A stretch of DNA of 64,000 nt from an uncultured Candidatus Saccharibacteria bacterium. Its GTDB lineage: Bacteria; Patescibacteriota; Saccharimonadia; Saccharimonadales; CAIOMD01. The notes beneath the pieces were generated by a model, which was given only the letters and a program-made list of their open reading frames with translations, made no database searches and had not been told where the DNA came from. Every line of letters begins with the position of its first letter. Position 1 is the first letter of the stretch. The stretch spans positions 66,309-130,308 of the forward strand of contig CAZMHM010000002.1 in assembly GCA_964566135.1 (NCBI GenBank), given 5' to 3'. Shown piece after piece: positions 1 through 64,000 of the stretch. The position numbers and the translations under genes were made by a program.

Positions 1-176
1 TGGATTGCGTGTAGCTTTTCGCTAGCGGCTTTCACGGCGCGATCGGTCGCATCTTTAATGTCTTGTCGTGTTTCTTTACCGCTCTTTGGTGCGGTTAAGA
101 TTCCGGCTACATAGCCCGCAACTATACCTACTGCGAGGCCTAATGCTACGTTCTTTGCTGTATCTTGTTTGCTCAT
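1..176 (-). CDS. YtxH-like general stress protein (N-terminal part; gene runs off window start)
   Basis: Minus-strand ATG at 176 preceded by GGAGAT SD; translation MSKQDTAKNVALGLAVGIVAGYVAGILTAPKSGKETRQDIKD matches YtxH-family pattern; downstream of a DUF948-like gene as in ytxG-ytxH arrangement. Confidence 0.5.
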   Translation of the reverse strand, partial: MSKQDTAKNVALGLAVGIVAGYVAGILTAPKSGKETRQDIKDATDRAVKAASEKLHAI

Positions 177-193
177 CGTATATCTCCCTTAAC

Positions 194-445
194 TTATTTA
201 CGTCGTAAACCCTGTGCAGCACCCATTATCACTCGTAAAGCGGCTGCAGGACCTGCTGCCTCTTTAAGCGAAGTACTAAATGCTTCAATATCACTTGCTA
301 CAGATTCTGCACTATCAGCGATTCTATCTGCTTTGCGCAATAAACGAATAATAAGCGATGTTGCAATAATTGCAAGCACAAGAAATATCGCTAAAGTTAT
401 TGAAAGGATAATTACAAGTACTTGGTACGCTGTATCTGGTGTCAT
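194..445 (-). CDS. DUF948-like small membrane protein
   Basis: 83-aa ORF with N-terminal TM helix and coiled C-terminus; position upstream of YtxH-like gene. Confidence 0.45.
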   Translation of the reverse strand: MTPDTAYQVLVIILSITLAIFLVLAIIATSLIIRLLRKADRIADSAESVASDIEAFSTSLKEAAGPAAALRVIMGAAQGLRRK

Positions 446-464
446 AATGTGGTTATTATACCAC

Positions 465-1346
465 TTATTTTGAATTTAGTCTAGTGCTTAAATATTCTTT
501 AAAGGCTGGGCCTAATTTTGGGTCCGCAAGTGCATGATCGACGATTGCCCGTAGGTATCGAGCTTTATCACCAGCATCATGATAGACCCCGTCGATAAAT
601 CTCCCGTCAACCTTACCCTGCTGGGCTAATACATTAATGCTATCCGCGAGTACTAGTTCGCCACCGTGACCAGGGATTTCCTTGGAAACAACAGGTAATA
701 TATCAGGTGTAAGCAAGTAGCCGCCAACCGCCGCAAACAGCGATGGCGCTTTTTCTGGGCCTGGTTTTTCTACTAATTGCGCAACCTTAAATGAACGGTC
801 GCTCAATTTTTCACTGATATCAGCGATACCGTACTTAGATGTATCCTTGGGCTGCACCTCAATAAGTGAGATTACCGAGTTTCCTGTTTGGTTGTACACA
901 TCTAGTAATTGCTTAGCGTGTGGTACTTCGCTACGAAAGAAGTCATCCGCAAAGAACATAAAGAATGGCTCATCATCGCCGAGCAAGTGCGAAGCATTGA
1001 TAAGTGGACGGGCATTGCCTTTTGGCGAGCCCTTTTGGCGTAAATAGACAAAGTTGGCGAGCTCGGCAACTTTTTTAATCTCTTCGGCCAAATCATCCTT
1101 ACCCTTGGCGCGTAGCTCATTTTCAAGCTCATCGCTACGATCAAAGTGATCCTCTATCGCACGCTTCGTGCTACCGGTAACAATAATAATATCGGTTACG
1201 CCACTTGCTACGAGCTGTTCGACAATAATCTGGATAACTGGTTTATCAATGATTGGCAGCATTTCTTTAGGCATTGCCTTGGTCTGTGGCAAAAACCGCG
1301 TACCAAGTCCAGCAGCGGCGATAATTGCTTTAGTTGGTTGTTTCAT
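465..1346 (-). CDS. galU: UTP--glucose-1-phosphate uridylyltransferase
   Basis: AIIAAAGLGTRFLPQTKAMPKEMLPIIDKPVIQ nucleotidyltransferase motif; likely start at MKQPTK (internal ATG of listed ORF). Confidence 0.85.
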   Translation of the reverse strand: MKQPTKAIIAAAGLGTRFLPQTKAMPKEMLPIIDKPVIQIIVEQLVASGVTDIIIVTGSTKRAIEDHFDRSDELENELRAKGKDDLAEEIKKVAELANFVYLRQKGSPKGNARPLINASHLLGDDEPFFMFFADDFFRSEVPHAKQLLDVYNQTGNSVISLIEVQPKDTSKYGIADISEKLSDRSFKVAQLVEKPGPEKAPSLFAAVGGYLLTPDILPVVSKEIPGHGGELVLADSINVLAQQGKVDGRFIDGVYHDAGDKARYLRAIVDHALADPKLGPAFKEYLSTRLNSK

Positions 1347-1884
1347 GTTGAATCTCCAAAAGTCTGTCATACGCTAGCACCACTCCTGCAGTATCACTCA
1401 TTTTAAAATTTTTTGCGTTGAACAATAATGCATCAATCGTAATCTCGATTGGTTCCGTAAATTCGCCGTGGTCATTGGCGACTTCGGCAACTTTTATGCA
1501 GTCTAAAGCTAAAAAGTAATGGTTGTGAGAATTGCTATATGCATCCCGACATACATCACCAAGATACAAAACGCTGCCCTTCGGAGCGTAACCAGTCTCT
1601 TCAAGCAGTTCACGTAGCGCCGCCTCCTGCTTGTCTTCACCTGCTTCGAGACCTCCGCCGGGAAGTTCGTCAAATACACGCTCAGGGCCTGCCCTGAATT
1701 GCCTTGCAACTATCACATTATTGTTTGCAGTGAGCGCAATGACAGCAACATTATGTGAATCTTCTGGCGATATAGTGCCATATGTCACCACTGCACCATC
1801 TGGGTTTATGAAAGATTTTTCGACAATCGTACGGTAGGCGACACGCGCTACAGTAGTTGGCTCAACTCGCTTCCATGATTTCAT
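1330..1884 (-). CDS. NUDIX hydrolase
   Basis: Nudix box GGGLEAGEDKQEAALRELLEETG. Confidence 0.8.
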   Translation of the reverse strand: MKSWKRVEPTTVARVAYRTIVEKSFINPDGAVVTYGTISPEDSHNVAVIALTANNNVIVARQFRAGPERVFDELPGGGLEAGEDKQEAALRELLEETGYAPKGSVLYLGDVCRDAYSNSHNHYFLALDCIKVAEVANDHGEFTEPIEITIDALLFNAKNFKMSDTAGVVLAYDRLLEIQHETTN

Positions 1885-2447
1885 AACAAGTCCTTTTTGG
1901 GGTTGGTTTTTTCTTTGATGAACGCAAGAATTTTGTCAATGTTAGGCTGATATCCATTATTCGTATCTACCTCAAGCAATGGTAATTCTGTCGAAATTGG
2001 GCTAGCTGTATTACTAAGATTGCTATGATGAAATTTCGCCCTAGCTCTAAGCTCATCATCATTTAAAACTTTGCCTTTGTCGCCCCGTGAAAGCTCACGT
2101 TCCAAATGACGCTCAATCGGATTATCACAATACGTATGAATAATAACTATTCTTGCTTTTTGCGAAAGCTTGTCTAAAATATCTTGTTCGGAAATACCTT
2201 TTTGCAAAACGTGATCCACGACAATCGAAATACCATAATCTGCACACGCAAGTAACAGCGGTATAAATGCTTCATGCAAAGTTTTATGGCGGTCATTCGG
2301 CGCACCAATAGTTAGTTTTGCACCACCATGGACCAAGTCGCTCGAAATATGAGGAATATATAATTCTTTTGAAATACGCTCTGCGAGCGTTGTCTTACCT
2401 GAGCCCGGGGCGCCGCTCACATAGATAATGATTGGCAGTATTGCCAT
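1881..2447 (-). CDS. P-loop NTPase / small-molecule kinase-like ATPase
   Basis: Walker A GAPGSGKTT near N-terminus; 188 aa; overlapping stop/start with neighbours. Confidence 0.6.
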   Translation of the reverse strand: MAILPIIIYVSGAPGSGKTTLAERISKELYIPHISSDLVHGGAKLTIGAPNDRHKTLHEAFIPLLLACADYGISIVVDHVLQKGISEQDILDKLSQKARIVIIHTYCDNPIERHLERELSRGDKGKVLNDDELRARAKFHHSNLSNTASPISTELPLLEVDTNNGYQPNIDKILAFIKEKTNPKKDLL

Positions 2448-3904
2448 TACACCCCCAGTTGTTTTTTGATGAGTTCTTGGACTTTAGCTGGGTTAGCTCG
2501 GCCTTGGCTTAGCTTCATAACTTGCCCAACCAAAAAACCAATCGCTTTCATTTCACCAGCTCGCACATCATCGGCGGCTTTTTCATTTTCAGTCAGTACC
2601 TGCGTGACAATCATAACTAGTTCACCTTCGTCTGATACCTGCAGCAAATTTTTATCTTGTGCAAGCTTTTCGGGGTCAGAATTTTTTACTACAACTTCTG
2701 GTAATAGTTCTTTAGCTGCCGTAGAGCTTAGGCTATTCGCATCAACCATACTTGCCAATTTTACGAGTTGTTCAAGGCTATCAGCTACCTGCGCCCAAGT
2801 TAGCTGTTGTTCTGCAACGAGCCGCTGTAGCTCGCCAAGACACCAGTTGGCGATAGTTTTGGCAGCTTTGTCATCATGTGCTTCGGTTGTGTAGCGAATA
2901 ATCTCCGCTAGCTCTGGTTCTTCCAAAATCGTATTAATTTGTGAATTATCTAACCCAAATGCTGCAAACTTTTCACGTAAGACTGTGGGCAGCAGTGGCA
3001 TTGTTTCGGCAATAGTTGCGACTAATGATTTATCAATGCTGATTGGCGGAATATCTGGATCTGGAAAATAGCGATAATCGTGGGCGTCTTCTTTTGTTCG
3101 CTGGCTAAATGTTGCCTGCTTGGCATCATCCCAACCACGAGTTTCTTGTACAATCTTTTCACCTTTTTCGAGCAACGCAATCTGCCGTTTAACTTCGTAT
3201 TCAACAGCCTTTTCAACACTCTTAAAGCTATTGAGATTCTTTGTCTCGCTCCGCGTCCCGAGCACATCTTTATCTGCACTAACGCTCACATTAACGTCAA
3301 AACGCATATTACCGTGGTATAAATCCGCCTCTGAAACATCAGCATATTTCATTAGTAAGTACAATTCGTGGGCGTATGCCTTTGCTTCTGCGGCACTATG
3401 CATATCTGCTTCGGATACGATTTCGAGCAGTGGCGTGCCGGCACGGTTTAAATCAACTAACGAATAATCTTCGCCTGCGGGGTGTGTACTTTTACCGGCG
3501 TCTGCCTCGAGATGGGCACGCGTAATGCGAACAGTTACTGTGCTTCCATCATCGAGCGGTGCGTCCACGACGCCAACGCCAACAACTGGCCGTTCAAACT
3601 GTGTAATTTGATACCCTAGTGGTAAATCTGGGTAAAAATAATGCTTACGATCAAAATGACTGATCTCAGCAATTTCGGCTCGTAGCGCCAGACCTGCGCG
3701 AATCGCTAGGGTCACTGCTTCGCCATTAAGTACTGGTAATGTACCGGGTAAACCAACACACAACGGGCTAATCAATGTGTTTGGCTCTGCGTCACGGGCA
3801 TCATTATCAATGCCGGCGAACAACTTGGTTTTAGTTTTAAGCTGCACATGGCATTCGATACCAATTGTTGGATAGTATTTGCCGTTAAGTAGATACTTGT
3901 CCAT
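2447..3904 (-). CDS. gatB: Asp/Glu-tRNA(Asn/Gln) amidotransferase subunit B
   Basis: Full-length GatB-like sequence (YYPTIGIECHVQL..., C-terminal YqeY-like tail). Confidence 0.95.
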   Translation of the reverse strand: MDKYLLNGKYYPTIGIECHVQLKTKTKLFAGIDNDARDAEPNTLISPLCVGLPGTLPVLNGEAVTLAIRAGLALRAEIAEISHFDRKHYFYPDLPLGYQITQFERPVVGVGVVDAPLDDGSTVTVRITRAHLEADAGKSTHPAGEDYSLVDLNRAGTPLLEIVSEADMHSAAEAKAYAHELYLLMKYADVSEADLYHGNMRFDVNVSVSADKDVLGTRSETKNLNSFKSVEKAVEYEVKRQIALLEKGEKIVQETRGWDDAKQATFSQRTKEDAHDYRYFPDPDIPPISIDKSLVATIAETMPLLPTVLREKFAAFGLDNSQINTILEEPELAEIIRYTTEAHDDKAAKTIANWCLGELQRLVAEQQLTWAQVADSLEQLVKLASMVDANSLSSTAAKELLPEVVVKNSDPEKLAQDKNLLQVSDEGELVMIVTQVLTENEKAADDVRAGEMKAIGFLVGQVMKLSQGRANPAKVQELIKKQLGV

Positions 3905-4311
3905 TACAACACTCCCAAGTCTTTAAAGGTTTTGTAATAGCCTTGCAAGGCTACTTTCATCTCTTTTTCGGATGGTTCGTGCAATGTTTCGTGGACAATT
4001 TTGTTGCGTAATTTGTGAGCTTTCCAAACTTCATCTTTATGCTGCAACTTTGCTTTTGCGGCAACGAGCCGTTCAGCCATCGTATTGCCATAATAACCAA
4101 GACACTTTAAGGCTTCGTCAAGAAGTTTATCAGCGTGAATAATGCTCATGGGTTGCGTTTTTTTATCCTTAAACAGTAGCATGACGTCATTCCACTCGTT
4201 TTTGAAATGGGTTTTGTCAATACCACGAGCTGGGGTGCGATTTGTCAAACTAATAATGACAAGGATGACTACCGACAGAACAATAATCATGATGATAGTC
4301 GTTATGCTCAT
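3904..4311 (-). CDS. membrane-anchored small protein with C-terminal HEPN-like (Rx4H, DUF86/HepT-like LRNKIVHET) motif
   Basis: N-terminal TM helix (IIMIIVLSVVILVIISL); C-terminal KAHKLRNKIVHETLHE resembles HepT RNxxxHxY motif; start/stop overlap gatA and gatB. Confidence 0.55.
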   Translation of the reverse strand: MSITTIIMIIVLSVVILVIISLTNRTPARGIDKTHFKNEWNDVMLLFKDKKTQPMSIIHADKLLDEALKCLGYYGNTMAERLVAAKAKLQHKDEVWKAHKLRNKIVHETLHEPSEKEMKVALQGYYKTFKDLGVL

Positions 4312-5729
4312 TTTGTTAGCTCCTCGTATGCACTAGCAAAGCCGAGCAAAGCTTTATCTGCCCGTTGCGGTGCCATGAGCTGCAAGCCCACTGGTAAGCC
4401 GTCTGACTCACCGGCAGGAATACTTATTGCTGGAATACCTACCAGATTTACGGCTACAGTCATAATATCCGCAAGATACATCTGCAATGGGTCGTCAACA
4501 TTCACGCCAAGCTTAAATGCCGTCATCGGAGCAGTAGGGCCAAGTAGAAAATCAACGTGTTTAAAGGTTTCTGCAAATTCATTGATGAGTTTTGTACGAA
4601 CCGTCTGGGCTTTCTTGTAATACGCATCATAGTAGCCGCTACTTAACACATATGTACCAATCATAATGCGGCGTTTATTTTCGCTTTCAAAACCGCGTTC
4701 GCGGGCTAACTCGTAGCTTCCGTCTAAATCTTCGGCATCTGGCGCGGCGAGGCCATAACGCTGGCCATCGTAGCGGCTTAAATTACTACTGACTTCTGCT
4801 GGGACGATAATGTAATAACACGCCAGGGCTAGGCTAAGCGATGGCAGGCTTACCTCTACAATTTCGGCGCCAGCTTTTTTATATACGTCAATTGCCGACT
4901 CGATATTTTTCCGAACACCAGCATCTAGGCCATCACTAAAATATTCTTTGATAACACCGATTTTCTTACCCTTAATAGTGGTATCCAGCTCAGTGTAACT
5001 CGAGGCGTCTCGTTCGATAGTTGTGCCGTCACGACTATCGCGACCGCTCATAACATCGAGTACTAAAGCCGCATCTACAACCGAACGAGTTAGTGGGCCA
5101 ATGACGTCCGTTGAGCTTGCCATCGCTACCACACCATTACGCGAAACTAATCCATAGGTTGGCTTAAGGCCTACAATGCCACAAAAACTTGCTGGTAAGC
5201 GTATCGAACCACCAGTATCAGTACCAAGAGCAAACGGTGCCAACTCTAATGCTACTGCCGCACCTGAACCACCGGATGAACCGCCCGGAACACGCGTTTT
5301 GTCATGCGGGTTGAGTGTCGGGCCAAACGCACTGTTTTCGGTAGAAGAACCGTGTGCGAATGCATCAAGGTTTGCTTTTGCAACCATGATTGCGCCCTCG
5401 GCTTCTAGCTTCTCAATTGCGGTTGCCTGATATGGCGCTTCAAAGGGTTCTAAGATATGACTTGCTGCAGTTGTTTTGGTGCCGAATGTCAAAAAATTAT
5501 CTTTTGCTATAAATGGAATACCCGCTAAACGGCCGACAGCCTCGCCCCGAGCGATACGCGCGTCAACCTCTAGAGCTCTACTTTTCGCTCGTTCGGTCGC
5601 AGTTTGCAAAATTGCGTGATATTCACTCTTGGCATCAATAGCAGCAAGCGATTGTTCGACAAGTTGCACGGCACTCGTCTTGCCGCTTTGCACGTCAGAT
5701 ACTAAATGAGCAATTGGTTTCCAGCTCAT
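4308..5729 (-). CDS. gatA: Glu-tRNA(Gln) amidotransferase subunit A
   Basis: Amidase signature GGSSGGSGAAVA, catalytic Ser/Lys context. Confidence 0.95.
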   Translation of the reverse strand: MSWKPIAHLVSDVQSGKTSAVQLVEQSLAAIDAKSEYHAILQTATERAKSRALEVDARIARGEAVGRLAGIPFIAKDNFLTFGTKTTAASHILEPFEAPYQATAIEKLEAEGAIMVAKANLDAFAHGSSTENSAFGPTLNPHDKTRVPGGSSGGSGAAVALELAPFALGTDTGGSIRLPASFCGIVGLKPTYGLVSRNGVVAMASSTDVIGPLTRSVVDAALVLDVMSGRDSRDGTTIERDASSYTELDTTIKGKKIGVIKEYFSDGLDAGVRKNIESAIDVYKKAGAEIVEVSLPSLSLALACYYIIVPAEVSSNLSRYDGQRYGLAAPDAEDLDGSYELARERGFESENKRRIMIGTYVLSSGYYDAYYKKAQTVRTKLINEFAETFKHVDFLLGPTAPMTAFKLGVNVDDPLQMYLADIMTVAVNLVGIPAISIPAGESDGLPVGLQLMAPQRADKALLGFASAYEELTK

Positions 5730-6019
5730 CCAATCATCCTCTTAACTTTAAACTGTCCATCTTGCTGTTGTGGTGCATTTTTAAGCAAGTCACTTGGCGT
5801 AACTTCGTAGTTAATAAGCTCATCTGCGCGAACGACATTCATGAGGCCTGTTACTTGACTAGTTGGTTCTAGACCACTGACGTCAACATCTTGCAGTTGC
5901 TCGACGTATGCCAAGATTTCACTCAGCTCATTTTGGTACCGAGCTACTTCATCATCAGTCAATCGTAAACGGCACAAGCGAGCAAGCTTACGAATATCCG
6001 CAGCACTAAATTTTGTCAT
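5726..6019 (-). CDS. gatC: Glu-tRNA(Gln) amidotransferase subunit C
   Basis: 97 aa, LARLCRLRLTDDEVARYQNELSEILAYVEQL typical GatC. Confidence 0.9.
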   Translation of the reverse strand: MTKFSAADIRKLARLCRLRLTDDEVARYQNELSEILAYVEQLQDVDVSGLEPTSQVTGLMNVVRADELINYEVTPSDLLKNAPQQQDGQFKVKRMIG

Positions 6020-6069
6020 CTCTACTAGTATAAAATGGCAGTGATTGTAACGCTAGAGAAAAATTAATT

Positions 6070-8040
6070 TTACAACTTAGCTTTGATGCTCTGAATTAAA
6101 TCACGTAAATCCGCTGCTTTTTCAAATTCGAGATTAGCCGCGGCTAAGTCCATTTGTGCAGTTAAGTCCGCTATAAGCGTGCCATATTCATCTTTCGGAA
6201 TCTTATCAAGATTGAGCTTAGCAGTTTTAGCTTCCTTGCTTTCTGCCCCGACTACCGAACGCAAACTTTCATCAATATTTTTTAAGATTCCAACAGGGGT
6301 AATATCGTGCTTTGCGTTATATGATTCTTGAATTGCTCTACGACGATTCGTTTCGCCAATTGCGCGTTGCATACTGCCTGTTTCGTGGTCGGCATACATA
6401 ATTACTGTGCCTTCAACATGGCGTGCGGCGCGGCCAATAGTCTGGATTAGTGCTGGTTCGCTGCGCAAGAAGCCTTCTTTGTCGGCATCTAAAATTGCAA
6501 CAAGGCTTACTTCGGGCAAATCAAGACCTTCACGAAGCAAGTTAATGCCCACAAGAACATCGTAAATACCAAGTCGCAAGTCACGCAAAATATCAGTACG
6601 TTCTAAAGTATCAACATCGCTGTGGAGATATTGCACTTTTATACCAAGTTCTTCGAGATATTCAGTTAAATCTTCTGACATTCGTTTTGTTAGTGTCGTA
6701 ACAAGCACACGCTGATGTTTTTCAATTCGAATACGGATTTCCGCAATCAAATCATCGACCTGGCCGTCAACGGGCCGCACTTCAATCTTAGGGTCAATGA
6801 GCCCTGTTGGACGGATAACTTGCTCGATTGGCGTCCCCGAATGACTCAGCTCGTATTCTGCCGGTGTTGCAGAAACATAGATAGCTTGGTTAATATGGCG
6901 TTCAAACTCAGTGAATGTCAGGGGGCGATTATCGAGCGCGCTCGGCAAGCGAAAACCGTGTTCAACAAGCACCTCCTTACGGGCGCGGTCACCGTTATAC
7001 ATGCCACGTACTTGCGGCAAGGTCATATGGCTTTCATCTACCATCAACAAATAATCATCAGGAAAATAATCCATGAGGGTAGCAGGTTGATCGCCTGGTT
7101 CACGGTTTGTAAGGTATCGGCTATAGTTTTCGATTCCTTTTACAAAGCCAGTTTCCTCGAGCATTTCTAAATCGAACTTGGTACGTTGCTCAAGCCTTTG
7201 CGCCTCTAGTAGCTGTGAGTTCTTTTTGTAATAGACTAGTCGTTCTTCGAGCTCTTGCTGAATTTTTCCAAGCGCTGCTTTAAGCTTCTCGTGAGGCGTC
7301 ACATAGTGGCTACCGGGGAATATCGTATATTCATTAATGGTTGCCTCAATTTCGCCGGTTAAGGGATTAATGCGCGTAATGCGATCAATTTCGTCACCAA
7401 AAAACTCAATACGGTAGGCCACTTCTTCGCCGGTTGGGAAAACATCCACTACATCACCACGCACCCGAAACGTACTACGAGTAAAGGCAACGTCATTGCG
7501 TTTATATTGAATATCCGTAAGCTGCCGCAAAAATTTATCACGCACACGACGCTCGCCAGTTTTAACAGTGATAGCCATCGCACCATAATCATCAACTGAG
7601 CCAATGCCATAAATACAGCTCACACTTGCAACTATGATGACATCTCGTCGGCTTAGTAGCGCACTGGTAGCAGCATGACGCAAGCGATCGATTTCTTCAT
7701 TGATTTGGCTGTCTTTTTCGATATATGTGTCGCTACGAGCAATATAGGCTTCTGGCTGATAGTAGTCAAAGTAACTAACAAAGTAATGAACCTCGTTATC
7801 AGGAAAAAAGTTTTTGAATTCGTTATATAGCTGAGCGGCCAAAGTTTTGTTATGTGCCAAAATAAGCGTCGGCTTTTGTGTCGCCTGAATAACATTGGCC
7901 ATCGTAAAGGTTTTACCCGAGCCAGTGACGCCTAAGAGCACCTGCTCTTTTTGCCCATTAGTAATACCGGCAACCAATGCCTTGATTGCTTTTGGCTGAT
8001 CGCCAGTTGGCTGATATTCGGTCTTAAGTGAAAACTGCAT
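6070..8040 (-). CDS. uvrB: excinuclease ABC subunit B
   Basis: GVTGSGKTF Walker A, helicase motifs, C-terminal UVR coiled-coil ([14 protein letters not shown]). Confidence 0.95.
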
Positions 8041-8134
8041 CTCTACTAGTATAGATTATTGACTAAATAATAGTAATATGGCACTATAAACATCTGTCCT
8101 TCCCCCTTCCCCAGGCAAGAGAAAGGAACCGGAC

Positions 8135-8587
8135 ATGACAGCTCTGCAGGACGACATCTTCAGGCCTGACCCTCCCACCACGGAGAGCATGGGCAAGTCC
8201 AAGAACAAGGACAAGCCCAAGCGCGTCTGGCCCAAGAGGCTCTTCCAGATCATCGGCATCGCAGCGCTCATCGCAGCGGTCGTCTGGCTGACCACCGGCC
8301 TCATCACCAGCAAGACCGTCACCCTCGAGAAGGCCATCACCAACGCCGGCTTCGAGAACGTCACGATCTACCCCGCTGACACGAGCAAGCAGACGGTTGC
8401 CTCGGCCACCGCGAGCTACGGCAGCTGCCAGCTGCGATTCATCATCGCAACGCAGGAGCTGTCCGGCGGTCAGGGAACCATCGAACGCCTCGCCATCGTG
8501 GAAAGCGACGGCAAGCTCGTGTTCGATGCCACACCCACCGAGCTGAGCAGCATGGAGCGCTACGCTCCGTGCACGGCCAGCAGCTAG
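8135..8587 (+). CDS. hypothetical single-pass membrane protein encoded in high-GC island
   Basis: RBS GAAAGGAA 8 nt upstream of ATG; TM helix LFQIIGIAALIAAVVWLTTGLI; extreme GC3 bias; no recognisable family. Confidence 0.7.
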   Translation: MTALQDDIFRPDPPTTESMGKSKNKDKPKRVWPKRLFQIIGIAALIAAVVWLTTGLITSKTVTLEKAITNAGFENVTIYPADTSKQTVASATASYGSCQLRFIIATQELSGGQGTIERLAIVESDGKLVFDATPTELSSMERYAPCTASS

Positions 8588-8592
8588 CCCGA

Positions 8593-8640
8593 GTACGGGC
8601 CCCGACCATCACTGGTCCGGGGCCCGTACGGGGCTCTTTT
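8593..8640 (+). terminator. GC-rich rho-independent terminator
   Basis: GTACGGGCCCCGACC/GGTCCGGGGCCCGTAC ~15-bp stem followed by CTCTTTTC. Confidence 0.6.
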
Positions 8641-8643
8641 CAT

Positions 8644-9351
8644 TTATGGGTTAGGATTCACGTAGGTTCCGCCGTCTTGCGTACAGTAATAACTAGCACC
8701 CTGTGGTATATCTAGATCATTAGTCACGGTACATGGCGGAAGCACATTACCGCTAAAAGCAATTGCCCAAGTAGCGCCAAATTTCTTCAAAATTGCTGTA
8801 TCCGTCCCATTGCAGGTTCGCTTAACAACTGCATAGGCATCATAAATCACGCTTTTTAACTCATATCCAACGTCGCTGCTAATCTTTCCGTTCACCGTAC
8901 ATTGTTTTTTAAACGTTTTATAGTCATCCATGATAAATTTCTGTAAATCGACCGGTGCACTCTGAAAATTGATGATTTCGCTAGCTCGTTGTTTTTTCGT
9001 ACCAATAATACGAATTAAGTCTGCCTCTGTTTTTGCAGCGATAAACATACCATTAGCCGTCTTTGCACTAGCTTGTAATGATTTATTTGTTTCGAGTATC
9101 GATTGTTTTACAACTATCCACGTTATAGCGACCGCAATGCTAAGCGTAGCTACAACCACCATTACAAACACTGAACGCCTAACACGTATTCGGGCATATT
9201 TTTTTATATGCACTTTTGGCTTGGATTTTTTTACTTTCTTTTTGGGTGCAGGTTTAGGTACGCTAACTTTTTTTGGACGCGCAACATAAACTTCTTCGGG
9301 TTGTAGCCGTACTTTTTTTCTATTGTTCTTGGCGCTTTTTCTAGTGGCCAT
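8644..9351 (-). CDS. hypothetical membrane protein with Lys-rich N-terminus and Cys-containing extracytoplasmic domain
   Basis: Basic N-terminus (PKPAPKKKVKKSKPKVHIKK), one TM helix, 6 Cys in C-terminal domain. Confidence 0.7.
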   Translation of the reverse strand: MATRKSAKNNRKKVRLQPEEVYVARPKKVSVPKPAPKKKVKKSKPKVHIKKYARIRVRRSVFVMVVVATLSIAVAITWIVVKQSILETNKSLQASAKTANGMFIAAKTEADLIRIIGTKKQRASEIINFQSAPVDLQKFIMDDYKTFKKQCTVNGKISSDVGYELKSVIYDAYAVVKRTCNGTDTAILKKFGATWAIAFSGNVLPPCTVTNDLDIPQGASYYCTQDGGTYVNPNP

Positions 9352-9361
9352 TACGTTATAC

Positions 9362-9970
9362 CTAGCCGTGACGTTCTTTTACTTCGTCGTCAAGGAACCA
9401 TTGGTTGGCAATACGAGTTGTATTGATATCTTTATTTTGCTCATCAAGCATCTTAATAATTTTTTTCACAAGCTGCTCTGGGTCTTCGTCAAAAATAACA
9501 AGCTTACGATGTGGCGGTTCAAGCTTCTCCATAAGTTCAGGGATAATATCAGCAGTGCCACCACTACCAATGAGAAAGCCGCACGGCATATTGCTTTCGA
9601 GTGCGGTAGTAAATTCGTGCAAGCTACCAAATCGACCACCAACAGTGATGACTGCATCACTTGATTGCACGAGATATACGTCTCGGCCAACATAATGAAG
9701 ACCGGTAAAATTAATGTAATCAAACATACCAATAGGCAGGCGGTATTTATGAATGTGTTCTCGCAGGCTACTTGCTGGTGAAAATCCAATACTCATACCA
9801 CCTGCGTTATGCGCAGCACGTGCCGCATAAAACGGCAAACCAACAGTGGCGCCCGTTGTAAGCACGTGACCAGAATTTGCAACTGCAACACCAAGCCGTT
9901 CGGCTAGCGCCCGCGACTTTTCGACTGTCTCACCACTTGCTGCACCAGAAACACAAATAGAATAATTCAC
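9362..9970 (-). CDS. LOG-family / TIGR00725-type Rossmann-fold nucleotide-binding protein
   Basis: VLTTGATVGLPFYAARAAHNAGGMSIGFSP and GGRFGSLHEF motifs resemble TIGR00725/LOG. Confidence 0.7.
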   Translation of the reverse strand: MNYSICVSGAASGETVEKSRALAERLGVAVANSGHVLTTGATVGLPFYAARAAHNAGGMSIGFSPASSLREHIHKYRLPIGMFDYINFTGLHYVGRDVYLVQSSDAVITVGGRFGSLHEFTTALESNMPCGFLIGSGGTADIIPELMEKLEPPHRKLVIFDEDPEQLVKKIIKMLDEQNKDINTTRIANQWFLDDEVKERHG

Positions 9971-11229
9971 TAAAAGCCCCGACCCTTTAGGCTTGAATGA
10001 ATATCTTCGGGTGCAATCAGGTTGTTATCAAGTTGCTTAAGCACTTGTTGTTCGAGCACCTTTTCACCCATGTATCGCTCAAAAAGTTCGTTCCATAAGC
10101 TTTCCCTAAAATGATAGACAGCTCGTTCATTATACGGAGTGTTATTGCTATAGCTCACTGCGATGTCCATAAGATTAAATGTAACGGGGCGATTTTGGTG
10201 CATAACGCCTACATAATCAAGATCTCGCCACCAGCCAAGTTCTGGGTCAATATCATATAAAATACTCTCTGCCTTACGCCAATGCAGGTCTTCGGGCTGA
10301 ACGTGTGGTTCAAACATCTCAGGATGATATTCGTTTTCGAGCTTACCGAAATATCGTTGAATGACGCGCCAGTGTACTTGTTGGCCTGCCATAACTGCCG
10401 CTTCACCCGGATCGGCAATAAGTGTATCAACGACAATCTTCGCAAAATCAGGCTTAACTTGCTGCAACTTAAAGAAAGCACTATACAATCGAATTTCATT
10501 AATATAGTGGAATAAGAGTGGCATAACGGTCATCGTGATGCCGGGCATTTTATCTATAGCAACTGGTAACATTAAAATCACACCAAGCTCTTTTAAGTGC
10601 GTTATGTTATGGCGTTTTTTGTGTACAAATTCAGCCGATATATCACCCCATCTTTCAGCAGGCATCTCTACTATTTCTATCTGCCGCTCCTCGAAGTCGC
10701 TTGGCTTCATACTGTCATAATGGCTATCAAATTCATTAAGCCACTCGGGGCCTTCAGCAAAGCGTAACGCGCCGTAAATTTCGAAAATATTTTCATTTTT
10801 CAACATGCTATCAATGCTCTTATAGCCAAGGCGCTTCATGATGTTTGGTGGTGGCGTTCGCTTTAAGAATTCTTTTGCGACAGATTTTTTTAACACCCAG
10901 CAACTGCGAGGAATTTTTACATCCTCGGCAGCTTTTTTCATAAGAGGCATCAGCGTTGCGACGTCTTCAGCATCCTTACCACCAATAGCACGAGCCAAGT
11001 GTTGGTCATTCCTTTTTAAATGCGCCAGCAGTGCATGATACAGCTCTTTACCGGTTGTATCCTTAGGATCCAGCCCGAGTTCGCGGGTTTTAAGTTGTAC
11101 TAGACCAATAATTTCAGCCGTAAGGCGGACATCGACACCAGGTTTACCACTCGCTTGTTCAAGCTGTTTTACTGCGATGCTGAACATAGGTTCAGTAGCG
11201 CCCAATAGTTCTGATATAAGTCGTGACAT
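9970..11229 (-). CDS. hypothetical protein (419 aa), translationally coupled to LOG-like gene
   Basis: Long ORF, coding-like composition, no family recognised by eye; 1-nt stop/start overlap with downstream gene. Confidence 0.7.
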   Translation of the reverse strand: MSRLISELLGATEPMFSIAVKQLEQASGKPGVDVRLTAEIIGLVQLKTRELGLDPKDTTGKELYHALLAHLKRNDQHLARAIGGKDAEDVATLMPLMKKAAEDVKIPRSCWVLKKSVAKEFLKRTPPPNIMKRLGYKSIDSMLKNENIFEIYGALRFAEGPEWLNEFDSHYDSMKPSDFEERQIEIVEMPAERWGDISAEFVHKKRHNITHLKELGVILMLPVAIDKMPGITMTVMPLLFHYINEIRLYSAFFKLQQVKPDFAKIVVDTLIADPGEAAVMAGQQVHWRVIQRYFGKLENEYHPEMFEPHVQPEDLHWRKAESILYDIDPELGWWRDLDYVGVMHQNRPVTFNLMDIAVSYSNNTPYNERAVYHFRESLWNELFERYMGEKVLEQQVLKQLDNNLIAPEDIHSSLKGRGF

Positions 11230-11269
11230 ATCTAGTATTTTCTCTTTACCCTATCTTACCATAAGCATT

Positions 11270-12268
11270 TTATAGTTCGACTACTTTTAGCGGCATTTCG
11301 TGGATTTTGGCTTCGCGATTTAGAATACCTGCTTTGGCACCAATCGTCGTCACAACATTGGTTGAGTTTGCACTTGCAAATGTGACTGCATGCTCAAGGC
11401 TCTCATCAGCTGCAATCATTGCTGTAAAACCGCTACTAAATGCATCACCCGCACCAGTGCGATCAATAACCGGCACATCTTCGTACATGCCAGCGGTTAC
11501 TAAATGCCAACGATCGGCCGCAGCCGCACCATTTGGCCCATCAGTCACGATGACATAATGCACATCTTTATTAGCCGCTTTGACAAGGTCCTCTATAGTC
11601 TTACCGTCATACAGTTCGGACATTTCCTCTTTATTCATAGAAAGAATTGTAAGCTGTGGAATTAACTTCTTAAGCTTGTCCTTAGCTTCTAGCTCTTTTT
11701 TACCAGGATTCATAGCAATTTTAATATTATGGTGCTTTGCATATTCAAAGACATTCTCGAGCACCTCAAAATTACCTTCCATTGACGTAATAAATATCCA
11801 GTCGACATCTACATCATGAAAATCTGCCTGGTGGATTTCATAATGCGAGCTAGCACCTCGATATGACATAATTGTTCGTTCACCGTTTGGTGCCAGTAAT
11901 ACGCACGAATAGCCACTTCCGAAATCCTTAGAATACCCAACTAGGCTGGTGTCTACACCTTCTTTGTGTAAATCATCTAAAATTGCCTTGCCTGCAACAT
12001 CATGGCCAATCTTGCCCATATACATGGCGTGTAGTCCTTGGCGTGCGAACGTAACACTCGCATTCGTAGCACCACCACCAGTGCTAAAGACAACACCCTC
12101 GAGTTCGTTCTTTGACCCAAGCTCAAATTCCTCTACCAGCTCTTTATGTTCTTTGCGCGGTGTAAACAGCTTACCCTGCAAATATACGTCTTGTACTGCA
12201 GCGCCAATTGATAATACCTTTGTTTCGTGCCTATGTTTTTGTTGACTCATATAGGGGTAGTATACCAC
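11270..12268 (-). CDS. PfkB-family carbohydrate/nucleoside kinase
   Basis: C-terminal DRTGAGDAFSSGF PfkB signature; ribokinase-like fold. Confidence 0.85.
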   Translation of the reverse strand: MVYYPYMSQQKHRHETKVLSIGAAVQDVYLQGKLFTPRKEHKELVEEFELGSKNELEGVVFSTGGGATNASVTFARQGLHAMYMGKIGHDVAGKAILDDLHKEGVDTSLVGYSKDFGSGYSCVLLAPNGERTIMSYRGASSHYEIHQADFHDVDVDWIFITSMEGNFEVLENVFEYAKHHNIKIAMNPGKKELEAKDKLKKLIPQLTILSMNKEEMSELYDGKTIEDLVKAANKDVHYVIVTDGPNGAAAADRWHLVTAGMYEDVPVIDRTGAGDAFSSGFTAMIAADESLEHAVTFASANSTNVVTTIGAKAGILNREAKIHEMPLKVVEL

Positions 12269-12405
12269 TTATGCTTTGTAGAGGGCAGTCATTGACCATT
12301 CACTCATTATGTTGTATAATTTACGTTTGTATGATAAATCCTAATGCTCGAAACGAAGCGCGAACGATACGGCACACAGCCTGCGAATTAGGTGGGTTTT
12401 CAGTC

Positions 12406-13194
12406 ATGCAGTCAGAATCGGGCGATGGCCTAGTAACCTACAACCGCTTTCGTCCAGAATATTATGGCTTGCTATCGCACATTGTCATTGATAGCGCAGA
12501 AAAGACGATTACCTCGGCAGAGTCGCTACCTCCGTATGGAATGACGTTTTATAATGGAAAGCCTGTCTCCTACCTGAATAGCTGGGAGGATTTTCAGCTT
12601 GGTGCATACAATACCTTGCGATACAACGCGGATAGACTTTACTTCCATGCGCCAGAACCATCGCCAGTTGTTACGCGGCTACAAACCGTCATGCACGCAA
12701 TGGCAGCAATAGAGCCAAATTCGTACAAAGATCCCGAAGATGCCATTCGTGACGGCATATTAACTGCCGTATCTTCTATGTGGCAGATTATGATTCCGAT
12801 GGCTTCATATCTCAAAACCGCATATCCCTCCATGACGCAAGGCGAGCGAATACAGGTAATAACCAGTAGCCCGAATACTTACATGCAGCTTTCATTTGCA
12901 AATATCTTTCAGCTTGATGCGATTGGCAAGGTATCTGGTGCATTTTGTAGCCAAGACTTTCAACTTACAAACGGTAGCCTGCAGCTTCGTTGCGGAAAGT
13001 TGGCTGACTTCCCCGTCGAGTCCCATGCTGCGCTACGTATTGGCGTCACTGATGGGACCGCAGAACACGCGACGCTATCTGATATTACATTTCCCTATGC
13101 ACACCTAGGATGCCCAATCACACTCAAACCAAAAACCGTTACCGGATTATGGCAGTGGGGCTCACACGCAGCAGCTACGGCTGAGCTGCTTTAG
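12406..13194 (+). CDS. hypothetical protein
   Basis: ORF in frame 12208..13194; best start ATG 12406 with AGGTGGG SD 11 nt upstream (alternative ATG 12331). Confidence 0.5.
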   Translation: MQSESGDGLVTYNRFRPEYYGLLSHIVIDSAEKTITSAESLPPYGMTFYNGKPVSYLNSWEDFQLGAYNTLRYNADRLYFHAPEPSPVVTRLQTVMHAMAAIEPNSYKDPEDAIRDGILTAVSSMWQIMIPMASYLKTAYPSMTQGERIQVITSSPNTYMQLSFANIFQLDAIGKVSGAFCSQDFQLTNGSLQLRCGKLADFPVESHAALRIGVTDGTAEHATLSDITFPYAHLGCPITLKPKTVTGLWQWGSHAAATAELL

Positions 13195-14114
13195 ACGAGA
13201 GCTTTTCCAATAGAATTGTAACTTTGCAGTTTACTTTCTACTACTGCCTGGACGGCACCGTAGACTTCTGGCATTAACTTTACAACTGCATACTCGTCGG
13301 GGTTATCACGAAGAACCTTTTCGAGCGTGTCTCGAAACGCTTTACGCATATCGCTATTAACATTAATTTTGGTTACACCAATGCGGACAGCTTCCTCGAA
13401 GAAGTGTCCTGGTGTTCCACTACCACCATGCAAACTGATATTACAGGTAATCTCTTTGCGAATCCGTTCTAATAAGTCTAGGTCAAGTGCTTTTGGTACC
13501 GGGTAGCTACCGTGTAAATTACCAACTGCAGCCGCAAATGTATCGATACCTGTAGCATCCACAAACTGCTTTGCACCCTTTGGCGTGCTAAAGGTCTTTT
13601 TGATATCTTCGTAATCAAATGCTTCTTTATGGACATTTGAGGAACCACCAAAATAATGTGGCTCGCTTTCAACAAGCGCACCGGTAAACTTTGCATACTC
13701 GACAACTTCTTTGGTTGCGTTTACAATCTCGTCATCAGTCGCATCATGGTTTGCTTGGCTAACATCAATATGAATAAATTCAAACCCTGCCTCGATACCT
13801 CGTTTTGCGTCTTCGACAGATGGGCTATGGTCAAGATTAATATACATCTCGATACCAAACTCACGTTTATAGTTATCGACGAGATCACGTACGTTATCAA
13901 GACCCATAGCCTTAACTTCACCATCACTTACTTCAACCATCACCGGCGCTTGTGTCTTTTGGGCGGCCTTAGCGATTGCGATTAGTGTTTCTTGGTTATC
14001 GATATTAAATGCACCAATAGCGTAGTGTTCGCTACGTGCACGGGTTATTGATTCTCGTGCCTTAGCACAGTTTTCTCTTATTTCTCTTACAGATAATGCC
14101 ATATTTTTTAGCAT
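13191..14114 (-). CDS. fba: class II fructose-bisphosphate aldolase
   Basis: AIGAFNIDNQE, HIDVS..., HGGSGT motifs. Confidence 0.9.
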   Translation of the reverse strand: MLKNMALSVREIRENCAKARESITRARSEHYAIGAFNIDNQETLIAIAKAAQKTQAPVMVEVSDGEVKAMGLDNVRDLVDNYKREFGIEMYINLDHSPSVEDAKRGIEAGFEFIHIDVSQANHDATDDEIVNATKEVVEYAKFTGALVESEPHYFGGSSNVHKEAFDYEDIKKTFSTPKGAKQFVDATGIDTFAAAVGNLHGSYPVPKALDLDLLERIRKEITCNISLHGGSGTPGHFFEEAVRIGVTKINVNSDMRKAFRDTLEKVLRDNPDEYAVVKLMPEVYGAVQAVVESKLQSYNSIGKALV

Positions 14115-14135
14115 AACCTTTTAAAATTACTATGT

Positions 14136-15008
14136 CTAGCTAAGTACAAAGGCTAAACCAACTATCGATACACTCAGCGCAAGAATACGCATCGGGATAT
14201 TATTTCGCTCCTTCAGGAAAACGGCAGCCAACACAACGGTTAGCGTAGCTTTGGCACTCGTTGCCATCATTGTTGAGCTCAATGTACCCTTACTTAAGGC
14301 ATAGATAAATAAGCCGCCGGCTATTGCAGTAAGTAAGCCGATAAACAGGCTGTTTTTTATGAGCCCTTTGGGGACCTTTTTTAGCTCGTCTCTACCAAGT
14401 AGCGCGAATAGTATTGCTGCGCCAACGAATTGCATACCCCAACCGTATGCCGAATAGCTCCACACACCTAGTGCTGTAATCGCCTGTTTCTCGCAAAGCA
14501 ACCCAACTGCAATTGCAAGCGCCGACCCTAGAACGAGGCTAACTTTAAGAATTAAGCTAGCAGAGTTTTTATGCTTTTCGTCCGGCTGAATACGTAACGC
14601 GAGATACATACCTGCCAGCAGAAAAACACACCCTATAATAAACGGGATTGATACAGTCTCGTTCAAAAAAATAACGCCAAAAATTGCCGTAATCACAAAA
14701 CTAGCAAGCCCAGCAATAACGCCGTTTGATGCGCCAACTATTGATATCAACTTATAGCCCAAGAGCCACGACAAGGGGATAAAAATACCAACGCCCAACA
14801 AATATATATAACTGCTAGAGGTTGGTAAGGACGGTAGGCCGTGGCTTGAAATAATCGCGAGCCCTGTCCCTATGAGCGCAATGACTGCATAATTACAAAA
14901 TGCTACAATATAGAATGCATTCTTGTAATTAAGCGTCAGTCTGCGAGCCCATAATGTCATTAGCGAACTTGCAATAACTTGCAGAACAATCGTGACTTGC
15001 CAGGTCAT
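14136..15008 (-). CDS. DMT/EamA-family transporter
   Basis: ~10 predicted TM helices, duplicated EamA-like halves. Confidence 0.7.
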   Translation of the reverse strand: MTWQVTIVLQVIASSLMTLWARRLTLNYKNAFYIVAFCNYAVIALIGTGLAIISSHGLPSLPTSSSYIYLLGVGIFIPLSWLLGYKLISIVGASNGVIAGLASFVITAIFGVIFLNETVSIPFIIGCVFLLAGMYLALRIQPDEKHKNSASLILKVSLVLGSALAIAVGLLCEKQAITALGVWSYSAYGWGMQFVGAAILFALLGRDELKKVPKGLIKNSLFIGLLTAIAGGLFIYALSKGTLSSTMMATSAKATLTVVLAAVFLKERNNIPMRILALSVSIVGLAFVLS

Positions 15009-15010
15009 AG

Positions 15011-15994
15011 TTACTGTTTGCCAAGAGATGTTAGCAATTGGTGCGCTTGCATCGCAATGTGTTTGGGCGTCAATCCAAACGCTTCAAACAATTCAACTGG
15101 CTTACCACTCTCGCCGTATCGATCTTTCATGCCCATCCGCACTAATTTGGTTGGTTGTTGCTCGCTTAGTAACTCTGCAACGGCACCGCCAAGGCCACCA
15201 GCAATCTGTGCTTCTTCAACAGTAATAACAGCGCCCGTTTTTGCTGCACTTTGTAAAATCGTAACCGCATCAAGTGGCTTAATGGTAGGAACATGCACAA
15301 CCTCGGCATCAATCCCATCTTTAAATAGTAGCTGCGCGGCAACTAAGGCCTTATGAGTCATAGTACCAGTTGCGATAATCGTTACGTCCTGACCTGGTTC
15401 GAGTACATATGCCTTACCGATTTCGAATGGTGTCTTTTCTGTCGTGAATACCGGTGTAGCTTCTCGTGCTAAACGCATATAGTTTGGACGAGAATCTTTT
15501 GCCATAGCCAGTGTAGCCTTTTCGGCCTCAACTGCATCCCCTGGGGCAATAACAACCATATTCGGCATCACGCGCATTAGGGCAATATCCTCAAGCATCT
15601 GGTGCGTTGCGCCGTCGGCGCCTGTATACAAACCTGCATGGGAGCCAATAATTTTTACTGGTAAATCGTTGAGTGCAATCGTGGTTTTAATCTGCTCCCA
15701 GTTACGGCCTGGGCTAAACGCTGCATAGCTACTCACAAATGGAATCTTGCCCATAGCCGCTAAGCCCGAACCAACGGTCACCAGGTTCTGTTCGGCAATT
15801 CCGATTTCAAAAAATCTATCCGGAAATGCCTCGCGAAAAATATGCATCTGCACACTTTCGGTTAAATCCGCACAGGCTGCAACGATATTTTCGTCGAGCT
15901 CACCAGCCTTTTTCAAGCCTTCGCCAAATCCTTTACGCGTGGGTACTAACGCAACATCATCAGCTAAATAATCAGTTAGGTGCATATTACTCAT
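15011..15994 (-). CDS. transketolase, C-terminal subunit
   Basis: FEIGIAEQNLVTVGSGLA pyrimidine-binding domain; split tkt. Confidence 0.9.
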   Translation of the reverse strand: MSNMHLTDYLADDVALVPTRKGFGEGLKKAGELDENIVAACADLTESVQMHIFREAFPDRFFEIGIAEQNLVTVGSGLAAMGKIPFVSSYAAFSPGRNWEQIKTTIALNDLPVKIIGSHAGLYTGADGATHQMLEDIALMRVMPNMVVIAPGDAVEAEKATLAMAKDSRPNYMRLAREATPVFTTEKTPFEIGKAYVLEPGQDVTIIATGTMTHKALVAAQLLFKDGIDAEVVHVPTIKPLDAVTILQSAAKTGAVITVEEAQIAGGLGGAVAELLSEQQPTKLVRMGMKDRYGESGKPVELFEAFGLTPKHIAMQAHQLLTSLGKQ

Positions 15995-16844
15995 GTTCGC
16001 TCCTGATCTTACCGCCTAATGTTCGTAGTTCTTTTAGGGCAATCATGGCTTGTTCATGATTCGGTGGCATACCATGCCAGTGAAAATCGTATTCCATAAA
16101 ATCGACGCCTTTGCCTGGTATGGTATGAGCAATGATCATGACTGGCTTTTCTACGATCGCACGAGCCATAGCACATGCATCAATTACAGCCTCGATATTA
16201 TTCCCATCAACTTCGATTACATGCCATCCAAATGATTCCCATTTACCTTTTAGATCTTCGAGCGGTACAACACTCTCCGTTGGCCCATCGATTTGAATAT
16301 TGTTTCTGTCGATGATGCCAATAATATTGTGTAAGCCATGTTTTGGTGCAAGCATGGCTGCTTCCCAAATATTGCCTTCATCGAGCTCACCATCACCCAT
16401 GACAACGTATATCCAGCGATGATTTTGCTTATTCAGCCTTAGGCCAAGCCCCATACCGATTGCTTGGCTTAAACCACTACCCAGTGGACCACTAGTATTT
16501 TCGACTCCAGGTAATTTCGTACGTTCTGGGTGACCTTGTAATCGTGAGCCAAACTGACGCAAGGTAAGCAGTTCTTTTTTATTAAAGTAGCCCGATTCTG
16601 CCATTGCTGCATATCGGACAGGGGCGCAGTGCCCATTACTTAGTAGCAAGATGTCACGCTCTTCCCAATCTGGATTCTTTGGGTCATGGCGCAGTACATC
16701 AAAATAAAGTGCAGTAAAAATATCAGCCAAACCCAACGGACCTGCCGAATGGCCACTACCAGCATGCTCTAACATACTAATGATGTCTTTTCTGATTGTG
16801 TTAGCAATTTGCTCTAGTTCGATTTCGGAATATTTTTTAGACAT
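15987..16844 (-). CDS. transketolase, N-terminal (TPP-binding) subunit
   Basis: GHSAGPLGLADIFTALY, GDGELDEGNIWEA TPP-binding motifs. Confidence 0.9.
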   Translation of the reverse strand: MSKKYSEIELEQIANTIRKDIISMLEHAGSGHSAGPLGLADIFTALYFDVLRHDPKNPDWEERDILLLSNGHCAPVRYAAMAESGYFNKKELLTLRQFGSRLQGHPERTKLPGVENTSGPLGSGLSQAIGMGLGLRLNKQNHRWIYVVMGDGELDEGNIWEAAMLAPKHGLHNIIGIIDRNNIQIDGPTESVVPLEDLKGKWESFGWHVIEVDGNNIEAVIDACAMARAIVEKPVMIIAHTIPGKGVDFMEYDFHWHGMPPNHEQAMIALKELRTLGGKIRSEHE

Positions 16845-17481
16845 GGTTAGCTGAACCTGCTTTTGCTTTCATTGTAGCATAAGCAGCTTTAGGATTGTCA
16901 GCTTTATGAATACCGCCACCAACGTTAACAACGTTTATGCCTGCAGCTAGTAGCGCATCTAGATTTTCTAGATTAGCACCACCATCCCAGCCAAATTCAA
17001 GCTGACGATGTATCTTTTGTAGTTGTTCAACTTTTGATAGTTGTGATACATCCGCTTGCCCGCCGTGGTAACCTAGATGACCGCCAAAAATTAACGCGTG
17101 CTGCGTATGCGGCAAAATATACCGAACATCTTCGGCAGTCGTTTCGGGCAATAAGGCTACACCTGTCTTAATGTTATGGCTTCGCAGCGTGCTTGCGAGC
17201 AAAGGAATGTCAGCGTTGCTTTCGGCGTGAACAATTATGAGACTTGGCTTAAACGAAATAAGCCGCTCGAGAATTGTCTCGGGGTTTCGATACATAACAT
17301 GAATATCAACCTCAACCCCTTCTGGCACCCATAATTGATCAGGATTTGGAGTAGTTGTTGGCGCAAAATCTCCGTCCATTAAATCAATATGGATTCTATC
17401 TGCAAAGCCCGAAACAAGTTCGAGTTGTTCTCGATAAGTGTGTACGTCAAACGCTGTAACCGTAGGGCAAATACAATGCAT
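16837..17481 (-). CDS. rpe: ribulose-phosphate 3-epimerase
   Basis: HIDLMDGDFAP... and IHVM motifs of RPE TIM barrel. Confidence 0.85.
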   Translation of the reverse strand: MHCICPTVTAFDVHTYREQLELVSGFADRIHIDLMDGDFAPTTTPNPDQLWVPEGVEVDIHVMYRNPETILERLISFKPSLIIVHAESNADIPLLASTLRSHNIKTGVALLPETTAEDVRYILPHTQHALIFGGHLGYHGGQADVSQLSKVEQLQKIHRQLEFGWDGGANLENLDALLAAGINVVNVGGGIHKADNPKAAYATMKAKAGSANHV

Positions 17482-17495
17482 GTGCTAACTATACC

Positions 17496-18704
17496 CTACC
17501 ATGTTGAACTGAGGCTAGCTGTTGCAGTTTGCCATGTCGCGCGGTTAAGAATATCATCACAGACGGCTTGGCTAGCTTTACGTGGAATATTACTCGATTG
17601 CTCAAAGCACCTACTCGCGTAGGTTACAGATATCGCTGGGCGCTTCGTAACTTTTGGACGTATTTGCGCTAAGCAATCATCCTGGAACAACTTGCAATCG
17701 GTAACCGACTGGTAAGCGGCAATGGTGGCTGCGTCATTAATCTCAAGTGTTAGACCGACACCAAGGCTTAAGATTGTATCTTTGCCTAACGATTGTTGGT
17801 CAAACATAAAATTGCCTGTCGAATACACAATCAACCTCCCCTTGTAGTTCTCACTATTCTGCACGACGTGGGGGTGCGCGCCAATAACCACATCGGCTCC
17901 GTTGTCTATCAATTGATGATAGACGGCAACTTTTGCTTCTTCGGCCGTTGGCCGATATTCTACCCCCATATGAGGCATGGCAACAACGGGCATCACAGTA
18001 CTATATTGTTTCATAACACTTAGCTGCGTCTGGGTTGTAGCTACATTACCAACATAATCATAGCCACACAGTGCAATTGGAACTGACGTCTTTTGGGTTG
18101 TCCCAGCACTATTTATTAATTGTGCAGGCATCGCAATTACCTCGCATATTTTGTCTAGATTTTGCATATTATAATCACCAAAATACTGCACTTTATTGGC
18201 TTCAAGATTCTTGCGCGTCTGTTCAATCCCCCATACGCCACCATTATTATCGGTATGATTGTTAGCAAGCGTTAAGACATCAAACCATTTTGCTGCTTCT
18301 GGCGCATATTCGGGCCTGCAGTTAAATAAAAGACTATCTACCTGCGTTTGATAGGGAATATCTTTTGCCGTGATTGGACATTCCATATCTCCAACCCAGG
18401 CATCAAAATCCTGCTTATCGGCAACCGTCAAACCACTAAAGGGAAAGGCGTAGCCAAGCGGGCTTTTTTTGGCATAATACTCGATTCCTCGACCCCAAAA
18501 AACCTCGCCTACAAATAACATACGGCTACGTACAGTTTGTTGAATAGATTGGGCTTGGTTTGGTTTTTGAGCAACTGCAATTGGAGCAGATTGTGGCTGT
18601 GGTGTAGATTTACGACTTACGAACCACCGCCATCCCAAAAATATATCTATTGCAATCACTGCAACAATAAGTAATAAAAGCACCACCCAACGCTTTTTTG
18701 TCAT
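17496..18704 (-). CDS. CapA/PgsA-family metallophosphoesterase, membrane-anchored
   Basis: N-terminal TM; LANNHTDNNG and GAHPHV CapA signatures. Confidence 0.75.
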   Translation of the reverse strand: MTKKRWVVLLLLIVAVIAIDIFLGWRWFVSRKSTPQPQSAPIAVAQKPNQAQSIQQTVRSRMLFVGEVFWGRGIEYYAKKSPLGYAFPFSGLTVADKQDFDAWVGDMECPITAKDIPYQTQVDSLLFNCRPEYAPEAAKWFDVLTLANNHTDNNGGVWGIEQTRKNLEANKVQYFGDYNMQNLDKICEVIAMPAQLINSAGTTQKTSVPIALCGYDYVGNVATTQTQLSVMKQYSTVMPVVAMPHMGVEYRPTAEEAKVAVYHQLIDNGADVVIGAHPHVVQNSENYKGRLIVYSTGNFMFDQQSLGKDTILSLGVGLTLEINDAATIAAYQSVTDCKLFQDDCLAQIRPKVTKRPAISVTYASRCFEQSSNIPRKASQAVCDDILNRATWQTATASLSSTW

Positions 18705-18731
18705 TATACAAATAATACCACTAATTAAAGA

Positions 18732-19181
18732 CTAAAGATTATCAAGCTCGTTTTTGCGGCGTATATACCGAGCTGCGCCGGCAAACGGCGTATTAAGCCA
18801 TGCCTCTAGCACCACAAACGCCTTTTGGCGACTATCTTTAAAAAGGTCAGCCGGAATTGCCAATACATTGCTATCTTCATCGTTACGAATGCCTTTTGCT
18901 GCATCAATACTCCAACCAAGCCCGGCTCGTATGCCCTTAATGCGATTTGCTGCCATAATCATGCCTTGTCCGCTACCACAAATTAAAACAGCACGCGGAT
19001 CAGGGTCGCGGCTTGAAAGAACATGCCGAGCCGCAGCAGAAGCAAAAACTGGAAAATCGTCTTCGGGATCAAATTCTTTATCGCCAATATCGACTGCGTC
19101 GTACCCGGCAGATTTAAGATACTTTAATACCTCGCCCTTCAGGCCGTAGCCTCTATGGTCAGCGCCAACAAATATTTTCAC
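18732..19181 (-). CDS. rpiB: ribose-5-phosphate isomerase B
   Basis: MKIFVGADHRGYGLK..., ICGSGQGMIMAANR RpiB/LacAB signature. Confidence 0.85.
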   Translation of the reverse strand: MKIFVGADHRGYGLKGEVLKYLKSAGYDAVDIGDKEFDPEDDFPVFASAAARHVLSSRDPDPRAVLICGSGQGMIMAANRIKGIRAGLGWSIDAAKGIRNDEDSNVLAIPADLFKDSRQKAFVVLEAWLNTPFAGAARYIRRKNELDNL

Positions 19182-19190
19182 GTTTACTCC

Positions 19191-20258
19191 TTATGATAAG
19201 TGAGCTTCTTCGGGACCGGGGAAGTTTTGATCGGGAGCAGCCGCACCTTGTAACAAGCGTCCCGTATCAGAAACGAGCTCTACGAGGCGATTACTATAAC
19301 CCCATTCATTGTCGTACCATGCAACAACTTTAAGCATATTGCCCGCAACTACGGCTGTAAGAGGAAGGTCTACTGTAGTGCTATGGCTATTACCAATGAA
19401 ATCACTGCTCACGAGTTCTTCCTCGGTAACGGCTAAAATGCCCTGGTAGTATGGCTCTGCCGCTGCTTTTCGGAATGCATCATTTACCTCATCAACGGTA
19501 ACGTCACGCTTGGTAATAATGACAAAATCACTGAGCGACACAACTGGGGTTGGTACGCGCACACTTAAGCCACCAAAGATACCTGCTATCGCTGGAAGTG
19601 CCTGTCCAGCAGCAATAGAAGCGCCGGTTGTGGTTGGTACTATATTTTCAGCAGCGGCTCGAGCTTCGCGCAAGTCTTTAGCTGGCGCATCTTGCAAACG
19701 CTGGCTTGCAGTGTAGCTATGCACCGTCGTCATCATTGCTTTTTCGATACCAAAGTTTTGATGAATCACGTCCATAACAGGCGTAATACAGTTAGTAGTA
19801 CAGCTTGCATTGCTAATAATGTCGCTTGCATCTTGTAGCTTGTCTTCGTTGACGCCAATAACAATAGTGGTTGCGCCATCGCCTTTTGCCGGCGCACTAA
19901 TCACAACTTTTTTAGCACCTGCAGAATCAATGTGCGCTCGTGCCTTTGCTGGGTCGACAAAAAATCCAGTCGATTCAATAACAACGTCAACCCCTAAATC
20001 ACCCCAAGGTAACAAAGCTGGGTCAGTTTGCTTGTAGACATGGATAGCTTTACCATCAACAATAATATTGTCTTCGTCAAAACCTACCTCTCGGTGATAG
20101 GTGCCATAGGTTGAGTCATGCTTTAGCAGATGTGCAAGCGTCTTGGTATCCGTTAGGTCATTTAACGCAACAATTTCTAAGTCATCACGCTCAAATGCAA
20201 CCTTAAAAGCGTTTCGCCCAATGCGTCCGAAACCGTTAATAGCAACTTTCGTTTTCAT
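19191..20258 (-). CDS. gap: glyceraldehyde-3-phosphate dehydrogenase
   Basis: INGFGRIGR NAD-binding, ASCTTNC catalytic Cys motif; AAAGGGGG SD. Confidence 0.95.
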   Translation of the reverse strand: MKTKVAINGFGRIGRNAFKVAFERDDLEIVALNDLTDTKTLAHLLKHDSTYGTYHREVGFDEDNIIVDGKAIHVYKQTDPALLPWGDLGVDVVIESTGFFVDPAKARAHIDSAGAKKVVISAPAKGDGATTIVIGVNEDKLQDASDIISNASCTTNCITPVMDVIHQNFGIEKAMMTTVHSYTASQRLQDAPAKDLREARAAAENIVPTTTGASIAAGQALPAIAGIFGGLSVRVPTPVVSLSDFVIITKRDVTVDEVNDAFRKAAAEPYYQGILAVTEEELVSSDFIGNSHSTTVDLPLTAVVAGNMLKVVAWYDNEWGYSNRLVELVSDTGRLLQGAAAPDQNFPGPEEAHLS

Positions 20259-20337
20259 CCTACCCCCTTTAAAAAATATAGTCGTTAGCCCTATTGTATA
20301 CGCTAACGCTTATTCGTCGCAATACTTTAGTTATATG

Positions 20338-21120
20338 CTAGTTATTTTTTGCAAAAAATTCCTGAAGTTCGCGATGCGTTACTTTATTACTCGCTATAAA
20401 ATTTAAGTCGTGATAGTCAAATTCGTCACTGCCAATATTTGCAACTGTCCCACCCGCTTCTTGTACCAGCAGTGCCCCAGGTGCATAGTCCCATAATTTG
20501 CCATAACCATTCACTTGCACGCGTGCTTCGAGGGCACCCTTTGCCACCAGACAAAAACCAAAACCAGCTGCGGCAAATTTAACAGTTGAATAGCGGGGCA
20601 GGTCAAAAAACATATCTCGGCTCTCTTGAGTAGTTGGTTGTATTTCAAATTCAATTGAAGCATGTTGTAAAAGTCTATCGCTAACTTTTATGGGTATACC
20701 ATTGCGGGTAGCGCCCTTGCCTTTTATAGCACTATACATTTCGTCTAGTGGAAAATTATAAATTATAGATGCTTCTAGTTGACCGCCACGTATCAAGCAC
20801 AACATGTTTGTACAAAATGGCATACCACGTAAAAATGCTTCGGTACCGTCAATAGGGTCGATAGTCCAAAAAATATCTTTACTGCCGGTAATACCAAATT
20901 CTTCACCATAAAAACCAACATCGTAACCAAAGTCTGTAATTGCGTTTTTTAAGATATTTTCAACTTGCATATCCAACGCGGTAACAGAGGTATTGTCTTG
21001 CTTTTTTTCGTGCTCAATAACACCAAAATGCTGCATTAACTCAGGTCGTAAATCTCTCAAAATTTGTTTAATAACCGGTAGAGCTGTGTCTATATACTTT
21101 GAGAGTTCTGTGTCTTGCAT
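20338..21120 (-). CDS. inositol monophosphatase-family phosphatase
   Basis: WTIDPIDGT motif. Confidence 0.8.
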   Translation of the reverse strand: MQDTELSKYIDTALPVIKQILRDLRPELMQHFGVIEHEKKQDNTSVTALDMQVENILKNAITDFGYDVGFYGEEFGITGSKDIFWTIDPIDGTEAFLRGMPFCTNMLCLIRGGQLEASIIYNFPLDEMYSAIKGKGATRNGIPIKVSDRLLQHASIEFEIQPTTQESRDMFFDLPRYSTVKFAAAGFGFCLVAKGALEARVQVNGYGKLWDYAPGALLVQEAGGTVANIGSDEFDYHDLNFIASNKVTHRELQEFFAKNN

Positions 21121-21122
21121 TT

Positions 21123-21653
21123 CTACTTCTTAAATCGTTCTATACATTCAGCTACGATTTTTTTCGCCTCTTCGGCATCACCCCAACCAAGCACCTTAGT
21201 GCTACCGGGCTTTTTCAAGTCTTTGTAATGCGTAAAGTGGTGTTCTATTTGCTGCTGCCAACGAGTACCCAAATCATTGAGTGTCTTAATCACATCGCCG
21301 GTGTTTCTATCATCCGAAGGTACGCAAACGATTTTATAATCCATTTCGCCGTCATCTTCAAAGTTCAGAATACCGACAATAGTTGCTTCAAGCCATACGC
21401 CGGTTGGAATTGGTTCGTCAGTAACAACAAGGGTATCAAGCTCGTCACCATCTTCGTCAAGAGTGCCGGGTATAAAACCGTAATTAACAGGTTTTGCAAA
21501 AATTGCAGGCTCTACCCTGTCGAGCATAAAAGCCGCGCGCTTTCTATCCCACTCAATCTTTAGGGTTGAACCTTTTGGAATTTCTACAACGGTGTTAATT
21601 GTTCCAGCTTGGTAATCGCCAGGTTCGAGGACCTGATTAAAATCTGCCATCAT
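21123..21653 (-). CDS. ppa: inorganic pyrophosphatase (family I)
   Basis: VVEIPKGS...K.E.D, DGDELDTLVV motifs. Confidence 0.9.
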   Translation of the reverse strand: MMADFNQVLEPGDYQAGTINTVVEIPKGSTLKIEWDRKRAAFMLDRVEPAIFAKPVNYGFIPGTLDEDGDELDTLVVTDEPIPTGVWLEATIVGILNFEDDGEMDYKIVCVPSDDRNTGDVIKTLNDLGTRWQQQIEHHFTHYKDLKKPGSTKVLGWGDAEEAKKIVAECIERFKK

Positions 21654-21693
21654 TACTCCTTTATTTCTTCTTTAGTAGTATACAATAAATGGG

Positions 21694-22341
21694 ATGAAAA
21701 CATGGCTAGTTGCACACCGCGGCGCACAAAATAATGCACGAGAAAATACGCTACAAGCCTTTAGCGATGCCCGAAAGTTTGACGTTGGTTATATTGAATT
21801 TGATGTCCGCGTTACGCTAGATAACATCGCCGTTATCCATCATGACCCATTGGTTGCTGGTGTGTCGATAGTAGACCATTCATACGCCGAACTCCTCAAG
21901 TTTGACCCCGAGCTTGCCCAATTTGAAGAAGTAATAGCTCAAAATGGCGCCCAAGCGCTTATTATCGAGCTAAAGGGTGCGGGTGCGGCTCGACATGTAC
22001 AGCCTTACTTACAAAAACTACCCGACAGTTTTGCTACTAGTTTTTATGTAGATGAGCTACGCGCTCTGCAAGAACACGGAATTAGTCCCCACAGAATGTT
22101 TTTGGCCCAGTACAAACATCCCATTGGTCTCGTTAAAAAAGCTACAGATGCTGGCTTTGGCGGTATCACGCTTAATAAGTGGTACCTTAACCCCTTGTTA
22201 TACAGACGAGCACAAAAGCACAACCTAACTATTTTTATATACACCGTCAATAATCGTCTTTGGGCTAAATGTATACGAAGATGGTACCCCGCTGTTTTGA
22301 TTGCTACCGATAGACCCGATAAGCTAACCTCATTATCATAA
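21694..22341 (+). CDS. glycerophosphodiester phosphodiesterase family protein
   Basis: AHRGA...ENT and IEFDV GDPD motifs. Confidence 0.8.
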   Translation: MKTWLVAHRGAQNNARENTLQAFSDARKFDVGYIEFDVRVTLDNIAVIHHDPLVAGVSIVDHSYAELLKFDPELAQFEEVIAQNGAQALIIELKGAGAARHVQPYLQKLPDSFATSFYVDELRALQEHGISPHRMFLAQYKHPIGLVKKATDAGFGGITLNKWYLNPLLYRRAQKHNLTIFIYTVNNRLWAKCIRRWYPAVLIATDRPDKLTSLS

Positions 22342-22342
22342 A

Positions 22343-22696
22343 ATGCGAAGAGTCTATATTGTACTGACAGTTTTAGGGGCAATGAGCGTATTGTTGTTTG
22401 CTTCGGTTATCTATTACCAATCACGCCGCACACTGCCCACCGTTACCAGTACGGCACAAGAAATAACCTTAGCTGCTGTAGCGCAACATAACACGACACA
22501 AAATTGCTGGATTATACTAGGCCAAAAGGTTTATAGCCTTACCAGCTATAACGTTAACCACCCCACAGACACAACTTACGCGTCGGTGTGTGGAACAGAC
22601 GCCACAGATACCCTCAATGCAAGTACCCCAAGCGCAACATCAGCTGCGCTTCAAACTAAACTACAGCCATACTTTATTGGCGTAGTAGTGCCGTAA
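22343..22696 (+). CDS. membrane-anchored cytochrome b5-like heme/steroid-binding domain protein
   Basis: N-terminal TM; HNTTQNCWIILGQKVYSLTSY...HP pattern resembling cyt b5 fold. Confidence 0.5.
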   Translation: MRRVYIVLTVLGAMSVLLFASVIYYQSRRTLPTVTSTAQEITLAAVAQHNTTQNCWIILGQKVYSLTSYNVNHPTDTTYASVCGTDATDTLNASTPSATSAALQTKLQPYFIGVVVP

Positions 22697-22697
22697 C

Positions 22698-23273
22698 TTA
22701 CTGCGGTAACAAAACGGCGTCAATAATATGAATTACGCCATTTTTTGCTTTTATATCCGACTTCGTAACTAACGCTTTGTTCCCTTTAGCGTCAATAAAG
22801 TACACATTGGTACCATCGATAGAGACGATTACTTCTTGACCATTGGCCGTTTTAACTTTCTGGCCATTCGTCAGTTGGCTCGAGAGCAGTGAGCCTGCTG
22901 CAATATGATAATTCATAATACTCGTAAGTGATTGCGCGTTCTCTGGCTTTAGGAGCCTATCGAGTGTTCCACTTGGCAACGCGTTAAACGCACTATTGCT
23001 TGGCGCTAGAACGGTGTAGGGGCCAACACCCGTGAGGGTAGCCGTAAGGTTAGCTGACTTTAAAGCATCGTTGAAGCTGCTCAGGTCACCCGTATCCGCA
23101 ATCAATGTTGCTACATCCTTATCGCTCGCCGGCTTACTGGCCTCACTCTGAGTGGTCTGTTGTGTTTTATCATCCGAACTAGATGAGTTAAGTACGAAAA
23201 ACCAATACGCCGCCACGCCACCGGCAATAATGAGTACTGCAATAATAATTAAAATTATGGTTTTTTTCTTCAC
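22698..23273 (-). CDS. fasciclin (FAS1) domain protein, membrane-anchored
   Basis: TVLAPSNSAF and IHIIDAVLLP FAS1 motifs. Confidence 0.8.
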   Translation of the reverse strand: MKKKTIILIIIAVLIIAGGVAAYWFFVLNSSSSDDKTQQTTQSEASKPASDKDVATLIADTGDLSSFNDALKSANLTATLTGVGPYTVLAPSNSAFNALPSGTLDRLLKPENAQSLTSIMNYHIAAGSLLSSQLTNGQKVKTANGQEVIVSIDGTNVYFIDAKGNKALVTKSDIKAKNGVIHIIDAVLLPQ

Positions 23274-23346
23274 GCCACCCTCCGGCTTATTATGTTCCTG
23301 CTAGGTTGTAGTATAAAGGAGCATTGCGTTTAGCAAAAGCGTCATA

Positions 23347-23817
23347 TTATTTACGTTCGTTGGGTATATCCTTGTTCGCTAACAATCCCACAATAGTCAG
23401 GTAATCTTTAAGCATTGTTACATCAATATCATCAAGCCACGTAGCTGTCGCTTCACGTAATATGCCCTCAATATCGCATGTTTTTTGACCACCTTCTTGC
23501 GTTGCACGTATTCGCTTAGCTCGTCGATCAGTAGGATCAACTACACGGGTAACCCAGCCAGTAGCGACTGCGCGATTGGTAAGGTTTGTGATAACCGGCA
23601 TCTCTACCCCAAGCGTATCTGCAAGTTCCGAAACTCTTACACCGTCTTTACCGCCATCAATAACAGACCCAATCATGAGCCATTCGGTAAGGGTTAAATC
23701 ATGTTCTTTGAGCGTTTCTACTAAAAAGGACCGCAAATTCCGGAATGCGCGCGCCTGGGAAATGACCGCTTGATAGGTCGTCAGTTGTCGTTGAGGCATT
23801 ACCTCTATCATTAGCAC
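23347..23817 (-). CDS. MarR-family transcriptional regulator
   Basis: winged-HTH region LTLTEWLMIG...VSELADTLGVEMPVITNLTNRAVATGWVTRVVDPTDRRA. Confidence 0.7.
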   Translation of the reverse strand: MLMIEVMPQRQLTTYQAVISQARAFRNLRSFLVETLKEHDLTLTEWLMIGSVIDGGKDGVRVSELADTLGVEMPVITNLTNRAVATGWVTRVVDPTDRRAKRIRATQEGGQKTCDIEGILREATATWLDDIDVTMLKDYLTIVGLLANKDIPNERK

Positions 23818-23838
23818 GTCTTGCAGATTAAGGCAAGG

Positions 23839-25017
23839 TTAGGGGTGCTGCAAATATTCTCGGATACGAAGCGCTGCGGTCGCACCTTCTCCTACTGCGC
23901 TCGCAATTTGCATGGTCGCGCCACTACGGACGTCGCCTGCCGCAAAAACGCCTTTTAGCTTCGTTTCAAGCTTATCGTTTGTCTTAATAAAGCCGATTTC
24001 ATCAAATTCTATATCTGTTGTGCGCAAAAACTCGGTGGTTGGCTTTAGGCCTACAAACACAAACACACCGTCCGTCTCGAACGTTACTTGCTTGCCAGTA
24101 TCGGTGTTCGTACCAATTACTTTTTCGAGCTTCGTTCCATCGCCAAGTATTTCATCAGTTGTAGTATGCAAATGGACGGTAATCTTGTCGTTCTTTTCGA
24201 GTTGATGTAGCAACACTTCGCTTGCCCGTAGCTCACTACGGACCAGTAAATCAATATGTGTTGCAAATCGTGTTAAAAATAATGCCTCTTGGACTGCTGA
24301 GTTACCCCCGCCCACAACAACGAGTTTCTTCTCGCGGTAAAATGCACCGTCACACGTTGCGCAGTAATGTACGCCACGCGCATAATAGGTATCCTCGCCG
24401 GGAATACCGAGTTTTTTATAGTCACTGCCTGTAGCAATTAAGACAGCTTTTGCATATCTATCACCATCGGTTGTTTCAAGCTTAACCAAGCCATCTTGAC
24501 TTTCAAGTTTCGTAACTTCTCCAAGTTCGATAACTGCACCAAAGCGCTCGGCTTGCTTACGTAAGTTTTCAGCCAAATCAAGTCCGCTGATTCCATCTGC
24601 AAACCCGGGATAGTTATCGACCCAATCTGTTGTTGCTGCTAGACCACCAATAACGCCCTTTTCGTACAAAACAGTATCGATATCTTCGCGAGTAGTATAC
24701 ACGGCTGCGGCAAGAGCAGTTGGACCAGCACCAATCATAATGACATCCGTAACGTTTGCAGACTCCAACTTCGGTTCTATCTGTAATGCTTCGCTTAGTT
24801 GTGCAGCAGTTGGTTCTTGCATAATGGTGTCTCCTATAATGATGGTTGGTATTGCATATTTACCGTCAGTTATTGCAAGCATAGCTTCTTTCGCGCCAGG
24901 CTCATTATCAACGTCATGTGACTCATACGTAATTGCATGGCGCGCAAAAAATTCTTTTGCCATTTGGCAATCTGCGCACCAATCAGCGCCGTAATATACT
25001 ACTTTTTGACTCGTCAT
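23839..25017 (-). CDS. trxB: thioredoxin-disulfide reductase with N-terminal glutaredoxin-like domain
   Basis: N-term CADC thioredoxin-fold; GAGPTALAAAVY FAD site; CATCDGAF redox-active disulfide; GGGNSAVQEALFL NADPH site. Confidence 0.85.
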   Translation of the reverse strand: MTSQKVVYYGADWCADCQMAKEFFARHAITYESHDVDNEPGAKEAMLAITDGKYAIPTIIIGDTIMQEPTAAQLSEALQIEPKLESANVTDVIMIGAGPTALAAAVYTTREDIDTVLYEKGVIGGLAATTDWVDNYPGFADGISGLDLAENLRKQAERFGAVIELGEVTKLESQDGLVKLETTDGDRYAKAVLIATGSDYKKLGIPGEDTYYARGVHYCATCDGAFYREKKLVVVGGGNSAVQEALFLTRFATHIDLLVRSELRASEVLLHQLEKNDKITVHLHTTTDEILGDGTKLEKVIGTNTDTGKQVTFETDGVFVFVGLKPTTEFLRTTDIEFDEIGFIKTNDKLETKLKGVFAAGDVRSGATMQIASAVGEGATAALRIREYLQHP

Positions 25018-25019
25018 AC

Positions 25020-25268
25020 CTAGGCGACGGCTGGCGCTAGTTTGGCTAAATTATAACCAACGATTACTTCTTGCGTATCATCCTGCTTTGTAACAACCGT
25101 TACCGGTACGGCAAGTTGGCCACTCACAGCTAACGCTTCTTGCGTCCGCTCAGGGTGCTCATCAAGATTTACCTCACTATACTCGTGGCCTTTTGCAGTT
25201 AGCCATTTTTTGACCATAACGCAGTAGCCACAGGTATTTGTTGTATAGATAGTAATATCTTTTGCCAT
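25020..25268 (-). CDS. glutaredoxin/NrdH-like redoxin
   Basis: 82 aa, CGYC active site. Confidence 0.8.
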   Translation of the reverse strand: MAKDITIYTTNTCGYCVMVKKWLTAKGHEYSEVNLDEHPERTQEALAVSGQLAVPVTVVTKQDDTQEVIVGYNLAKLAPAVA

Positions 25269-25346
25269 AATGAGAGTCCTTTTTATAACTTTACTTTTTA
25301 TAGTTTACTATGTAATTTTTTTAAAATCAAACACTATATATAGTGT

Positions 25347-25895
25347 TTATTGACCAATTCCAACAAGTTCAACATCAAATACTAACGCTGCATTCGCTGG
25401 TATATCGGCGCTTGGGCTATTCGCACCATATGCTTGATCTGCTGGGATATACAAACGGCGTGTTCCACCAACTTTCATACCTGGAATACCATCTGACCAT
25501 CCCTTGATGACCTGATTAAGACTTAATGGGATTGGTGCTCCTGAGTCTTTTGAACTTTGGAAAATCTTGCCAGTGGCAGCAACTGCTCCCGTATAGTGAA
25601 CAGTTACGGTATCGCCTGCCGCGACCGTCTTGCCGGTGCCGACAACCGTATCTTCGGTCTTCAGTACGGTAATATTAGCGTTTGGTGTAAAGTTTTGTAG
25701 TTGTGTTCCCTGCAATTTAGCCCCCTGCGTTGTATTAGTTTGCTGCTTAATAGCTTCTTGTAAAGCTGCTTGATCCCTACGTTGATTTTTATCGGCTATG
25801 ACGTAGTACACGACAATACCTATTGTCGAAACAATAAATAATACCGCTAAAATAAACGTCACAATCCTATGCGACAATGGTGTCGTTGATGCCAT
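25347..25895 (-). CDS. FKBP-type peptidyl-prolyl cis-trans isomerase, membrane-anchored
   Basis: GDTVTVHYTG...F.SS...P....IKGW..G..GMKVGG.R.L.IP..AYG FKBP signature. Confidence 0.85.
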   Translation of the reverse strand: MASTTPLSHRIVTFILAVLFIVSTIGIVVYYVIADKNQRRDQAALQEAIKQQTNTTQGAKLQGTQLQNFTPNANITVLKTEDTVVGTGKTVAAGDTVTVHYTGAVAATGKIFQSSKDSGAPIPLSLNQVIKGWSDGIPGMKVGGTRRLYIPADQAYGANSPSADIPANAALVFDVELVGIGQ

Positions 25896-25990
25896 TTTAT
25901 ACTCCCCTACTTGCGTTTTATTATATCAGCCGCATGTCGTACAAACCATAAGCAAACTGTCGCAAAATAGACTACGACTTATTAGTGCCA

Positions 25991-28726
25991 TTAGCTGCGG
26001 CGAAGTTTACGAGCGAACTTGCTACTTTTAACTCGTAAGAATTCAGCACCGAGGTAATAATACGGGAACACCGTAATTACCAAGAGAGTACTCGAAATCA
26101 ATCCACAAACAAGTACGACTGCAAGCCCCTCCCAGAATGGGCTCGTGAGAGCCAGTGGGATAAGCGCAACAACTGCAGTTAAGCTTGTTGCTACTAGTGG
26201 GCGAAATCGCTCTTGTAGCGCCTCGACAGCAGCATCAACGCCCGATGCACCTCGCCGGCGAGCCTGGTTTGCAAAGTCGGTTAGCAAAATCGTGTTCTTG
26301 ATACTAAGGCCAATAAGCGCAAAGAAACCAAGCATTGCAAAGAAGCTAAATGCGTTGTCTGTTAAGTACAAGCCAAGCGTAATACCAAATAGGCTAAATG
26401 GTATCGCCATAAAGATAAGCAACGGCTGCAAGAACGAGCGGAATTGGAACGCAAGCAAGACATAAATCACTGCAAGTAGCGCCGGGAAGGCAATCGCAAG
26501 TGTCTTAAAGCTATCCTGGTTCTCGCTTTCCTGGCCAAAGTCAAACTGCAACACATTGCTTTCAAGACCGTAGGTTGCAAGCTTTTCTTTGTTAAATTCT
26601 TTTTCAACGGCTGACTGCGCAAGTGTCACAAGCGTTGTCGTGTCCGTGCCATCAAACTCAGCAGTAACGCTCACGTACTGCACCCCGTTGTTGCGGATAT
26701 ACGAACCTGGGTCAGAAACACTTGTGCGGATTATCTTTGCCGTCGTGCCGCTGGCGCGTGTAAACTCTTTACCGTTTAGGAACTTGTTCATGTCATTCGC
26801 AAGTGCAAATGCCGCTGTACGATTATCGGTTTTGATCTTAACGACAAACGGCGAGCTTGGCGGACCAGCGTCCTGTTGGCCAACCTTAACCTCAGCGCCT
26901 TGGAATCCAACAAACGCACCCTCGAGCTGTTTGATTAACTCAGGCGAAGTCACATCACGACTCTTATACGAAATCAAATCGATATACAACGCGCCTTTTT
27001 GTGCGGTTGCCTGGCCGTAGTACGATGCAATCTTAAAGTTTTCACCGAGCGTTTTGCCGACAATTGCATCAGCCTTATCAGCAGTTGCCTGTGCCTGATC
27101 AATTGTTGAGCCAGGTGCAAAGCTTAGCGTAGTCGTAAGGCCATTGGAGTCTTTTGATGATGGGAAGATATTAAAGGTTACCTTCTGGAAGATAACGCCA
27201 CTTGCCATAATAAAACCAAGGCCAATAAAGACTGCTGTTAAGCCCACTAAAACAAGTTTCTTCTTTGAGTCTTTTGCCCATATCATTGGCTTGCCAATAA
27301 AGCTAGCAACTTTTGCCTCAAAACCAGCAGCAATCTCGTCGTGGGTTTCGCCCATTTGCTTCTTACCAAGCAGCAAGTAGCGCGCAAACAGTGGAATAAA
27401 TATCAACGCAACTACCAGGCTTGTTATAAGAGCGGTGATGATTGTTACAGGTATGGCTCGGATGAATCCGCCGAGAATGCCACCAACAAAAATGAGTGGC
27501 GCAAAGCTAAGTGCCGCTGTTGATGTAGCAGAGATCATTGCCTTACTGACGCGCTTGGTCGCTTCGCCGACAGCTTGACGAGCATCTTTTTGCCGCTTTC
27601 TCTGGGCATCGATAGCCTCAACCATAATGATTGTATCGTCAACTATCAAAGCTAACGCTAAGATAAGTGCAAACAGGGTAATCGTGTTAAGGGTGTAACC
27701 AATCAAGAATAGAATTCCGATGGTCGTAGCGAGCACCGTAATCATCGAGAGAACGGTAATGAGCGATGCTCGTACTGCAATCACAATCGAGCCAACGAGC
27801 AGAACTGCAATCAGCCCCTCGAGCAACACTCGTTGAAGTTCATCAATCTGGTCTCTGATTTGGGGCGCAAAACTTGCACTAATTACCGCTTCAAACTCAC
27901 TGTCGTGATTGTATTTTGCAAGTGCTTCACGCACCTGATCATCAGCCTTTAGCGTGTCTGCACCCGCTTTTTTGGTCACGCCAATTGCAACTGAATTGTA
28001 GAAATTGTTTGCATTATCTTGTCTTTCACCGTACCTATCAAAGTTCTTTTGATTTACTTCGGGTTGGCCGGTTGTCGTATTTACACCAGCAACGAACGGA
28101 TTAATAACAGATATATTTTCAATGAGGCTGAGATTTTGGGTATTAAGGTAATCAACTGTTTTTTGAGCTTCTGCGACCAGTGCTTTTGTGTCCGTGCTGT
28201 TTTCTTTAGAGTAGAAAGAAATCACCATGTCATCGCCACGTGATGTAAATCCAAACTTAAGTGGTTCAAACTTTGCCGTTGCTTGCGCGGGAATAATCTT
28301 TGCGTCAGTTACTTGTTTCTCAAGTGCTTTTGTAGCGGCACCCGAATCAGTACCTTCTTTATACTGAACCGTCACTAGATAAAAATTTGCCTGTGACTGC
28401 GTTTGCACTGATTTTACATCAGCGTTCTTGAGGATTTCGTCGCTTAGCGGCTTAGCGACAGTTGCATCTACCTTAGTAGGGTCGTTAACAAAGTACGCTC
28501 CTGTGACAAATGTGTAGGGCACTTGAATGCTTGGAAAGCCTTCTCGACGTAAGAATGTTGTGTAGCTTAGGATTCCGAATACCGTTATTACAAGCCAAAT
28601 AATGGCAGCAACGCGTGGCCTGTCAAAAAAAAACAGACTTAGTTTCGGCAAGAGTCGTGCTTCGCCTTTGATATGTGTCGTCTGATTTGCTTTACCCTGT
28701 TTTTTTATCACAAAAACTCCCCTCAA
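25991..28726 (-). CDS. RND/MMPL-superfamily efflux permease
   Basis: 911 aa, 12-TM architecture with two large periplasmic loops; N-terminal FFFDRPRVAAIIWLVIT. Confidence 0.85.
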   Translation of the reverse strand: MRGVFVIKKQGKANQTTHIKGEARLLPKLSLFFFDRPRVAAIIWLVITVFGILSYTTFLRREGFPSIQVPYTFVTGAYFVNDPTKVDATVAKPLSDEILKNADVKSVQTQSQANFYLVTVQYKEGTDSGAATKALEKQVTDAKIIPAQATAKFEPLKFGFTSRGDDMVISFYSKENSTDTKALVAEAQKTVDYLNTQNLSLIENISVINPFVAGVNTTTGQPEVNQKNFDRYGERQDNANNFYNSVAIGVTKKAGADTLKADDQVREALAKYNHDSEFEAVISASFAPQIRDQIDELQRVLLEGLIAVLLVGSIVIAVRASLITVLSMITVLATTIGILFLIGYTLNTITLFALILALALIVDDTIIMVEAIDAQRKRQKDARQAVGEATKRVSKAMISATSTAALSFAPLIFVGGILGGFIRAIPVTIITALITSLVVALIFIPLFARYLLLGKKQMGETHDEIAAGFEAKVASFIGKPMIWAKDSKKKLVLVGLTAVFIGLGFIMASGVIFQKVTFNIFPSSKDSNGLTTTLSFAPGSTIDQAQATADKADAIVGKTLGENFKIASYYGQATAQKGALYIDLISYKSRDVTSPELIKQLEGAFVGFQGAEVKVGQQDAGPPSSPFVVKIKTDNRTAAFALANDMNKFLNGKEFTRASGTTAKIIRTSVSDPGSYIRNNGVQYVSVTAEFDGTDTTTLVTLAQSAVEKEFNKEKLATYGLESNVLQFDFGQESENQDSFKTLAIAFPALLAVIYVLLAFQFRSFLQPLLIFMAIPFSLFGITLGLYLTDNAFSFFAMLGFFALIGLSIKNTILLTDFANQARRRGASGVDAAVEALQERFRPLVATSLTAVVALIPLALTSPFWEGLAVVLVCGLISSTLLVITVFPYYYLGAEFLRVKSSKFARKLRRS

Positions 28727-28748
28727 TTACTTAAGTATATTAACAATC

Positions 28749-30518
28749 TTATGCTGCGATTTCAAATGCTTTCAGGCGTTTCTTGGCAGATTCGTCTGTC
28801 TCTTTATTAATTGCCAGCAATTGCGCATAAATGCCATTTGTCTTAGCGAGCTCGGCAGGCGAACCCACCTCATCAATTTTGCCATTACGAATTGTAATGA
28901 TTTTATCAACGTGGGCAATTGTCGTTAGACGGTGAGCAATAATGATTGTTGTACGACCTTTCATGAGCCTATCAAGCGCTTCTTGTACCTCAGACTCACT
29001 ACGGCTATCAAGGCTACTCGTGGCCTCGTCTAATATGAGGATTGGAGCATCTTTAAGCAACGCCCTTGCAATCGCAATACGCTGCTTTTGGCCACCACTT
29101 AACTTTAACCCGCGCTCACCAATTTCGGTCTTATACCCCTTTTCGAACTTAGTAATAAAACCATGCGCGTTGGCTGCTTTTGCTGCAGCTTCCACCTGTT
29201 TTTCATCTGCCTTCGGGTTGGCGTAGGCAATATTCTCGTAGATTGTACCGCTAAATAAGGCGGGATCCTGGAACACAACACCAATATTTTCGCGTAAACT
29301 TTCTTGTGTAACCATATTGATATTTTGACCATCAATTAACACTTCGCCGCTTTGTGGCTCATATAAGCGAATAAGCAGGCTTGTGAGTGTAGTTTTCCCC
29401 TCACCACTTTCGCCAACAAGTGCGACTTTCGTATCTGGCTCAATGTCAAAGCTGATATCTTTCAGTACCTGCTTTTTATCATAGCCAAAGTTTACGCGCT
29501 TGAACGCAATGTTGCCGTTTGTAACTTGCAAGATTTTTGCGTCGCTCAAGTCAGTAATTTCTGGTTTAAACTCCATTACTTCAAAATAATCTTTGCTGTC
29601 AGCGATTGCCTTTTGTGTGTTATCCACCAAGAAGCTAATCGTAAAAATTGGAATTCGAATTTGCATTGCATATAAAATCAACGCTACCGCCTGCCCTGGG
29701 CTGTATACGCCCTTAGCTCCCTGTACAAAGATAAATAGATATACTAAAAAGAATATGACATTTAATATCAACCGTCGCTGCACATCTTTTGTGTGCCAGT
29801 ATTTTGATTGCGGCGCATTAATAGATACTGCCTTTGAGAGATGCTTATTAAAAATGTTTAGTTCGCGTCGCTCCTGAATAAAGCTTTTAACAACCCGTAT
29901 TTGCCCAATTGATTCAGCAAACCTGCCGCTGGCGATGTCGACATTGAGGTTTTTTTCTTGCTGGTATTTTTGCCAGGTATTGCTAGTTTTAAGTGTTAAA
30001 AATATATAAATCGGATAAAGCGCACCGAGCAAAAGCGCAACCTGCCAACTGTAGTAAGCAACAATCGCTAATGCGAAAATGGTACTAAAAATAAACTGCA
30101 AAAAATTGTTGCTAAGCATCTGCATGAAGTTAGTAATCTGATTGATGGAACGATTTAAGCGGTTGATAATTTTTCCGCTCAGCTCTGTATCAAAATACTG
30201 CTGAGGCAGACTTAGCAAATGCTCGTAGTAGTTATTACTTAACAATCGGTTAAGTTTTATCGCCAGTTGATCGCCCCAGTAGCCAGCAATATTATTGCCA
30301 ACGGTAGATATGACTTCAATAACAAGTATTCCTAACGCCAAAAACGCCATATATCTTATATCAGCGCTGGTTCCCTTTTGCATTTCATCAATTGCCCAGC
30401 CAGACAATAACGGCATGAGTAGCGTGATTAAGCTCAAGAATATAGTAAATACGCTAATGGCCACATAGTAGCGCCATAGCGATTTGCTATAGGTAATAAT
30501 CTTCCAAATCGATTGCAT
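28749..30518 (-). CDS. ABC exporter, fused permease/ATPase (MsbA-like)
   Basis: 6 TM N-domain; Walker A GESGEGKTT, LSGGQKQRIAIARAL signature, Walker B ILILDEATS. Confidence 0.9.
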   Translation of the reverse strand: MQSIWKIITYSKSLWRYYVAISVFTIFLSLITLLMPLLSGWAIDEMQKGTSADIRYMAFLALGILVIEVISTVGNNIAGYWGDQLAIKLNRLLSNNYYEHLLSLPQQYFDTELSGKIINRLNRSINQITNFMQMLSNNFLQFIFSTIFALAIVAYYSWQVALLLGALYPIYIFLTLKTSNTWQKYQQEKNLNVDIASGRFAESIGQIRVVKSFIQERRELNIFNKHLSKAVSINAPQSKYWHTKDVQRRLILNVIFFLVYLFIFVQGAKGVYSPGQAVALILYAMQIRIPIFTISFLVDNTQKAIADSKDYFEVMEFKPEITDLSDAKILQVTNGNIAFKRVNFGYDKKQVLKDISFDIEPDTKVALVGESGEGKTTLTSLLIRLYEPQSGEVLIDGQNINMVTQESLRENIGVVFQDPALFSGTIYENIAYANPKADEKQVEAAAKAANAHGFITKFEKGYKTEIGERGLKLSGGQKQRIAIARALLKDAPILILDEATSSLDSRSESEVQEALDRLMKGRTTIIIAHRLTTIAHVDKIITIRNGKIDEVGSPAELAKTNGIYAQLLAINKETDESAKKRLKAFEIAA

Positions 30519-30697
30519 CGTCGCCTATTAGCATAAGGGACGAGCGATTATTACTCAAATACAATTATCGTTTCCGCAGGCCACAAGCTTTGTGGACTAT
30601 GGGAACGGGCAGGTGTTATCAACCTGAGATGGGCGGTATTTCCGCCCAAATGCCTCCGCAAGGTAGGCTGCCAAGTTCCTGAAGAGACGTAGCAGGG

Positions 30698-30817
30698 CTA
30701 CTTCTTCTCCATCGCCTTACGAGCAAGCCCGACCGGACAGCTGCAGTAGTGTTCACCACCGAAGCCAGCCAGAAGGACATACTTGCCCGTGTCATTGCAC
30801 TTTCCGCACTTACCCAT
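30698..30817 (-). CDS. candidate 39-aa CxxC...CxC zinc-ribbon-like small protein (not in ORF track)
   Basis: Perfect SD AAGGAGGTG 6 nt upstream of ATG; MGKCGKCNDTGKYVLLAGFGGEHYCSCPVGLARKAMEKK. Confidence 0.35.
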   Translation of the reverse strand: MGKCGKCNDTGKYVLLAGFGGEHYCSCPVGLARKAMEKK

Positions 30818-31054
30818 GCTTTTCACCTCCTTCGAGGTGTAGTAGGAATCTTGCGAAAGAACGTGCAGGTACCCGGAGGAATCTCACCTCCGGGCAGGTC
30901 GCGAGCCGTTTACCACGGCTACAAGCGAACCTGGCGCAATTCGTGCTGTCTCGTCTGGGCGGGGGCTTTGACGAAACACTTGCGCTACCTTTTCGGCAAG
31001 CGATATCAGCAACCAGCATCTTCCCCGATGCTGACTGCAACTTGCCGAGACTTT

Positions 31055-31133
31055 TGGTCGGAGTGATTGGATTTGAACCAATGACCTCTTTGTTACGAGA
31101 ACAAAGCGCGCTACCGAGCTGCGCTACACCCCG
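31055..31133 (-). tRNA. tRNA gene with encoded CCA; anticodon uncertain (TCG/Arg-like if read centrally); anticodon arm non-canonical on manual fold
   Basis: Acceptor CGGGGTG/CACTCCG, U8, D-arm GCGC-AGCTCGGTA-GCGC, T-arm ATTGG-TTCAAAT-CCAAT, A73-CCA; anticodon region CTTTG-TTCTCGTAA-CAAAG (9-nt loop or 6-bp stem). Confidence 0.6.
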
Positions 31134-31244
31134 CTTGGGCTACAAACCCAAGTTGGCGGTGGCCGGTCGCCACCTACTACAACCATCCTTTTGTTCCGCT
31201 CGGGTAAATCCACCGCACGAAACTAGGGAACAACCGGCCACCAG

Positions 31245-31318
31245 TGGCCCCGACAGGATTTGAACCTGCGACCTCTTGGCTCTTCGCCAAGCGCGCTACC
31301 AAGCTGCGCTACGGGGAC
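31245..31318 (-). tRNA. tRNA-like gene (no encoded CCA); anticodon loop CGAAGAG lacks U33 - identity undetermined/possible pseudo-tRNA
   Basis: Acceptor GTCCCCG/CGGGGCC (one T-C mismatch), D-arm identical to neighbour, T-arm GCAGG-TTCAAAT-CCTGT. Confidence 0.5.
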
Positions 31319-31500
31319 GGAGAGTCTACAAACTGCATAGACATTCCTTGCAGACTACAAAATTTATAGCCTAAAAAGAATGCCTAGCGGTAAACCGCTC
31401 CGAAAATATTGATAACACCTGCTTGTAAAAGAACCATCTTTAACACATGTCAAAAACAGCTATACATTTATACCACTTTTACACATTTAATACAAGCGTT

Positions 31501-34011
31501 TTATATGCGTTCGGCGCCAAGTTTTTGATTAGCTACATCAGCAATGGCATCTAGGAGCGCATTAACATCTTCGGCAATAAGCGTACCTGTAAAACTTGCG
31601 ATTTCTAACCGAAAAGTCACGTGTTTTTTTGATACATCTGCATCTTTGTCAGTATAAATATCTAGCGGCGAAAGGGTTGCACGAGAATCTTTTGGTTGTA
31701 AACCTGCAAGTGCCTCGTTAAGCGTCATATTGAGCTCGCTAAACGATATACCCGTATCGACTTTTAAGGAAATATCTTGTGATACTTTTGGAAATTTAGA
31801 TATAGCCGTATACGTGCTCTTTGACGATACTGCGCCGAGCAACGCTGCTGTGTTCAACTCGAAACCAGCACTGTGCTTGGGCAATTTAAGTGTGGTAATC
31901 GCTTTTTGGGTAAACTCGCCAATAACGCCCAGTTTCGTCCCGTCAGGGGCGATAACTACCGCCGAGCGTTTTGCTTCATATGGCGATTCAACGGCATCGG
32001 TAACAGGTGCATAGAGAATTTCGACGTTAAGACTTTTAGCCAGATAGTCGAGGGCATACTTTGCTTTATAAAATGCAGCGCCTGCGTCTTTTTGCACAGC
32101 TTTAGCGCTGGCTGCATATACATATGCAAGCGCTTCGGTTTCTACCGGTACGCCGTCTTGCAAACCATTGCGTAGTGAATGAGCTTTACCAAGTTCAAAC
32201 AATGCAAACTCATCAAACCCAGCTTTTTGATTTGGATGAACTTTTTCAAGCAAACTCGGAGTTATGCTGAGGCGATAAAACTGCAGGCTTGGGCTAAGCG
32301 CATTGCTTAGACTGTATGCATCTTGCGAGTCCTGCCCTACTCTATCGAGCAAATCCTTATGTACAAAGCTATACGTTAAGACTTCGTTTGCGCCACTATT
32401 CTTTAGTGTGTGCCGCACTGTTTTTTTGAGTTCAAGCATTGCGTCTTTGGGAGTGGGTTCTGTTGGGCGTTGTGGCAACGTAAGCGGCAATCGGTCAAAG
32501 CCATAAAGCCGACCAATTTCCTCGACAATATCTTCTGCAATACTGATATCAGTACGCCAAAAGGGTGCAGTCACCTGTAGTTCATCACCATCAACCGAAA
32601 CCGCAAACTCAACATTATTAAGTAACGCGTGCATCTCGCCAATCGGTAAATTAAGGCCAAGACGTGCATTAATAAAGTCAGGCTTGATACGTAACGTTGG
32701 ATTCTGCAGTAGCGCAGCCTTACTATCGATGACTTCACTGGCCTGTTCTGCTTCAGCGAGTTGTGCTAACTGCTCCATGGCATAGGCGAGTACTCTATCG
32801 TTTTGTAGTGGCGATTGCCCTTTATTGAATCGGGTCACAGCATCTGTAAATAAGCCATGCGCCATTGCGGTTCGCCGAATACTGTACATGTCAAAACTGG
32901 CAACTTCTAAAATTACATTGGTAGTTGATTCATCAACTTCGGTATCAGCGCCACCCATAACACCTCCGACACCAATGAGATCATTGCTGCTGGCAATCAT
33001 GATAGCTTCGGCGCGAGGCGTAATTTGCTTACCACTCAAAAGCGTTATCTGCTCGTTATCCCGTGGGTGACGAACAATAATTTCTGCACCATCACCGCTG
33101 CTACGCTTTGCAACTTTATCGTAGTCATAGGCATGTAGTGGCTGAGCAGTCACATACATAACAAAATTAGTCACATCAACAACGTTATTAATCGGGCGAA
33201 TACCAATGCGTGTTAGCGCTGATTGCAACCAATTCGGGCTCGGTTTAATATGCACATTTTTTAGCGCTACCGCCATAAATCGGGGCACAAGTTCTGGAAT
33301 TTCTACAGATATTCGCAAATCTAAATCTGAAGCTTGGGCAAATTCTGGTGTTTCTAAATACCAGCTCGGGCTTATGTAGGCCTGCTGAGTAATGCCGGCA
33401 ATCTCACGTGCAACCCCCAAGACGCCGAAGCAATCCGGACGATGCGTAAACATCTTGTTTTCAACATCAATAACAACGTCATCGAGGCTATAAATACTTA
33501 CGAACGGTTCACCAACTGAAAGCTCTCTACCAGTTTCAGACTCATTAATCTCAAGTAATCCATCGTGATTATCACTTAAGCCAAGTTCGGCAGCACTCGC
33601 TAACATGCCATTACTAATAACGCCACGGAGCTCACGCTTGCCAAGTACAAACGGTTCTGAGGTATTAACGGTTGTAGGTACTGTTGCACCGGGCGGAATC
33701 CAAGCAACAAGTAAGCCTTCTCGAACATTCGGGGCACCACATACTACTTGTACATATCCGTTTTCGTCTCGCTCAACATCCTGCACAACACCGCCATCAT
33801 CGACCTTACATATGTGTAGCGTATCGGCGTTCGGGTGATCAACGCAGCTTGCAACGCGAGCAATAACAATCCCTTCGTACTTTGGCGCCCAATCAACTAC
33901 TTCGTCAACGGCACCAAGTTGTGAGCCAATTTTTTCTACTAATGCTTCTTTACCTATTGCCTTAAGGTCAACATTACTAAAATATTGAGCAGTATTTATG
34001 CTAATTTTCAT
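31501..34011 (-). CDS. pheT: phenylalanine--tRNA ligase beta subunit
   Basis: 836 aa; tRNA-binding N-domain, B3/4, B5, FDX-ACB domains. Confidence 0.95.
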   Translation of the reverse strand: MKISINTAQYFSNVDLKAIGKEALVEKIGSQLGAVDEVVDWAPKYEGIVIARVASCVDHPNADTLHICKVDDGGVVQDVERDENGYVQVVCGAPNVREGLLVAWIPPGATVPTTVNTSEPFVLGKRELRGVISNGMLASAAELGLSDNHDGLLEINESETGRELSVGEPFVSIYSLDDVVIDVENKMFTHRPDCFGVLGVAREIAGITQQAYISPSWYLETPEFAQASDLDLRISVEIPELVPRFMAVALKNVHIKPSPNWLQSALTRIGIRPINNVVDVTNFVMYVTAQPLHAYDYDKVAKRSSGDGAEIIVRHPRDNEQITLLSGKQITPRAEAIMIASSNDLIGVGGVMGGADTEVDESTTNVILEVASFDMYSIRRTAMAHGLFTDAVTRFNKGQSPLQNDRVLAYAMEQLAQLAEAEQASEVIDSKAALLQNPTLRIKPDFINARLGLNLPIGEMHALLNNVEFAVSVDGDELQVTAPFWRTDISIAEDIVEEIGRLYGFDRLPLTLPQRPTEPTPKDAMLELKKTVRHTLKNSGANEVLTYSFVHKDLLDRVGQDSQDAYSLSNALSPSLQFYRLSITPSLLEKVHPNQKAGFDEFALFELGKAHSLRNGLQDGVPVETEALAYVYAASAKAVQKDAGAAFYKAKYALDYLAKSLNVEILYAPVTDAVESPYEAKRSAVVIAPDGTKLGVIGEFTQKAITTLKLPKHSAGFELNTAALLGAVSSKSTYTAISKFPKVSQDISLKVDTGISFSELNMTLNEALAGLQPKDSRATLSPLDIYTDKDADVSKKHVTFRLEIASFTGTLIAEDVNALLDAIADVANQKLGAERI

Positions 34012-35063
34012 TTAAATTGCCTCAAAAATTCTAATTTACCTGACTCGAGATGGCGTATATCTTCGATATCGTTTTTCATCATGACCAAACGATCAATGCC
34101 ACTACCCCAAGCAAAACCGGTATAAACAGTTGGGTCAATACCTGCTTCTTGCAGGACATTTGGGTGAATCATGCCGCATCCAAGGAGCTCAATCCAACCG
34201 CTCTGGCTACAAATGCTACAGCCTGCTTTTTTACAAAATGGACAGCTAAGCGCAAATTCAAAACTTGGTTCGGTAAACGGGAAGTAGTAGGGTTGTGTTT
34301 TTACTTCTAAATCTTGTTGGTAATATTCTTGCAAAAAAGTCTTAAGCGTTGCAATCAGGTTCCCGGCATGAACATCCTTACCAACGTACACGCCTTCAAG
34401 CTGATAAAACGTATGTTCATGGCGAGCATCTAGATCTTCATTTCTAAATACTCGGCCTGGTATAACAACCGCAATCGGCTTTCCCTCTTCTAGACTGGCT
34501 TTATATTTTTGCAAAACACGATTCTGCATAGTGCTGGTATGTGCTGGTGCGATAAACTGCTTGCCATTAGCATCAGTTTGCGTTGTCATAAACGTATCGT
34601 AATCATCTCGCGCCGGATGCCCTTCGGGGAAATTCAAGGTTGCAAACATATGATAATCGTCATCAATCTCTCTCGATTCGACTGCCGTAAAACCCATGCG
34701 GTAAAAGATATCAATAATCGTTTCAAGCTCTGCCATGAGCGGGTGAATTGTACCTTCTTGCACAGGTAATAGCATGTTCCTTGATTCAGGTTTTGAATTT
34801 GTATCAAAAGGAGCAGTTACATCAATAGGAGCTCTGTCATCGCTGGCTATCGTTGCCTGCTCAACCCATGACTCTAGCTCTGATTTAAGAGCGTTTATTT
34901 CGGCGCCAAACAATTTACGTTGCTCAGGCGGGGCGGTTTTAATAGCTGCAAATAAATCTTTAATAACGGGCGAACGTAATATTACCCGCTTGTCGGCTAG
35001 GGTTTCGAACTCTTTTTTAAGTGCTTCGGCCGCATCAGCGACTTGTGGAATTGAATAAGACAT
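34008..35063 (-). CDS. pheS: phenylalanine--tRNA ligase alpha subunit
   Basis: class II aaRS motifs (FRNEDLDARHEHTFYQLEG, GFAWGSGIDRL). Confidence 0.95.
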   Translation of the reverse strand: MSYSIPQVADAAEALKKEFETLADKRVILRSPVIKDLFAAIKTAPPEQRKLFGAEINALKSELESWVEQATIASDDRAPIDVTAPFDTNSKPESRNMLLPVQEGTIHPLMAELETIIDIFYRMGFTAVESREIDDDYHMFATLNFPEGHPARDDYDTFMTTQTDANGKQFIAPAHTSTMQNRVLQKYKASLEEGKPIAVVIPGRVFRNEDLDARHEHTFYQLEGVYVGKDVHAGNLIATLKTFLQEYYQQDLEVKTQPYYFPFTEPSFEFALSCPFCKKAGCSICSQSGWIELLGCGMIHPNVLQEAGIDPTVYTGFAWGSGIDRLVMMKNDIEDIRHLESGKLEFLRQFK

Positions 35064-35246
35064 ACTTAAGTAAATATTATACGGCTATTTTACCCCTGAC
35101 GCTACCTCTTGACGTATTACTTACATAGTTGTATTGTTTTTTTATCTTTTGGCACCAGCCAAGGGAGCGACCCAAGGGGGGTGGTACCTATCATACGGAA
35201 GCTTGTGCGCTCGTTCTTGCACTACTCCGAAAGGAACGAGCCCGAA

Positions 35247-35579
35247 GTGTCTGTTCTCGGCAAGCTCGAAATCACCGTGCCGAAGCTGGACATGTACGTT
35301 GCCGTACGGCAGCACGGCGGCGAATGCTGTAGCGATAATTGCGAGTCCGCGCTGGGCCACCTCACAGGGGAACCCCAATACGATTCGCAACACGAAAGCA
35401 TCTTCGTCGTCGTCACACCGCTTAGCGAACAGCAGGTTGCTAAGCGCGTCGTTCTCGCAAAACGCTCCAAGTGGGGCATCTGGCGCGCGACTGGCAAGCA
35501 AATCGGCACTACCAAGAAGAAGATCCCCGTGCAACGCGAGGCAGTCGAGGTCGAAAGCCAAGAGCTTTCGACCAACTGA
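35247..35579 (+). CDS. candidate small protein (about 110 aa) in second high-GC island; GTG start
   Basis: GC3 ~72% vs GC1 ~64%; AAAGGAA SD ~10 nt upstream of GTG; strand assignment uncertain because antisense frame is also open. Confidence 0.35.
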   Translation: MSVLGKLEITVPKLDMYVAVRQHGGECCSDNCESALGHLTGEPQYDSQHESIFVVVTPLSEQQVAKRVVLAKRSKWGIWRATGKQIGTTKKKIPVQREAVEVESQELSTN

Positions 35580-35697
35580 TGAGGACAAGGGGGAGCGGCG
35601 TACAAGAGAGTACGCTGCCCCAAAAGCAGTGGTTTCAAATGAAACCGCTCCCCCAAGCCCACCACCCCCTATACACAACGCATGATAGACTATTGGT

Positions 35698-36195
35698 ATG
35701 GCAGTATTTTCATTCGACATAGTTTCAGATTACGACAAAAGTGAACTCAACAACGTTGTTGACCAGGCGCAACGCGAAATAGCGAATCGTTATGATCTAA
35801 AAGGCACAAAAGCCGCACTAGACTGGCTCGACGGCGACAAGAATGCGCTTAAAATTACCGGTGATAATGATTTTCATATCGACGCTATCCTAGATATTGT
35901 CAGAAAAAAGCTAGCAACTCGTGGCCAAAGCCAAAAAACGCTCGATACGTCAAAAGAGGCTACTACCACGAATCTTCAAACTGTCAAAATCGTACCACTC
36001 AAAAAGGGGCTTGACCAAGAAAAAGCAAAAAAAATAACTTCGCTGATTAGAGAACAATTGCCAAAAGTTAAGACACAAATCCAAGGTGACGAAGTACGCG
36101 TGATGAGCCCCAAGAAAGACGACTTACAGGCTGTCATGACCTTACTCAAAAGCCAAGATTTTGACTTCCCTCTCGACTTTACGAATTACCGATAA
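35698..36195 (+). CDS. yajQ: YajQ-family (DUF520) nucleotide-binding protein
   Basis: MAVFSFDIVSDYDKSELNNVVDQAQREIANRYDLKG matches YajQ N-terminus. Confidence 0.85.
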   Translation: MAVFSFDIVSDYDKSELNNVVDQAQREIANRYDLKGTKAALDWLDGDKNALKITGDNDFHIDAILDIVRKKLATRGQSQKTLDTSKEATTTNLQTVKIVPLKKGLDQEKAKKITSLIREQLPKVKTQIQGDEVRVMSPKKDDLQAVMTLLKSQDFDFPLDFTNYR

Positions 36196-36228
36196 ATAAT
36201 TATCAAAGTTCCGTATACTTATAAGCAT

Positions 36229-37539
36229 ATGGATATTCTTTCTGAGCAGTGCGAATCAGTTCTTCGTGCTAATGACCGCGGCACATACACCGTTCCATCG
36301 CCAAGCTTGTACCCTCACCAATGGTTGTGGGATAGCTCATTTTCTGCAATTGGTTGGGCGCATCTTGATACCGCTCGGGCCGAACAAGAAATTCTGAGTC
36401 TACTGCACGCCCAGTGGAGTAATGGCATGATTCCGCATATGATTTTTAATATGTCGCCAAAATATGCACAAGACCGTGGTGCATGGCGAAGCTGGGTTGC
36501 AGCCCAGTCACCGAGCGACGTTGCAACAAGCGGCATAACACAACCTCCTGTTATCGCCGAGGCTGTTGTACGTATTGGTGCACAGCTCAACAAACCTGCT
36601 CGCCAGCAGTTTTATAAAAAAGTGCTGCCCAAACTTATTAAATATCATGAATGGTTATATACCGAACGTGACCCCCATAAAGAGGGTCTGGTGCTACAGG
36701 TTCATCCGTATGAAACGGGGTTTGATAATACACCTCCATGGATGAATCAGCTGCGTGAGCACAGCCGACCATGGTGGATAGCGGCAATCGAAAAACTACA
36801 TCTTGATGCAATCATTAACGTAGCGCGTCGTGACACACGTTCACTTCCCGCCGAGCAACGTATGAAAAATATTGACGCGCTGGTTATATGGGATGTCATT
36901 CGCCGCTTACGTCGTAAACACTATGATATTGATAAAATTCTGCACCGTTCATTGTTTGTCATCGAAGATGTTGCATTTAATAGTATATTCATACGCAATA
37001 ACACCCTCCTGCGTGAGATTGCCGACGAAGCACGTATTAAACTTCCAGAGGAACTCATCGCAAATATGCAGCGTAGCGAGCAAGCACTTGAAGATTTATG
37101 GGATGAGCAGTTCAATATGTATTTTAGTCGTGATTTTATTTCTAATCATTTATTACGCGAGCCCACCATTGCAGGCCTCATGCCGCTATATGCTGGCACC
37201 ATACGTAAAGAACGTGCCGACAAATTAGTAAAAATTCTATTAAACGACCACGTGTACTGGCTCAATCATCCAATCCCTTCGGTGCCACGAAATGTGCGAG
37301 GTTTCGATCAAAACCGTTATTGGCAGGGGCCAACCTGGATTAATACCAACTGGATGATTATCGACGGACTCAAGCGTATGGGCTACAGTAACGAGGCCAA
37401 TGCGCTCAAGAGCCATACCATCGAACTAATGCGCGAACACGGGATATGGGAATATTACAATCCAATGACAGGCCAGGGCCTGGGAAGTGCCGACTTTAGC
37501 TGGAGCGCCGCGCTGGCGTTAGATTTACTTAACGCATAA
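36229..37539 (+). CDS. six-hairpin glycoside hydrolase (GH63-like; mannosyl-/glucosylglycerate hydrolase family)
   Basis: HQWLWDSSFSAIGW and EYYNPMTGQGLGS motifs typical of GH63/MGH enzymes. Confidence 0.65.
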   Translation: MDILSEQCESVLRANDRGTYTVPSPSLYPHQWLWDSSFSAIGWAHLDTARAEQEILSLLHAQWSNGMIPHMIFNMSPKYAQDRGAWRSWVAAQSPSDVATSGITQPPVIAEAVVRIGAQLNKPARQQFYKKVLPKLIKYHEWLYTERDPHKEGLVLQVHPYETGFDNTPPWMNQLREHSRPWWIAAIEKLHLDAIINVARRDTRSLPAEQRMKNIDALVIWDVIRRLRRKHYDIDKILHRSLFVIEDVAFNSIFIRNNTLLREIADEARIKLPEELIANMQRSEQALEDLWDEQFNMYFSRDFISNHLLREPTIAGLMPLYAGTIRKERADKLVKILLNDHVYWLNHPIPSVPRNVRGFDQNRYWQGPTWINTNWMIIDGLKRMGYSNEANALKSHTIELMREHGIWEYYNPMTGQGLGSADFSWSAALALDLLNA

Positions 37540-37575
37540 GAATCTACCCTGGGGTAATTCGCAATAATTGCTATG

Positions 37576-38664
37576 CTAATTATCAATGTTTGGCTTATCT
37601 AAGAGTAGCGGCTCAACGGCCTCGGTTGTACCGGCAATCTTGACAACATCTTTATCCATTTTCTTTAGTTCTTTATGTGCAGCATTGTAATGGTTAACGG
37701 TCGTGCCTAGGCTGCCACCAAGTTTTTGCATAAACCCCTCGTGAGCAGCGATATGCTTGCCTAAATCGCCTACCCTTTTCTGGATTTCTTTCGCTTGCTC
37801 TTCAATTTGCAAACTCCTCAGACCCTGCATGACAGTCTGCAGATATGCAAGGAGCGTAGTGGGGCTAACAATAATAACTTTTTTATCGATAAACGCATAT
37901 TCGATTAAATCCCGAGAAGACGTACTGGCTGCACCAACATTATTCACTAGCAAGTCGTAGTAAATTGCTTCACTCGGTATAAACATAAATGCATAGTCAA
38001 GCGTACCTTCTGCTGGGCGAATATATTTTGCGGTCTCATCAATGCGATTTTTAAGGTCACTCTTAAACGCTTTAACGTATATCTCACGCTGTGTTTTATC
38101 CTTTTCTTCAATAAAGCGATTATAATTTTCAAGCGTGAACTTGCTATCAATTGGCAATATTCGTTCCTTATCGAGAATAATTACAGCGTCAACAATCTCA
38201 CCATCCTTGAACTTGTACTGGGTCTTGTATCCATTTGGAGGTAAAACGTTTCCGAGTACAGTATCAAGATAATACTCCCCCAAGCCACCTCGCTGCTTTG
38301 GGTTTTGCAAAATATTCTGAAGCATCTTAAGTTCATCGGCGACATCCACCACGCGCTTATTTGTCTCATCGAGTTTAGTTAAACGCTGAGTTACTTCAGT
38401 GATAAGCTTTGAGCTTTCGCTAAACTGCTTCTGAATACTGTTCTGCATGAGCTCATTATTTTTATCAAGACGAGTATTTACCGTCGTATTTAGGCTGTCC
38501 TTAAGTGCTTCTATGCCTTGATTGAGCGAAGTAATATCCTGCTTTATCAAACCTGCAGTTGTATCATTTTTGAGCGCTCCAAGTTTTTGAGACATCACAA
38601 AAAATAATATGCCGAAGCCAAGAATGACCACCACTAATAGCACTATAAGAATTACTGTTATCAT
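37576..38664 (-). CDS. rmuC: DNA recombination protein RmuC
   Basis: N-terminal TM, long coiled-coil, C-terminal RmuC nuclease-like domain. Confidence 0.85.
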   Translation of the reverse strand: MITVILIVLLVVVILGFGILFFVMSQKLGALKNDTTAGLIKQDITSLNQGIEALKDSLNTTVNTRLDKNNELMQNSIQKQFSESSKLITEVTQRLTKLDETNKRVVDVADELKMLQNILQNPKQRGGLGEYYLDTVLGNVLPPNGYKTQYKFKDGEIVDAVIILDKERILPIDSKFTLENYNRFIEEKDKTQREIYVKAFKSDLKNRIDETAKYIRPAEGTLDYAFMFIPSEAIYYDLLVNNVGAASTSSRDLIEYAFIDKKVIIVSPTTLLAYLQTVMQGLRSLQIEEQAKEIQKRVGDLGKHIAAHEGFMQKLGGSLGTTVNHYNAAHKELKKMDKDVVKIAGTTEAVEPLLLDKPNIDN

Positions 38665-38879
38665 TTCTGCTTTGCCTTTTTACGTACTTTCGCAGTAACT
38701 GGCTTGGGTGCTTCTTGTTGCTTAGCCACCCTTGCAGCCTCGAGCTCTTCGAGATGCCTACGCAGTGCTTCCTCAGCTGGGCTCTTCTTAACATGTCTAT
38801 GAGCATGGCGAGCATACCAAACAAGTAAACCCACTGCCACTACTGCCTCGGCTACGATTAACCATCCAATAATACTCAT
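38661..38879 (-). CDS. small membrane protein with basic C-terminal tail
   Basis: TM helix MSIIGWLIVAEAVVAVGLLVWY; 4-nt overlap with rmuC start; start codon uncertain (listed ORF begins at a TTG). Confidence 0.45.
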   Translation of the reverse strand: MSIIGWLIVAEAVVAVGLLVWYARHAHRHVKKSPAEEALRRHLEELEAARVAKQQEAPKPVTAKVRKKAKQK

Positions 38880-39021
38880 CAACACTATTGTAGTGCAAAA
38901 CCTCTTATGCTGCGAGATAAAAATGTACAAACTTAAAACCGGGATGTTTCACCCGGCTTTATCGGAGACATGTAAGCCTCCATTTCTAGACTAAACCTGC
39001 ATGTATAAATTTACAAGTACG

Positions 39022-39047
39022 AAAACTGCCCCAGATTGGGGCAGTTT
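39022..39047. terminator. bidirectional rho-independent terminator
   Basis: AAAACTGCCCCAGATTGGGGCAGTTTT: 7-bp GC stem flanked by A-run and T-run. Confidence 0.65.
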
Positions 39048-39064
39048 TACAGCTTCATATATAA

Positions 39065-39643
39065 CTATTTCTTACCGTTATGCGCATCCTTTGCCATAAA
39101 GCCAAGTGCGATTTCCATCGAACCACTCACGAGGGCATAAAAGCCAACAACCCACACCCAAGCAAGTGTTGCGGCACCAGGGTACCAAACAACTATAAGA
39201 CCTGCGAGCACCGCTAGCGCACCGATGATTGCATTAAACCATCGAACGCCACCAGAGACTTGGCTATCAAATGCAAGCACAATACCAATTACACCACGTG
39301 TTACAAAACTGATAGCAATAAGGAGCGCCAGTGTTGCAACCGCCAACCCGCTACCAACGTGCCGCAGCAAGTATACTGATACACCAATTTCAAGCAGGCC
39401 TAGTACTAAGCGCAATAGAGCACCAAAAAAATTATGGCCAAACTTTCGTACTGAACGCACGATATTAATAACACCATCAATACCGATAAATACTGCCAAT
39501 AGCAGCGCAAGTACACCAACCGTAATTCCCGGCCAAATAATCGCTACAAAGCCAAAAATTACTGATAACACTCCTCCGACAACAAGCGTCCACCATGCTC
39601 GTTTGTCATCCTCTTCAAACTCATAGACTTCTGTCGTTGCCAT
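39065..39643 (-). CDS. HdeD-family (DUF308) acid-resistance membrane protein
   Basis: Six TM helices with repeated GxxxG-rich pattern typical of DUF308. Confidence 0.75.
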   Translation of the reverse strand: MATTEVYEFEEDDKRAWWTLVVGGVLSVIFGFVAIIWPGITVGVLALLLAVFIGIDGVINIVRSVRKFGHNFFGALLRLVLGLLEIGVSVYLLRHVGSGLAVATLALLIAISFVTRGVIGIVLAFDSQVSGGVRWFNAIIGALAVLAGLIVVWYPGAATLAWVWVVGFYALVSGSMEIALGFMAKDAHNGKK

Positions 39644-39701
39644 AGCCCGAATGCCTCCTTGTTAGTTATAGCCTTACTGTAAACGCACTTGCGGCATACG
39701 G

Positions 39702-40832
39702 TCAAGCTGTTTTATCAGTTTTACGTGGCTTTTTTGCGCGTTTAACGGGATGAGTAAGCATCTTTGAATCAACAAGTTCGTGCCTGTTTGAATAGGCACG
39801 TATTCCTTCTTGGGCAATTGCCGCAACCGGCAATGCTAATAGAGCACCTACCACCCCTGCAATACTGCCACCCGCCAAGGCTGCCCCAAACGCAACAGCC
39901 GGGTGTAGCTCCATGGTATGCGCAGTAATCTTTGGGCTTAAAAGATAGTTTTCTATTTGTTGATAAATGATAATAAAGATCAGTAGTACAAGCGCGGTCG
40001 ATGGGCTATGTAACAGTGCAACAAAGAGTGGCACAACAGCAGCCAGATATGTGCCAATTACGGGCAAAAACTGCGAAACGACTCCCATCCATAGCGCTAA
40101 CGGCAACGCAAACGGAACGTCTAAAACAATTAATACAAGAAAGGTGACAGTCGCTGACAATAGCCCAAGTAACGCTCGTGAATATATGTAAGCCCCCGTT
40201 TTTTCGATTGCAACTTCCCAGGTTTTAAGAATCACCTTCTGTTTATCTTGCGGCAAGAACGAACAGACAAAACGCCTAAATTGATGTGCATCTTTTACGA
40301 GGTAATAGGTAAATAAAATAATCGCTAAAACTTGTAATATGCCTACGAATATCTGCTTGCTGAGGCCAAAAATATTACCCGCGACGTCAGTGGCATAATT
40401 TGCGACGACAACATTTGCCGACTTTAACTGGTCGAGGAGATTATCCTGCGAGATTGTCAGGCCAAACCAATTATGTAGGGTATTTGCAATGCTCGTAAGC
40501 CAGCGTGGTGCGGTCTCAACAATACCATTTACCTGGCTAATAACAAGTGGCACCATCGCGCCAATAACAAGCCCCGCAGCAAGAATAAATCCAAAGATTA
40601 CTGTAACTGTTGCAATATTACGTTTCCATCCGCGATGAACAAGCCCATTTACGAGCGGTTCCAATGCAAATGAGATAAATAAGGCAATTAAAAGCCAGCT
40701 AATAAATGACGAGAGCTTCCAAAGTAAAAATATCGAGGCGCCAACGACAAGTACTGAAACAATAACCGTCACAACTAGACGTGGAATCCACGATGGCATT
40801 GCTTGAGTTGAGTTATTTTTTTGAGACCCCAT
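39702..40832 (-). CDS. AI-2E family transporter (UPF0118/PerM)
   Basis: 8-TM topology, conserved C-terminal LLALPVAAIAQ region. Confidence 0.8.
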   Translation of the reverse strand: MGSQKNNSTQAMPSWIPRLVVTVIVSVLVVGASIFLLWKLSSFISWLLIALFISFALEPLVNGLVHRGWKRNIATVTVIFGFILAAGLVIGAMVPLVISQVNGIVETAPRWLTSIANTLHNWFGLTISQDNLLDQLKSANVVVANYATDVAGNIFGLSKQIFVGILQVLAIILFTYYLVKDAHQFRRFVCSFLPQDKQKVILKTWEVAIEKTGAYIYSRALLGLLSATVTFLVLIVLDVPFALPLALWMGVVSQFLPVIGTYLAAVVPLFVALLHSPSTALVLLIFIIIYQQIENYLLSPKITAHTMELHPAVAFGAALAGGSIAGVVGALLALPVAAIAQEGIRAYSNRHELVDSKMLTHPVKRAKKPRKTDKTA

Positions 40833-40868
40833 ATACTACGCTTATTGTAGCATTATGAGATAGGGCCA

Positions 40869-42170
40869 TTACTTGTGTTTTGCTACTCTGCAGAATGATG
40901 CAATCACTTCAAGGGAAAGCACTGCGATGCCACTAGTGATTAAAGCGGTGATGACCCCGCTCGTTGTTGGAGGAATGCGAAGTGCAAATGCAGCATATGC
41001 AACCCCAGTAAGCGTCCAGGCAATCACTACTCTATTGTGGGCAACCCAAACTAGCCATTTTGGAGCCACTAGCCGTGAGGCAAACTTTCCGAAGATCCAA
41101 TCGAGCCCTTGGCGCATTTTGGTTCGCAGCCATACTATCCATGATTCACCCGAAGTTATCAGTATAACTCCAAGGACAGATGCAAATAATAGTGCGAAGC
41201 CTTGGGTTTGCTCAACAAGGCCAATCGAAATAATACGATATACAGCAGAACCTGCAGCCGCATATTGACCCGCCTCAAGGACGCTATTTACCTGTGTTGC
41301 CCCAATGCGAACCGCTAAGAGCGTTGCGAACATAAACAACAAGCTGAAACTAAGAAGGCCGATTACCATACTCCCTCGACGCTTGCTCAGGCCAATTGCA
41401 AGCAATGTAAATACGACTGATGCGATTGCAAGTTCTTTGGTTACCTTATCGAGAACATTCAATGCTTGTCTTGCTTTTGGTAGCCAGGTTATTTCTTTAA
41501 CCGTAATTGACCCTACTGAACTAGGCAGGTTCTTCCCAAACAGGAAGCCAATTTGGCTATCTTTTAATTTATCACCGACAGTAGTGTAGATTTCATCAAC
41601 ACTAATCTTGCCATCATTGTTTGGATTCTGAATATATGCAATAAGTTTTTCGTGAGTAGTGCTTAATACCGATGTCCATATCTCAGCAACTTGGGGGGTT
41701 TGGAGAACTTCGCCAATCTTATCAGTAGTGAAGCTCTTTACTTGGCCCGCAAATGGTGCCGCAATAAAATCAAGATTCTCTGGTAATACTTTTTCTAGTT
41801 CAGCCTGGACATCAATCCTACTGAAGATTTCATTAGAAATTTCTGTCTTCAGTGCGTTCTGCACATCTGGATCTTTAATAACTGGAGAGACAGCCGCAAC
41901 AAATTTATCATTATCAACAATGGTTTGTTGTGCCCAATACGAAACGTTAAACAACATAAACGCAACAATCGCTATAACTGCGCTGAGTCCTGCAAAGAAT
42001 GAGCGCCAAAAACTACGCTTTTTTACGACCGATTCTTTTTTCGTCTTTAAAATTGCAACTTCTTGTTTCAAAAGATCGTTCTCCTGCTTAAGAAGCGCCA
42101 ACTCCTTTGCGGAGTTCTTACTTGTTGCGCTAGATGATTTACCTGCTTTGTTCTGTGCACTACGGGCCAT
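40869..42170 (-). CDS. hypothetical membrane protein with N-terminal coiled-coil and C-terminal polytopic domain
   Basis: LALLKQENDLLKQEVAILK heptads; >=6 TM segments. Confidence 0.7.
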   Translation of the reverse strand: MARSAQNKAGKSSSATSKNSAKELALLKQENDLLKQEVAILKTKKESVVKKRSFWRSFFAGLSAVIAIVAFMLFNVSYWAQQTIVDNDKFVAAVSPVIKDPDVQNALKTEISNEIFSRIDVQAELEKVLPENLDFIAAPFAGQVKSFTTDKIGEVLQTPQVAEIWTSVLSTTHEKLIAYIQNPNNDGKISVDEIYTTVGDKLKDSQIGFLFGKNLPSSVGSITVKEITWLPKARQALNVLDKVTKELAIASVVFTLLAIGLSKRRGSMVIGLLSFSLLFMFATLLAVRIGATQVNSVLEAGQYAAAGSAVYRIISIGLVEQTQGFALLFASVLGVILITSGESWIVWLRTKMRQGLDWIFGKFASRLVAPKWLVWVAHNRVVIAWTLTGVAYAAFALRIPPTTSGVITALITSGIAVLSLEVIASFCRVAKHK

Positions 42171-42294
42171 TTGTCGCTCCCTTGCTCTTTCAAAATAATT
42201 ATGTCACAATATTGCTCAAAGTCAACATAATTTCAAACAATAAAATTTGCCCGATACTCCTCGTGCCATATAATAAGCACAAAGAGGAAACAAT

Positions 42295-43407
42295 ATGACT
42301 AATTCCAAGAAACGCACCCTATCAATCGCCGTAATTATTGCACTGATTTTTGGTGCTTACTTTCTACGTGGCTACTTCTCACTTATCGCCCTTGCCGCTA
42401 TCTTGGCTTTTATCTATAACCCTAGCTATTTGTGGATTATGCGTAAAACCAACGGCAAATCAGGTATTTCAATTGCACTGACAATGTTATTTGCGCTCTT
42501 CACAATTATCATCCCCTTGGCTGTTTTACTTGCCTTAACTGTTAACCAGGCTATCGAGTTCGTTGATGCCGTTAAAAAGGCCAACATTGACAGCAATTCC
42601 CTACACCAAACCATTACAAACCTACTTGATTCGGCAAATCATGCAGTTCATAGAATCCCAGGTATGACGAACACCAACCTTAGTTTTGATTCAATTTTTT
42701 CTTGGGTCAAGGATAACATTTCTGGCTTTACTAAGTCGGTAGCGAGCTATTTATTATCGTTCCTCGGTGGCTTTAGCACCTTCTTTACAAAAGCAATTAT
42801 CTTTATTTTTGTGTTTATGTCGATGCTTAAAAACCAAGAGGCTATTCTTCGTACCGTTAAAAAATTAAACCCACTCGGCGAAGATGTATCAGAACTCTAC
42901 CAAGAGAAAATATCTGCAATGACAAAAGCAATGGTCAAAGGTCAGTTTATAATTGCATTCTGTCAAGGGCTTGTAGACGCGCTACTCCTTTGGGCAGTCG
43001 GCATAGACTATTTCTTCTTCTGGCTCGTGCTTCTTACGTTCTTATCAATTATTCCGCTCGGTGGTGGTATTGTGGTAATTCCTGTTGGTATTGCCATGAT
43101 ACTTACTGGTCATATCTGGCAAGGGCTTGTTTTGATTCTGGGTCATATTCTCATCGTGACTAATATAGATAATGTTCTACGCCCTCGCTTGGTGCCAAAA
43201 ACTGCTCGGCTAGATTCCGCACTTACAATTCTTTCAGTTTTTGCAGGAATCGCAATGTTTGGTTTCTTAGGAATAGTTATTGGACCTGTGGTTATGATTG
43301 TGATTGTGACCACTGTTCAGGGGTATATGCAGCTCGTCGAAACAAACAAGGCTGAAGACGCAAAGTCGCCTATGGCGAAACTGTTTAAGGGTAAAAAAAC
43401 GAAGTAA
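42295..43407 (+). CDS. AI-2E family transporter (second paralog)
   Basis: AAGAGGA SD; AI-2E-like topology. Confidence 0.8.
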   Translation: MTNSKKRTLSIAVIIALIFGAYFLRGYFSLIALAAILAFIYNPSYLWIMRKTNGKSGISIALTMLFALFTIIIPLAVLLALTVNQAIEFVDAVKKANIDSNSLHQTITNLLDSANHAVHRIPGMTNTNLSFDSIFSWVKDNISGFTKSVASYLLSFLGGFSTFFTKAIIFIFVFMSMLKNQEAILRTVKKLNPLGEDVSELYQEKISAMTKAMVKGQFIIAFCQGLVDALLLWAVGIDYFFFWLVLLTFLSIIPLGGGIVVIPVGIAMILTGHIWQGLVLILGHILIVTNIDNVLRPRLVPKTARLDSALTILSVFAGIAMFGFLGIVIGPVVMIVIVTTVQGYMQLVETNKAEDAKSPMAKLFKGKKTK

Positions 43408-43869
43408 CTATTTAGTCGCTTTAGCTGCTTGTTTGCTTAGATATATTCTAAGACCAAACAAAACATTGATTGCAAGGAAAGAAACAAACGACATGAATGG
43501 TATGGTCATAAAGCCAAACCAGTTAATTTGGACGTCCGTACACGAAACCGCAGAGTTTATCGAACAATCAACGATTGTTTCACGAATAACTCCCCACTGC
43601 AGTAGCGTGTGATAAAAAGCAATTATCATTCCCGTAATACTAAGTGGCAGCACGTAGTACATAACCTTAGGGTCTTTGCGTAGAATTGCAACCGACATGA
43701 TAAATGCTGTTGGGTACATAAAGATACGTTGCCACCAACAAAGCATGCAAGGCTGTAGTTTCATGACCTCACTAAAGTACAGACTCCCAAACAGCGACCC
43801 CGTCGCAATAAACCAGACAAAATAATCACTGTAGCCATCAAGTTTTTCAAGATATTTTTTTATGTTCAT
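43408..43869 (-). CDS. disulfide bond formation protein B (BdbC/DsbB-like)
   Basis: LQPCMLCWWQR and second Cys pair in loop (DCS...SC). Confidence 0.8.
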   Translation of the reverse strand: MNIKKYLEKLDGYSDYFVWFIATGSLFGSLYFSEVMKLQPCMLCWWQRIFMYPTAFIMSVAILRKDPKVMYYVLPLSITGMIIAFYHTLLQWGVIRETIVDCSINSAVSCTDVQINWFGFMTIPFMSFVSFLAINVLFGLRIYLSKQAAKATK

Positions 43870-43948
43870 GTAACCTCCAAATATTCATATACAGTATATC
43901 AAAATCGCCCCCGGTATGGAGGCGATTTTTGTAAGACTACCTGTTTCC

Positions 43949-44236
43949 CTAAAGCAGGTCGTTCAAGTCTTGATCTAGAGAGCTACTATCAAGATCGGCA
44001 TCAACAGTTGCACTATCAAGCGTCGTTTGTACTTTTTCAACATCGCTTTTTGAAGTTATCGGAGCAATTTCAGATTGCGATGCAACCGTATTAGTTGATG
44101 TGGCAGTTTTTGCAGTCGAAAGCGACTTTTGGGCGTCAAACACCCTCCACCCGATAAGACCAACAAGGCCTACAATCACCGCAATAAGTAATACAGCTAC
44201 AACCGAAAATCCATTTTGTGAAGATTGAGGTTTCAT
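43949..44236 (-). CDS. small secreted/membrane-anchored protein with pilin-like hydrophobic N-terminus
   Basis: NGFSVVAVLLIAVIVGLVGLIGW then Ser/Thr/Asp-rich tail. Confidence 0.5.
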   Translation of the reverse strand: MKPQSSQNGFSVVAVLLIAVIVGLVGLIGWRVFDAQKSLSTAKTATSTNTVASQSEIAPITSKSDVEKVQTTLDSATVDADLDSSSLDQDLNDLL

Positions 44237-44238
44237 TA

Positions 44239-44988
44239 TTAGTTACCTGCTGGAGTAGAAGAGGTACTACTGTTAGTTGTTGATGGTGTTGCGGTAGTCG
44301 TTGCAGGTGGAATACTTGCCTTGACTGCAACAATCAAATCCTTGATGGATGTGCGGTATGTCTTAAGTGAATCGCGAGTGCTCTTTAAGGCCTCGCGGAA
44401 TGCGGCAACCTTATTAGCAGCGGCATCAACTTGCGTACAATCAACAGTGGTATCAAATCCCTTAAGTGTTGCAATCGCGGCATCTGCGTTGGCCTGAGCA
44501 GTATCAACATTGGCTACGAGTGTTGCATAGTTGGCCGTATCAAGCTTTTTAGCGTCATGGAAATCTTTTACTCGTGTAAAAATCTTATCAAACACTGCCT
44601 TGTGCTTGGTAGCATCGGCAACTTTCTTGTTAAGCTTCTTTGTTAATTCTGCAGAACGACTTTCGCAAGACTTCTGGCGCTCTTGTTCGGTGTGCTTTTT
44701 AGCATCTTCCTTCTTTGCTTCAAGAGCCTTTATCTCTGTCTTTGCTTTTTCGTTAAGACTTTCAATGCGACTCTTTACTTCAGACGTAGATAAGCTTTTA
44801 TGCACCTCTACTTCTGTCTCTGTCTCGTCTTCAGCCGTCTTACTAGATGAACTTGATTTGCCAGAACCAGAACCCGAGCCTGACGTTGAATCGTCTCCGT
44901 TCCTCGCGTAAGCTGGCGCCGTAGCGATGAGCGGGACGGCGATGACAGACAGCAACAGAAGTGCCGTCCGACGAATAGTTTGTTTCAT
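44239..44988 (-). CDS. secreted coiled-coil protein with Sec signal peptide
   Basis: AAGGAG SD 9 nt upstream of MKQTIRR start; signal peptide ...IATAPAYA|RN; Gly/Ser linker; K/E-rich helices. Confidence 0.7.
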   Translation of the reverse strand: MKQTIRRTALLLLSVIAVPLIATAPAYARNGDDSTSGSGSGSGKSSSSSKTAEDETETEVEVHKSLSTSEVKSRIESLNEKAKTEIKALEAKKEDAKKHTEQERQKSCESRSAELTKKLNKKVADATKHKAVFDKIFTRVKDFHDAKKLDTANYATLVANVDTAQANADAAIATLKGFDTTVDCTQVDAAANKVAAFREALKSTRDSLKTYRTSIKDLIVAVKASIPPATTTATPSTTNSSTSSTPAGN

Positions 44989-45122
44989 ATGCTTGTTCTC
45001 CTTAGTTTTTATATGCATGCGTTTGTGCTTAATGCATATGGTTACATACTTTTACAATCCCTACAACTACTAATGTATTAGTAATTGGAGCTGTATGTTG
45101 AAACGAAGTGTCATATAGTTTG

Positions 45123-46226
45123 TTACAAAGTTTTTACAATTTGCTCCCAAGGATACTCAGCATGCCCAAAATGACCATAGGACGCAGTTTGTTGATAAAT
45201 CGGCCTTCGCAACTGAAACGCGGTAATAATTCCCGCCACCGAGCAGTCCAGTAAGTCATCTGCAAAGTTGCGAATAGTTTGTTTTTCGGTTGTTTCGGTG
45301 TTAAACGTTTCAATTTCTTTAATAATCGGCGCTTTGGCTCCAATATAATATGCAAGACAAACCTCGGCACGCTTAGCGAGGCCTGCCGCGACAATGTTTT
45401 TGGCAATGTATCGTGCGGCATACGCTCCAGACCTATCTACTTTACTTGGATCTTTGCCAGAAAATGCACCACCGCCTACTCTTGCTGCACCTCCGTAGGT
45501 GTCAACAACAATCTTTCGTCCCGTAAGACCGACATCGCTTGCTGGGCCAGGCTGGTGCCAAACACCAGTACCATTAATAATGACTTCTTTTGGTAGCGAT
45601 AAACCATAAGCACCAAGCACCGGACTGATAACACATTCTGTTATATCTTTCGTGACTTGTTCTAGCGAGACATCTTCGTTGTGTGGTACAGCAATGGTGA
45701 TATGTTCGGTTTCATACTTGGTGCCATCAAATGCGAGGACTACCTGCGACTTACCGTCGGGACGCAAATAGGGCAATGTAGTAGCTCTGGCTATATCAAT
45801 TGCATGGGTCAACTTATGGGCAACAGTAATTGCTAGGGGAGTAAGTTCTGGGGTCTCATCGGTGGCATAGCCATACATAAGTCCCTGGTCGCCAGCGCCA
45901 CCATCATCAACGCCAACAGCAATTTCAGGAGATTGCTCATGCAGTAAATTAATTACTGGGGATGTGCTACTGAACCCCCACTCGGGATGTACGTACCCCT
46001 CTTTAGCGATTACCGAGCGAGCAATAGCCTCGTAGTCAAGCTGTGCTTTAGCGGTAATTTCCCCGGCAAGTACAATATGATCTTGGGCAAGCAACGTCTC
46101 AGCCGCAACTCGCGAACTTGGGTCAGCTGCAAGCGCCGCGTCTAAAATTGCATCACTAATCTGGTCGGCAAGTTTATCTGGATGCCCTGCACAGACTGAC
46201 TCACTGACAATATATTTTTTTGGCAT
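45123..46226 (-). CDS. metK: S-adenosylmethionine synthetase
   Basis: GHPDK, GGGAFSGKDPSKVDRS motifs; GAAAGG SD. Confidence 0.95.
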   Translation of the reverse strand: MPKKYIVSESVCAGHPDKLADQISDAILDAALAADPSSRVAAETLLAQDHIVLAGEITAKAQLDYEAIARSVIAKEGYVHPEWGFSSTSPVINLLHEQSPEIAVGVDDGGAGDQGLMYGYATDETPELTPLAITVAHKLTHAIDIARATTLPYLRPDGKSQVVLAFDGTKYETEHITIAVPHNEDVSLEQVTKDITECVISPVLGAYGLSLPKEVIINGTGVWHQPGPASDVGLTGRKIVVDTYGGAARVGGGAFSGKDPSKVDRSGAYAARYIAKNIVAAGLAKRAEVCLAYYIGAKAPIIKEIETFNTETTEKQTIRNFADDLLDCSVAGIITAFQLRRPIYQQTASYGHFGHAEYPWEQIVKTL

Positions 46227-46269
46227 AAAAAAACCTTTCATAATGCTCACGCGAGTGCTGCACCTATAA

Positions 46270-46400
46270 AAGGATGAAACATATATCTTTCCGCATACGC
46301 GGACTAGATGGGGCACCGTTCCGATTAAGGGGTGGTTGCCGGCGGGTCATAGAGCTAGTTCTCTCACCGCACTCACGATATCAAATTGTTAACTGCTAAA
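46270..46400 (-). promoter_or_regulatory. candidate SAM riboswitch (SAM-I/IV clan) in metK leader
   Basis: Minus-strand leader contains GCCGGCAACC...GGUGCCCC core resembling SAM-I/IV; about 200-nt 5' UTR. Confidence 0.4.
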
Positions 46401-46432
46401 TTGTAGCACGGCCGTTTGCATAAACACAAACG
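46396..46432 (-). terminator. terminator hairpin after FAD-oxidase gene
   Basis: ACGGCCGTTTG/CAAACGGCCGT 11-bp stem, loop TGTTTATG, weak T-tract. Confidence 0.5.
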
Positions 46433-46444
46433 GCCGTAGATTAA

Positions 46445-48097
46445 TTAGAAATGTTCACGCAAATGGGACATACTAAAGTCCCAGTCGCTATCGGTTTTCT
46501 TATGTGGATTAAAGATATTTGCTGGATCAAAAATCTCTTTCACTGTTTTAAAGTGCGCAAATATTTCTGGACCATACATATCTTCAAGCCACGGACCTCT
46601 GATCATGCCATCATTATGCTCGCCGCTTAAACTACCGCCATATTTCAGTACAAGCGCATTGATTTCACGCATAGCAGGCTCGAGTTTGGCTTTTTCTTTC
46701 GGATCCTCAATCTTCATCAGTGGAATAATATGGAAGTTACCATCCCCCATATGTCCAGCTATTGTTGCGAGCAGCTTATATTTGCTAATGATTTGACGAA
46801 CTTCAGGCAAAAATTGCGGCAAGGTTGCTGGCGGCACAATCAAGTCATCCATAAATGGTGCTGTGTGCTTATCTTTAACCTTCTTCCGAAGAATCTGGAA
46901 GCTTTCGCGGCGCATAATCCAGAACTTCTTTGCTTTTGCTTCTGTAGCATCTTCTTCGAACAAGGCTTCGTGACCAAACGGTTTTAGAGCCTCATGCATC
47001 GCTTTTACTTTTGCTCGTGTCTCTTCCGGCGATGGGCTGTTAAATTCAATCAGTAGCACCATCTTGGGAATGCCACGAAGTAACATCAAGGCGTCAGGAA
47101 TCAACTTAAACGCGAGCTTAATCATACCCCACCAACCAAGTGTTTTCCTGAAGAAGAAGAACAATTTAAAGCTCAACATCAATGTGTAATTATCAAATCC
47201 TTCGAACGTAGATGGATTGTATTCAAGCACTTTATCAATTAATTCGCCCAAATCATCAATACTTCGTAAAAATACAACAAGGGTGCCCGAGTTTTGAGGA
47301 GCCGGCACAAGCTTGAAATTGATGTCCGTGACGAGACCTAATGTACCTTGCGAACCAACGATTAAGCGAGTTAAGTCAAAAATGCCCGTTTCACGGTCCC
47401 AAACGTTCCATAAATGATAGCCGGTTGAGTCTTTGCTAACGTGAGGTTTAGCTGCTTTAATAGCATCATAATTCGTATCGACTAGCTCAAAAACTTTACG
47501 GTAAATCTCGCCCTCGTAATCTCCTTGCGCAATCTTTGCATCAAGTTCGGCTTTTGTAAGCGCTTTAACGGCATACTCGTTACCATCGCCAAAAACAACT
47601 TTTAATTCATTGATAAACTCTTCAGTTTTTCCAAATTGTAATGATTTTTCACCGCCAGCATTGTTGGCTACCATACCACCTATTGTGCACAGGTCTCGTG
47701 AGGCAGGATAGCTTGGCATGATTGCGTCGTTTTTCAAGGTCTCTTTTTCAAAGTCCCGGTACCACATTCCAGGCTGAGCACTTGCCGATGTCGCCGATGC
47801 AACACCAAACGCATTCATATGTTTATTAAAATCAACGACTATCGATTCGCCAACCGCACCGCCGGACATGCATGTTCCACCACTCCGCGCTGTGATAGCA
47901 AGATTGGGTTGGTCTTTTTTATTTTTTGCAACGTACGAGACAATCGCTTTAATATCTTCTGCTGAATTTGGATACACGATAACTTCTGGCTTTAGCTCGA
48001 ACATGCTTGCATCGTGACTATAAAATTCACGCGACTCTTCACTTGTATCGACTTCACCAGAAATAATATCTTGTATTTGTTTTGCTAAATTTTCCAT
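46445..48097 (-). CDS. FAD-linked oxidase (GlcD / D-lactate dehydrogenase family)
   Basis: FAD-binding PCMH domain (ARSGGTCMSGGAVG) plus C-terminal oxidase domain. Confidence 0.85.
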   Translation of the reverse strand: MENLAKQIQDIISGEVDTSEESREFYSHDASMFELKPEVIVYPNSAEDIKAIVSYVAKNKKDQPNLAITARSGGTCMSGGAVGESIVVDFNKHMNAFGVASATSASAQPGMWYRDFEKETLKNDAIMPSYPASRDLCTIGGMVANNAGGEKSLQFGKTEEFINELKVVFGDGNEYAVKALTKAELDAKIAQGDYEGEIYRKVFELVDTNYDAIKAAKPHVSKDSTGYHLWNVWDRETGIFDLTRLIVGSQGTLGLVTDINFKLVPAPQNSGTLVVFLRSIDDLGELIDKVLEYNPSTFEGFDNYTLMLSFKLFFFFRKTLGWWGMIKLAFKLIPDALMLLRGIPKMVLLIEFNSPSPEETRAKVKAMHEALKPFGHEALFEEDATEAKAKKFWIMRRESFQILRKKVKDKHTAPFMDDLIVPPATLPQFLPEVRQIISKYKLLATIAGHMGDGNFHIIPLMKIEDPKEKAKLEPAMREINALVLKYGGSLSGEHNDGMIRGPWLEDMYGPEIFAHFKTVKEIFDPANIFNPHKKTDSDWDFSMSHLREHF

Positions 48098-48161
48098 CCC
48101 TTATAGATTACCTCGAACAAATCACAAGCGCAATGGCGCAATTATTGATACAATACTGCTT

Positions 48162-49400
48162 ATGTTACGCAAGCACCTTGTCGTCGTAGGCAGCGGATGG
48201 GCCGGTCTCCGGTTAGTTCGTGAACTCAAGGACGTTTCCAATACAAAAATACGCATTACATTAGTTTCAGATATAAGCACATTCCGTTATAGCGCCGCTC
48301 TCTACCGCGTTGCAACTGGCCGCCGCGAGCGTGAAGCAATTATTCCACTCGGAGAAGTCCTTGACGATTTGCCAAATGTTACATTTGTCAAAGCAAGCTT
48401 AAAGACAATTGATCGGGCAGCAAAGACACTTACAATGGCTGACGGCAAAACATTGCATTACGACTATGCTGTGCTAGCGCTCGGCGTTGTAACAAGCTAT
48501 TTTGGCATACCAGGGCTCGAGAAATGGTCATACAGTATTAAAACAAGTCGCGAGCTTCGACTATTACGAACACATCTACACCAAGAACTTATGAATGAGC
48601 ATGCACCTGACAAAAATTACGTCGTTATTGGTGCCGGACCTACAGGGGTAGAGCTATCTGCAGCGCTCACGTCGTATATGAAAGAAGTTGTCAAAAAACA
48701 TGGGCTTCCAAGACGTCGCATCAACATCAGCCTTGTAGAGGCAGCACCGCGGGTACTGCCAAATAGTGACGCCCGGGTATCAAAAAAGGCTGCCCAGCAT
48801 TTACGCAAACTTGGCGTCAAAGTCTTACTCAGTAAAAAAGTTGAAGGCGAAACCGGTGATCAGCTTATTGTGAGTGGCAAAACCATTCCAACAAGAACTG
48901 TAGTCTGGACCGCAGGTGTAACAAATAATCCATTTTACGAGGCAAATCAGAGCGAGTTCACCCTCAACGAGCGTCGAAAGGTAGTTGTTGATGACCATCT
49001 ACGCGTTGATAATTCCGTATATGTCATTGGCGATAATGCTGATACACCCCACTCAGGACTTGGCTTAACTGCTGTTCATAATGCTCGATATGTTGGTATG
49101 GATATTAAGAAGCGACTTGCAGATGCAAAACATACCCCACCATACAAACCGATGACCCCCGCTACTGCAGTGCCAGTTGGACCTCGTTGGGGGGTGTTCC
49201 AATACCACTCGATAATATTATGGGGTATACCCGCAGCAATCCTACGAAGCCTTGCGGATTTAGTTGCCTATAATGACATTGTTGGGCCGTTAAAAGCGGT
49301 AAAAATTTGGCTGCGTAGTGATAGCCGCGAAGAAATTTGTACGATATGCCAAACCGCACTTGAAAACGAGCATAAAGGTTCGGTGCTACAAACGCACTAG
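48162..49400 (+). CDS. type II NADH dehydrogenase-like FAD/NAD(P) oxidoreductase
   Basis: Two Rossmann motifs VVVGSGWAG and VVIGAGPTGVE. Confidence 0.85.
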   Translation: MLRKHLVVVGSGWAGLRLVRELKDVSNTKIRITLVSDISTFRYSAALYRVATGRREREAIIPLGEVLDDLPNVTFVKASLKTIDRAAKTLTMADGKTLHYDYAVLALGVVTSYFGIPGLEKWSYSIKTSRELRLLRTHLHQELMNEHAPDKNYVVIGAGPTGVELSAALTSYMKEVVKKHGLPRRRINISLVEAAPRVLPNSDARVSKKAAQHLRKLGVKVLLSKKVEGETGDQLIVSGKTIPTRTVVWTAGVTNNPFYEANQSEFTLNERRKVVVDDHLRVDNSVYVIGDNADTPHSGLGLTAVHNARYVGMDIKKRLADAKHTPPYKPMTPATAVPVGPRWGVFQYHSIILWGIPAAILRSLADLVAYNDIVGPLKAVKIWLRSDSREEICTICQTALENEHKGSVLQTH

Positions 49401-51241
49401 TATTTGTCTTGATGTGCTCTAAGCGCATTAACAATAACAATAATATCTACAAGTTCCTGAAGCATTGCGCCATACACTGGCTTTATGACACCCGTCACGC
49501 CCGCTAATACCATTAGTCCAATACTAAGCCCAATGCCAACAAATATACTTTGTTTTGCAATCACTATCGACCGATGGCTAATGTGCACGCTGTCAGCTAC
49601 CTTGCCAAAATCATCAAGCATAATAACGACATCGGCTGTTTCGCTCGCGGCCGTAGAGCCTTTCGCGCCAAGCGCAATACCAACATCAGCAGCAGCAAGC
49701 GATGGAGCATCATTAATACCATCACCAACAAATGCAAGCGGACTGTGACGCTTTTGGAATTTTTTCAGAGCACTCAACTTGTCTGCGGGTAAAAGCTCTG
49801 CCACAACATGTGTTATGCCCACTTTCTGGGCAATGCGTTCTGCGACACTTCTTTTATCGCCAGTAAGCATCATCATGTTACGAACATGATCTCGCTTAAG
49901 TCGAGAAATCGTTTCGGCCGTCTCAGGCCGTAAACTATCACTAAACGTTACAGCTCCTATATACACGCCGTCCAAAGCTATAAAAACAGCTGTCTCGCCT
50001 TCTGCGTCGCCTAATTGTTTTCCGGAGGGCAGTGTAATCCCAGCTTCATGTAAAAAAGCATATTTGCCAACCATGAGTTGTTGCTTGGCAAGGTGTGCCG
50101 TAATTCCGCTACCAATTTTTTCTTCTACACTTCGAACATCTCTAAGTGCGAGCTTTTGTCGTTTCGCTTCCTCAACTACCGCATGAGCTAATGTATGGCC
50201 CGAATGGCTTTCGGCACTCGCAGCAAGCACAAGGAGCTCGTTAGCCGAAATCTGCTTGCCATGCGGAATAATATGTTGAACTGCAGGCGTACCCCGAGTC
50301 AGGGTGCCAGTTTTATCAAAAGCAATCGCCCTTAGCCGTGCTAATGTTTCAAGAGCGGCGCCATTCTTAATAATAATTCCGTGTTTTGCTGCTCGGCTCA
50401 TACCAGAGACTATCGCTACTGGCGTAGCAATCAGTAACGGACAGGGCGTAGCGACTACAAGCACTTCTAGTGCGCGCACGGGATTACCAGAAAAAATCCA
50501 AGCAACTCCTGCAATCAAAAAAGCCACAGCCGTAAACTGCAAGCTATACGTATCAGCCAGACGAACAAGCGGTGATCTACTTGATGCAGCCTCAGAAACC
50601 ATAGCGATAATTTGTTCATATTGGCTTTCGTGACTGGTTTTTTGCGCTTTAATTTCTAAAACAGCCTGCTGATTAATACTACCGCTCATCACTAGATCGG
50701 CTTTTTTCTTATCAATCGGCATACTCTCGCCCGTTAAGGCAGACTCGTCCACAAGGCTAAAACCACTCACAATAATGCCGTCAACCGGAATTACTTCTCC
50801 TGGCTTAATCCGTAGAATATCGCCGACCTGAACCGTGCCGATTGCAACATCCTTGAATGTTTTACCAAACTTCTTATGTGCAATCTTTGGAGCACGTTTT
50901 AAGAGCTCATTAAGTTCTTTTTTTGCTCGTTCTTGGGCAAAGTCCTCTAAGGCTTCGCCCCCAGTCAACATAAAGATAATAACAATAGCAGCTAGATACT
51001 CGCCAAGCGCCAGCGAAGCCGTCACTGCGGTAACGGCCAACAAGTCTAGGCCGTACTCTTTTTTGGCTATCGACTTTACCATATCAACGACAATTGGAAG
51101 CAATACTACAATTGATGTAGCAGCATAAAGAATATTGGCGATTGTTTTATAGCCTGCAGCATACAGCGCGAGGCCAATACAAAGAATCAGAATTACTGAT
51201 GCAAAAGTTTTATATCGTAAAATAGCATTTTTAATAGTCAC
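49397..51241 (-). CDS. P-type cation-transporting ATPase (P1B-like, CPx motif)
   Basis: DKTGTLT, TGDN-like, GDGINDAPSL; TPCP in TM6. Confidence 0.9.
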   Translation of the reverse strand: MTIKNAILRYKTFASVILILCIGLALYAAGYKTIANILYAATSIVVLLPIVVDMVKSIAKKEYGLDLLAVTAVTASLALGEYLAAIVIIFMLTGGEALEDFAQERAKKELNELLKRAPKIAHKKFGKTFKDVAIGTVQVGDILRIKPGEVIPVDGIIVSGFSLVDESALTGESMPIDKKKADLVMSGSINQQAVLEIKAQKTSHESQYEQIIAMVSEAASSRSPLVRLADTYSLQFTAVAFLIAGVAWIFSGNPVRALEVLVVATPCPLLIATPVAIVSGMSRAAKHGIIIKNGAALETLARLRAIAFDKTGTLTRGTPAVQHIIPHGKQISANELLVLAASAESHSGHTLAHAVVEEAKRQKLALRDVRSVEEKIGSGITAHLAKQQLMVGKYAFLHEAGITLPSGKQLGDAEGETAVFIALDGVYIGAVTFSDSLRPETAETISRLKRDHVRNMMMLTGDKRSVAERIAQKVGITHVVAELLPADKLSALKKFQKRHSPLAFVGDGINDAPSLAAADVGIALGAKGSTAASETADVVIMLDDFGKVADSVHISHRSIVIAKQSIFVGIGLSIGLMVLAGVTGVIKPVYGAMLQELVDIIVIVNALRAHQDKY

Positions 51242-51285
51242 AGCTATTAATAATACCTCATTGCGGTGCTCTAGTGGTACTGAAT

Positions 51286-52275
51286 TTATGCTGCATGTAA
51301 GACAACTAAAAAGGTTGTGCCCTTTTTAGAGGTTTTTTCGACGCGAATCACACCATCATGCAAATCAACGATTTTTTTAGCGATAGATAAGCCAAGGCCA
51401 TAACCGCCGGTGTCGTGCTTGGTTCTAGATGAATCAGCACGGTAAAATCTATCAAAAATATGCTCGATATCTTCTTTAGCAATACCTACACCTTGGTCTT
51501 TTACGCGAATTTCAACGTGATTATTCGGCGATTTCAGTGTGACCTCAATAGTAGTTTTTTGGTCGCTGTATTTAATTGCATTGTCGAGTAAGATTGCGAC
51601 TACTTCTGCTATCGCGCCAGTGTCTCCCTTTGCGGTAGCATTTATAGAGTCAGCAAAGCTAAGGGTGACCTTCTTTGCATCGGCTTGCTTAGATACATGG
51701 TCAACTGCAAGCTCAATTGATTCGGCAACATTTGCTTTTGATTGCGTGAGTTTCTGGCCATTGTTTTGCGCAAGACGTAATAAGCCATCTGATAGCCTTC
51801 TAAGTTTTTCTACTTCTTCTAAATTGCTTTCAAGTAACTCTTTGGCTTCCTCTTTTGTAAGGTTTTTGTCACGTAAAGCTACTTCAATTTCTGTTTGCAT
51901 GGCGGTAAGCGGCGTTCTAAGCTCATGACTGGCATCAGCCGTGAATCTCATCTGAGATTCCATTGCTTCTTCGATTGGCTCAAGTGTTTTACGCGCCAAC
52001 AAATAGCTTGCTGCAAATCCTGCACCAAACGTAATAATATTCAGTAATACGAGGTTGCTTTTAAGATTTTGCCTTCCCTCACTTAAACGAGTTTCGCGAA
52101 AAGCATCAAAATTATAATAACTAGTTTCTCGGAATACCGGTTCACCGGGTCGACGCAAACCTCGGTTTAATTCTCCGTCAGATATGTGATATAACGTCAC
52201 ACTGAATGCTATACTCAGCGCCATAATGATGAATAAATACGCAAATGTCAGTTTTAAAACAGCAGAACGAATCAC
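51286..52275 (-). CDS. sensor histidine kinase
   Basis: H-box ADASHELRTPL; N, G1, G2 boxes in HATPase domain. Confidence 0.85.
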   Translation of the reverse strand: MIRSAVLKLTFAYLFIIMALSIAFSVTLYHISDGELNRGLRRPGEPVFRETSYYNFDAFRETRLSEGRQNLKSNLVLLNIITFGAGFAASYLLARKTLEPIEEAMESQMRFTADASHELRTPLTAMQTEIEVALRDKNLTKEEAKELLESNLEEVEKLRRLSDGLLRLAQNNGQKLTQSKANVAESIELAVDHVSKQADAKKVTLSFADSINATAKGDTGAIAEVVAILLDNAIKYSDQKTTIEVTLKSPNNHVEIRVKDQGVGIAKEDIEHIFDRFYRADSSRTKHDTGGYGLGLSIAKKIVDLHDGVIRVEKTSKKGTTFLVVLHAA

Positions 52276-52952
52276 GACTTTATTCCAAAGACATACCCAA
52301 AGCCTCGTTGCGTATGAATGAGTTGGTTACCCTTGAATGGTTTTTCAATTTTATTGCGTAAGTATCCCATATAGACTTCCACCGTATTTGGTAGAATGTC
52401 AGCATCAAAGTCCCACACATGACTCATTATTGCATCTTTAGATAAAACACGATTTTGGTTTCGCATTAGATACTCTAACAGTGCAAATTCGCGTCTTGAT
52501 AAGCTAATATCAGAACCGGCTCTTTTAACGGTAAAAGCGGCGGGGTCTAATATTAAATCATCAGTTGTAAGCACGGTGCTTTCTGTATCGTGAGGACGAC
52601 GTAACAAGGCTCTGATGCGTGCCAAGAGTTCTTCGAACGCGAATGGTTTAACTAAGTAATCATCGGCACCAGCATCAAGGCCTGCTACCCTATCTCGTAC
52701 TTGATCTTTAGCAGTCAAAAACAGTATTGGCGAATGATTGTCTGCCTCTCGAATAGCCTTACAAACACCAACTCCGTCCATACTCCCCGGAAGCATCCTG
52801 TCCAAAATAATGACATCGTACTCATCGGCAAGCGCACTCGCCAAACCAGAATCTGCGTCATAATTAACATCCACAGCGTACGACTCTTGCTCAAGCCCAC
52901 GCTTAATTGCATTGGCAATTTTATGTTCATCTTCAACAACTAGAATCCGCAT
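52272..52952 (-). CDS. OmpR-family response regulator
   Basis: MRILVVEDE receiver, winged-helix C-terminal domain. Confidence 0.9.
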   Translation of the reverse strand: MRILVVEDEHKIANAIKRGLEQESYAVDVNYDADSGLASALADEYDVIILDRMLPGSMDGVGVCKAIREADNHSPILFLTAKDQVRDRVAGLDAGADDYLVKPFAFEELLARIRALLRRPHDTESTVLTTDDLILDPAAFTVKRAGSDISLSRREFALLEYLMRNQNRVLSKDAIMSHVWDFDADILPNTVEVYMGYLRNKIEKPFKGNQLIHTQRGFGYVFGIKS

Positions 52953-52994
52953 AATCATATTGTACGCCAAGTTGCCTGAGATTAGGCTGAACAC

Positions 52995-54386
52995 TTACAA
53001 GTCATTAATAAGTGCATAGAACATAAATATCGCAGCCGAAAGCATTACGACAAACGCCATACGCACAAAGAAATTAGATAACAGTCCATTCTTATGCGAG
53101 CCCATGATTTCTTTGTTATTGCCGATTTTTGCAATCAATAATAGGAGTGGCACTGCTGCCACGCCGTTAAATACCGCCGAAAATACTAAAGCTTTAATTG
53201 GGTCGATACCTAAAAAGTTAATTGCAAGTCCCGTTAAGGTAGCGACGATAATTACTCCATAAAATCCTACCGCTCGCTTATATCGCCGATGCAGTCCCTC
53301 TTTCCAATGCAAAGTTTCGCTAATTGCGTACGATGAAGACCCTGCTAAAACAGGCACTGCAAGAAGCCCCAATCCCAAAATTCCAATCGAAAATATTATT
53401 TTTGCCACCAAACCCGCATTAGGGAAATTCTGCACAAGTGGCTCGAGTGCCTTCGCGGCATCTGCTGCAGAATTTATCTCGGTGACACCGCTTGCATTTA
53501 GTACCGATGCACATGTAATTACAATAAACCACGCGCCTAGCGTTGCAATGAGCATGCCCGTTAAATTATCTACTCGTAAATTATGCATAAACCGTTTTGT
53601 GATTTTGGGTTCTCGTTTTGCGCTCTCGGTAAGGCGATGGTGCATTATTTCATCCTCAACAACCTCAGACGTATCCCAAAAGAATAGGTATGGAGAAATC
53701 GTAGTGCCAAGCATGCCAACCAAGATGTATAACATTGCGCTATTAAAATGAATAGTCGGGTGAACGGTGGCCTCAATAACTTTCCCCCAATCTTGCCCAA
53801 CTAAAAAGGCAGTGATTGGATACGCCAGTAGCGCAAGCGCGAGCCATTTAAGAATTCGAGTATAGGTTTTATATTGAACAAAAACTTCAAGAAGCAGAAT
53901 TACGACCGCGTAAAAAATTGCCAACCAAGCAAAATTTATATCAACGAACAGCTGCGTCGTGGCTGCCATTGCACCAAGGTCTGCACCGATGTTTATCGTG
54001 TTGGCAATCACAACGAGCATAACGGCCCCATATAATAACTTTCGGCTGTAGTTGTCTCTAATTACTGCCGCTAAACCCTTACCAGTTATCGCCCCAATAC
54101 GCGCACATGATTCCTGGACAGCAAGAAGCATCGGAAACATAAATGGGAAAGCCCATAATAGTCCAAAGCCGTATAACGCTCCGGCTTGCGAATACGTTGC
54201 AATACCAGACGGGTCATCATCAGCCGCACCGGTAACAACGCCTGGGCCAAGCACACGCAAAAAACGGTTAAACCGTTTATAGCTGAGCATACTTTTGGCA
54301 ATATTTTTGGCGTGACGCTCAGATCTCACAATTTCGGTTTGAGCCTTCTTGAGCGTCTTCTGGGCAGCTGACTTTTTTTGTGTCAT
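52995..54386 (-). CDS. mntH: Nramp-family divalent metal transporter
   Basis: GPGVVTGAADDDPSGIATYSQAGA Nramp signature. Confidence 0.9.
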   Translation of the reverse strand: MTQKKSAAQKTLKKAQTEIVRSERHAKNIAKSMLSYKRFNRFLRVLGPGVVTGAADDDPSGIATYSQAGALYGFGLLWAFPFMFPMLLAVQESCARIGAITGKGLAAVIRDNYSRKLLYGAVMLVVIANTINIGADLGAMAATTQLFVDINFAWLAIFYAVVILLLEVFVQYKTYTRILKWLALALLAYPITAFLVGQDWGKVIEATVHPTIHFNSAMLYILVGMLGTTISPYLFFWDTSEVVEDEIMHHRLTESAKREPKITKRFMHNLRVDNLTGMLIATLGAWFIVITCASVLNASGVTEINSAADAAKALEPLVQNFPNAGLVAKIIFSIGILGLGLLAVPVLAGSSSYAISETLHWKEGLHRRYKRAVGFYGVIIVATLTGLAINFLGIDPIKALVFSAVFNGVAAVPLLLLIAKIGNNKEIMGSHKNGLLSNFFVRMAFVVMLSAAIFMFYALINDL

Positions 54387-54460
54387 ATATATGTAACCCT
54401 AGGGTTGTAAAAATAATATCATTCTTATGCTTATAAATACATGGCCGGCCACTCTGGCTA

Positions 54461-54489
54461 TTGACCGTTTGACTAAATTGTGCTAATAT
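54461..54489 (+). promoter_or_regulatory. sigma70-like promoter for DEAD-box helicase
   Basis: TTGACC -N17- TAATAT. Confidence 0.45.
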
Positions 54490-54587
54490 TAACAACATTG
54501 TTCTAATGAATCCGGGTTTGGTCGCTTGTTACTCGATTTCATTGTCGGCAATCAAGTAACCAAACTAAACTAAAGGATTCTTTTTTT

Positions 54588-55817
54588 ATGTATTCAAATA
54601 ATTCACGTTTTACGCGCCAACGGCGCGTCAGTGGCGGTAATCGTCAACAAAGCGGAAGCTATTCCGTAGGCGGTAATCGCTATAATTCTCGCCCAAAACG
54701 CGGGAACCAAAAACAAAACATTCACCCAAGTAAATTTATTAAACAGGCAAAACTCACTGAGCAGGCTGCATACGTTCCAACGCATTCATTCGCTGATTTT
54801 GAAATCAATGAGCTAATAAAAAACAATCTTATCGCTAAAGGATATGAGACCCCTTCTGCTATTCAGGACCAAGCTATTCCTCTTGCGCTGCAAGGCCGAG
54901 ACATAGTTGGAATTGCTAACACCGGTACAGGCAAGACTGCCGCTTTCGCTATTCCTATGCTTAACGCAATGCTTAACGATAAATCTAAGCGCGCACTTAT
55001 TATCGCGCCAACTCGTGAACTTGCCGAGCAAATCGAGCAAGAATGCCGTTCGTTCGCCAAGGGCAGTGGTCTATTTGGTACTCTGCTTATTGGTGGCGCC
55101 CCAATGGGTCCGCAGCTTCGTGATTTACGAGATCGACCAAATGTAGTCATTGGTACACCAGGACGAATTAAAGATCATGCCGAGCGCGGTACGTTACATC
55201 TCGAAGACTTCAGCATTGTTGTACTTGACGAGGTAGACCGTATGTTAGATATGGGCTTTATTAACGATATTCGTTTCTTGCTTGGAGAGACAAACCCTGT
55301 GCGCCAGTCGTTATTCTTCTCTGCTACGCTCGATCCAAAAATTAAGCAATTGATTGGTTCGTTCCTTACAGATCCAGAAACTATTTCTGTTCGTACAAGT
55401 GAAAACAGTGATAGCGTTCATCAAGATGTTATTTACTACGCTCATAACACTGAAAAAATCGATAAGCTCCATGACGTACTTATTACAGACGGTGTAGAAA
55501 AGATTATAATTTTTGATGAAACCAAGCGCGGCGTAGAGCGACTTGGTCAAGAGCTCCATAACCGTGGCTTTAAAGTTGACGCCCTACACGGGGATAAAAC
55601 GCAAGGTCAACGCGCTAAGGCAATGCGTCGTTTTAAGAATAATGAGATTAATGTTCTCGTTGCTACCGACGTTGCAGCTCGCGGTATTGATGTCGCCGAC
55701 ATAACGCATGTTATCAACTACTCAACACCGAACACATACGACGACTATACGCACCGTATCGGTCGCGCAGGTCGTGCTGGTAAGATTGGCTACGCCTTAA
55801 CGTTTGTCAATAAATAA
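54588..55817 (+). CDS. DEAD-box ATP-dependent RNA helicase
   Basis: Q-motif, GTGKT, DEVD, SAT, HRIGRAGR; basic Gly/Arg-rich N-terminus. Confidence 0.95.
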   Translation: MYSNNSRFTRQRRVSGGNRQQSGSYSVGGNRYNSRPKRGNQKQNIHPSKFIKQAKLTEQAAYVPTHSFADFEINELIKNNLIAKGYETPSAIQDQAIPLALQGRDIVGIANTGTGKTAAFAIPMLNAMLNDKSKRALIIAPTRELAEQIEQECRSFAKGSGLFGTLLIGGAPMGPQLRDLRDRPNVVIGTPGRIKDHAERGTLHLEDFSIVVLDEVDRMLDMGFINDIRFLLGETNPVRQSLFFSATLDPKIKQLIGSFLTDPETISVRTSENSDSVHQDVIYYAHNTEKIDKLHDVLITDGVEKIIIFDETKRGVERLGQELHNRGFKVDALHGDKTQGQRAKAMRRFKNNEINVLVATDVAARGIDVADITHVINYSTPNTYDDYTHRIGRAGRAGKIGYALTFVNK

Positions 55818-55838
55818 GACTAAGCAGTACTTACATAT

Positions 55839-55870
55839 AATAACCGCCCATAAGGCGGTTATTATATTTT
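55839..55870. terminator. rho-independent terminator between helicase and ackA
   Basis: AATAACCGCC-CATAA-GGCGGTTATT followed by ATATTTT. Confidence 0.65.
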
Positions 55871-57068
55871 ACGATTGGTTGTGTGCCAGCGCATGATTCG
55901 CGCGCCACGCAATTTCATATGATTCGTCTGTCGTAACAACAATAATGTTCTTTTGGCGGGTTCGTGGATTAATTTTTGTCGGAGTTGATGGCTCATATAC
56001 TGCATTGTTTATTGCAGGCTTGATAGTTAAGTTTAAGAACTCTAGGCCTTCGATTACCCGTTCGCGCACCGTCGCTGAACGAGCGCCAACAGTGCCGGTA
56101 AATACAAGCGTATCGACGCCACCAAGCACTGCCGCCATTTGCCCAATAGATTTCTTAACAGCATAGACGTACATTGCTAAGGCGAGCGTGGCACGATAAT
56201 TTCCTTGCAATTCAGCCTCAAGTAGCTCGCGTATATCATTTGAGAATCCACTAATACCGAGCAAACCACTCTGTTGATTCAGCACTATCTCAAGTTCATC
56301 ATCAGTAATGCCAAGTTGATGCTTCACCTCGTGTGCGGCAGCAATATCTATCGAACCACTCCGTGTAGCCATCAGGAGCCCCTCTAGCGGAGAATACCCC
56401 ATTGTCGTTTCGACACTCACACCGGACTTTACTGCCGTAACAGATGCGCCACTACCTAGGTGGCACACGATAAGCTTTTGTTCTAGTAATTGCTCTTTAG
56501 CTAACGTTTGCACGATTGATTCAACAGAAATGCCATGGTAGCCAAACCGCTTAATTTCATGTGCGTCAGCAAGCTCTAGTGAGATACCATAGTTCCACGC
56601 ATAGTCTGGTTTATTGGCATGAAACGCGCTGTCCGAAACACCAAATATCGGTACATTTGGTAGCGCTTTTTGCAGTACAGCAATTTCAGCCAACGAGGCT
56701 GCAATATGCAACGGCGCTCGTTTCACAAGACCTTCAAGCCTTTTTATTGCTGCCTTATCGATGAATCGGTGCCGCAAGAAATAACTTGTAGGCGCAACAA
56801 TACGCATGCCAATTACATCAATCGTTTGATCTGGTTTAATATAGCCAGCCTGCTTAAGAATATCGAGCACAGCGTGCGGTGCATCATGCAAGTCCTTGAC
56901 GCCTACGTCTACCGTCTGCACAACTTCCCCAGCAGTTAGCGTGCCCACAATTGTGCTTTTAACATGCTCAAAATGTATATCGGCAAGTAATCGCTTGCCT
57001 TTATACAGCGCATACTTTTTGCTTGCGCTACCAGGATTGACTACTAAAACTAACGATCCCACTGCCAT
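55869..57068 (-). CDS. ackA: acetate kinase
   Basis: VLVVNPGSASKKYALY N-terminus, ASKHP family motifs. Confidence 0.95.
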   Translation of the reverse strand: MAVGSLVLVVNPGSASKKYALYKGKRLLADIHFEHVKSTIVGTLTAGEVVQTVDVGVKDLHDAPHAVLDILKQAGYIKPDQTIDVIGMRIVAPTSYFLRHRFIDKAAIKRLEGLVKRAPLHIAASLAEIAVLQKALPNVPIFGVSDSAFHANKPDYAWNYGISLELADAHEIKRFGYHGISVESIVQTLAKEQLLEQKLIVCHLGSGASVTAVKSGVSVETTMGYSPLEGLLMATRSGSIDIAAAHEVKHQLGITDDELEIVLNQQSGLLGISGFSNDIRELLEAELQGNYRATLALAMYVYAVKKSIGQMAAVLGGVDTLVFTGTVGARSATVRERVIEGLEFLNLTIKPAINNAVYEPSTPTKINPRTRQKNIIVVTTDESYEIAWRANHALAHNQS

Positions 57069-59398
57069 GCATCAATCTCCGGCAAATCCACGCCATTCTG
57101 CTTGATGTAAGAAGTATTTTCGTCAATTTTGTTTCGATATTTTTGTACAAGTCCATCTGCATCTTCATGACTAATTGAGCCAAAAGTAGCCAGTTTTTCA
57201 TAGGCGTCGATGAGCAAATCATATCGACTTGTTTTATTGCGAACATGCATATCGAATGGAGTAGTTGTTGAGCCATTCTCAGTGTATCCATGCACTGAAT
57301 AACGGTGGCTATTATCATCAATGTATTCGAACAATATCGACTTAAGTGTCTCTGGGTAGCCATGGAAATTAAACACAGCAGGTTTATCACTGGTAAAGAT
57401 TTGCTCGAATTGTGGCTTCGTAATACACAGACCGCTTCCCCCGAGTCCGCAAGATGTCAGCGAAAGAATATTTACAAATCGACACCTAATATCTGGCCTA
57501 TCCTGCTTTAGTAGGTCAATCGCGGCTAAAGCTTCTTTCGTCATGTAATCACCCGCCGCAGAAAATACAATGTGTGGATCTTCTTCGCTCGCAAAATCCC
57601 AAATGTTAATGCCTAAGCCAAGATCTTGACGGGCCTGGTTTGGTGTTCGCCAGCGTGGCTCAAGTGTCTTTGCGGCATTAAGCACATTAATCATATTTGG
57701 CGTCGATAACATCGCTTCTAGTACGGCGATAGTAGAGTTACCGTCAGCCGGGAAATAAACATTCACAAGACCTTCGTGTCGACGCAAGACATCATCGATA
57801 AATCCAGGGTTTTGGTGCGAGAACCCATTATGATCCTGGCGCCAACCACTTGATGTAAGCATATAGTTAAACGATGCAACGTCACCCCGCCACGGCATTT
57901 CACGCGCGTGCGTCAAGAACTTTGCATACTGATCCATCATACTAACTACAACCTGGATAAAGGCTTCATAGCTTGCAAATACGGCATGACGTCCGGTTAG
58001 AACATACCCTTGTGTTAAGCCCTGTAAGTTATGCTCGCTGAGCATTTCCATAACACGCCCATCAGGAGCCATATCTTTGTCCCATGGTTCAATAGGCCAT
58101 ACCCACGCCCGTTTTGCTTCTTTGAAAATATCATCAATTTTGTTTGAATATGTTTCGTCTGGTGACATAACGCGGAAGTTCTTGTTCTCACGATTCAGCT
58201 TGAACACTTCGCTCATATATAACCCAGCGCGACGCATACTACTCGATCCCATTGTCCCTGGCTTTGATGCATCCTCGGCATACAGTTCAATATTTGGCAA
58301 AATAAGTGGTTTATAAATCGGCTCGCCACTGTGTGCATGCTTAGACATACCCATGCGTAGGTTTGGATCATCGGGTATAATTTCTTTAACAAAATCCCCA
58401 AAGCCATGTTCGCGGCTAAATAACTCTTCAAACTTATAGCTTCGCAACCACTCATCAAGCATGTGCAACTGATTTGCATCTGTTTTTGCTTCCATTAGAA
58501 CGACTTGGTGAGACAGCGCGTTACCTTCAATTTTTTCACCATTCAGTTCTTTTGGACCAGAAAAGCCTTTTGGCGTACGCAAAATAATCATTGGCAAATG
58601 CGGCGTCGCCGAACGATGGCTCGATTTAATATCTTTGATTGTTGTGTATGCCCAGTCAAGCGCTTCTTCAAGTTGCTCGTGCACGCCTTCAAAATTCACA
58701 ATACGTGGCTGGTAACCGTAACCTCTAAATAAATCGAGCAATTCTTTATCTGTCATGCGGCCATAAATAGTTGGCGCAGAAATCTTATAGCCGTTTAAGT
58801 GCAAAATAGGCAGCACAACACCATTTGTGCGAGGATCAACAAGCTTATTGAGATGCCAGGCGCCCGCAGTCGGGCCCGTTTCTGCTTCACCATCACCAAC
58901 AAGACACGCAGTAATCAAATCAGGATTATCAAGCACCGAACCATACGAGGTAGCGAGTGAATATCCAAGCTCACCACCCTCTAATATGACACCTGGGGTG
59001 CCTGGGTTGCTGTGGCTTGGAAATCCGTAAGGCCAGCTAAATTGTCGACATATATAGCCAATACCGTCCAACGACCGTTGTGCTTCAGGGTAAAAACGAC
59101 CAAGTGTTTCTTCCATGAACAAGTTTGCCTGTAAGGCAGGGAACGCGTGACCCGGCCCTAATACAAACATCATATCTTGGTTGTATTTCTTTATTAAATG
59201 GCTAAGATGAGCGTAAACAATGTTTACCCCTGGCCCAGAACCCCAGTGGCCAAGAAGCCTTGGCTTAACGTCATCTGCGGTGAGTGGCCGCTCTAATAAA
59301 AAATTATCTTTTAAAAATATTTGTGCCACTGTTAAGTAGTTTGCGGCACGAACATACTTCTCGAACGCCTGATGCATTTCACTCATTAATTTGCCCAC
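57050..59398 (-). CDS. xfp: xylulose-5-phosphate/fructose-6-phosphate phosphoketolase
   Basis: 782 aa; EGGELGYSL and GPGH TPP motifs of XFP family. Confidence 0.95.
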   Translation of the reverse strand: MGKLMSEMHQAFEKYVRAANYLTVAQIFLKDNFLLERPLTADDVKPRLLGHWGSGPGVNIVYAHLSHLIKKYNQDMMFVLGPGHAFPALQANLFMEETLGRFYPEAQRSLDGIGYICRQFSWPYGFPSHSNPGTPGVILEGGELGYSLATSYGSVLDNPDLITACLVGDGEAETGPTAGAWHLNKLVDPRTNGVVLPILHLNGYKISAPTIYGRMTDKELLDLFRGYGYQPRIVNFEGVHEQLEEALDWAYTTIKDIKSSHRSATPHLPMIILRTPKGFSGPKELNGEKIEGNALSHQVVLMEAKTDANQLHMLDEWLRSYKFEELFSREHGFGDFVKEIIPDDPNLRMGMSKHAHSGEPIYKPLILPNIELYAEDASKPGTMGSSSMRRAGLYMSEVFKLNRENKNFRVMSPDETYSNKIDDIFKEAKRAWVWPIEPWDKDMAPDGRVMEMLSEHNLQGLTQGYVLTGRHAVFASYEAFIQVVVSMMDQYAKFLTHAREMPWRGDVASFNYMLTSSGWRQDHNGFSHQNPGFIDDVLRRHEGLVNVYFPADGNSTIAVLEAMLSTPNMINVLNAAKTLEPRWRTPNQARQDLGLGINIWDFASEEDPHIVFSAAGDYMTKEALAAIDLLKQDRPDIRCRFVNILSLTSCGLGGSGLCITKPQFEQIFTSDKPAVFNFHGYPETLKSILFEYIDDNSHRYSVHGYTENGSTTTPFDMHVRNKTSRYDLLIDAYEKLATFGSISHEDADGLVQKYRNKIDENTSYIKQNGVDLPEIDAWQWDR

Positions 59399-59457
59399 TC
59401 TTTTATTATTTGCTTATGCTTTTATTGTACTCTTTTGTAACACCGATGCAAAAAAAG

Positions 59458-61083
59458 TTAGTTTGTTTGAATATCCCGTTTACTAAACCCGACAAATCCA
59501 ATCGTTCCAAGCACAATTCCAATACAAATATATACACCAATAACAGACCACTTCATCGATACGGCTGGGGCAAGTGGAAGATGATGCAACAATGACGTAT
59601 CTAAAATGTAGTGATTCAAATTAAGAATAGAGCCAAGCATTTCGATAATAAACGCCCAACCGATAAAGCTATACAACACTACTGCAGTAAGGCGTGGCTT
59701 AAGACCATATATAGCGAGACCAAATCCTACAATCACAAATCCAGCCGCAATCATATTGATGCTCGCAAGAAGCAATTTATACAGCGAAATATCTGCATGC
59801 TGGCTAATACCACCAAACCACCCTGCAACTGCGGTTACAAGTGAAAAGATTAGTATCCCAACTACAAATAGTGCTGTTTTGCTTGAGATAAACGATAACC
59901 TCCCTATCGGACGTACCAAAATATTATCAGTGTAGCCTTCTGCTTCTTCTTCGCGCATTGACGCAAGCATCCCCGCGACCATCAAAAGTAGCACTAAGGT
60001 AAAAATCAAGAATATAAAGCCATAGTATGTTTCTACGCCAAAATTAGATGACTGCGTCAGGCGCCCTAAAATATTTTGTACAAAATTGGACGAGTTAAAA
60101 GCATCACCAGCCGATTTCGCGACAGTGCCAAAAATCACAGCCATAAACGAAATACCTGCAAGCCATCCCAACAATGGTCCTTTCATTAGACGAATATTGA
60201 AGGTAGTCATATTTCGCAGTAGCCCCAATTTTGGTTCCGCTTGCTCGCTATCACCAATGATGCTTGCGCCAACATCTCGCCTTCCTGCAAGCCACCACGA
60301 CAACACAAGGCTCACTACGATTAACGTAATAGAAGGTATTAGCCACTGCCAATGGCTGCCAGTTAATGGCTGCAAATTTTCTATCCACCCAAGTGGGCTG
60401 AACGTCGCCATCCAGCCAAGGCTCGATACAGAAGCGGCCAACCCTCGCATCAAAAAAAACATTCCAAATACCACAGCGCTTGCTCGAAGCGCCTGTGCGC
60501 GAGTGGCAAACAGCTGACTCATTACCGAGCCAAGACTTGCAAAGATAGCAATACACACAACAAGGCTAAGGGCAAAGAATGCATTGCTAGCGACACTGAT
60601 ACCTGTTTGTTTATAGGCAGCTGATGCAATTGTAGCAATTGTGAGAATTACGAATATTACGATAAGCAAGATGCCAATTGCACTACTAACTTGTAGTGCA
60701 ATCTTTCTGAGTGTTGTCTTCCCTGCCAACATAAGTTCGGTTCTGCCAGCCTGCTCCTCGCCGCGAAATAAGCGCGTGGCAAGCATCAACCCCCAAATAG
60801 ATCCAATCAGAATTAACATTCCAAGCGAGCGCCACGACACAAACCCTCCAACGGTTTCAATTGCGTGTGGCGTACCTAATAGAACTTTCAAACCAATATT
60901 ATTTCCAAAACTATCTGCTAATTGCTGTCGAGATAATTCGGTTGGATAGCCGTTGATAAACCCGATAAAGGATGATGCAGCCATAAGCGCGCCCAAATAT
61001 GCAATAACAAGCGCCTGGCGCATATTCTTTTTTGCGTAAAACTTGGTAATTACATGATTATTGTCGCTACGTTTAGAAGCCAT
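59458..61083 (-). CDS. ABC-2-type transporter permease
   Basis: 541 aa polytopic membrane protein immediately downstream of ABC ATPase. Confidence 0.75.
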   Translation of the reverse strand: MASKRSDNNHVITKFYAKKNMRQALVIAYLGALMAASSFIGFINGYPTELSRQQLADSFGNNIGLKVLLGTPHAIETVGGFVSWRSLGMLILIGSIWGLMLATRLFRGEEQAGRTELMLAGKTTLRKIALQVSSAIGILLIVIFVILTIATIASAAYKQTGISVASNAFFALSLVVCIAIFASLGSVMSQLFATRAQALRASAVVFGMFFLMRGLAASVSSLGWMATFSPLGWIENLQPLTGSHWQWLIPSITLIVVSLVLSWWLAGRRDVGASIIGDSEQAEPKLGLLRNMTTFNIRLMKGPLLGWLAGISFMAVIFGTVAKSAGDAFNSSNFVQNILGRLTQSSNFGVETYYGFIFLIFTLVLLLMVAGMLASMREEEAEGYTDNILVRPIGRLSFISSKTALFVVGILIFSLVTAVAGWFGGISQHADISLYKLLLASINMIAAGFVIVGFGLAIYGLKPRLTAVVLYSFIGWAFIIEMLGSILNLNHYILDTSLLHHLPLAPAVSMKWSVIGVYICIGIVLGTIGFVGFSKRDIQTN

Positions 61084-61084
61084 T

Positions 61085-61984
61085 CTATGATTCCTTGGTA
61101 TTTTCGCTTTGACCGTACAGCGCCAAGAACAACTCTTCGAGTGAAGGTTCGCTACTTATTAACGTTTCCGGTTTTGCAGCAGCGATGATAGCCAGGAGTT
61201 CTGCAATCGGACCACGAACTTGGCACGTCAACTGATTACCTGCAACGACAACATTGCTGACACCCGCTAAGTGGCTAACCTTTGGTGGTGTCTTTTTAAA
61301 AACTGCCTGAATTGTTAAAGCCGATAAATGTCGCATTTGTTCGAGCGTTCCCACTTCGATAAGTTTGCCTGCGCGTAAAATTGCAACCCTATCACACAAC
61401 GCCTCTACTTCGCTCAAAATGTGTGATGATAAAAATATCGTTTGACCGTTAGCTTTTGCCTCCTCAACGCACGTACGGAATGCTTGCTCCATTAGTGGGT
61501 CAAGGCCACTTGTTGGCTCGTCAAGAATCAATAATTCAGCGCGAGTCATGAAAGCAGCAATCAAGCTAATCTTCTGTTTGTTGCCTTTTGAATACGTGCG
61601 CACTTTTTTATTTGGCTCAAACTGGAATCGCTCAATCAGTACTTTTTTGTAATCATCGTCGACAGACCCATGGAGTTGTCCAAGCAAGTGCAATGTTTCG
61701 GCGCCGGTTAGTGATGGCCAAAGCATCGTCTCGCCGGGTACATATGCTAGCCTCTTGTGAATCTCAATTTTGTTTTTTTGGCTGTCGAGCCCAAATAGTG
61801 TGGCACTACCGCTAGTTGGTCGAATTAAGCCTAGCAGTAAGCGAATTGTTGTGGTCTTGCCAGCACCATTTGGCCCTAAATAGCCCAGTACTTCACCCTT
61901 TTTAAGCTCTAGGTCTAACGGTTCTAGCGCAGCGACACCAGAATATACCTTTGATAAACCCTGTATTTGTATTATCGATTCCAC
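61085..61984 (-). CDS. ABC transporter ATP-binding protein
   Basis: GPNGAGKTT, LSGGQ-like SKGNKQK, ILDEPTSGLD. Confidence 0.9.
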   Translation of the reverse strand: MESIIQIQGLSKVYSGVAALEPLDLELKKGEVLGYLGPNGAGKTTTIRLLLGLIRPTSGSATLFGLDSQKNKIEIHKRLAYVPGETMLWPSLTGAETLHLLGQLHGSVDDDYKKVLIERFQFEPNKKVRTYSKGNKQKISLIAAFMTRAELLILDEPTSGLDPLMEQAFRTCVEEAKANGQTIFLSSHILSEVEALCDRVAILRAGKLIEVGTLEQMRHLSALTIQAVFKKTPPKVSHLAGVSNVVVAGNQLTCQVRGPIAELLAIIAAAKPETLISSEPSLEELFLALYGQSENTKES

Positions 61985-62141
61985 TTTTTTCCTCGATTCT
62001 TATACCATAAGTATCTCAGAATTTTCGCAATCGCCCAAACCTAAGTTATACATGGAATTGTAAGGTGTTTTTTGCTAAAATATGCAGGATATTATCTTCG
62101 ATAAAACACGCTTTGGGCTTCTAGCCGAGATATCATTATTA

Positions 62142-64000
62142 ATGCAAAATCAGCAGTCCTCTCATCATTTTCATACGTCTCGGCGCCTAAAACGTGCCCT
62201 ATTTAGCATATCGACAGTACTGCTGCTGGTTGCCACATGTCTCTGGGCTTTGCAGTCACCGTTGCTAATATTTGCTATCGTCAAAGTATCAAGTGTATTA
62301 ATTTTGGCGTTTTCGTTATACAAAATCGAAAAACAACCACTACCAACCTCAATGATGTATGGTGTTTTGTCACTATTGCTACTTGGAACTACGTTCACGC
62401 CTTTCTCGCTTAATATTGCCGAGGCTACGTCGTACGGACTTGAGTTCATAGTATTTTTTCTAGCAATTATTTGCATAGCAAAAGCGAAGCTGGTTGTTAA
62501 CAATGCATTTTTTTGGCTTGGAATTCTCTTAACAGCGTTAGTATTTTACGCAAACCTCGCCCTTATTCCACTAATGGCCATTACTGCACTTCTTATCACC
62601 GCAACCTATGCGATTTGGAGAAACTGGAAAATAACAATATTGGGCATAAAATGGCTATGTGTTAACGCCATTGGCATTGGTGTAATGGCTCTTGCAAGCG
62701 CAGTAACCAGGCATCTATTTTCAAATCATGATTTTTTTGTAACGGATAGATTGTTCAAGACACTAAACAGCATCAACTCACTCGAAGCACAGACATCTCA
62801 GAATTCTATAATCCAAAATTCTTTTACATTTACGCCTTCAGTAATTCTCATACTCATCACAAGCATAATGACCGTTATTGTTGGCACTGTTATGACGGCA
62901 CTTTTTGTCAGAGCAACGCTCGTCACGAAGCCACCAAAATCACATAAGCTCCCTACCGCTCCGTTAGTATCAATAATGCTGATATTTACCGGGGCTACAG
63001 CAATTGGCTTATACCTATTGCAATATCACACGGCTAGCTATTTATTTTTCGCCGTCCTAGCATCAATTTATGCAGTTATTTTTTCTTCGCTAACGTACAG
63101 CAAAACCGCAACAGTGAGCATACCGCGCTTGCTCGTCATTAGTATGTTTGCCAGCATGCTCATAGTGGGCTGCATGTTCGCAATGTCTGATACGGCAATT
63201 CATACACGCACCGAACGTCTATCTACATACGGCAGTCGTAACCAAGATATTACTGATGCACTAAAAAATCATCGGGTGAGCAATGTCGTAGGCGACTATT
63301 GGCGGCTACTCCCGCTTAGTACTAAGTTTCGAAGCCATAATCTTACTGTCGCGGGTTCTGATGCTTGTAGCCAATATACGGGCAACATGGCGATCGGGCA
63401 TAACCGAGAAACTAACGATGCATCTCTTGCCTATATATTAACGCTTGATAATCCCCAAGCACCAAACTGCAATCTTGTGGCAATCGAGAAAGAGTATGGA
63501 CAACCAAACTCGAGCCTTATTATTGCCGGTAGCCCAAATCATCCAAAGGAACTTTTGCTCTTCTATGACAAAGGTAAAAACACGATTCAATCAAAAACGT
63601 CGCAAAGCACACCGCGGGCTCCTCGTTCAATAGCTGCAGACGTATCACCGGCATGTAGTGATAAGACAATTCTTGTGAGCGTTGCCCATGAGGATGATGA
63701 CATCTTATTTATGAATCCGGATATTAATGCAAAGATTGCGGCAGGCTTTTGCATACGGACAATCTTTATGACAGCAGGCGATAATGGCGCGGGGAATTTT
63801 CACTGGCTTCGCAGAAAACAAGGTAGTCAGGCAGCCTACAGTACTATGCTTGGTAATCCTGACCTCGAATGGGTAGAAAAAACTATTCAAATCGATAAAT
63901 CAGCATTCTTAACCATCGCAAGCCCAAAGCAAAACCCTAATGTTTCACTTATATTTCTCAATGTACCCGATGGCAATCTTGCAGGACAGGGTTTTGATGG
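62142..64000 (+). CDS. polytopic membrane protein fused to C-terminal PIG-L/LmbE-family deacetylase domain (partial; open to window end; absent from ORF track)
   Basis: Uninterrupted frame from ATG 62142 to window end; >=8 TM helices then ILVSVAHEDDDILFMNPD resembling the PIG-L AHPDDE motif. Confidence 0.6.
   Translation, partial: MQNQQSSHHFHTSRRLKRALFSISTVLLLVATCLWALQSPLLIFAIVKVSSVLILAFSLYKIEKQPLPTSMMYGVLSLLLLGTTFTPFSLNIAEATSYGLEFIVFFLAIICIAKAKLVVNNAFFWLGILLTALVFYANLALIPLMAITALLITATYAIWRNWKITILGIKWLCVNAIGIGVMALASAVTRHLFSNHDFFVTDRLFKTLNSINSLEAQTSQNSIIQNSFTFTPSVILILITSIMTVIVGTVMTALFVRATLVTKPPKSHKLPTAPLVSIMLIFTGATAIGLYLLQYHTASYLFFAVLASIYAVIFSSLTYSKTATVSIPRLLVISMFASMLIVGCMFAMSDTAIHTRTERLSTYGSRNQDITDALKNHRVSNVVGDYWRLLPLSTKFRSHNLTVAGSDACSQYTGNMAIGHNRETNDASLAYILTLDNPQAPNCNLVAIEKEYGQPNSSLIIAGSPNHPKELLLFYDKGKNTIQSKTSQSTPRAPRSIAADVSPACSDKTILVSVAHEDDDILFMNPDINAKIAAGFCIRTIFMTAGDNGAGNFHWLRRKQGSQAAYSTMLGNPDLEWVEKTIQIDKSAFLTIASPKQNPNVSLIFLNVPDGNLAGQGFD

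Follow-up and report, generated by a model that had tools for sequence, protein, structure and literature searches.

A membrane-anchored HEPN-fold protein encoded between gatA and gatB in Saccharibacteria looks like a housekeeping partner of the tRNA amidotransferase

What is the function of a small membrane-anchored protein encoded in the operon of the tRNA-dependent amidotransferase? The question is raised by an open reading frame, here called X, in a 64,000 nt stretch of DNA (the window) from an uncultured Candidatus Saccharibacteria bacterium. X (3904..4311, minus strand) codes for 135 amino acids and is located in the ORF listing between gatA (4308..5729, minus strand, 473 amino acids) and gatB (2447..3904, minus strand, 485 amino acids). 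The first gene is gatC (5726..6019, minus strand, 97 amino acids), resulting in the order gatC-gatA-X-gatB. The flanking genes were identified with Pfam and NCBIfam profiles: gatA matches TIGR00132 (E 2.3e-170), gatB matches NF004012 (E 1.7e-171) and gatC matches PF02686 (E 2.3e-22) and also TIGR00135. The initial annotation described X as overlapping both neighbours, which is correct. The gatA/X junction is ATGA, with the ATG of X (4311-4309) overlapping the TGA of gatA (4310-4308), and the X/gatB junction is TAATG, with the TAA of X (3906-3904) overlapping the ATG of gatB (3904-3902). Direct reading of the sequence revealed a Shine-Dalgarno site for both starts: the 3′-terminal part of gatA carries GAGGAG (4320..4325, minus strand), 8 nt ahead of the ATG of X, and the 3′-terminal part of X carries GGGAG (3912..3916, minus strand), 7 nt ahead of the ATG of gatB. 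With the ATGA overlap and its own Shine-Dalgarno site X would be translationally coupled to gatA and be produced alongside the GatCAB tRNA-dependent amidotransferase.

Homologues of X are numerous (160 close ones and 2968 cluster representatives at E<=1e-3). The conservation of the arrangement across the lineage, which the initial annotation had left to be checked, is complete among the related loci scored: the order gatA-X-gatB was found in 86/86. The overlap between gatA and X is 4 nt (ATGA) in 58 of these 86 loci and the junction lies between -11 and +17 nt in 80 of them. The X-gatB junction lies between -4 and +3 nt in 55/86, and in about a quarter of the loci the two genes are separated by 70-270 nt or by an extra ORF; coupling to gatB is therefore not universal. 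The 70-270 nt spacers contain only lineage-specific repeat hairpins; neither a conserved peptide nor an Rfam match was found in them. In four more distant Patescibacteria loci (L090-L093) a longer version of X (187-218 amino acids) directly follows gatA with a gap of 0-22 nt. Downstream sequence is available for three of the four, and gatB is adjacent in none of the three. The conserved linkage of X is to gatA, rather than to gatB. No mobile context was seen around X in any related locus examined, and no CRISPR-Cas context at any X locus examined. X is a genuine, vertically inherited gene, present in Saccharibacteria and in other Patescibacteria lineages.

The N-terminal transmembrane helix noted initially was confirmed. 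Residues 3-23 (4243..4305, minus strand) form a helix in the AlphaFold model, and the best 19-mer of the N-terminus has a mean Kyte-Doolittle hydropathy of 3.1. Averaged over 246 family members, 0.14 lysine and arginine residues are found before the helix versus 3.4 after it. The helix is predicted to be oriented N-out/C-in, with the soluble domain facing the cytoplasm. The family is basic, with a median pI of 9.6.

The soluble part (residues 33-132, 3916..4215, minus strand) is predicted to be a four-helix domain with a HEPN fold. The AlphaFold model of the full-length protein has a mean pLDDT of 89.7, the domain model a pLDDT of 93.3 and a pTM of 0.85. The helices comprise residues 33-47 (H1), 50-70 (H2), 92-107 (H3) and 115-132 (H4), and the insert between H2 and H3 (residues 71-91) includes a short helix (78-84). 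HEPN domains are defined by such an H2-H3 insert, an Rx4-6H motif located where H3 ends or the H3-H4 loop begins and a conserved acidic or polar residue of helix 2 near the motif (PMC3710099). HEPN RNases are characterised by metal-independent endoRNase activity at a composite site of the dimer. The model of X shows the HEPN topology: four helices, the insert, an Rx4H motif ending H3, and helix 2 with an acidic residue. A Foldseek search of the PDB with the domain model returned HEPN proteins as all of the top 21 matches, among them AF_0298, HepT toxins, 4nqf and AbiV, with prob up to 0.99, TMq 0.52-0.65 and E-values that are all 0.14 or higher. X is assigned to the HEPN proteins because of its fold, that is, because of the AlphaFold confidence, the all-HEPN PDB matches and the placement of the motif. 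The initial proposal of a membrane-anchored HEPN-like protein in close coupling with the gat genes is supported.

In profile searches the HEPN matches are below threshold. No significant match to the window protein was obtained in Pfam, NCBIfam or PADLOC, and neither X nor any of the scanned family members matched a Pfam or NCBIfam profile at the curated threshold. HEPN families dominate the sub-threshold Pfam matches of 147 diverse relatives: HEPN_Swt1 (PF18731) is the commonest (19 members, best E 1.6e-4), HEPN_RiboL-PSP was matched by 12 members (best E 0.006) and HEPN_Cthe2314 by five, all below the gathering score. In PADLOC, CARF_HEPN matched the family consensus with an E-value of 0.018, and the native X proteins had no match. 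Searches of the PDB sequences with phmmer and with the family profile found no HEPN match. The family profile matched the C-terminal domain of RanGAP1 (E 0.003), which was judged to be a chance match since only helices 1-2 are covered. The initial annotation had proposed to look for a HEPN profile hit and for conservation of the motif residues among orthologues; the first yielded only these sub-threshold matches, the second was found. Judging from the sub-threshold matches, X is a new family with the Swt1-like HEPNs as its probable nearest Pfam relatives.

The more specific assignment to DUF86/HepT was not upheld: X has no PF01934 match, no HxY tyrosine and no MNT neighbour. A hand-written DUF86 consensus recovered 120 real PF01934 proteins, which were compared with X using hhalign; the result was not significant (P 0.03-0.075), with GE...W...R[ND]K[IL][IV]H aligned in register. 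The same consensus barely matched the HepT sequences in the PDB.

The segment KLRNKIVHET (residues 100-109), originally singled out as an Rx4-6H HEPN motif, is at the position expected for HEPN proteins. The motif itself, RNKIVH (Rx4H, RNxxxH; R102-H107; 3991..4008, minus strand), forms the C-terminal end of helix 3, placed as described in PMC3710099. All of 42 homologues, with identities as low as 37%, carry R102, N103 and H107, and Rx4H is kept in approximately 90% of the 246 members and in the distant Patescibacteria versions. In shuffles of X a bare Rx4-6H arises in 41% and RNxxxH in 0.8%. The bare motif is therefore meaningless by itself, and the motif in X is taken as real because it is conserved across homologues. 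The most conserved stretch is located in helix 2 at the acidic position of HEPN proteins (A60-D61-K-L-L-D65-E-A-L68; 4108..4134, minus strand), with conservation in the 246 members of 99% for D61, 96% for A60 and L63 and 94% for D65. W96-x-x-H99 in helix 3 (4015..4026, minus strand) is near-universal as well (99% for both residues), as are W40, G75 and R81. The i, i+3, i+7, i+11 spacing of W96, H99, N103 and H107 suggests that they share one face of helix 3.

These residues bear on whether the HEPN resemblance might be convergent and X a small single-pass membrane helical bundle of unrelated function, for instance structural or regulatory, riding in the gat operon. Helical bundles can converge, and the absence of a match at curated thresholds, the Foldseek E-values, the frequency of the bare motif in shuffles and the fact that the strongest conserved residues (W40, D61, G75, R81, W96, H99) are not the canonical dyad would all agree with such an origin. 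However, the 21 best structural matches are HEPN proteins and not generic bundles, four-helix topology, insert and motif position all fit the HEPN definition, the sub-threshold Pfam matches are mostly HEPN, and DPAM agreed independently for a likely orthologue (see below). We therefore regard convergence as improbable.

The Rx4H dyad was lost in 28 members, representing at least seven clades, and the gene and its position between gatA and gatB were kept. The role common to the family is therefore probably independent of classical Rx4H catalysis, and the losses argue against a universal RNase role. Among members without the dyad the helix-2 motif is still conserved, and in a divergent dyad-less group W96 and H99 are invariant. 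Since dyad-less lineages retain gene and position, the common role might be binding or tethering, or might involve a site formed by the helix-2 Asp or H99. A Legionella HepT has a Mg site in helix 2 in place of RX4HXY; dyad-less X proteins may therefore be catalytic as well.

A likely counterpart of X is SEML1_0535 of Southlakia, which was identified from its size, position and annotation and not from a sequence comparison. It is listed as a core, Patescibacteria-enriched family (PMC10633639), with Tn-seq calls of GD/GD/ES and normalised reads decreasing from 127 to 5.9 and 2.8 (PMC10633639 Table S2); this strong depletion of insertions may stem from polarity on the overlapping gatB. According to the same table DPAM assigned e1wtyA1 to SEML1_0535, an independent HEPN call, and ProtNLM labelled it DUF4145. 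There is overlap between DUF4145 (PF13643) and a HEPN family, and a TM helix occurs in some of the DUF4145 proteins (PMC3710099). Nevertheless, PF13643 was matched by 0/20 X family members scanned individually and was not among the most frequent families in the scans of 42 and 147 members. In addition, the WP signature described for those proteins sits in the TM domain (PMC3710099), whereas the occasional W53-P54 of X lies in soluble helix 2. The main text of the Cell 2023 paper does not mention the SEML1_0535 gene, and literature searches on HEPN in connection with gatB, and on genes located between gatA and gatB in Saccharibacteria, yielded no description.

HEPN proteins are well known from conflict systems. 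X could be a toxin, part of an addiction module or an effector in defence, either a HepT-like RNase or a Csx28-like membrane pore, that is hard to lose from an essential operon. Among solved structures HepT toxins and AbiV come closest to X, and the window protein has an intact dyad. The comparison with HepT suggested initially indeed places the type VII HepT/DUF86 toxins (PDB 7ae8, 6m6w, 8xdj) among the best structural matches (prob 0.94-0.99, TMq up to 0.65), and they are similar to X in size. In contrast to these toxins, X has gatA and gatB as neighbours in 86/86 loci instead of an MNT partner, and it is membrane-anchored, not mobile and not patchily distributed. The tyrosine AMPylated in the HepT RX4HXY motif is missing: X reads RNKIVHET, and two positions past the His a variable residue other than Tyr is found. 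Csx28, a membrane-bound HEPN protein that serves as an accessory to Cas13b, is small, and its N-terminal TM helix precedes a divergent HEPN domain, an architecture that X resembles. X has no CRISPR association, however, and Csx28 is absent from the top 50 PDB structural matches. As stated in the initial annotation, no antitoxin is visible; neither MNT nor another antitoxin gene was seen beside X in the ORF listing and in profile scans of the neighbours. The same vertical synteny everywhere examined, the reach into other Patescibacteria, the lack of PADLOC matches of the native proteins, the depletion rather than tolerance of Tn-seq insertions in SEML1_0535 and the retention of the gene after loss of the dyad likewise speak against a toxin or defence role, which we consider very improbable; the suggestion of an addiction module is thus dropped.

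With Swt1/Abi2-like HEPNs (PF18731; TM-fused bacterial HEPNs, Anantharaman et al. 2013, PMC3710099) X shares the bundle, the H2-H3 insert, Rx4H and the acidic residue in helix 2, and the fusion to a single TM helix is likewise described for bacterial HEPNs. X differs from them in its context, a vertically inherited translation operon and not a defence or conflict locus, and in the additional near-universal W40, G75, R81, W96 and H99.

Small proteins that are encoded with or act with GatA/GatB offer another comparison: GatC, fungal GatF and Hp0100 of H. pylori, all accessory or alternative small subunits of tRNA-dependent amidotransferases. In neither sequence nor fold does X resemble GatC, GatF or YqeY, and unlike GatC, GatF and Hp0100 it is membrane-anchored. 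It is, however, co-operonic and translationally coupled with gatA, as expected of a GatCAB subunit or accessory, and this coupling suggests co-assembly. We lean, with some reserve, towards X acting as a housekeeping accessory to GatCA(B), with a basic HEPN module that faces the cytoplasm from its membrane anchor; the original idea of a domesticated HEPN with a tRNA-related role is still the best reading. The HEPN domain would bind RNA, most plausibly misacylated Glu-tRNAGln and Asp-tRNAAsn or acceptor ends, and/or GatCA(B) itself, and X might keep transamidation at the inner face of the membrane. In lineages with an intact dyad on the W96-H99-N103-H107 face, chemistry at or binding of RNA phosphate would probably be retained. 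One HepT reportedly trims tRNA 3′ ends, which might serve as a precedent for recognition of the tRNA acceptor end by a HEPN protein. The link between X and GatCAB is one of guilt by association.

X might instead be a free-standing housekeeping or regulatory HEPN RNase near the membrane that cleaves tRNA or mRNA, for instance the gat transcript or RNAs close to the membrane, and is merely co-transcribed without a physical or functional role in transamidation. RNxxxH is invariant in most of the family including the distant Patescibacteria versions, the domain is basic with a HEPN fold, and membrane-tethered HEPN RNases have been described and predicted to degrade RNA at membranes (PMC3710099). 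Yet at least seven clades have lost the dyad with the gene still between gatA and gatB, and the 4-nt coupling to gatA is extremely persistent, outlasts the relocation of gatB and exceeds what co-transcription needs. We think this explanation unlikely, if well worth keeping in mind.

The accessory reading can be extended: X would be a fourth component of the Patescibacterial amidotransferase, assembled with GatA during translation and anchoring the transamidosome to the cytoplasmic membrane, its HEPN site gripping misacylated Glu-tRNAGln and Asp-tRNAAsn and, where the dyad is intact, clipping those that escape amidation. This extended form is speculative and on balance doubtful; if true, organisms that depend on the indirect pathway would have fidelity control and localisation built into the enzyme.

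Altogether, X appears to be a housekeeping partner of the tRNA amidotransferase that has not been described before, and does not look like a toxin. SEML1_0535 sits in the only genetically tractable Saccharibacterium, the naturally competent Southlakia epibionticum, which makes the hypothesis directly testable. Clades that kept the Rx4H dyad and clades that lost it, with X in the same place, represent a natural experiment. GatCAB is regarded as a soluble three-subunit enzyme. If our reading is true, one lineage has extended a core step of translation by a conserved HEPN-fold partner anchored in the membrane, which would also be a clear case of an RNase fold from conflict systems being recruited to housekeeping.

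The gat operon of the window is encoded on the minus strand and comprises gatC (5726-6019), gatA (4308-5729), a 135-aa ORF here called X (3904-4311) and gatB (2447-3904). As the initial annotation had described, X overlaps both neighbours: the gatA TGA and the X ATG overlap as ATGA, the X TAA and the gatB ATG as TAATG. Shine-Dalgarno sequences are located 8 nt 5′ of the X start (GAGGAG) and 7 nt 5′ of the gatB start (GGGAG). The reported N-terminal TM helix and KLRNKIVHET segment were both found, the first spanning residues 3-23, which are strongly hydrophobic (mean hydropathy 3.1), the second at residues 100-109, where R102 and H107 form the dyad of the HEPN signature RNxxxH. A bare Rx4-6H motif is uninformative here because 41% of shuffles of the X protein carry one; RNxxxH occurs in 0.8%, and its significance derives from conservation. 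Downstream of gatB follow a P-loop kinase and then a Nudix hydrolase and a GalU-like transferase. The 188-aa kinase gene (1881-2447, minus strand) intervenes between gatB and the Nudix gene, overlaps the gatB stop as TAATG and has chloramphenicol-phosphotransferase, AAA_33 and zeta-toxin-like matches; a kinase-like gene was found at this position in only one related locus (L045, 24% identity).

A word-indexed search identified 160 homologues with lengths of 128-144 aa, of which those few with names are ‘hypothetical protein’ entries of Saccharimonadales or of soil ‘PAT’ metagenomes. Searching 1.84 billion cluster representatives with a full HMM yielded 2968 at E<=1e-3, of which 1877 reached E<=1e-10, and scanning one genome per GTDB species confirmed at least 533 stretches, 80 of which were retained as related loci, nearly all labelled Saccharibacteria, Saccharimonadales or Patescibacteria. 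X is thus a real and very widespread gene. The order gatA-X-gatB is conserved in all 86 scorable related loci, usually within uvrB...gatC-gatA-X-gatB-(nudix)-galU...dnaE. At the gatA-X junction a 4-nt overlap is present in 58/86 loci and a distance of -11 to +17 nt in 80/86; at the X-gatB junction 55/86 loci have -4 to +3 nt, and about 25 of the 86 have a gap of 70-270 nt or an extra small ORF. X is co-oriented and start/stop-coupled with gatA, and in each related locus examined its synteny is fixed and non-mobile. A contig labelled ‘Candidatus Limnocylindrales’ (Chloroflexota; L051, DATHYB010000021.1) carries the full Saccharibacteria-type uvrB...gatC-gatA-X-gatB-nudix-galU string and is probably mis-binned; P0391 likewise bears a ‘Limnocylindria’ label.

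Distant relatives from non-Saccharimonadia Patescibacteria are 187-218 aa long with a longer N-terminal membrane region (L090, 5001-5657; L091, 5001-5585; L092, 4001-4564; L093, 601-1230). Here the arrangement is ligA-gatC-gatA-X, with ligA seen in L090-L092, and X starts 0-22 nt past gatA. An adjoining gatB is absent in all three loci with downstream sequence (L090-L092); therefore, the conserved linkage is to gatA. In place of gatB, L090 has a LAGLIDADG-like ORF and a gene for a serine recombinase downstream.

About a quarter of the related loci contain 70-270 nt of non-coding DNA between X and gatB (for instance L021, 4333-4447; L035, 4408-4522; L041, 4408-4527; L047, 4408-4531). These spacers fold as long hairpins (dG about -17 to -47 kcal/mol) composed of heptamers repeated in tandem and the complementary sequences, with a repeat that varies by lineage; neither a conserved peptide nor a match to an Rfam family was found in them. 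The hairpins may be operon-internal stabilisers, attenuators or repeat elements. Other junctions contain a gene for a 92-aa DUF3850 protein (L088, 5399-5677; L089, 1974-2252) or a 69-aa ORF without family (L002, 5423-5632).

Elsewhere in the window, a SAM riboswitch (RF00162, 46280-46384, minus strand) scores 52 bits, which exceeds the gathering score, and overlaps the start listed for a 397-aa ORF (45123-46316), so that the true start is probably located further downstream. Genes for tRNA-Arg(TCG) and tRNA-Leu(AAG) lie in tandem (31055-31133 and 31244-31318, both minus strand). In bacteria, A34 is uncommon in Leu tRNAs, A34/inosine being normally limited to tRNA-Arg(ACG).

AlphaFold2 with the family alignment modelled full-length X with a pLDDT of 89.7 and the soluble domain (residues 28-135) with a pLDDT of 93.3 and a pTM of 0.85. 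The domain is predicted to consist of four long helices and an insert with a short helix between helices 2 and 3. In a Foldseek search against PDB, ranks 1-21 were all HEPN proteins, including AF_0298 (2hsb), HepT toxins (7ae6, 7ae8, 6m6w, 7bxo, 8xdj, 8xeh), 4nqf and AbiV (9bj7), with probabilities up to 0.99, query-normalised TM-scores of 0.52-0.65 and E-values all >= 0.14; the full-length model gave the same picture. By the published definition of the HEPN fold (PMC3710099), Rx4-6H ends helix 3, helices 2 and 3 are separated by an insert, and helix 2 carries an acidic residue. The model of X agrees on each count: R102-H107 ends helix 3, the insert spans residues 71-91 and D61/D65 are located in helix 2. 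X is predicted to be a membrane-anchored protein with a HEPN fold. The family profile (residues 22-95) also matched the RanGAP1 C-terminal domain in PDB (E 0.003), covering only helices 1-2 and the insert with the dyad outside, which we judged to be chance helical similarity.

In profile searches, no member scanned reached a curated threshold (Pfam, NCBIfam). Among 147 diverse members, the Pfam families matched most often, below threshold, were HEPN_Swt1 (19 members, best E 1.6e-4) and HEPN_RiboL-PSP (12, best E 0.006); HEPN_Cthe2314 matched 5, most other families resembling low-scoring TM-segment matches. The Swt1 match spans nearly the entire profile in two distant members, and Swt1-like HEPN (PF18731) is the nearest family. 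The family consensus matched PADLOC CARF_HEPN with E 0.018. That X might be a convergent, non-HEPN membrane protein is unlikely; it very probably contains a divergent domain of the HEPN superfamily that constitutes a new family. The initial assignment thus holds for HEPN, by fold and motif position, but not for DUF86/HepT: X has no HxY tyrosine, no partner MNT gene and no PF01934 match. Profile-profile alignment with 40 real DUF86 proteins was not significant (P 0.03-0.075), and the sole alignment obtained placed GE...W...R[N/D]K[I/L][I/V]H in register.

Among 246 full-length members, G75 is conserved in 100%, D61, W96 and H99 in 99% each, W40 in 97%, A60 and L63 in 96%, L68 in 95% and D65 and R81 in 94%. 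The W-H and helix-2 Asp core appears to be universal; helical periodicity would place W96, H99, N103 and H107 on one face of helix 3. The motif residues are likewise conserved among orthologues (R102, N103 and H107, 89-91%), and distant non-Saccharimonadia versions keep RNxxxH. R102 and/or H107 are missing in 28 members (for example HNLAKKILE and HKLKKRIIE), two of which resemble truncated or frameshifted sequences. They belong to several clades, with at least seven state changes on a neighbour-joining tree, and the three looked up all keep the place between gatA and gatB together with the 4-nt overlap. Conservation in about 90% yet repeated loss indicates that the dyad is under strong selection in most lineages and dispensable in some. 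The main rival, that X is a free-standing RNase, is possible but doubtful. Legionella HepT uses a Mg2+ site on helix 2 and not the RX4HXY motif (PMC11586414); therefore, loss of the dyad is no proof of lost catalysis.

On average, 0.14 Lys+Arg residues precede the TM helix and 3.4 occur within the 12 residues that follow, and the positive-inside rule predicts N-out/C-in for 99% of the 246 members. By inspection, the N-terminus of the longer variants is very basic and precedes two hydrophobic segments, an arrangement that would again put the domain on the cytoplasmic side. The soluble domain is basic (pI 9.3; family median 9.6), which is compatible with nucleic-acid binding. HepT-type HEPNs are reported to act on the 3′ ends of tRNAs (Songailiene et al. 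2020), so that by analogy X might conceivably act at the acceptor end.

In Southlakia, SEML1_0535 is located between gatA and gatB and encodes a hypothetical protein of 139 aa, to which DPAM independently assigned the domain e1wtyA1 and ProtNLM the label DUF4145 (PMC10633639 Table S2). 1wty chains appear beside HEPN proteins among our Foldseek matches; DUF4145 membership of X is not demonstrated. Size, position and annotation, rather than sequence, suggest orthology with X. The Southlakia gene belongs to a core, Patescibacteria-enriched family, and its Tn-seq insertions fall over passages (GD/GD/ES; normalised reads 127, 5.9 and 2.8), as do those in gatA and gatB (PMC10633639); polarity on gatB could explain this depletion. 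A toxin, addiction module or defence effector, as first considered, is very unlikely: consistent with the noted lack of an antitoxin no partner gene was found, inheritance is vertical without mobility, insertions are depleted and not tolerated, and PADLOC matches none of the native proteins.

HEPN domains are well known, TM-fused ones included (PMC3710099), and the fold of SEML1_0535 is already in a supplementary table (PMC10633639 Table S2); the main text of Wang et al. (PMC10633639) does not mention the gene, and our literature searches gave no account of a HEPN family linked to gatA. New are the coupling of X to gatA, conserved in Saccharibacteria as well as other Patescibacteria, the setting of its HEPN domain in housekeeping instead of conflict, and the repeated loss of the dyad while X keeps its place. 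We infer that X acts together with GatCA(B); it would most plausibly bind the tRNA substrate, the enzyme or both at the membrane, and RNA cleavage would be an extra activity where the dyad is intact.

Follow-up and report, generated by a model that had tools for sequence, protein, structure and literature searches.

A GC-rich orphan membrane-protein gene beside uvrB in low-GC bacteria appears to be native and may be shaped by selection on its mRNA

One small gene stands out by its base composition from everything around it in the window, the whole 64-kb (64,000-nucleotide) stretch of DNA analysed here. With a probability of roughly one half, we propose that it is a native gene for a fast-evolving, N-in/C-out surface protein, and that it is selected for a GC-rich, hyper-stable mRNA. 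The evidence comes from the composition of the locus, its occurrence in related genomes, the fate of its silent sites during divergence, and the predicted folding of its transcript.

A GC-rich transcription unit between uvrB and a convergent gene

The block at 8095-8640 has a GC content of 0.634, compared to 0.443 across the 64-kb window. This windowed computation agrees with an earlier note made from the sequence alone, which had described a ~545-bp block of >60% GC against a background of ~45%. The same note placed the block between uvrB and the next minus-strand gene, on the opposite strand, and gave it its own ribosome-binding site and a GC-rich terminator. All of these are found: the gene is flanked by two minus-strand genes, preceded by a Shine-Dalgarno (SD)-like AAGGA, and followed by a 45-nt hairpin and then a T-run. 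The parts of the locus and its neighbours are listed below.

6070..8040, minus strand: uvrB (Pfam UvrB_inter, UvrB, Helicase_C, UVR), the divergent left neighbour
8048-8053 in plus-strand coordinates, minus strand: conserved TATACT box of uvrB, 7 nt before the uvrB ATG
8059..8064, plus strand: putative -35-like box TTGACT, in AT-rich DNA, recognized by its conservation
8079..8087, plus strand: putative TG-extended -10-like box TGgCACTAT, read from the sequence and from the same spacing in relatives
8094..8134, plus strand: C-rich 5' UTR, where the GC block starts, with CTTCCCC at 8099-8105 and 8106-8112
8123-8127, plus strand: SD AAGGA, 7 nt before the ATG
8135..8587, plus strand: coding sequence (CDS), 150 aa, GC3 0.887, with three-base periodicity and dN/dS < 1
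8135-8239, plus strand: N-terminal K/R/P-rich tail, residues 1-35
8240-8308, plus strand: predicted transmembrane (TM) helix, residues 36-58
8318-8584, plus strand: ectodomain, residues 62-150
8426-8428, plus strand: invariant Cys98
8570-8572, plus strand: invariant Cys146
8588..8632, plus strand: terminator hairpin of ~20 bp with a GGGCCC core, dG about -41 kcal/mol
8635..8645, plus strand: T-rich tract TCTTTTCATTT, 3' of the hairpin, overlapping the stop codon of the convergent 235-aa gene (8644-8646)
8644..9351, minus strand: gene for a 235-aa membrane protein, the convergent right neighbour, without a family match

The gene content of the window (gatCAB, a split transketolase, phosphoketolase with acetate kinase, and many orphan membrane proteins) would suit a bacterium with a reduced genome.

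In the 150-aa ORF (8135-8587, plus strand), GC1, GC2 and GC3 are 0.51, 0.49 and 0.887, respectively. The GC3, which the earlier note had judged to be about 90%, corresponds to z = 15.6 relative to the 41 window ORFs of at least 200 aa (GC3 0.390, sd 0.032, max 0.445). At NNY codons the fraction C/(C+T) is 0.91 versus 0.37, at NNR codons G/(G+A) is 0.82 versus 0.39, and every amino-acid family shows codon preferences opposite to those of the genome. The 0.51/0.49/0.89 periodicity together with a dN/dS below 1 indicates that the ORF is coding. It is also the sole GC-rich protein-coding gene of the window, since no reading frame dominates at the other two peaks of GC (30.56-31.05 kb and 35.1-35.7 kb). 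An effect of strand or orientation is excluded as the cause of the high GC3, because plus-strand genes elsewhere in the window have normal values of 0.38-0.44.

The edges of the block are sharp. GC is 0.26 at 8025-8075, reaches ~0.6 from ~8100 and returns to background after ~8640, so that the onset falls ~45 nt 5' of the ATG, just past the -10 box, and the end falls at the hairpin; the block thus coincides with the inferred transcription unit. GC3 does not spill over into the neighbours, as no consistent rise is seen in the 50 codons at the start of uvrB or in the final 50 of the downstream gene. Identical block junctions were found in four independent metagenome assemblies (L001-L004), which rules out an assembly chimera. 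Moreover, a blastn comparison of the block with the 64-kb window gave no second copy, and a diversity-generating retroelement (DGR) target or paralogue template was rejected on this basis.

An orphan family restricted to one slot

Homologues of the product are rare. A word-seeded search of 5.8 billion clustered proteins returned four sequences only, and eight members of greater divergence came from scanning 1.84 billion representatives exhaustively with an HMMER profile, which also gave one 2,947-aa match that is probably spurious. A second iteration with an 11-sequence profile yielded no additional members. The family therefore totals ~12 sequences, all of 126-154 aa and of one common architecture, and neither of the two protein searches, covering billions of sequences, placed a member in a high-GC context. 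Phage records, plasmids and IMG/VR (tblastn) contained no homologues, nor did species-representative genomes in a pattern scan whose patterns are specific to the close subfamily. A metagenome scan with the family profile gave just one extra locus, identical to L020, and searches of Pfam and NCBIfam gave no significant match to the protein.

The DNA around every family member was fetched, every related locus being retrieved via the gene itself; a scan via the 235-aa neighbour, which is independent of the GC-rich gene, returned no loci. Divergent pairing with uvrB was found in all ten relatives with a readable, intact upstream flank, and uvrB is the left neighbour in 10/11 distinct lineages with a readable upstream flank. 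The remaining one, L006, is a short, low-coverage contig with a different left neighbour and a breakpoint immediately 5' of the -35 box, while the L013 contig is cut at the start codon. Long contigs share the array of the window, gatB-135aa-gatA-gatC...uvrB(-), then the gene (+), then [235 aa] LDcluster4-419aa-PfkB-aldolase-split transketolase(-), in which the 235-aa right neighbour occurs in some lineages only and is missing in L009 and L016. Across these related genomes UvrB is 79-100% identical. Judged from these sequence comparisons, the gene is very probably native, vertically inherited and lineage-restricted in a group of related low-GC bacteria.

Silent sites have turned over and stayed G/C

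In most lineages the gene is strongly GC-rich at third positions: its GC3 is 0.89 in the window and in L005, 0.84 in L006, 0.78 in L007, 0.75 in L008, 0.66 in L012, 0.85 in L013, 0.73 in L014, 0.64 in L016, 0.79 in L019 and 0.68 in L020. Neighbouring genes have a GC3 of 0.29-0.50, and the remainder of each contig has a GC of 0.40-0.48. The lowest case is L009-L011, with a GC3 of 0.46 versus 0.33, a modest excess, and a folding z of -3.5.

These values were set against the divergence of uvrB. A readable uvrB is available for nine lineages. Compared with the window, eight of them have a uvrB pS of 0.76-0.87, that is, saturated; the exception is L005, with a pS of 0.10. At such divergence, a foreign signature that was inherited should have decayed; by a two-state relaxation argument, a relic would be expected to move towards the genomic GC3 of ~0.39. 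The GC3 of the gene is nonetheless 0.64-0.89 in every lineage except one. Furthermore, 37-67% of the third bases in same-amino-acid codons of the GC-rich gene differ between lineages, and in about half of the pairs that involve strongly GC-rich members no silent class is larger than the G<->C swaps. Between the window and L007, for instance, the silent third-base changes comprise 12 S-S, 6 S-W, 5 W-S and 2 W-W. The silent sites have thus turned over and yet stayed G/C, and from these comparisons it is very likely that the GC-richness of the gene is actively maintained and is no relic.

In the close pair, the window and L005, dS is 0.06 in the gene versus 0.11 in uvrB. Because dS in the gene does not exceed that of the flank, hypermutation of the locus was rejected. 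GC3 is nearly the same in conserved and variable codon columns (0.77 versus 0.75), suggesting a pressure on the nucleotides over the whole gene.

Folding of the coding region and the ends of the transcript

Folding of the CDS was assessed by a codon-shuffle test, in which synonymous codons were permuted while the protein and the codon usage were kept constant. The minimum-free-energy z-scores in 11 lineages were -2.8, -1.5, -0.6, -4.3, -3.5, -1.2, -1.5, -3.4, -5.7, -5.7 and -2.4. All 11 are negative, with a mean of -3.0, compared to -0.30±1.09 for 32 control 450-nt segments of other window genes (Mann-Whitney p = 2e-5). The whole transcript has a z of -5.9 relative to dinucleotide shuffles. 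Base pairs of the CDS common to the lineages did not exceed the shuffled null, suggesting that the signal, and any selection behind it, concerns generic foldedness rather than one specific structure.

Upstream, 9/11 readable regions contain TTGAC(T/A) with a -10-like box 16-18 nt further on, and in L006 and L007 the -35 position reads TTGCTT. The window candidate consists of TTGACT, a 17-nt spacer and TGgCACTAT. A simple promoter scan misses this pair, the -10 of which scores only 3/6, so we infer the promoter from its conservation. The -10-like boxes of the other lineages, at the same spacing, read TATAAT, TACTAT, TATTAT, TAAGAT or TAAAAT, often with the TG extension. Transcription would start at ~8093-8095, where the GC rise begins.

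Within the otherwise variable 5' UTR, CTTCCCC is invariant in 9/10 lineages, ~10-14 nt before the SD. This motif is not enriched elsewhere in the 64-kb window, and its interpretation as a regulon motif was dropped for this reason. Of nine minimum-free-energy folds, seven form a GUCC...GGAC hairpin around the SD, with GGUAUC...GAUACC in L012. The UTR hairpin, however, beats shuffles in only one of nine lineages (L007), and pairing of the SD/AUG region does not exceed that of 51 other genes (p = 0.78). An SD-sequestering 5' hairpin with translational repression therefore fails both the shuffle and the accessibility tests.

At the other end, 3' hairpins of 17-25 bp and -37 to -54 kcal/mol are present in all ten lineages examined. 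Their stems are lineage-specific in sequence, with a GGGCCC core in most lineages, and a T-run directly follows the stem in 9/10 (not in L014). In the window, the hairpin is the most stable 60-nt fold of the 64 kb on either strand (-42.6 versus a mean of -10.2, sd 4.4). A GC-rich hairpin and a T-run right behind the stop codon, the marks of an intrinsic (Rho-independent) terminator, are both present. The predicted transcript also has the architecture of a stabilized envelope-protein mRNA, namely a structured monocistronic message with a strong 3' stem-loop.

A fast-evolving, membrane-anchored product

All members share a K/R/P-rich N-tail, one TM helix (residues 36-58) and a C-terminal domain of ~85 residues, and G72, S90, C98, G126 and C146 are invariant across the family. 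By the positive-inside rule, the product would be a small type-II (N-in/C-out) membrane-anchored protein with its C-terminal domain outside, and Cys98 and Cys146 probably form a disulfide. The description in the earlier note, a single-pass membrane protein with a small Cys-containing extracellular domain, holds for this predicted architecture, with one TM helix and two cysteines in the ectodomain. AlphaFold2 predicts the ectodomain with confidence (pLDDT 93.6, pTM 0.82), as a helix, five strands and two helices. PepSY-type proteins with an alpha+beta ectodomain (YpmB/YpeB) resemble it in that an N-terminal TM anchor leads into a helix lying on a small antiparallel sheet, although the ectodomain fold had no significant match to known folds, PepSY-like ones included.

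The product is 25-59% identical between lineages in which UvrB is 79-97% identical; for L009 and L016 the values are 35% and 97%. It thus diverges 10-30 times faster than UvrB, with a dN/dS of ~0.4-0.65 compared to <=0.02 in uvrB, as would suit a protein exposed at the surface, whether weakly constrained or under diversifying selection. The fast evolution of the ectodomain is consistent with a cell-surface interface to host, phage or environment. L006 and L007 are near-identical in nucleotides save for a ~95-nt TM-coding segment, which is ~50% different; this pattern suggests allelic mosaicism.

Discussion

Confinement of the high GC to the transcript, UTRs included, its maintenance, the extra folding and the extreme hairpins make selection on the mRNA the simplest single cause of what is seen. 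The whole monocistronic unit is involved, from a conserved TTGAC-type promoter through a C-rich 5' UTR and the ORF to a strong hairpin terminator. Most likely, selection at silent sites would give a heavily base-paired, nuclease-resistant and long-lived mRNA, on which 3' exonucleases would be stopped by the giant hairpin at the 3' end. That mRNA stability or structure is the selected trait is a tentative proposal, drawn from the folding calculations.

Other origins of the composition have to be weighed. The earlier note took the gene for a recent acquisition, with a high-GC actinobacterial host as a plausible donor if the organism is an epibiont. Its codons indeed look actinobacterial (GC3 0.887, C3 > G3, with AAG, GAG, CAG, ATC, ACC and GCC preferred), and the block is sharply bounded and ends in a GC-rich terminator. 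This reading does not survive the comparison with relatives: the gene holds the same position in related low-GC genomes where uvrB is synonymously saturated, and there is no amelioration, GC3 being 0.64-0.89 at a uvrB pS of 0.76-0.87. The note itself had named conservation of the position among low-GC relatives, without high-GC homologues, as evidence that would refute it. Nor does the proposed donor appear, as the 5.8 billion and 1.84 billion proteins and the phage, plasmid and viral collections hold no high-GC homologue and none outside the uvrB slot. The borders are without integrase, flanking direct repeat or tRNA, no second copy lies in the window, and the promoter is AT-rich, native-looking and conserved. 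The gene is thus very probably not a recent transfer, and an actinobacterial host as its recent source is very improbable. A transfer long ago, in which the ancestor of the clade received the gene from a high-GC donor absent from current sampling, would account at birth for the extreme GC3 and the style of the terminator, and would suit an orphan family without detectable ancestry, which may have arisen either de novo or by such a transfer. Such a transfer is unlikely: the protein searches found no donor homologues, and neither the persistence of GC3 past one full synonymous turnover nor the excess folding by codon arrangement is explained, so that this reading concerns the origin only and another force is needed for maintenance. 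A further proposal would see the codon usage and terminator as kept for use in or by a high-GC partner cell, making the unit a host-adapted expression cassette, for example if an epibiont delivered the nucleic acid to an actinobacterial host that translated it; the one point in its favour is the codon pattern, and we consider it far-fetched.

Forces acting within the lineage were considered as well. GC-biased gene conversion (gBGC) at a recombination hot spot would require a surface-antigen locus that is exchanged between strains and whose silent sites are driven to G/C by biased repair. The 10-30-fold faster divergence of the protein compared to UvrB (35% versus 97% identity for L009 and L016) fits such a locus, as do the mosaic ~95-nt segment of L006 and L007 and the different left neighbour of L006. 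L009 and L016 also have a moderately GC3-rich gene for a secreted repeat protein (0.56-0.57), a hint that surface-protein genes there may generally be GC-elevated, which would favour recombination or gBGC. Against this, the boundaries of the block are the ends of the transcript and the adjacent gene ends, necessarily involved in any homologous exchange, show no consistent rise in GC3, the excess folding relative to codon shuffles and the giant terminators are not predicted, and effects of gBGC reported in bacteria amount to a few percent, not +0.3 to +0.5; we regard it as decidedly unlikely. Selection at the codon or tRNA level, by which genome-rare G/C-ending codons would tune translation (slow elongation for membrane insertion, or particular tRNAs), agrees with a usage inverted in every amino-acid family. 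One G34 tRNA, however, reads both NNY codons, so that such selection cannot produce the preference of C over T at NNY (0.91) where a single tRNA serves both. The untranslated 5' UTR and the terminator are GC-rich too, and the likely highly expressed genes for GAPDH and aldolase are unshifted (GC3 0.35-0.38). Translational selection was rejected on the latter ground, and the codon-level explanation as a whole is improbable. Least credible is a constraint on third positions from a hidden gene, overlapping or antisense, or from a structured RNA of dual function. Read in phase on the antisense strand, the window, L006, L013 and L019 have a fully open frame, but in the other seven lineages it is interrupted (36-107 codons); an overlapping antisense ORF was rejected because its frame is open in only 4/11 lineages, and open antisense frames are to be expected where A is avoided at third positions. 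A structured RNA is opposed by the lack of any Rfam match or conserved base pairs.

Selection for a stable mRNA thus remains our preferred reading, and it can be set beside known systems. E. coli lpp and ompA have long-lived envelope-protein mRNAs, and the cry genes of Bacillus thuringiensis carry 3' 'positive retroregulator' hairpins. Like these, the window gene would encode a small envelope protein from a monocistronic unit, and it has a near-consensus -35, a structured mRNA and a very strong 3' stem-loop. Different from them, its whole CDS is codon-inverted (GC3 up to 0.89, genome 0.39) and its protein is unrelated; the likeness is one of predicted design. GC-rich structural-RNA islands in AT-rich genomes (rRNA, tRNA, ncRNA) likewise owe their local GC to selection on RNA folding, and the window has two such non-coding islands; the island described here, in contrast, encodes a protein, shows strict three-base periodicity and lacks any one conserved structure. 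The mRNAs of type I toxins (hok, tisB and aapA1 type) also encode membrane proteins and have excess structure and a strong terminator. Toxin peptides, however, are <60 aa, whereas the product here is 126-154 aa with a folded ectodomain of ~85 aa; a type I toxin-antitoxin system was rejected on this size, an SD that is not occluded, and the fact that no antisense RNA was identified. With genomic islands acquired by horizontal transfer, the locus shares the sharp discontinuity in GC and codon usage and a single gene with its own regulatory signals, but it differs in its conserved slot, in the saturated lineages that carry it, and in having no donor, mobility genes, repeats or amelioration.

These findings make the locus a counter-example for composition-based detection of horizontal transfer, because the most foreign-looking gene of the window appears to be ancestral and native. 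In the literature searched, we found no low-GC bacterium described with a coding gene that is kept GC-rich in a comparable way. If the proposal is true, selection for mRNA folding or stability at silent sites inverts the codon usage of a gene (GC3 ~0.9 versus 0.39) and holds it through saturating divergence, and synonymous-site selection in bacteria would have here an example of unusual strength that can be tested directly. For the organisms themselves, an orphan anchored protein that evolves 10-30 times faster than its neighbour would be a plausible host-, phage- or environment-facing determinant of these reduced-genome bacteria.

Predicted back-to-back promoters of uvrB and the GC-rich gene

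On the minus strand, a TATACT box (AGTATA on the plus strand, 8048-8053) was found only 7 nt upstream of the uvrB ATG, and the uvrB start lacks a Shine-Dalgarno sequence. Because of this short distance and the absence of a Shine-Dalgarno sequence, the uvrB mRNA is, as judged from sequence, probably leaderless. The box (within window 8041-8064) is conserved at the corresponding place in seven of the related loci carrying a relative of the GC-rich membrane-protein gene (L005, L007, L008, L012, L014, L019 and L020). Only 5 nt lie between the uvrB -10 box and the GC-rich gene's own -35 box, a spacing from which two divergent promoters lying back to back are predicted.

The 5' UTR of the GC-rich gene is variable except for an invariant CTTCCCC heptamer, which is present twice in the window (8099-8112) and is also carried by the 5' UTRs of L005, L007, L008, L009, L012, L014, L016 and L020. 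CTTCCCC is not a general upstream motif within the window.

In locus L006, the GC-rich gene retains its promoter and has a left neighbour other than uvrB (L006 1-290 compared with L007 405-470), with the breakpoint immediately upstream of that promoter's -35 box. In addition, a TM-coding segment of ~95 nt is about 50% divergent between L006 and L007, in surrounding DNA that is near-identical. These differences may stem from mosaic recombination, or else be artefactual, the contig being short and of low coverage.

Other genes near uvrB and gatCAB

Two further genes were found in this neighbourhood:

L009 4609-5487 and L016 4323-5426, minus strand: secreted repeat protein gene with a signal peptide, in the gatC-uvrB interval
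Window 3904-4311, minus strand: 135-aa membrane ORF between gatB and gatA, also in L009, L016, L019 and L020

The secreted repeat protein, SIMPL-like in L016, is encoded at a GC3 of 0.56-0.57 against a background of 0.33, and its gene is a second GC-elevated surface-protein gene, with a milder elevation than the GC-rich gene. The 135-aa ORF, for which no family match was found, is conserved in every lineage and overlaps both gatB and gatA by 1-4 nt.

Predicted structured RNAs and other GC-rich stretches

The stretch at 30561-31050 (GC up to 0.615 per 200 nt) adjoins tRNA-Arg(TCG) and the following gene:

31244-31318, minus strand: tRNA-Leu, anticodon AAG (an A34 tRNA)

Among bacteria, an A34 tRNA other than tRNA-Arg(ACG), such as this one, is uncommon. 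The GC-rich stretch carries mutually overlapping ORFs in several frames, folds strongly at the local scale (-30 kcal/mol per 60 nt) and had no Rfam match even at a loosened cut-off of E<=0.1; it is probably an unrecognised structured RNA.

A second GC-rich stretch (35100-35700, GC about 0.58-0.60) is flanked by pheS on one side and a YajQ-like gene on the other. No reading frame dominates in it, and it contains a local fold of -34 kcal/mol at 35591-35650. Searches of this stretch returned no Rfam match, and no tmRNA with ARAGORN; a divergent RNase P RNA, 6S RNA or another ncRNA is a candidate identity.

A riboswitch was matched upstream of the metK-like gene (45123-46316):

46280-46384, minus strand: SAM-I riboswitch (Rfam RF00162, 52 bits)

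What the first reader, a model, noticed from the sequence alone, without database searches (positions are those of the whole stretch)
35150..35690. Second high-GC island between pheS and yajQ, with a GC3-biased ORF and a four-stem RNA element
About 540 bp at roughly 57% GC sit between divergent native genes. One frame (GTG 35247..35579, SD AAAGGAA) shows GC3 about 72%, and the antisense frame is also open, so the coding strand is uncertain. Directly after its stop, at 35589..35654, a perfect 10-bp GC helix (GGGGGAGCGG/CCGCTCCCCC) encloses three short hairpins in a four-way-junction-like fold. That is more elaborate than a normal terminator. It could be an integration scar, an attachment site or a small structured RNA.
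Basis: partly seen in the sequence, partly recalled or inferred. Interest (0 to 1): 0.6.

Follow-up and report, generated by a model that had tools for sequence, protein, structure and literature searches.

The report
Self-pairing mRNA of an orphan gene
The GC-rich island is a small gene found only in a few Saccharibacteria, and the tail of its messenger RNA folds back about 480 bases to cover its own ribosome-binding site, next to an RNA junction that is nearly identical in five species; it is not an insertion scar.

Summary
Window 35150-35690 is 57.7% GC against 44.3% for the window, and the helix and hairpins at 35589-35654 are as described.

The interpretation needs changing. The coding strand is +. 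Only that frame stays open in relatives, and dN/dS is about 0.2. The GTG at 35247 is not conserved. The conserved start is GTG 35181, or the in-frame ATC at 35190.

The gene is an orphan. An exhaustive HMMER search of 1.84 billion proteins found one relative. I found five species-level variants in all, every one in Candidatus Saccharimonadales and every one between pheS and yajQ.

All five share the same layout:
- a promoter and a 5' terminal hairpin;
- a Shine-Dalgarno-like strand (35176-35185);
- a fast-evolving ORF (24-57% amino-acid identity);
- a 64-68 nt junction that is invariant except in its middle arm;
- a pyrimidine-rich anti-SD strand (35661-35670).

The two strands pair across about 480 nt. 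Seven of the 15 pairs changed on both sides. The whole transcript is unusually structured in every species (z -6.6 to -10), which can account for the excess GC.

Best reading: the mRNA represses its own translation by 5'-3' pairing, as icaR does and as hok-type toxin mRNAs do. What the junction does is unknown.

The parts
35109..35137 (+). Promoter-like site of the cassette: TTGACG, 17 nt, TATTGT
   Evidence: Consensus scan. TTG of the -35 box and TAT(T/C)GT of the -10 box are kept in all five species. This is a consensus match only; the transcription start has not been mapped.
35146..35165 (+). 5' terminal hairpin CUUUUGGC-ACCA-GCCAAGGG (8 bp, including two U.G pairs)
   Evidence: Paired in 100% of cells in five species. 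The loop varies (ACCA/AGCC/GGTT/GTCT). Two one-sided changes keep pairing (U.G to U-A, C-G to U.G). It lies in a different reading frame in L006 than in the window, so it is untranslated.
35176..35185 (+). 5' strand of the long-range helix, GGGGGGUGGU. It is Shine-Dalgarno-like (GAGGUG in three relatives) and contains the conserved GTG 35181-35183.
   Evidence: Duplex prediction beats shuffled tails in each species (fraction of shuffles as good 0.000-0.016). Covariation.
35181..35579 (+). Protein-coding ORF of 132 aa plus stop. The start is GTG 35181 or the in-frame ATC 35190 (ATT in L086 and L092).
   Evidence: Only this frame is open in L001. dN/dS is about 0.2, substitutions by codon position are 29/35/59, and indels are in frame. 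Homologues: P0001, P0002, P0003 and the L086 ORF. No Pfam or PHROG family. AlphaFold2 model: pLDDT 70.8, beta-rich core, no significant fold match.
35583..35586 (+). 5' strand of the short helix P0, just outside the junction. It pairs with 35657-35660.
   Evidence: Cofold in five species. GCGG/CCGC in L001 and L006 becomes GGUG/CACC in L086.
35589..35654 (+). 3'-UTR junction of 66 nt. It has a closing helix, arm 1 (CGUAC/GUACG, loop AAGAGA), arm 2 or linker (CUGC-CCCAAAA-GCAG) and arm 3 (GGUUUC/GAAACC, loop AAAU). Three-way and four-way conformers differ by 2.5 kcal/mol.
   Evidence: Fold z = -6.5; conformer energies. Invariant in five species outside arm 2 or the linker, apart from one C/U change that makes a G.U pair. 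One compensatory C-G to U-A change in arm 2. Single copy in the window, and absent from 79 other loci. No Rfam family and no tRNA call.
35657..35660 (+). 3' strand of helix P0
35661..35670 (+). 3' strand of the long-range helix, ACCACCCCCU. It is pyrimidine-rich and resembles the anti-Shine-Dalgarno sequence.
   Evidence: Pairs with 35176-35185 in the whole-island fold and in cofold. Seven of 15 pairs changed on both sides across five species.
35686..35691 (+). -10 box (TAGACT) of the neighbouring yajQ gene, 6 nt before its ATG. It marks the right-hand limit of the cassette and is not part of it.
   Evidence: The same arrangement occurs in all five species and in relatives with 21-42 bp spacers. 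Many genes in the window show a -10 box 6-9 nt before the ATG.

Best explanation
The island is one small gene cassette, inherited vertically and specific to a narrow clade of Candidatus Saccharimonadales (Saccharibacteria, TM7). It lies between the back-to-back promoters of pheS and yajQ.

Its transcript starts with a protective terminal hairpin. It encodes a fast-evolving 132-aa protein with a beta-rich core and a conserved H-x3-4-C-x3-4-C motif. Two of the five variants have an N-terminal membrane helix. The 3' UTR consists of an almost invariant 64-68 nt junction followed at once by a pyrimidine-rich anti-Shine-Dalgarno mimic.

Once the whole mRNA has been made, that 3' strand pairs with the Shine-Dalgarno and start region about 480 nt upstream. 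The molecule closes on itself and ribosomes are blocked from initiating; the resulting duplex could also be a substrate for a double-strand RNase. The gene is therefore kept translationally quiet, or limited to a short burst during transcription.

The junction stacks on this helix. It most likely acts as a rigid 3' module that positions the anti-SD strand and blocks 3' exonucleases. It may also be the site where a factor, or 3' trimming, releases the repression.

The high GC is a consequence of selection for a densely folded mRNA, whatever the gene's original source.

Shown: the coding strand, the orphan status, the shared position in five species, the long-range helix with compensatory changes, the invariance of the junction, and the excess predicted folding.

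Inferred: the transcript ends, translational repression, and any role for the junction.
For: Coding:
- The + frame is the only open frame in L001. dN/dS is about 0.2, against 0.09 for the N-terminal part of pheS. Third-position changes dominate.

Orphan status and distribution:
- A profile HMMER search over 1.84e9 representative proteins returned only P0001.
- A profile search of 5.8e9 clusters returned only P0001-P0003.
- There were no phage or plasmid hits.
- The junction DNA pattern gave 0 hits in viral contigs and 1 in metagenome contigs.

Same slot:
- All five variants (window, L001, L006, L086, L092) lie between pheS and yajQ.
- Relatives outside the clade have spacers of 21-123 bp, or unrelated genes there.

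Long-range helix:
- window: GGGGGGUGGU / ACCACCCCCU
- L001: AGGGGGGUGGUA / UACCACCCCCUU
- L006: AGAAGAGGUGAU / AUCACCUCUUCU
- L086: CAGAAAGAGGUGGUC / GACCACCUCUUUCUG
- L092: AGAAAGAGG / CCUCUUUCU
- 84% of cells are paired, against 45-65% when the partner is slid by 1-3 columns. Seven of 15 pairs changed on both sides, and 0 of 500 shuffles reached the covariation score.
- Each species' duplex beats shuffled tails.
- The G.U pairs mean only the + strand RNA can form the helix.

Conservation contrast:
- Junction pairwise identity is 90-97%, with differences confined to arm 2. ORF nucleotide identity is 31-65%. yajQ third positions are 45-52% identical, which is saturation.

Folding:
- Whole-transcript z is -6.6 to -10. 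The CDS interior alone gives z -2.8 to -5.6 in all five species. yajQ and pheS give z about -0.2.
- ORF GC3 exceeds yajQ GC3 by 0.2-0.3 in every species.

Precedent:
- The icaR 3'-UTR UCCCCUG motif pairs with its own SD, blocks initiation and creates an RNase III site (PMC3868564).
- Anti-SD-like 8-mers hundreds of nucleotides downstream pair with the ribosome-binding site, promote decay and block translation in B. subtilis (PMC12697547).
Against: - There are no expression data. The promoter, the transcript ends and the strand of transcription are inferred from sequence only.
- No terminator lies after the anti-SD strand, so the transcript may read through into yajQ or end elsewhere.
- The start codon is uncertain. 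GTG 35181 has no spacing from the SD-like core, and the well-spaced in-frame codon is a non-canonical AUC/AUU.
- The helix alignment was registered by hand, anchored on the invariant GGUG/CACC cores. That leans towards the structure.
- There are only five sequences, and they are related to one another.
- In L092 the helix covers the SD but not the GTG.
- The extreme sequence invariance of the junction is not explained by a purely structural or roadblock role, because its stems would then be expected to covary as the SD helix does.
- The 16S rRNA 3' end of this organism was not available to confirm what its SD looks like.
Confidence: 0.6

Rival explanations
1. It is a type I toxin-like module of the hok/sok or aapA/isoA kind. 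A stable, tightly folded mRNA is kept inert by 5'-3' pairing. Slow 3' trimming back to the junction removes the anti-SD strand and switches on a harmful, membrane-associated protein. An antisense RNA not yet found would neutralise it.
For: 5'-3' sequestration of the ribosome-binding site by the extreme 3' end. A very stable structure just upstream that could stop a 3' exonuclease. An unusually structured whole mRNA. An N-terminal transmembrane helix in L086 and L092. An orphan, fast-evolving, single small gene in a variable slot. The fold-back logic of hok and aapA mRNAs is from my own knowledge and was not checked in a paper here.
Against: The protein is 131-139 aa with a folded beta-rich domain, not a peptide of under 60 aa. 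Three of the five variants have no transmembrane helix. dN/dS of about 0.2 together with conserved H, C, R, W and Y residues suggests a structured domain. The consensus scan found no promoter-like site on the - strand, and a candidate -10 seen by eye opposite the start region is not kept in the relatives. The PADLOC defence library was not scanned.
Confidence: 0.15
2. The junction is the functional product. It would be a small structured RNA processed from the 3' UTR, acting in trans or binding a conserved cellular factor. The ORF and the long-range helix would be secondary, for example as a processing or insulating context.
For: Outside arm 2, the junction is invariant in five species while everything around it diverges, and the conservation has sharp boundaries. 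Invariant stems suggest sequence-specific recognition, or several folding states, rather than plain pairing. The three-way and four-way conformers are close in energy.
Against: There is no Rfam match and no tRNA-like call. No second copy or variant occurs in the window or in 79 related loci. It is always attached to this one ORF and is absent from all other Saccharimonadales examined, which would be odd for a general cellular RNA. The adjacent helices P0 and SD/anti-SD covary, which ties it physically to the mRNA fold.
Confidence: 0.15
3. It is a mobile or horizontally acquired DNA cassette. The complementary ends would be DNA-level terminal inverted repeats, and the junction a recombination or attachment site.
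For: GC and GC3 are well above the host genes. The pheS-yajQ spacer is a variable slot that holds different genes in different species. Inverted repeats bracket the unit.
Against: Several helix pairs are G.U on the + strand and would be A.C mismatches in a DNA stem formed by the other strand, as are pairs in the 5' hairpin. The unit is single-copy. It sits in the same slot in five species with saturated synonymous divergence, which fits vertical descent. No integrase or transposase flanks it. There are no homologues in any other taxon, phage or plasmid. The GC excess persists in all five lineages and goes with excess folding. The promoter and 5' hairpin lie outside the repeats.
Confidence: 0.05

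Closest known systems
icaR mRNA of Staphylococcus aureus: 5'-UTR/3'-UTR base pairing (PMC3868564)
   Same: A pyrimidine-rich anti-SD motif in the 3' UTR of an mRNA pairs with that mRNA's own Shine-Dalgarno region hundreds of nucleotides upstream. In icaR, UCCCCUG pairs with UAGGGGG; here ACCACCCCCU pairs with GGGGGGUGGU. In icaR this blocks initiation and creates an RNase III substrate.
   Different: Here the helix is longer (9-15 bp) and shows compensatory changes across five species. The anti-SD strand lies directly after a near-invariant junction about 80 nt past the stop codon, against 260 nt in icaR. The organism belongs to the candidate phyla radiation. No experiment has been done.
hok/sok and aapA/isoA type I toxin mRNAs with 5'-3' fold-back inhibition (from my own knowledge)
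   Same: The full-length mRNA is closed by pairing of its extreme 3' end with the translation-initiation region. The mRNA is highly structured, and the arrangement suggests activation by 3' trimming.
   Different: The product is a protein of about 132 aa with a folded domain, not a short hydrophobic peptide. No antisense RNA gene is detectable. There is no sequence or Rfam similarity.
Long-range anti-SD-like repression in Bacillus subtilis mRNAs (PMC12697547) and the hbs 5'/3'-UTR interaction (PMC5737220)
   Same: Anti-SD-like sequences far downstream pair with the ribosome-binding site, lowering translation and mRNA stability. This shows the mechanism works in vivo over several hundred nucleotides.
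   Different: Those sequences are generally selected against in native genes. Here one is selected for and coevolves with its SD.
3' cap-independent translation elements of plant RNA viruses (from my own knowledge; an analogy only)
   Same: A branched 3'-UTR RNA structure sits next to a long-distance 5'-3' base-pairing interaction that controls translation of the same RNA.
   Different: Those are eukaryotic viral RNAs that enhance translation by recruiting translation factors or ribosomal subunits. There is no homology, and the effect expected here is the opposite.

Membership tests
mRNAs self-repressed by 3'-UTR/SD pairing (icaR type) | An anti-SD-like pyrimidine motif in the 3' UTR is complementary to the mRNA's own SD/start region | tested here: met
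   9-15 bp of complementarity in all five species, better than shuffled tails (fraction as good 0.000-0.016)
mRNAs self-repressed by 3'-UTR/SD pairing (icaR type) | The pairing is maintained by selection, shown by compensatory change | tested here: met
   7 of 15 pairs changed on both sides; 0 of 500 shuffles reached the score; slid controls drop to 45-65% paired. The register was set by hand.
mRNAs self-repressed by 3'-UTR/SD pairing (icaR type) | Both strands lie on one transcript, and the pairing lowers translation or stability | not testable with these tools
   No transcriptome, probing or reporter data are available
Type I toxin-antitoxin (hok/sok, aapA/isoA) | A small hydrophobic toxin peptide, usually under 60 aa | tested here: not met
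   ORFs of 131-139 aa with a beta-rich domain; a transmembrane helix in only 2 of 5
Type I toxin-antitoxin (hok/sok, aapA/isoA) | A cis-encoded antisense RNA antitoxin | tested here: inconclusive
   The promoter scan found no site on the - strand, and a -10-like hexamer seen by eye on the - strand is not conserved. An absence of consensus matches is weak evidence.
Type I toxin-antitoxin (hok/sok, aapA/isoA) | 5'-3' long-distance interaction that locks the primary transcript | tested here: met
Intrinsic (Rho-independent) terminator | A GC-rich hairpin followed directly by a U-run | tested here: not met
   The scan found no + strand terminator-like site in 34900-36300. CCCCCAAGCCCACC follows the junction.
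Any described RNA family (Rfam 15), including riboswitches, ribozymes, tRNA-like RNAs and Y RNA | A covariance-model match | tested here: not met
   No hit at gathering score. At E up to 10 there was only noise: mir-1224, RT-17 and a histone stem-loop. ARAGORN found nothing there.
Integration scar, attachment site or mobile cassette | Foreign homologues, a recombinase nearby, more than one copy or site, and repeats that work at the DNA level | tested here: not met
   No homologues outside the clade; single copy; a fixed slot in five species; helices with G.U pairs specific to + strand RNA. Integron attC core sites (GTTRRRY) were looked for by eye only.
Recent horizontal transfer from a high-GC donor | A GC excess that is transient and confined to one lineage, with donor homologues | tested here: not met
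   ORF GC3 is 0.53-0.71 against yajQ 0.29-0.42 in all five species, despite saturated neutral divergence. No donor was found. An ancient transfer cannot be excluded.

The most novel reading that the evidence does not exclude
The invariant junction together with the anti-SD strand is a new bacterial 3'-UTR regulatory module. It would act as a sensor or switch that binds a conserved factor or ligand, or toggles between its three-way and four-way forms. That would decide whether the 3' end closes onto the ribosome-binding site, so that translation of a bacterial mRNA is controlled from its 3' end by regulated cyclisation.
Probability: 0.15. Interest if true: 0.8.

Novelty: new variant of a known kind. 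Interest (0 to 1): 0.55.

Why it matters
[quoted passage not shown] It has recently been shown to be a general physical possibility that genes mostly avoid.

Here the interaction appears to be selected for. It coevolves across about 480 nt in five species of an uncultivated candidate-phyla-radiation lineage. It is coupled to a near-invariant RNA junction with no known family.

This gives a phylogenetically supported, easily testable example. Swapping the two 10-nt strands in a reporter would test it.

It also shows that a "foreign-looking" GC island can instead reflect selection for mRNA structure.

Tried and rejected
- Rfam at gathering threshold and at E up to 10: nothing real.
- ARAGORN: no tRNA or tmRNA in the island.
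- Pfam and PHROGs on both strands' ORFs: nothing. NCBIfam and PADLOC were not run.
- Hammerhead idea: CUGAUGAG at 35575-35582 overlaps the stop codon and is not conserved in L006 (AGTTGAGCGG), so I rejected it.
- Antisense ORF (192 aa): open only in this genome, with stops in L001, so rejected.
- AAGGGAG (35161-35167) as the SD for GTG 35181: the spacing varies from 13 to 21 nt between species, so it is unlikely.
- L008, which shares the left promoter module, was tested for the same design. Its duplex is no better than shuffles (p = 0.10) and its ORF is unrelated.
- A covariance model of the junction found no other copy in the window or in 79 related loci.
- Self-BLAST of the island against the window: no related island. 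The first GC island (8135..8587) is a different orphan gene.

Full report
**What is there**

Window 35150-35690 is 57.7% GC in a 44.3% GC window. In 200-nt windows GC reaches 0.58-0.605 and drops to about 0.42-0.45 on both sides. The flanks are pheS (34008..35063, minus strand) and a DUF520/YajQ gene (35698..36195, plus strand; Pfam E 1e-53). An MGH1-like glycoside hydrolase follows yajQ. Record titles of yajQ relatives place the organism in Candidatus Saccharimonadales (Saccharibacteria/TM7). The 91-nt stretch folds at -38.8 kcal/mol, z = -6.5 against dinucleotide shuffles. No Rfam family matches at the gathering score or at E up to 10. ARAGORN finds no tRNA or tmRNA there, and no U-run follows.

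**The ORF is real and lies on the + strand**

- The frame ending at 35579 has GC1/2/3 = 0.62/0.41/0.71.
- A metagenomic relative, P0001 on L001 and L002, lies in the same pheS-ORF-yajQ position with 59% amino-acid identity.
- In L001 only the + frame is open; the antisense frame, open here, has stops there.
- dN/dS is about 0.2. Differences by codon position are 29/35/59, and indels are in frame.
The only start codon conserved in frame is GTG 35181.
- An in-frame ATC (ATT in two species) lies 9 nt downstream, at ideal spacing from the SD-like core.
- The conserved 5' hairpin upstream falls in a different reading frame in L006, so it is untranslated.

**The gene is an orphan**

- There is no Pfam or PHROG match.
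- A profile HMMER search of 1.84 billion representative proteins returned only P0001.
- A four-sequence profile search of 5.8 billion clusters returned P0001-P0003 only.
- tblastn against phage and plasmid collections returned nothing.
- An AlphaFold2 model (pLDDT 70.8, pTM 0.60) shows an N-terminal helix and a beta-rich core. It has no significant match in the PDB or among viral structures.
- R18, H45, C54, Y67, P80, R95 and W101 are invariant, with an H-x3-4-C-x3-4-C motif.
- L086 and L092 carry an N-terminal transmembrane helix. The window, L001 and L006 do not.

**Five species-level variants share one slot**

The variants are the window, L001, L006 (identical to L087-L091), L086 and L092. 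L086 was the only hit of a junction DNA pattern in the metagenome collection, and viral contigs gave none. L092 came from P0003. All lie between pheS and yajQ.

Among the other 79 yajQ loci fetched from species-representative genomes, the pheS-yajQ spacer is 21-123 bp in 17 species. It holds unrelated genes in the rest of the 49 loci where both genes were found. The short spacers show back-to-back -10 boxes 6-7 nt from each ATG, so both genes look leaderless. The cassette sits exactly between these boxes. A covariance model of the junction finds one copy in the window and none in those 79 loci.

**The key feature is a long-range helix**

The whole-island fold pairs GGGGGGUGGU (35176-35185) with ACCACCCCCU (35661-35670). 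The same two places pair in every relative, but with different sequences:

| Source | 5' strand | 3' strand |
|---|---|---|
| window | GGGGGGUGGU | ACCACCCCCU |
| L001 | AGGGGGGUGGUA | UACCACCCCCUU |
| L006 | AGAAGAGGUGAU | AUCACCUCUUCU |
| L086 | CAGAAAGAGGUGGUC | GACCACCUCUUUCUG |
| L092 | AGAAAGAGG | CCUCUUUCU |

- In a register anchored on the invariant GGUG/CACC cores, 84% of cells pair, against 45-65% when the partner is slid by 1-3 columns.
- Seven of 15 pairs changed on both sides, and no shuffle out of 500 reached the covariation score.
- Each species' duplex beats shuffled tails.
- The 5' strand is Shine-Dalgarno-like (GAGGUG) and includes or abuts the start codon. The 3' strand resembles the anti-SD sequence.
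- G.U pairs in this helix and in the 5' hairpin exist only in + strand RNA. This argues against DNA-level inverted repeats.
- A short helix, P0, between this helix and the junction also covaries: GCGG/CCGC against GGUG/CACC.

**Conservation pattern**

- yajQ third codon positions are 45-52% identical between all pairs, which is saturation.
- ORF nucleotide identity is 31-65%.
- Junction identity is 90-97%, and all its differences but one lie in arm 2 or the linker.
- One C-to-U change makes a G.U pair in arm 1.
- The three-way minimum-energy form (-35.5 kcal/mol) and the four-way form (-33.0) are close.
- Stems that never vary say nothing about pairing as such. They point to a constraint on sequence, such as recognition by a factor or the need to satisfy more than one fold.

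**Why the GC is high**

ORF GC3 exceeds yajQ GC3 by 0.2-0.3 in all five species. The whole transcript folds far better than dinucleotide shuffles in all five (z -6.6 to -10). The CDS interior alone does too (z -2.8 to -5.6). yajQ and pheS give z about -0.2. A GC excess that persists through saturated divergence and goes with excess folding fits selection for a densely structured mRNA better than un-ameliorated import. An ancient foreign origin cannot be excluded.

**Mechanism proposed**

A promoter-like site (TTGACG, 17 nt, TATTGT; 35109-35137) is conserved in all five species. It would give a transcript that begins with the terminal hairpin. When the 3' end has been made, the anti-SD strand closes onto the SD/start region and stacks on P0 and the junction.

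Two precedents support the mechanism:

- The icaR 3'-UTR UCCCCUG motif pairs with its own SD, blocks initiation and makes an RNase III site (PMC3868564).
- Anti-SD-like 8-mers hundreds of nucleotides downstream pair with the ribosome-binding site in vivo in B. subtilis, and they are normally selected against (PMC12697547).

Here such a sequence is selected for. Repression, the transcript ends and any role for the junction are inferences. The junction could be an exonuclease block, a scaffold or a switch.

**Rivals**

- Type I toxin-like locked mRNA. It shares the fold-back logic and two variants have membrane helices. However, the protein is too large and no antisense gene is visible.
- The junction as an independent small RNA. 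Its invariance supports this. However, it is always tied to this one ORF and is absent elsewhere.
It fails on copy number, fixed position, absence of foreign homologues and RNA-specific G.U pairs.

**Verdict**

The locus is a new variant of a known kind, mRNA self-repression by 5'-3' pairing, with compensatory-change support across five species and an unexplained, near-invariant 3' junction.

Noticed in passing
window 8090-8640: The first high-GC island. ORF 8135..8587 (+) has GC3 0.89, a predicted membrane helix and a classic hairpin-plus-U terminator (about 8589-8635). It is also an orphan, with only four metagenomic relatives. A pyrimidine run, CCTTCCCCCTTCCCC, sits just upstream of its SD and could be a local anti-SD.
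   Followed up: partly
window 30600-31050: A third GC-rich stretch next to tRNA-Arg(tcg) 31055-31133 and tRNA-Leu(aag) 31244-31318. By eye it holds a small Cys-rich ORF on the - strand at about 30700-30820 (MGKCGKCNDTGKYVLL...). A translation at my first coordinates (30699-30818) was out of frame, so the ORF is not confirmed. There is no Rfam match apart from the tRNAs.
   Followed up: partly
window, many gene starts (e.g. 35686-35700, 35061-35081, 36204-36231): Many genes have a -10-like box (TATACT, TACAAT, TATAAT or TAGACT) only 6-9 nt before the ATG and no Shine-Dalgarno sequence. This suggests widespread leaderless mRNAs in this genome, including yajQ and pheS.
   Followed up: partly
loci L007-L069, the pheS-yajQ spacer: The spacer between divergent pheS and yajQ is a variable slot across Saccharimonadales. 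It is 21-123 bp in 17 species. Elsewhere it holds unrelated small + strand ORFs or larger genes, for example a family shared by L016, L034 and L038. L008 shares the left-hand promoter module with the window's cassette but carries a different ORF.
   Followed up: partly
window 35161-35172, and the upstream region of a minus-strand gene listed (plus-strand position about 42150-42170): The 12-nt string CAAGGGAGCGAC in the cassette's 5' UTR also occurs directly upstream of the ATG of another gene (gcaagggagcgacaaATG). This is probably chance or similarity between SD sequences.
   Followed up: no
window 46280-46384 (-): A SAM riboswitch (S box) at 52.2 bits, above the gathering score.
   Followed up: no
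window 35604-35609 and 35145-35150: The invariant loop of junction arm 1 (AAGAGA) is complementary to the invariant 5'-terminal UCUUUU, the 5' arm of the 5' hairpin. This is a possible second 5'-3' contact. It was seen by eye only.
   Followed up: no
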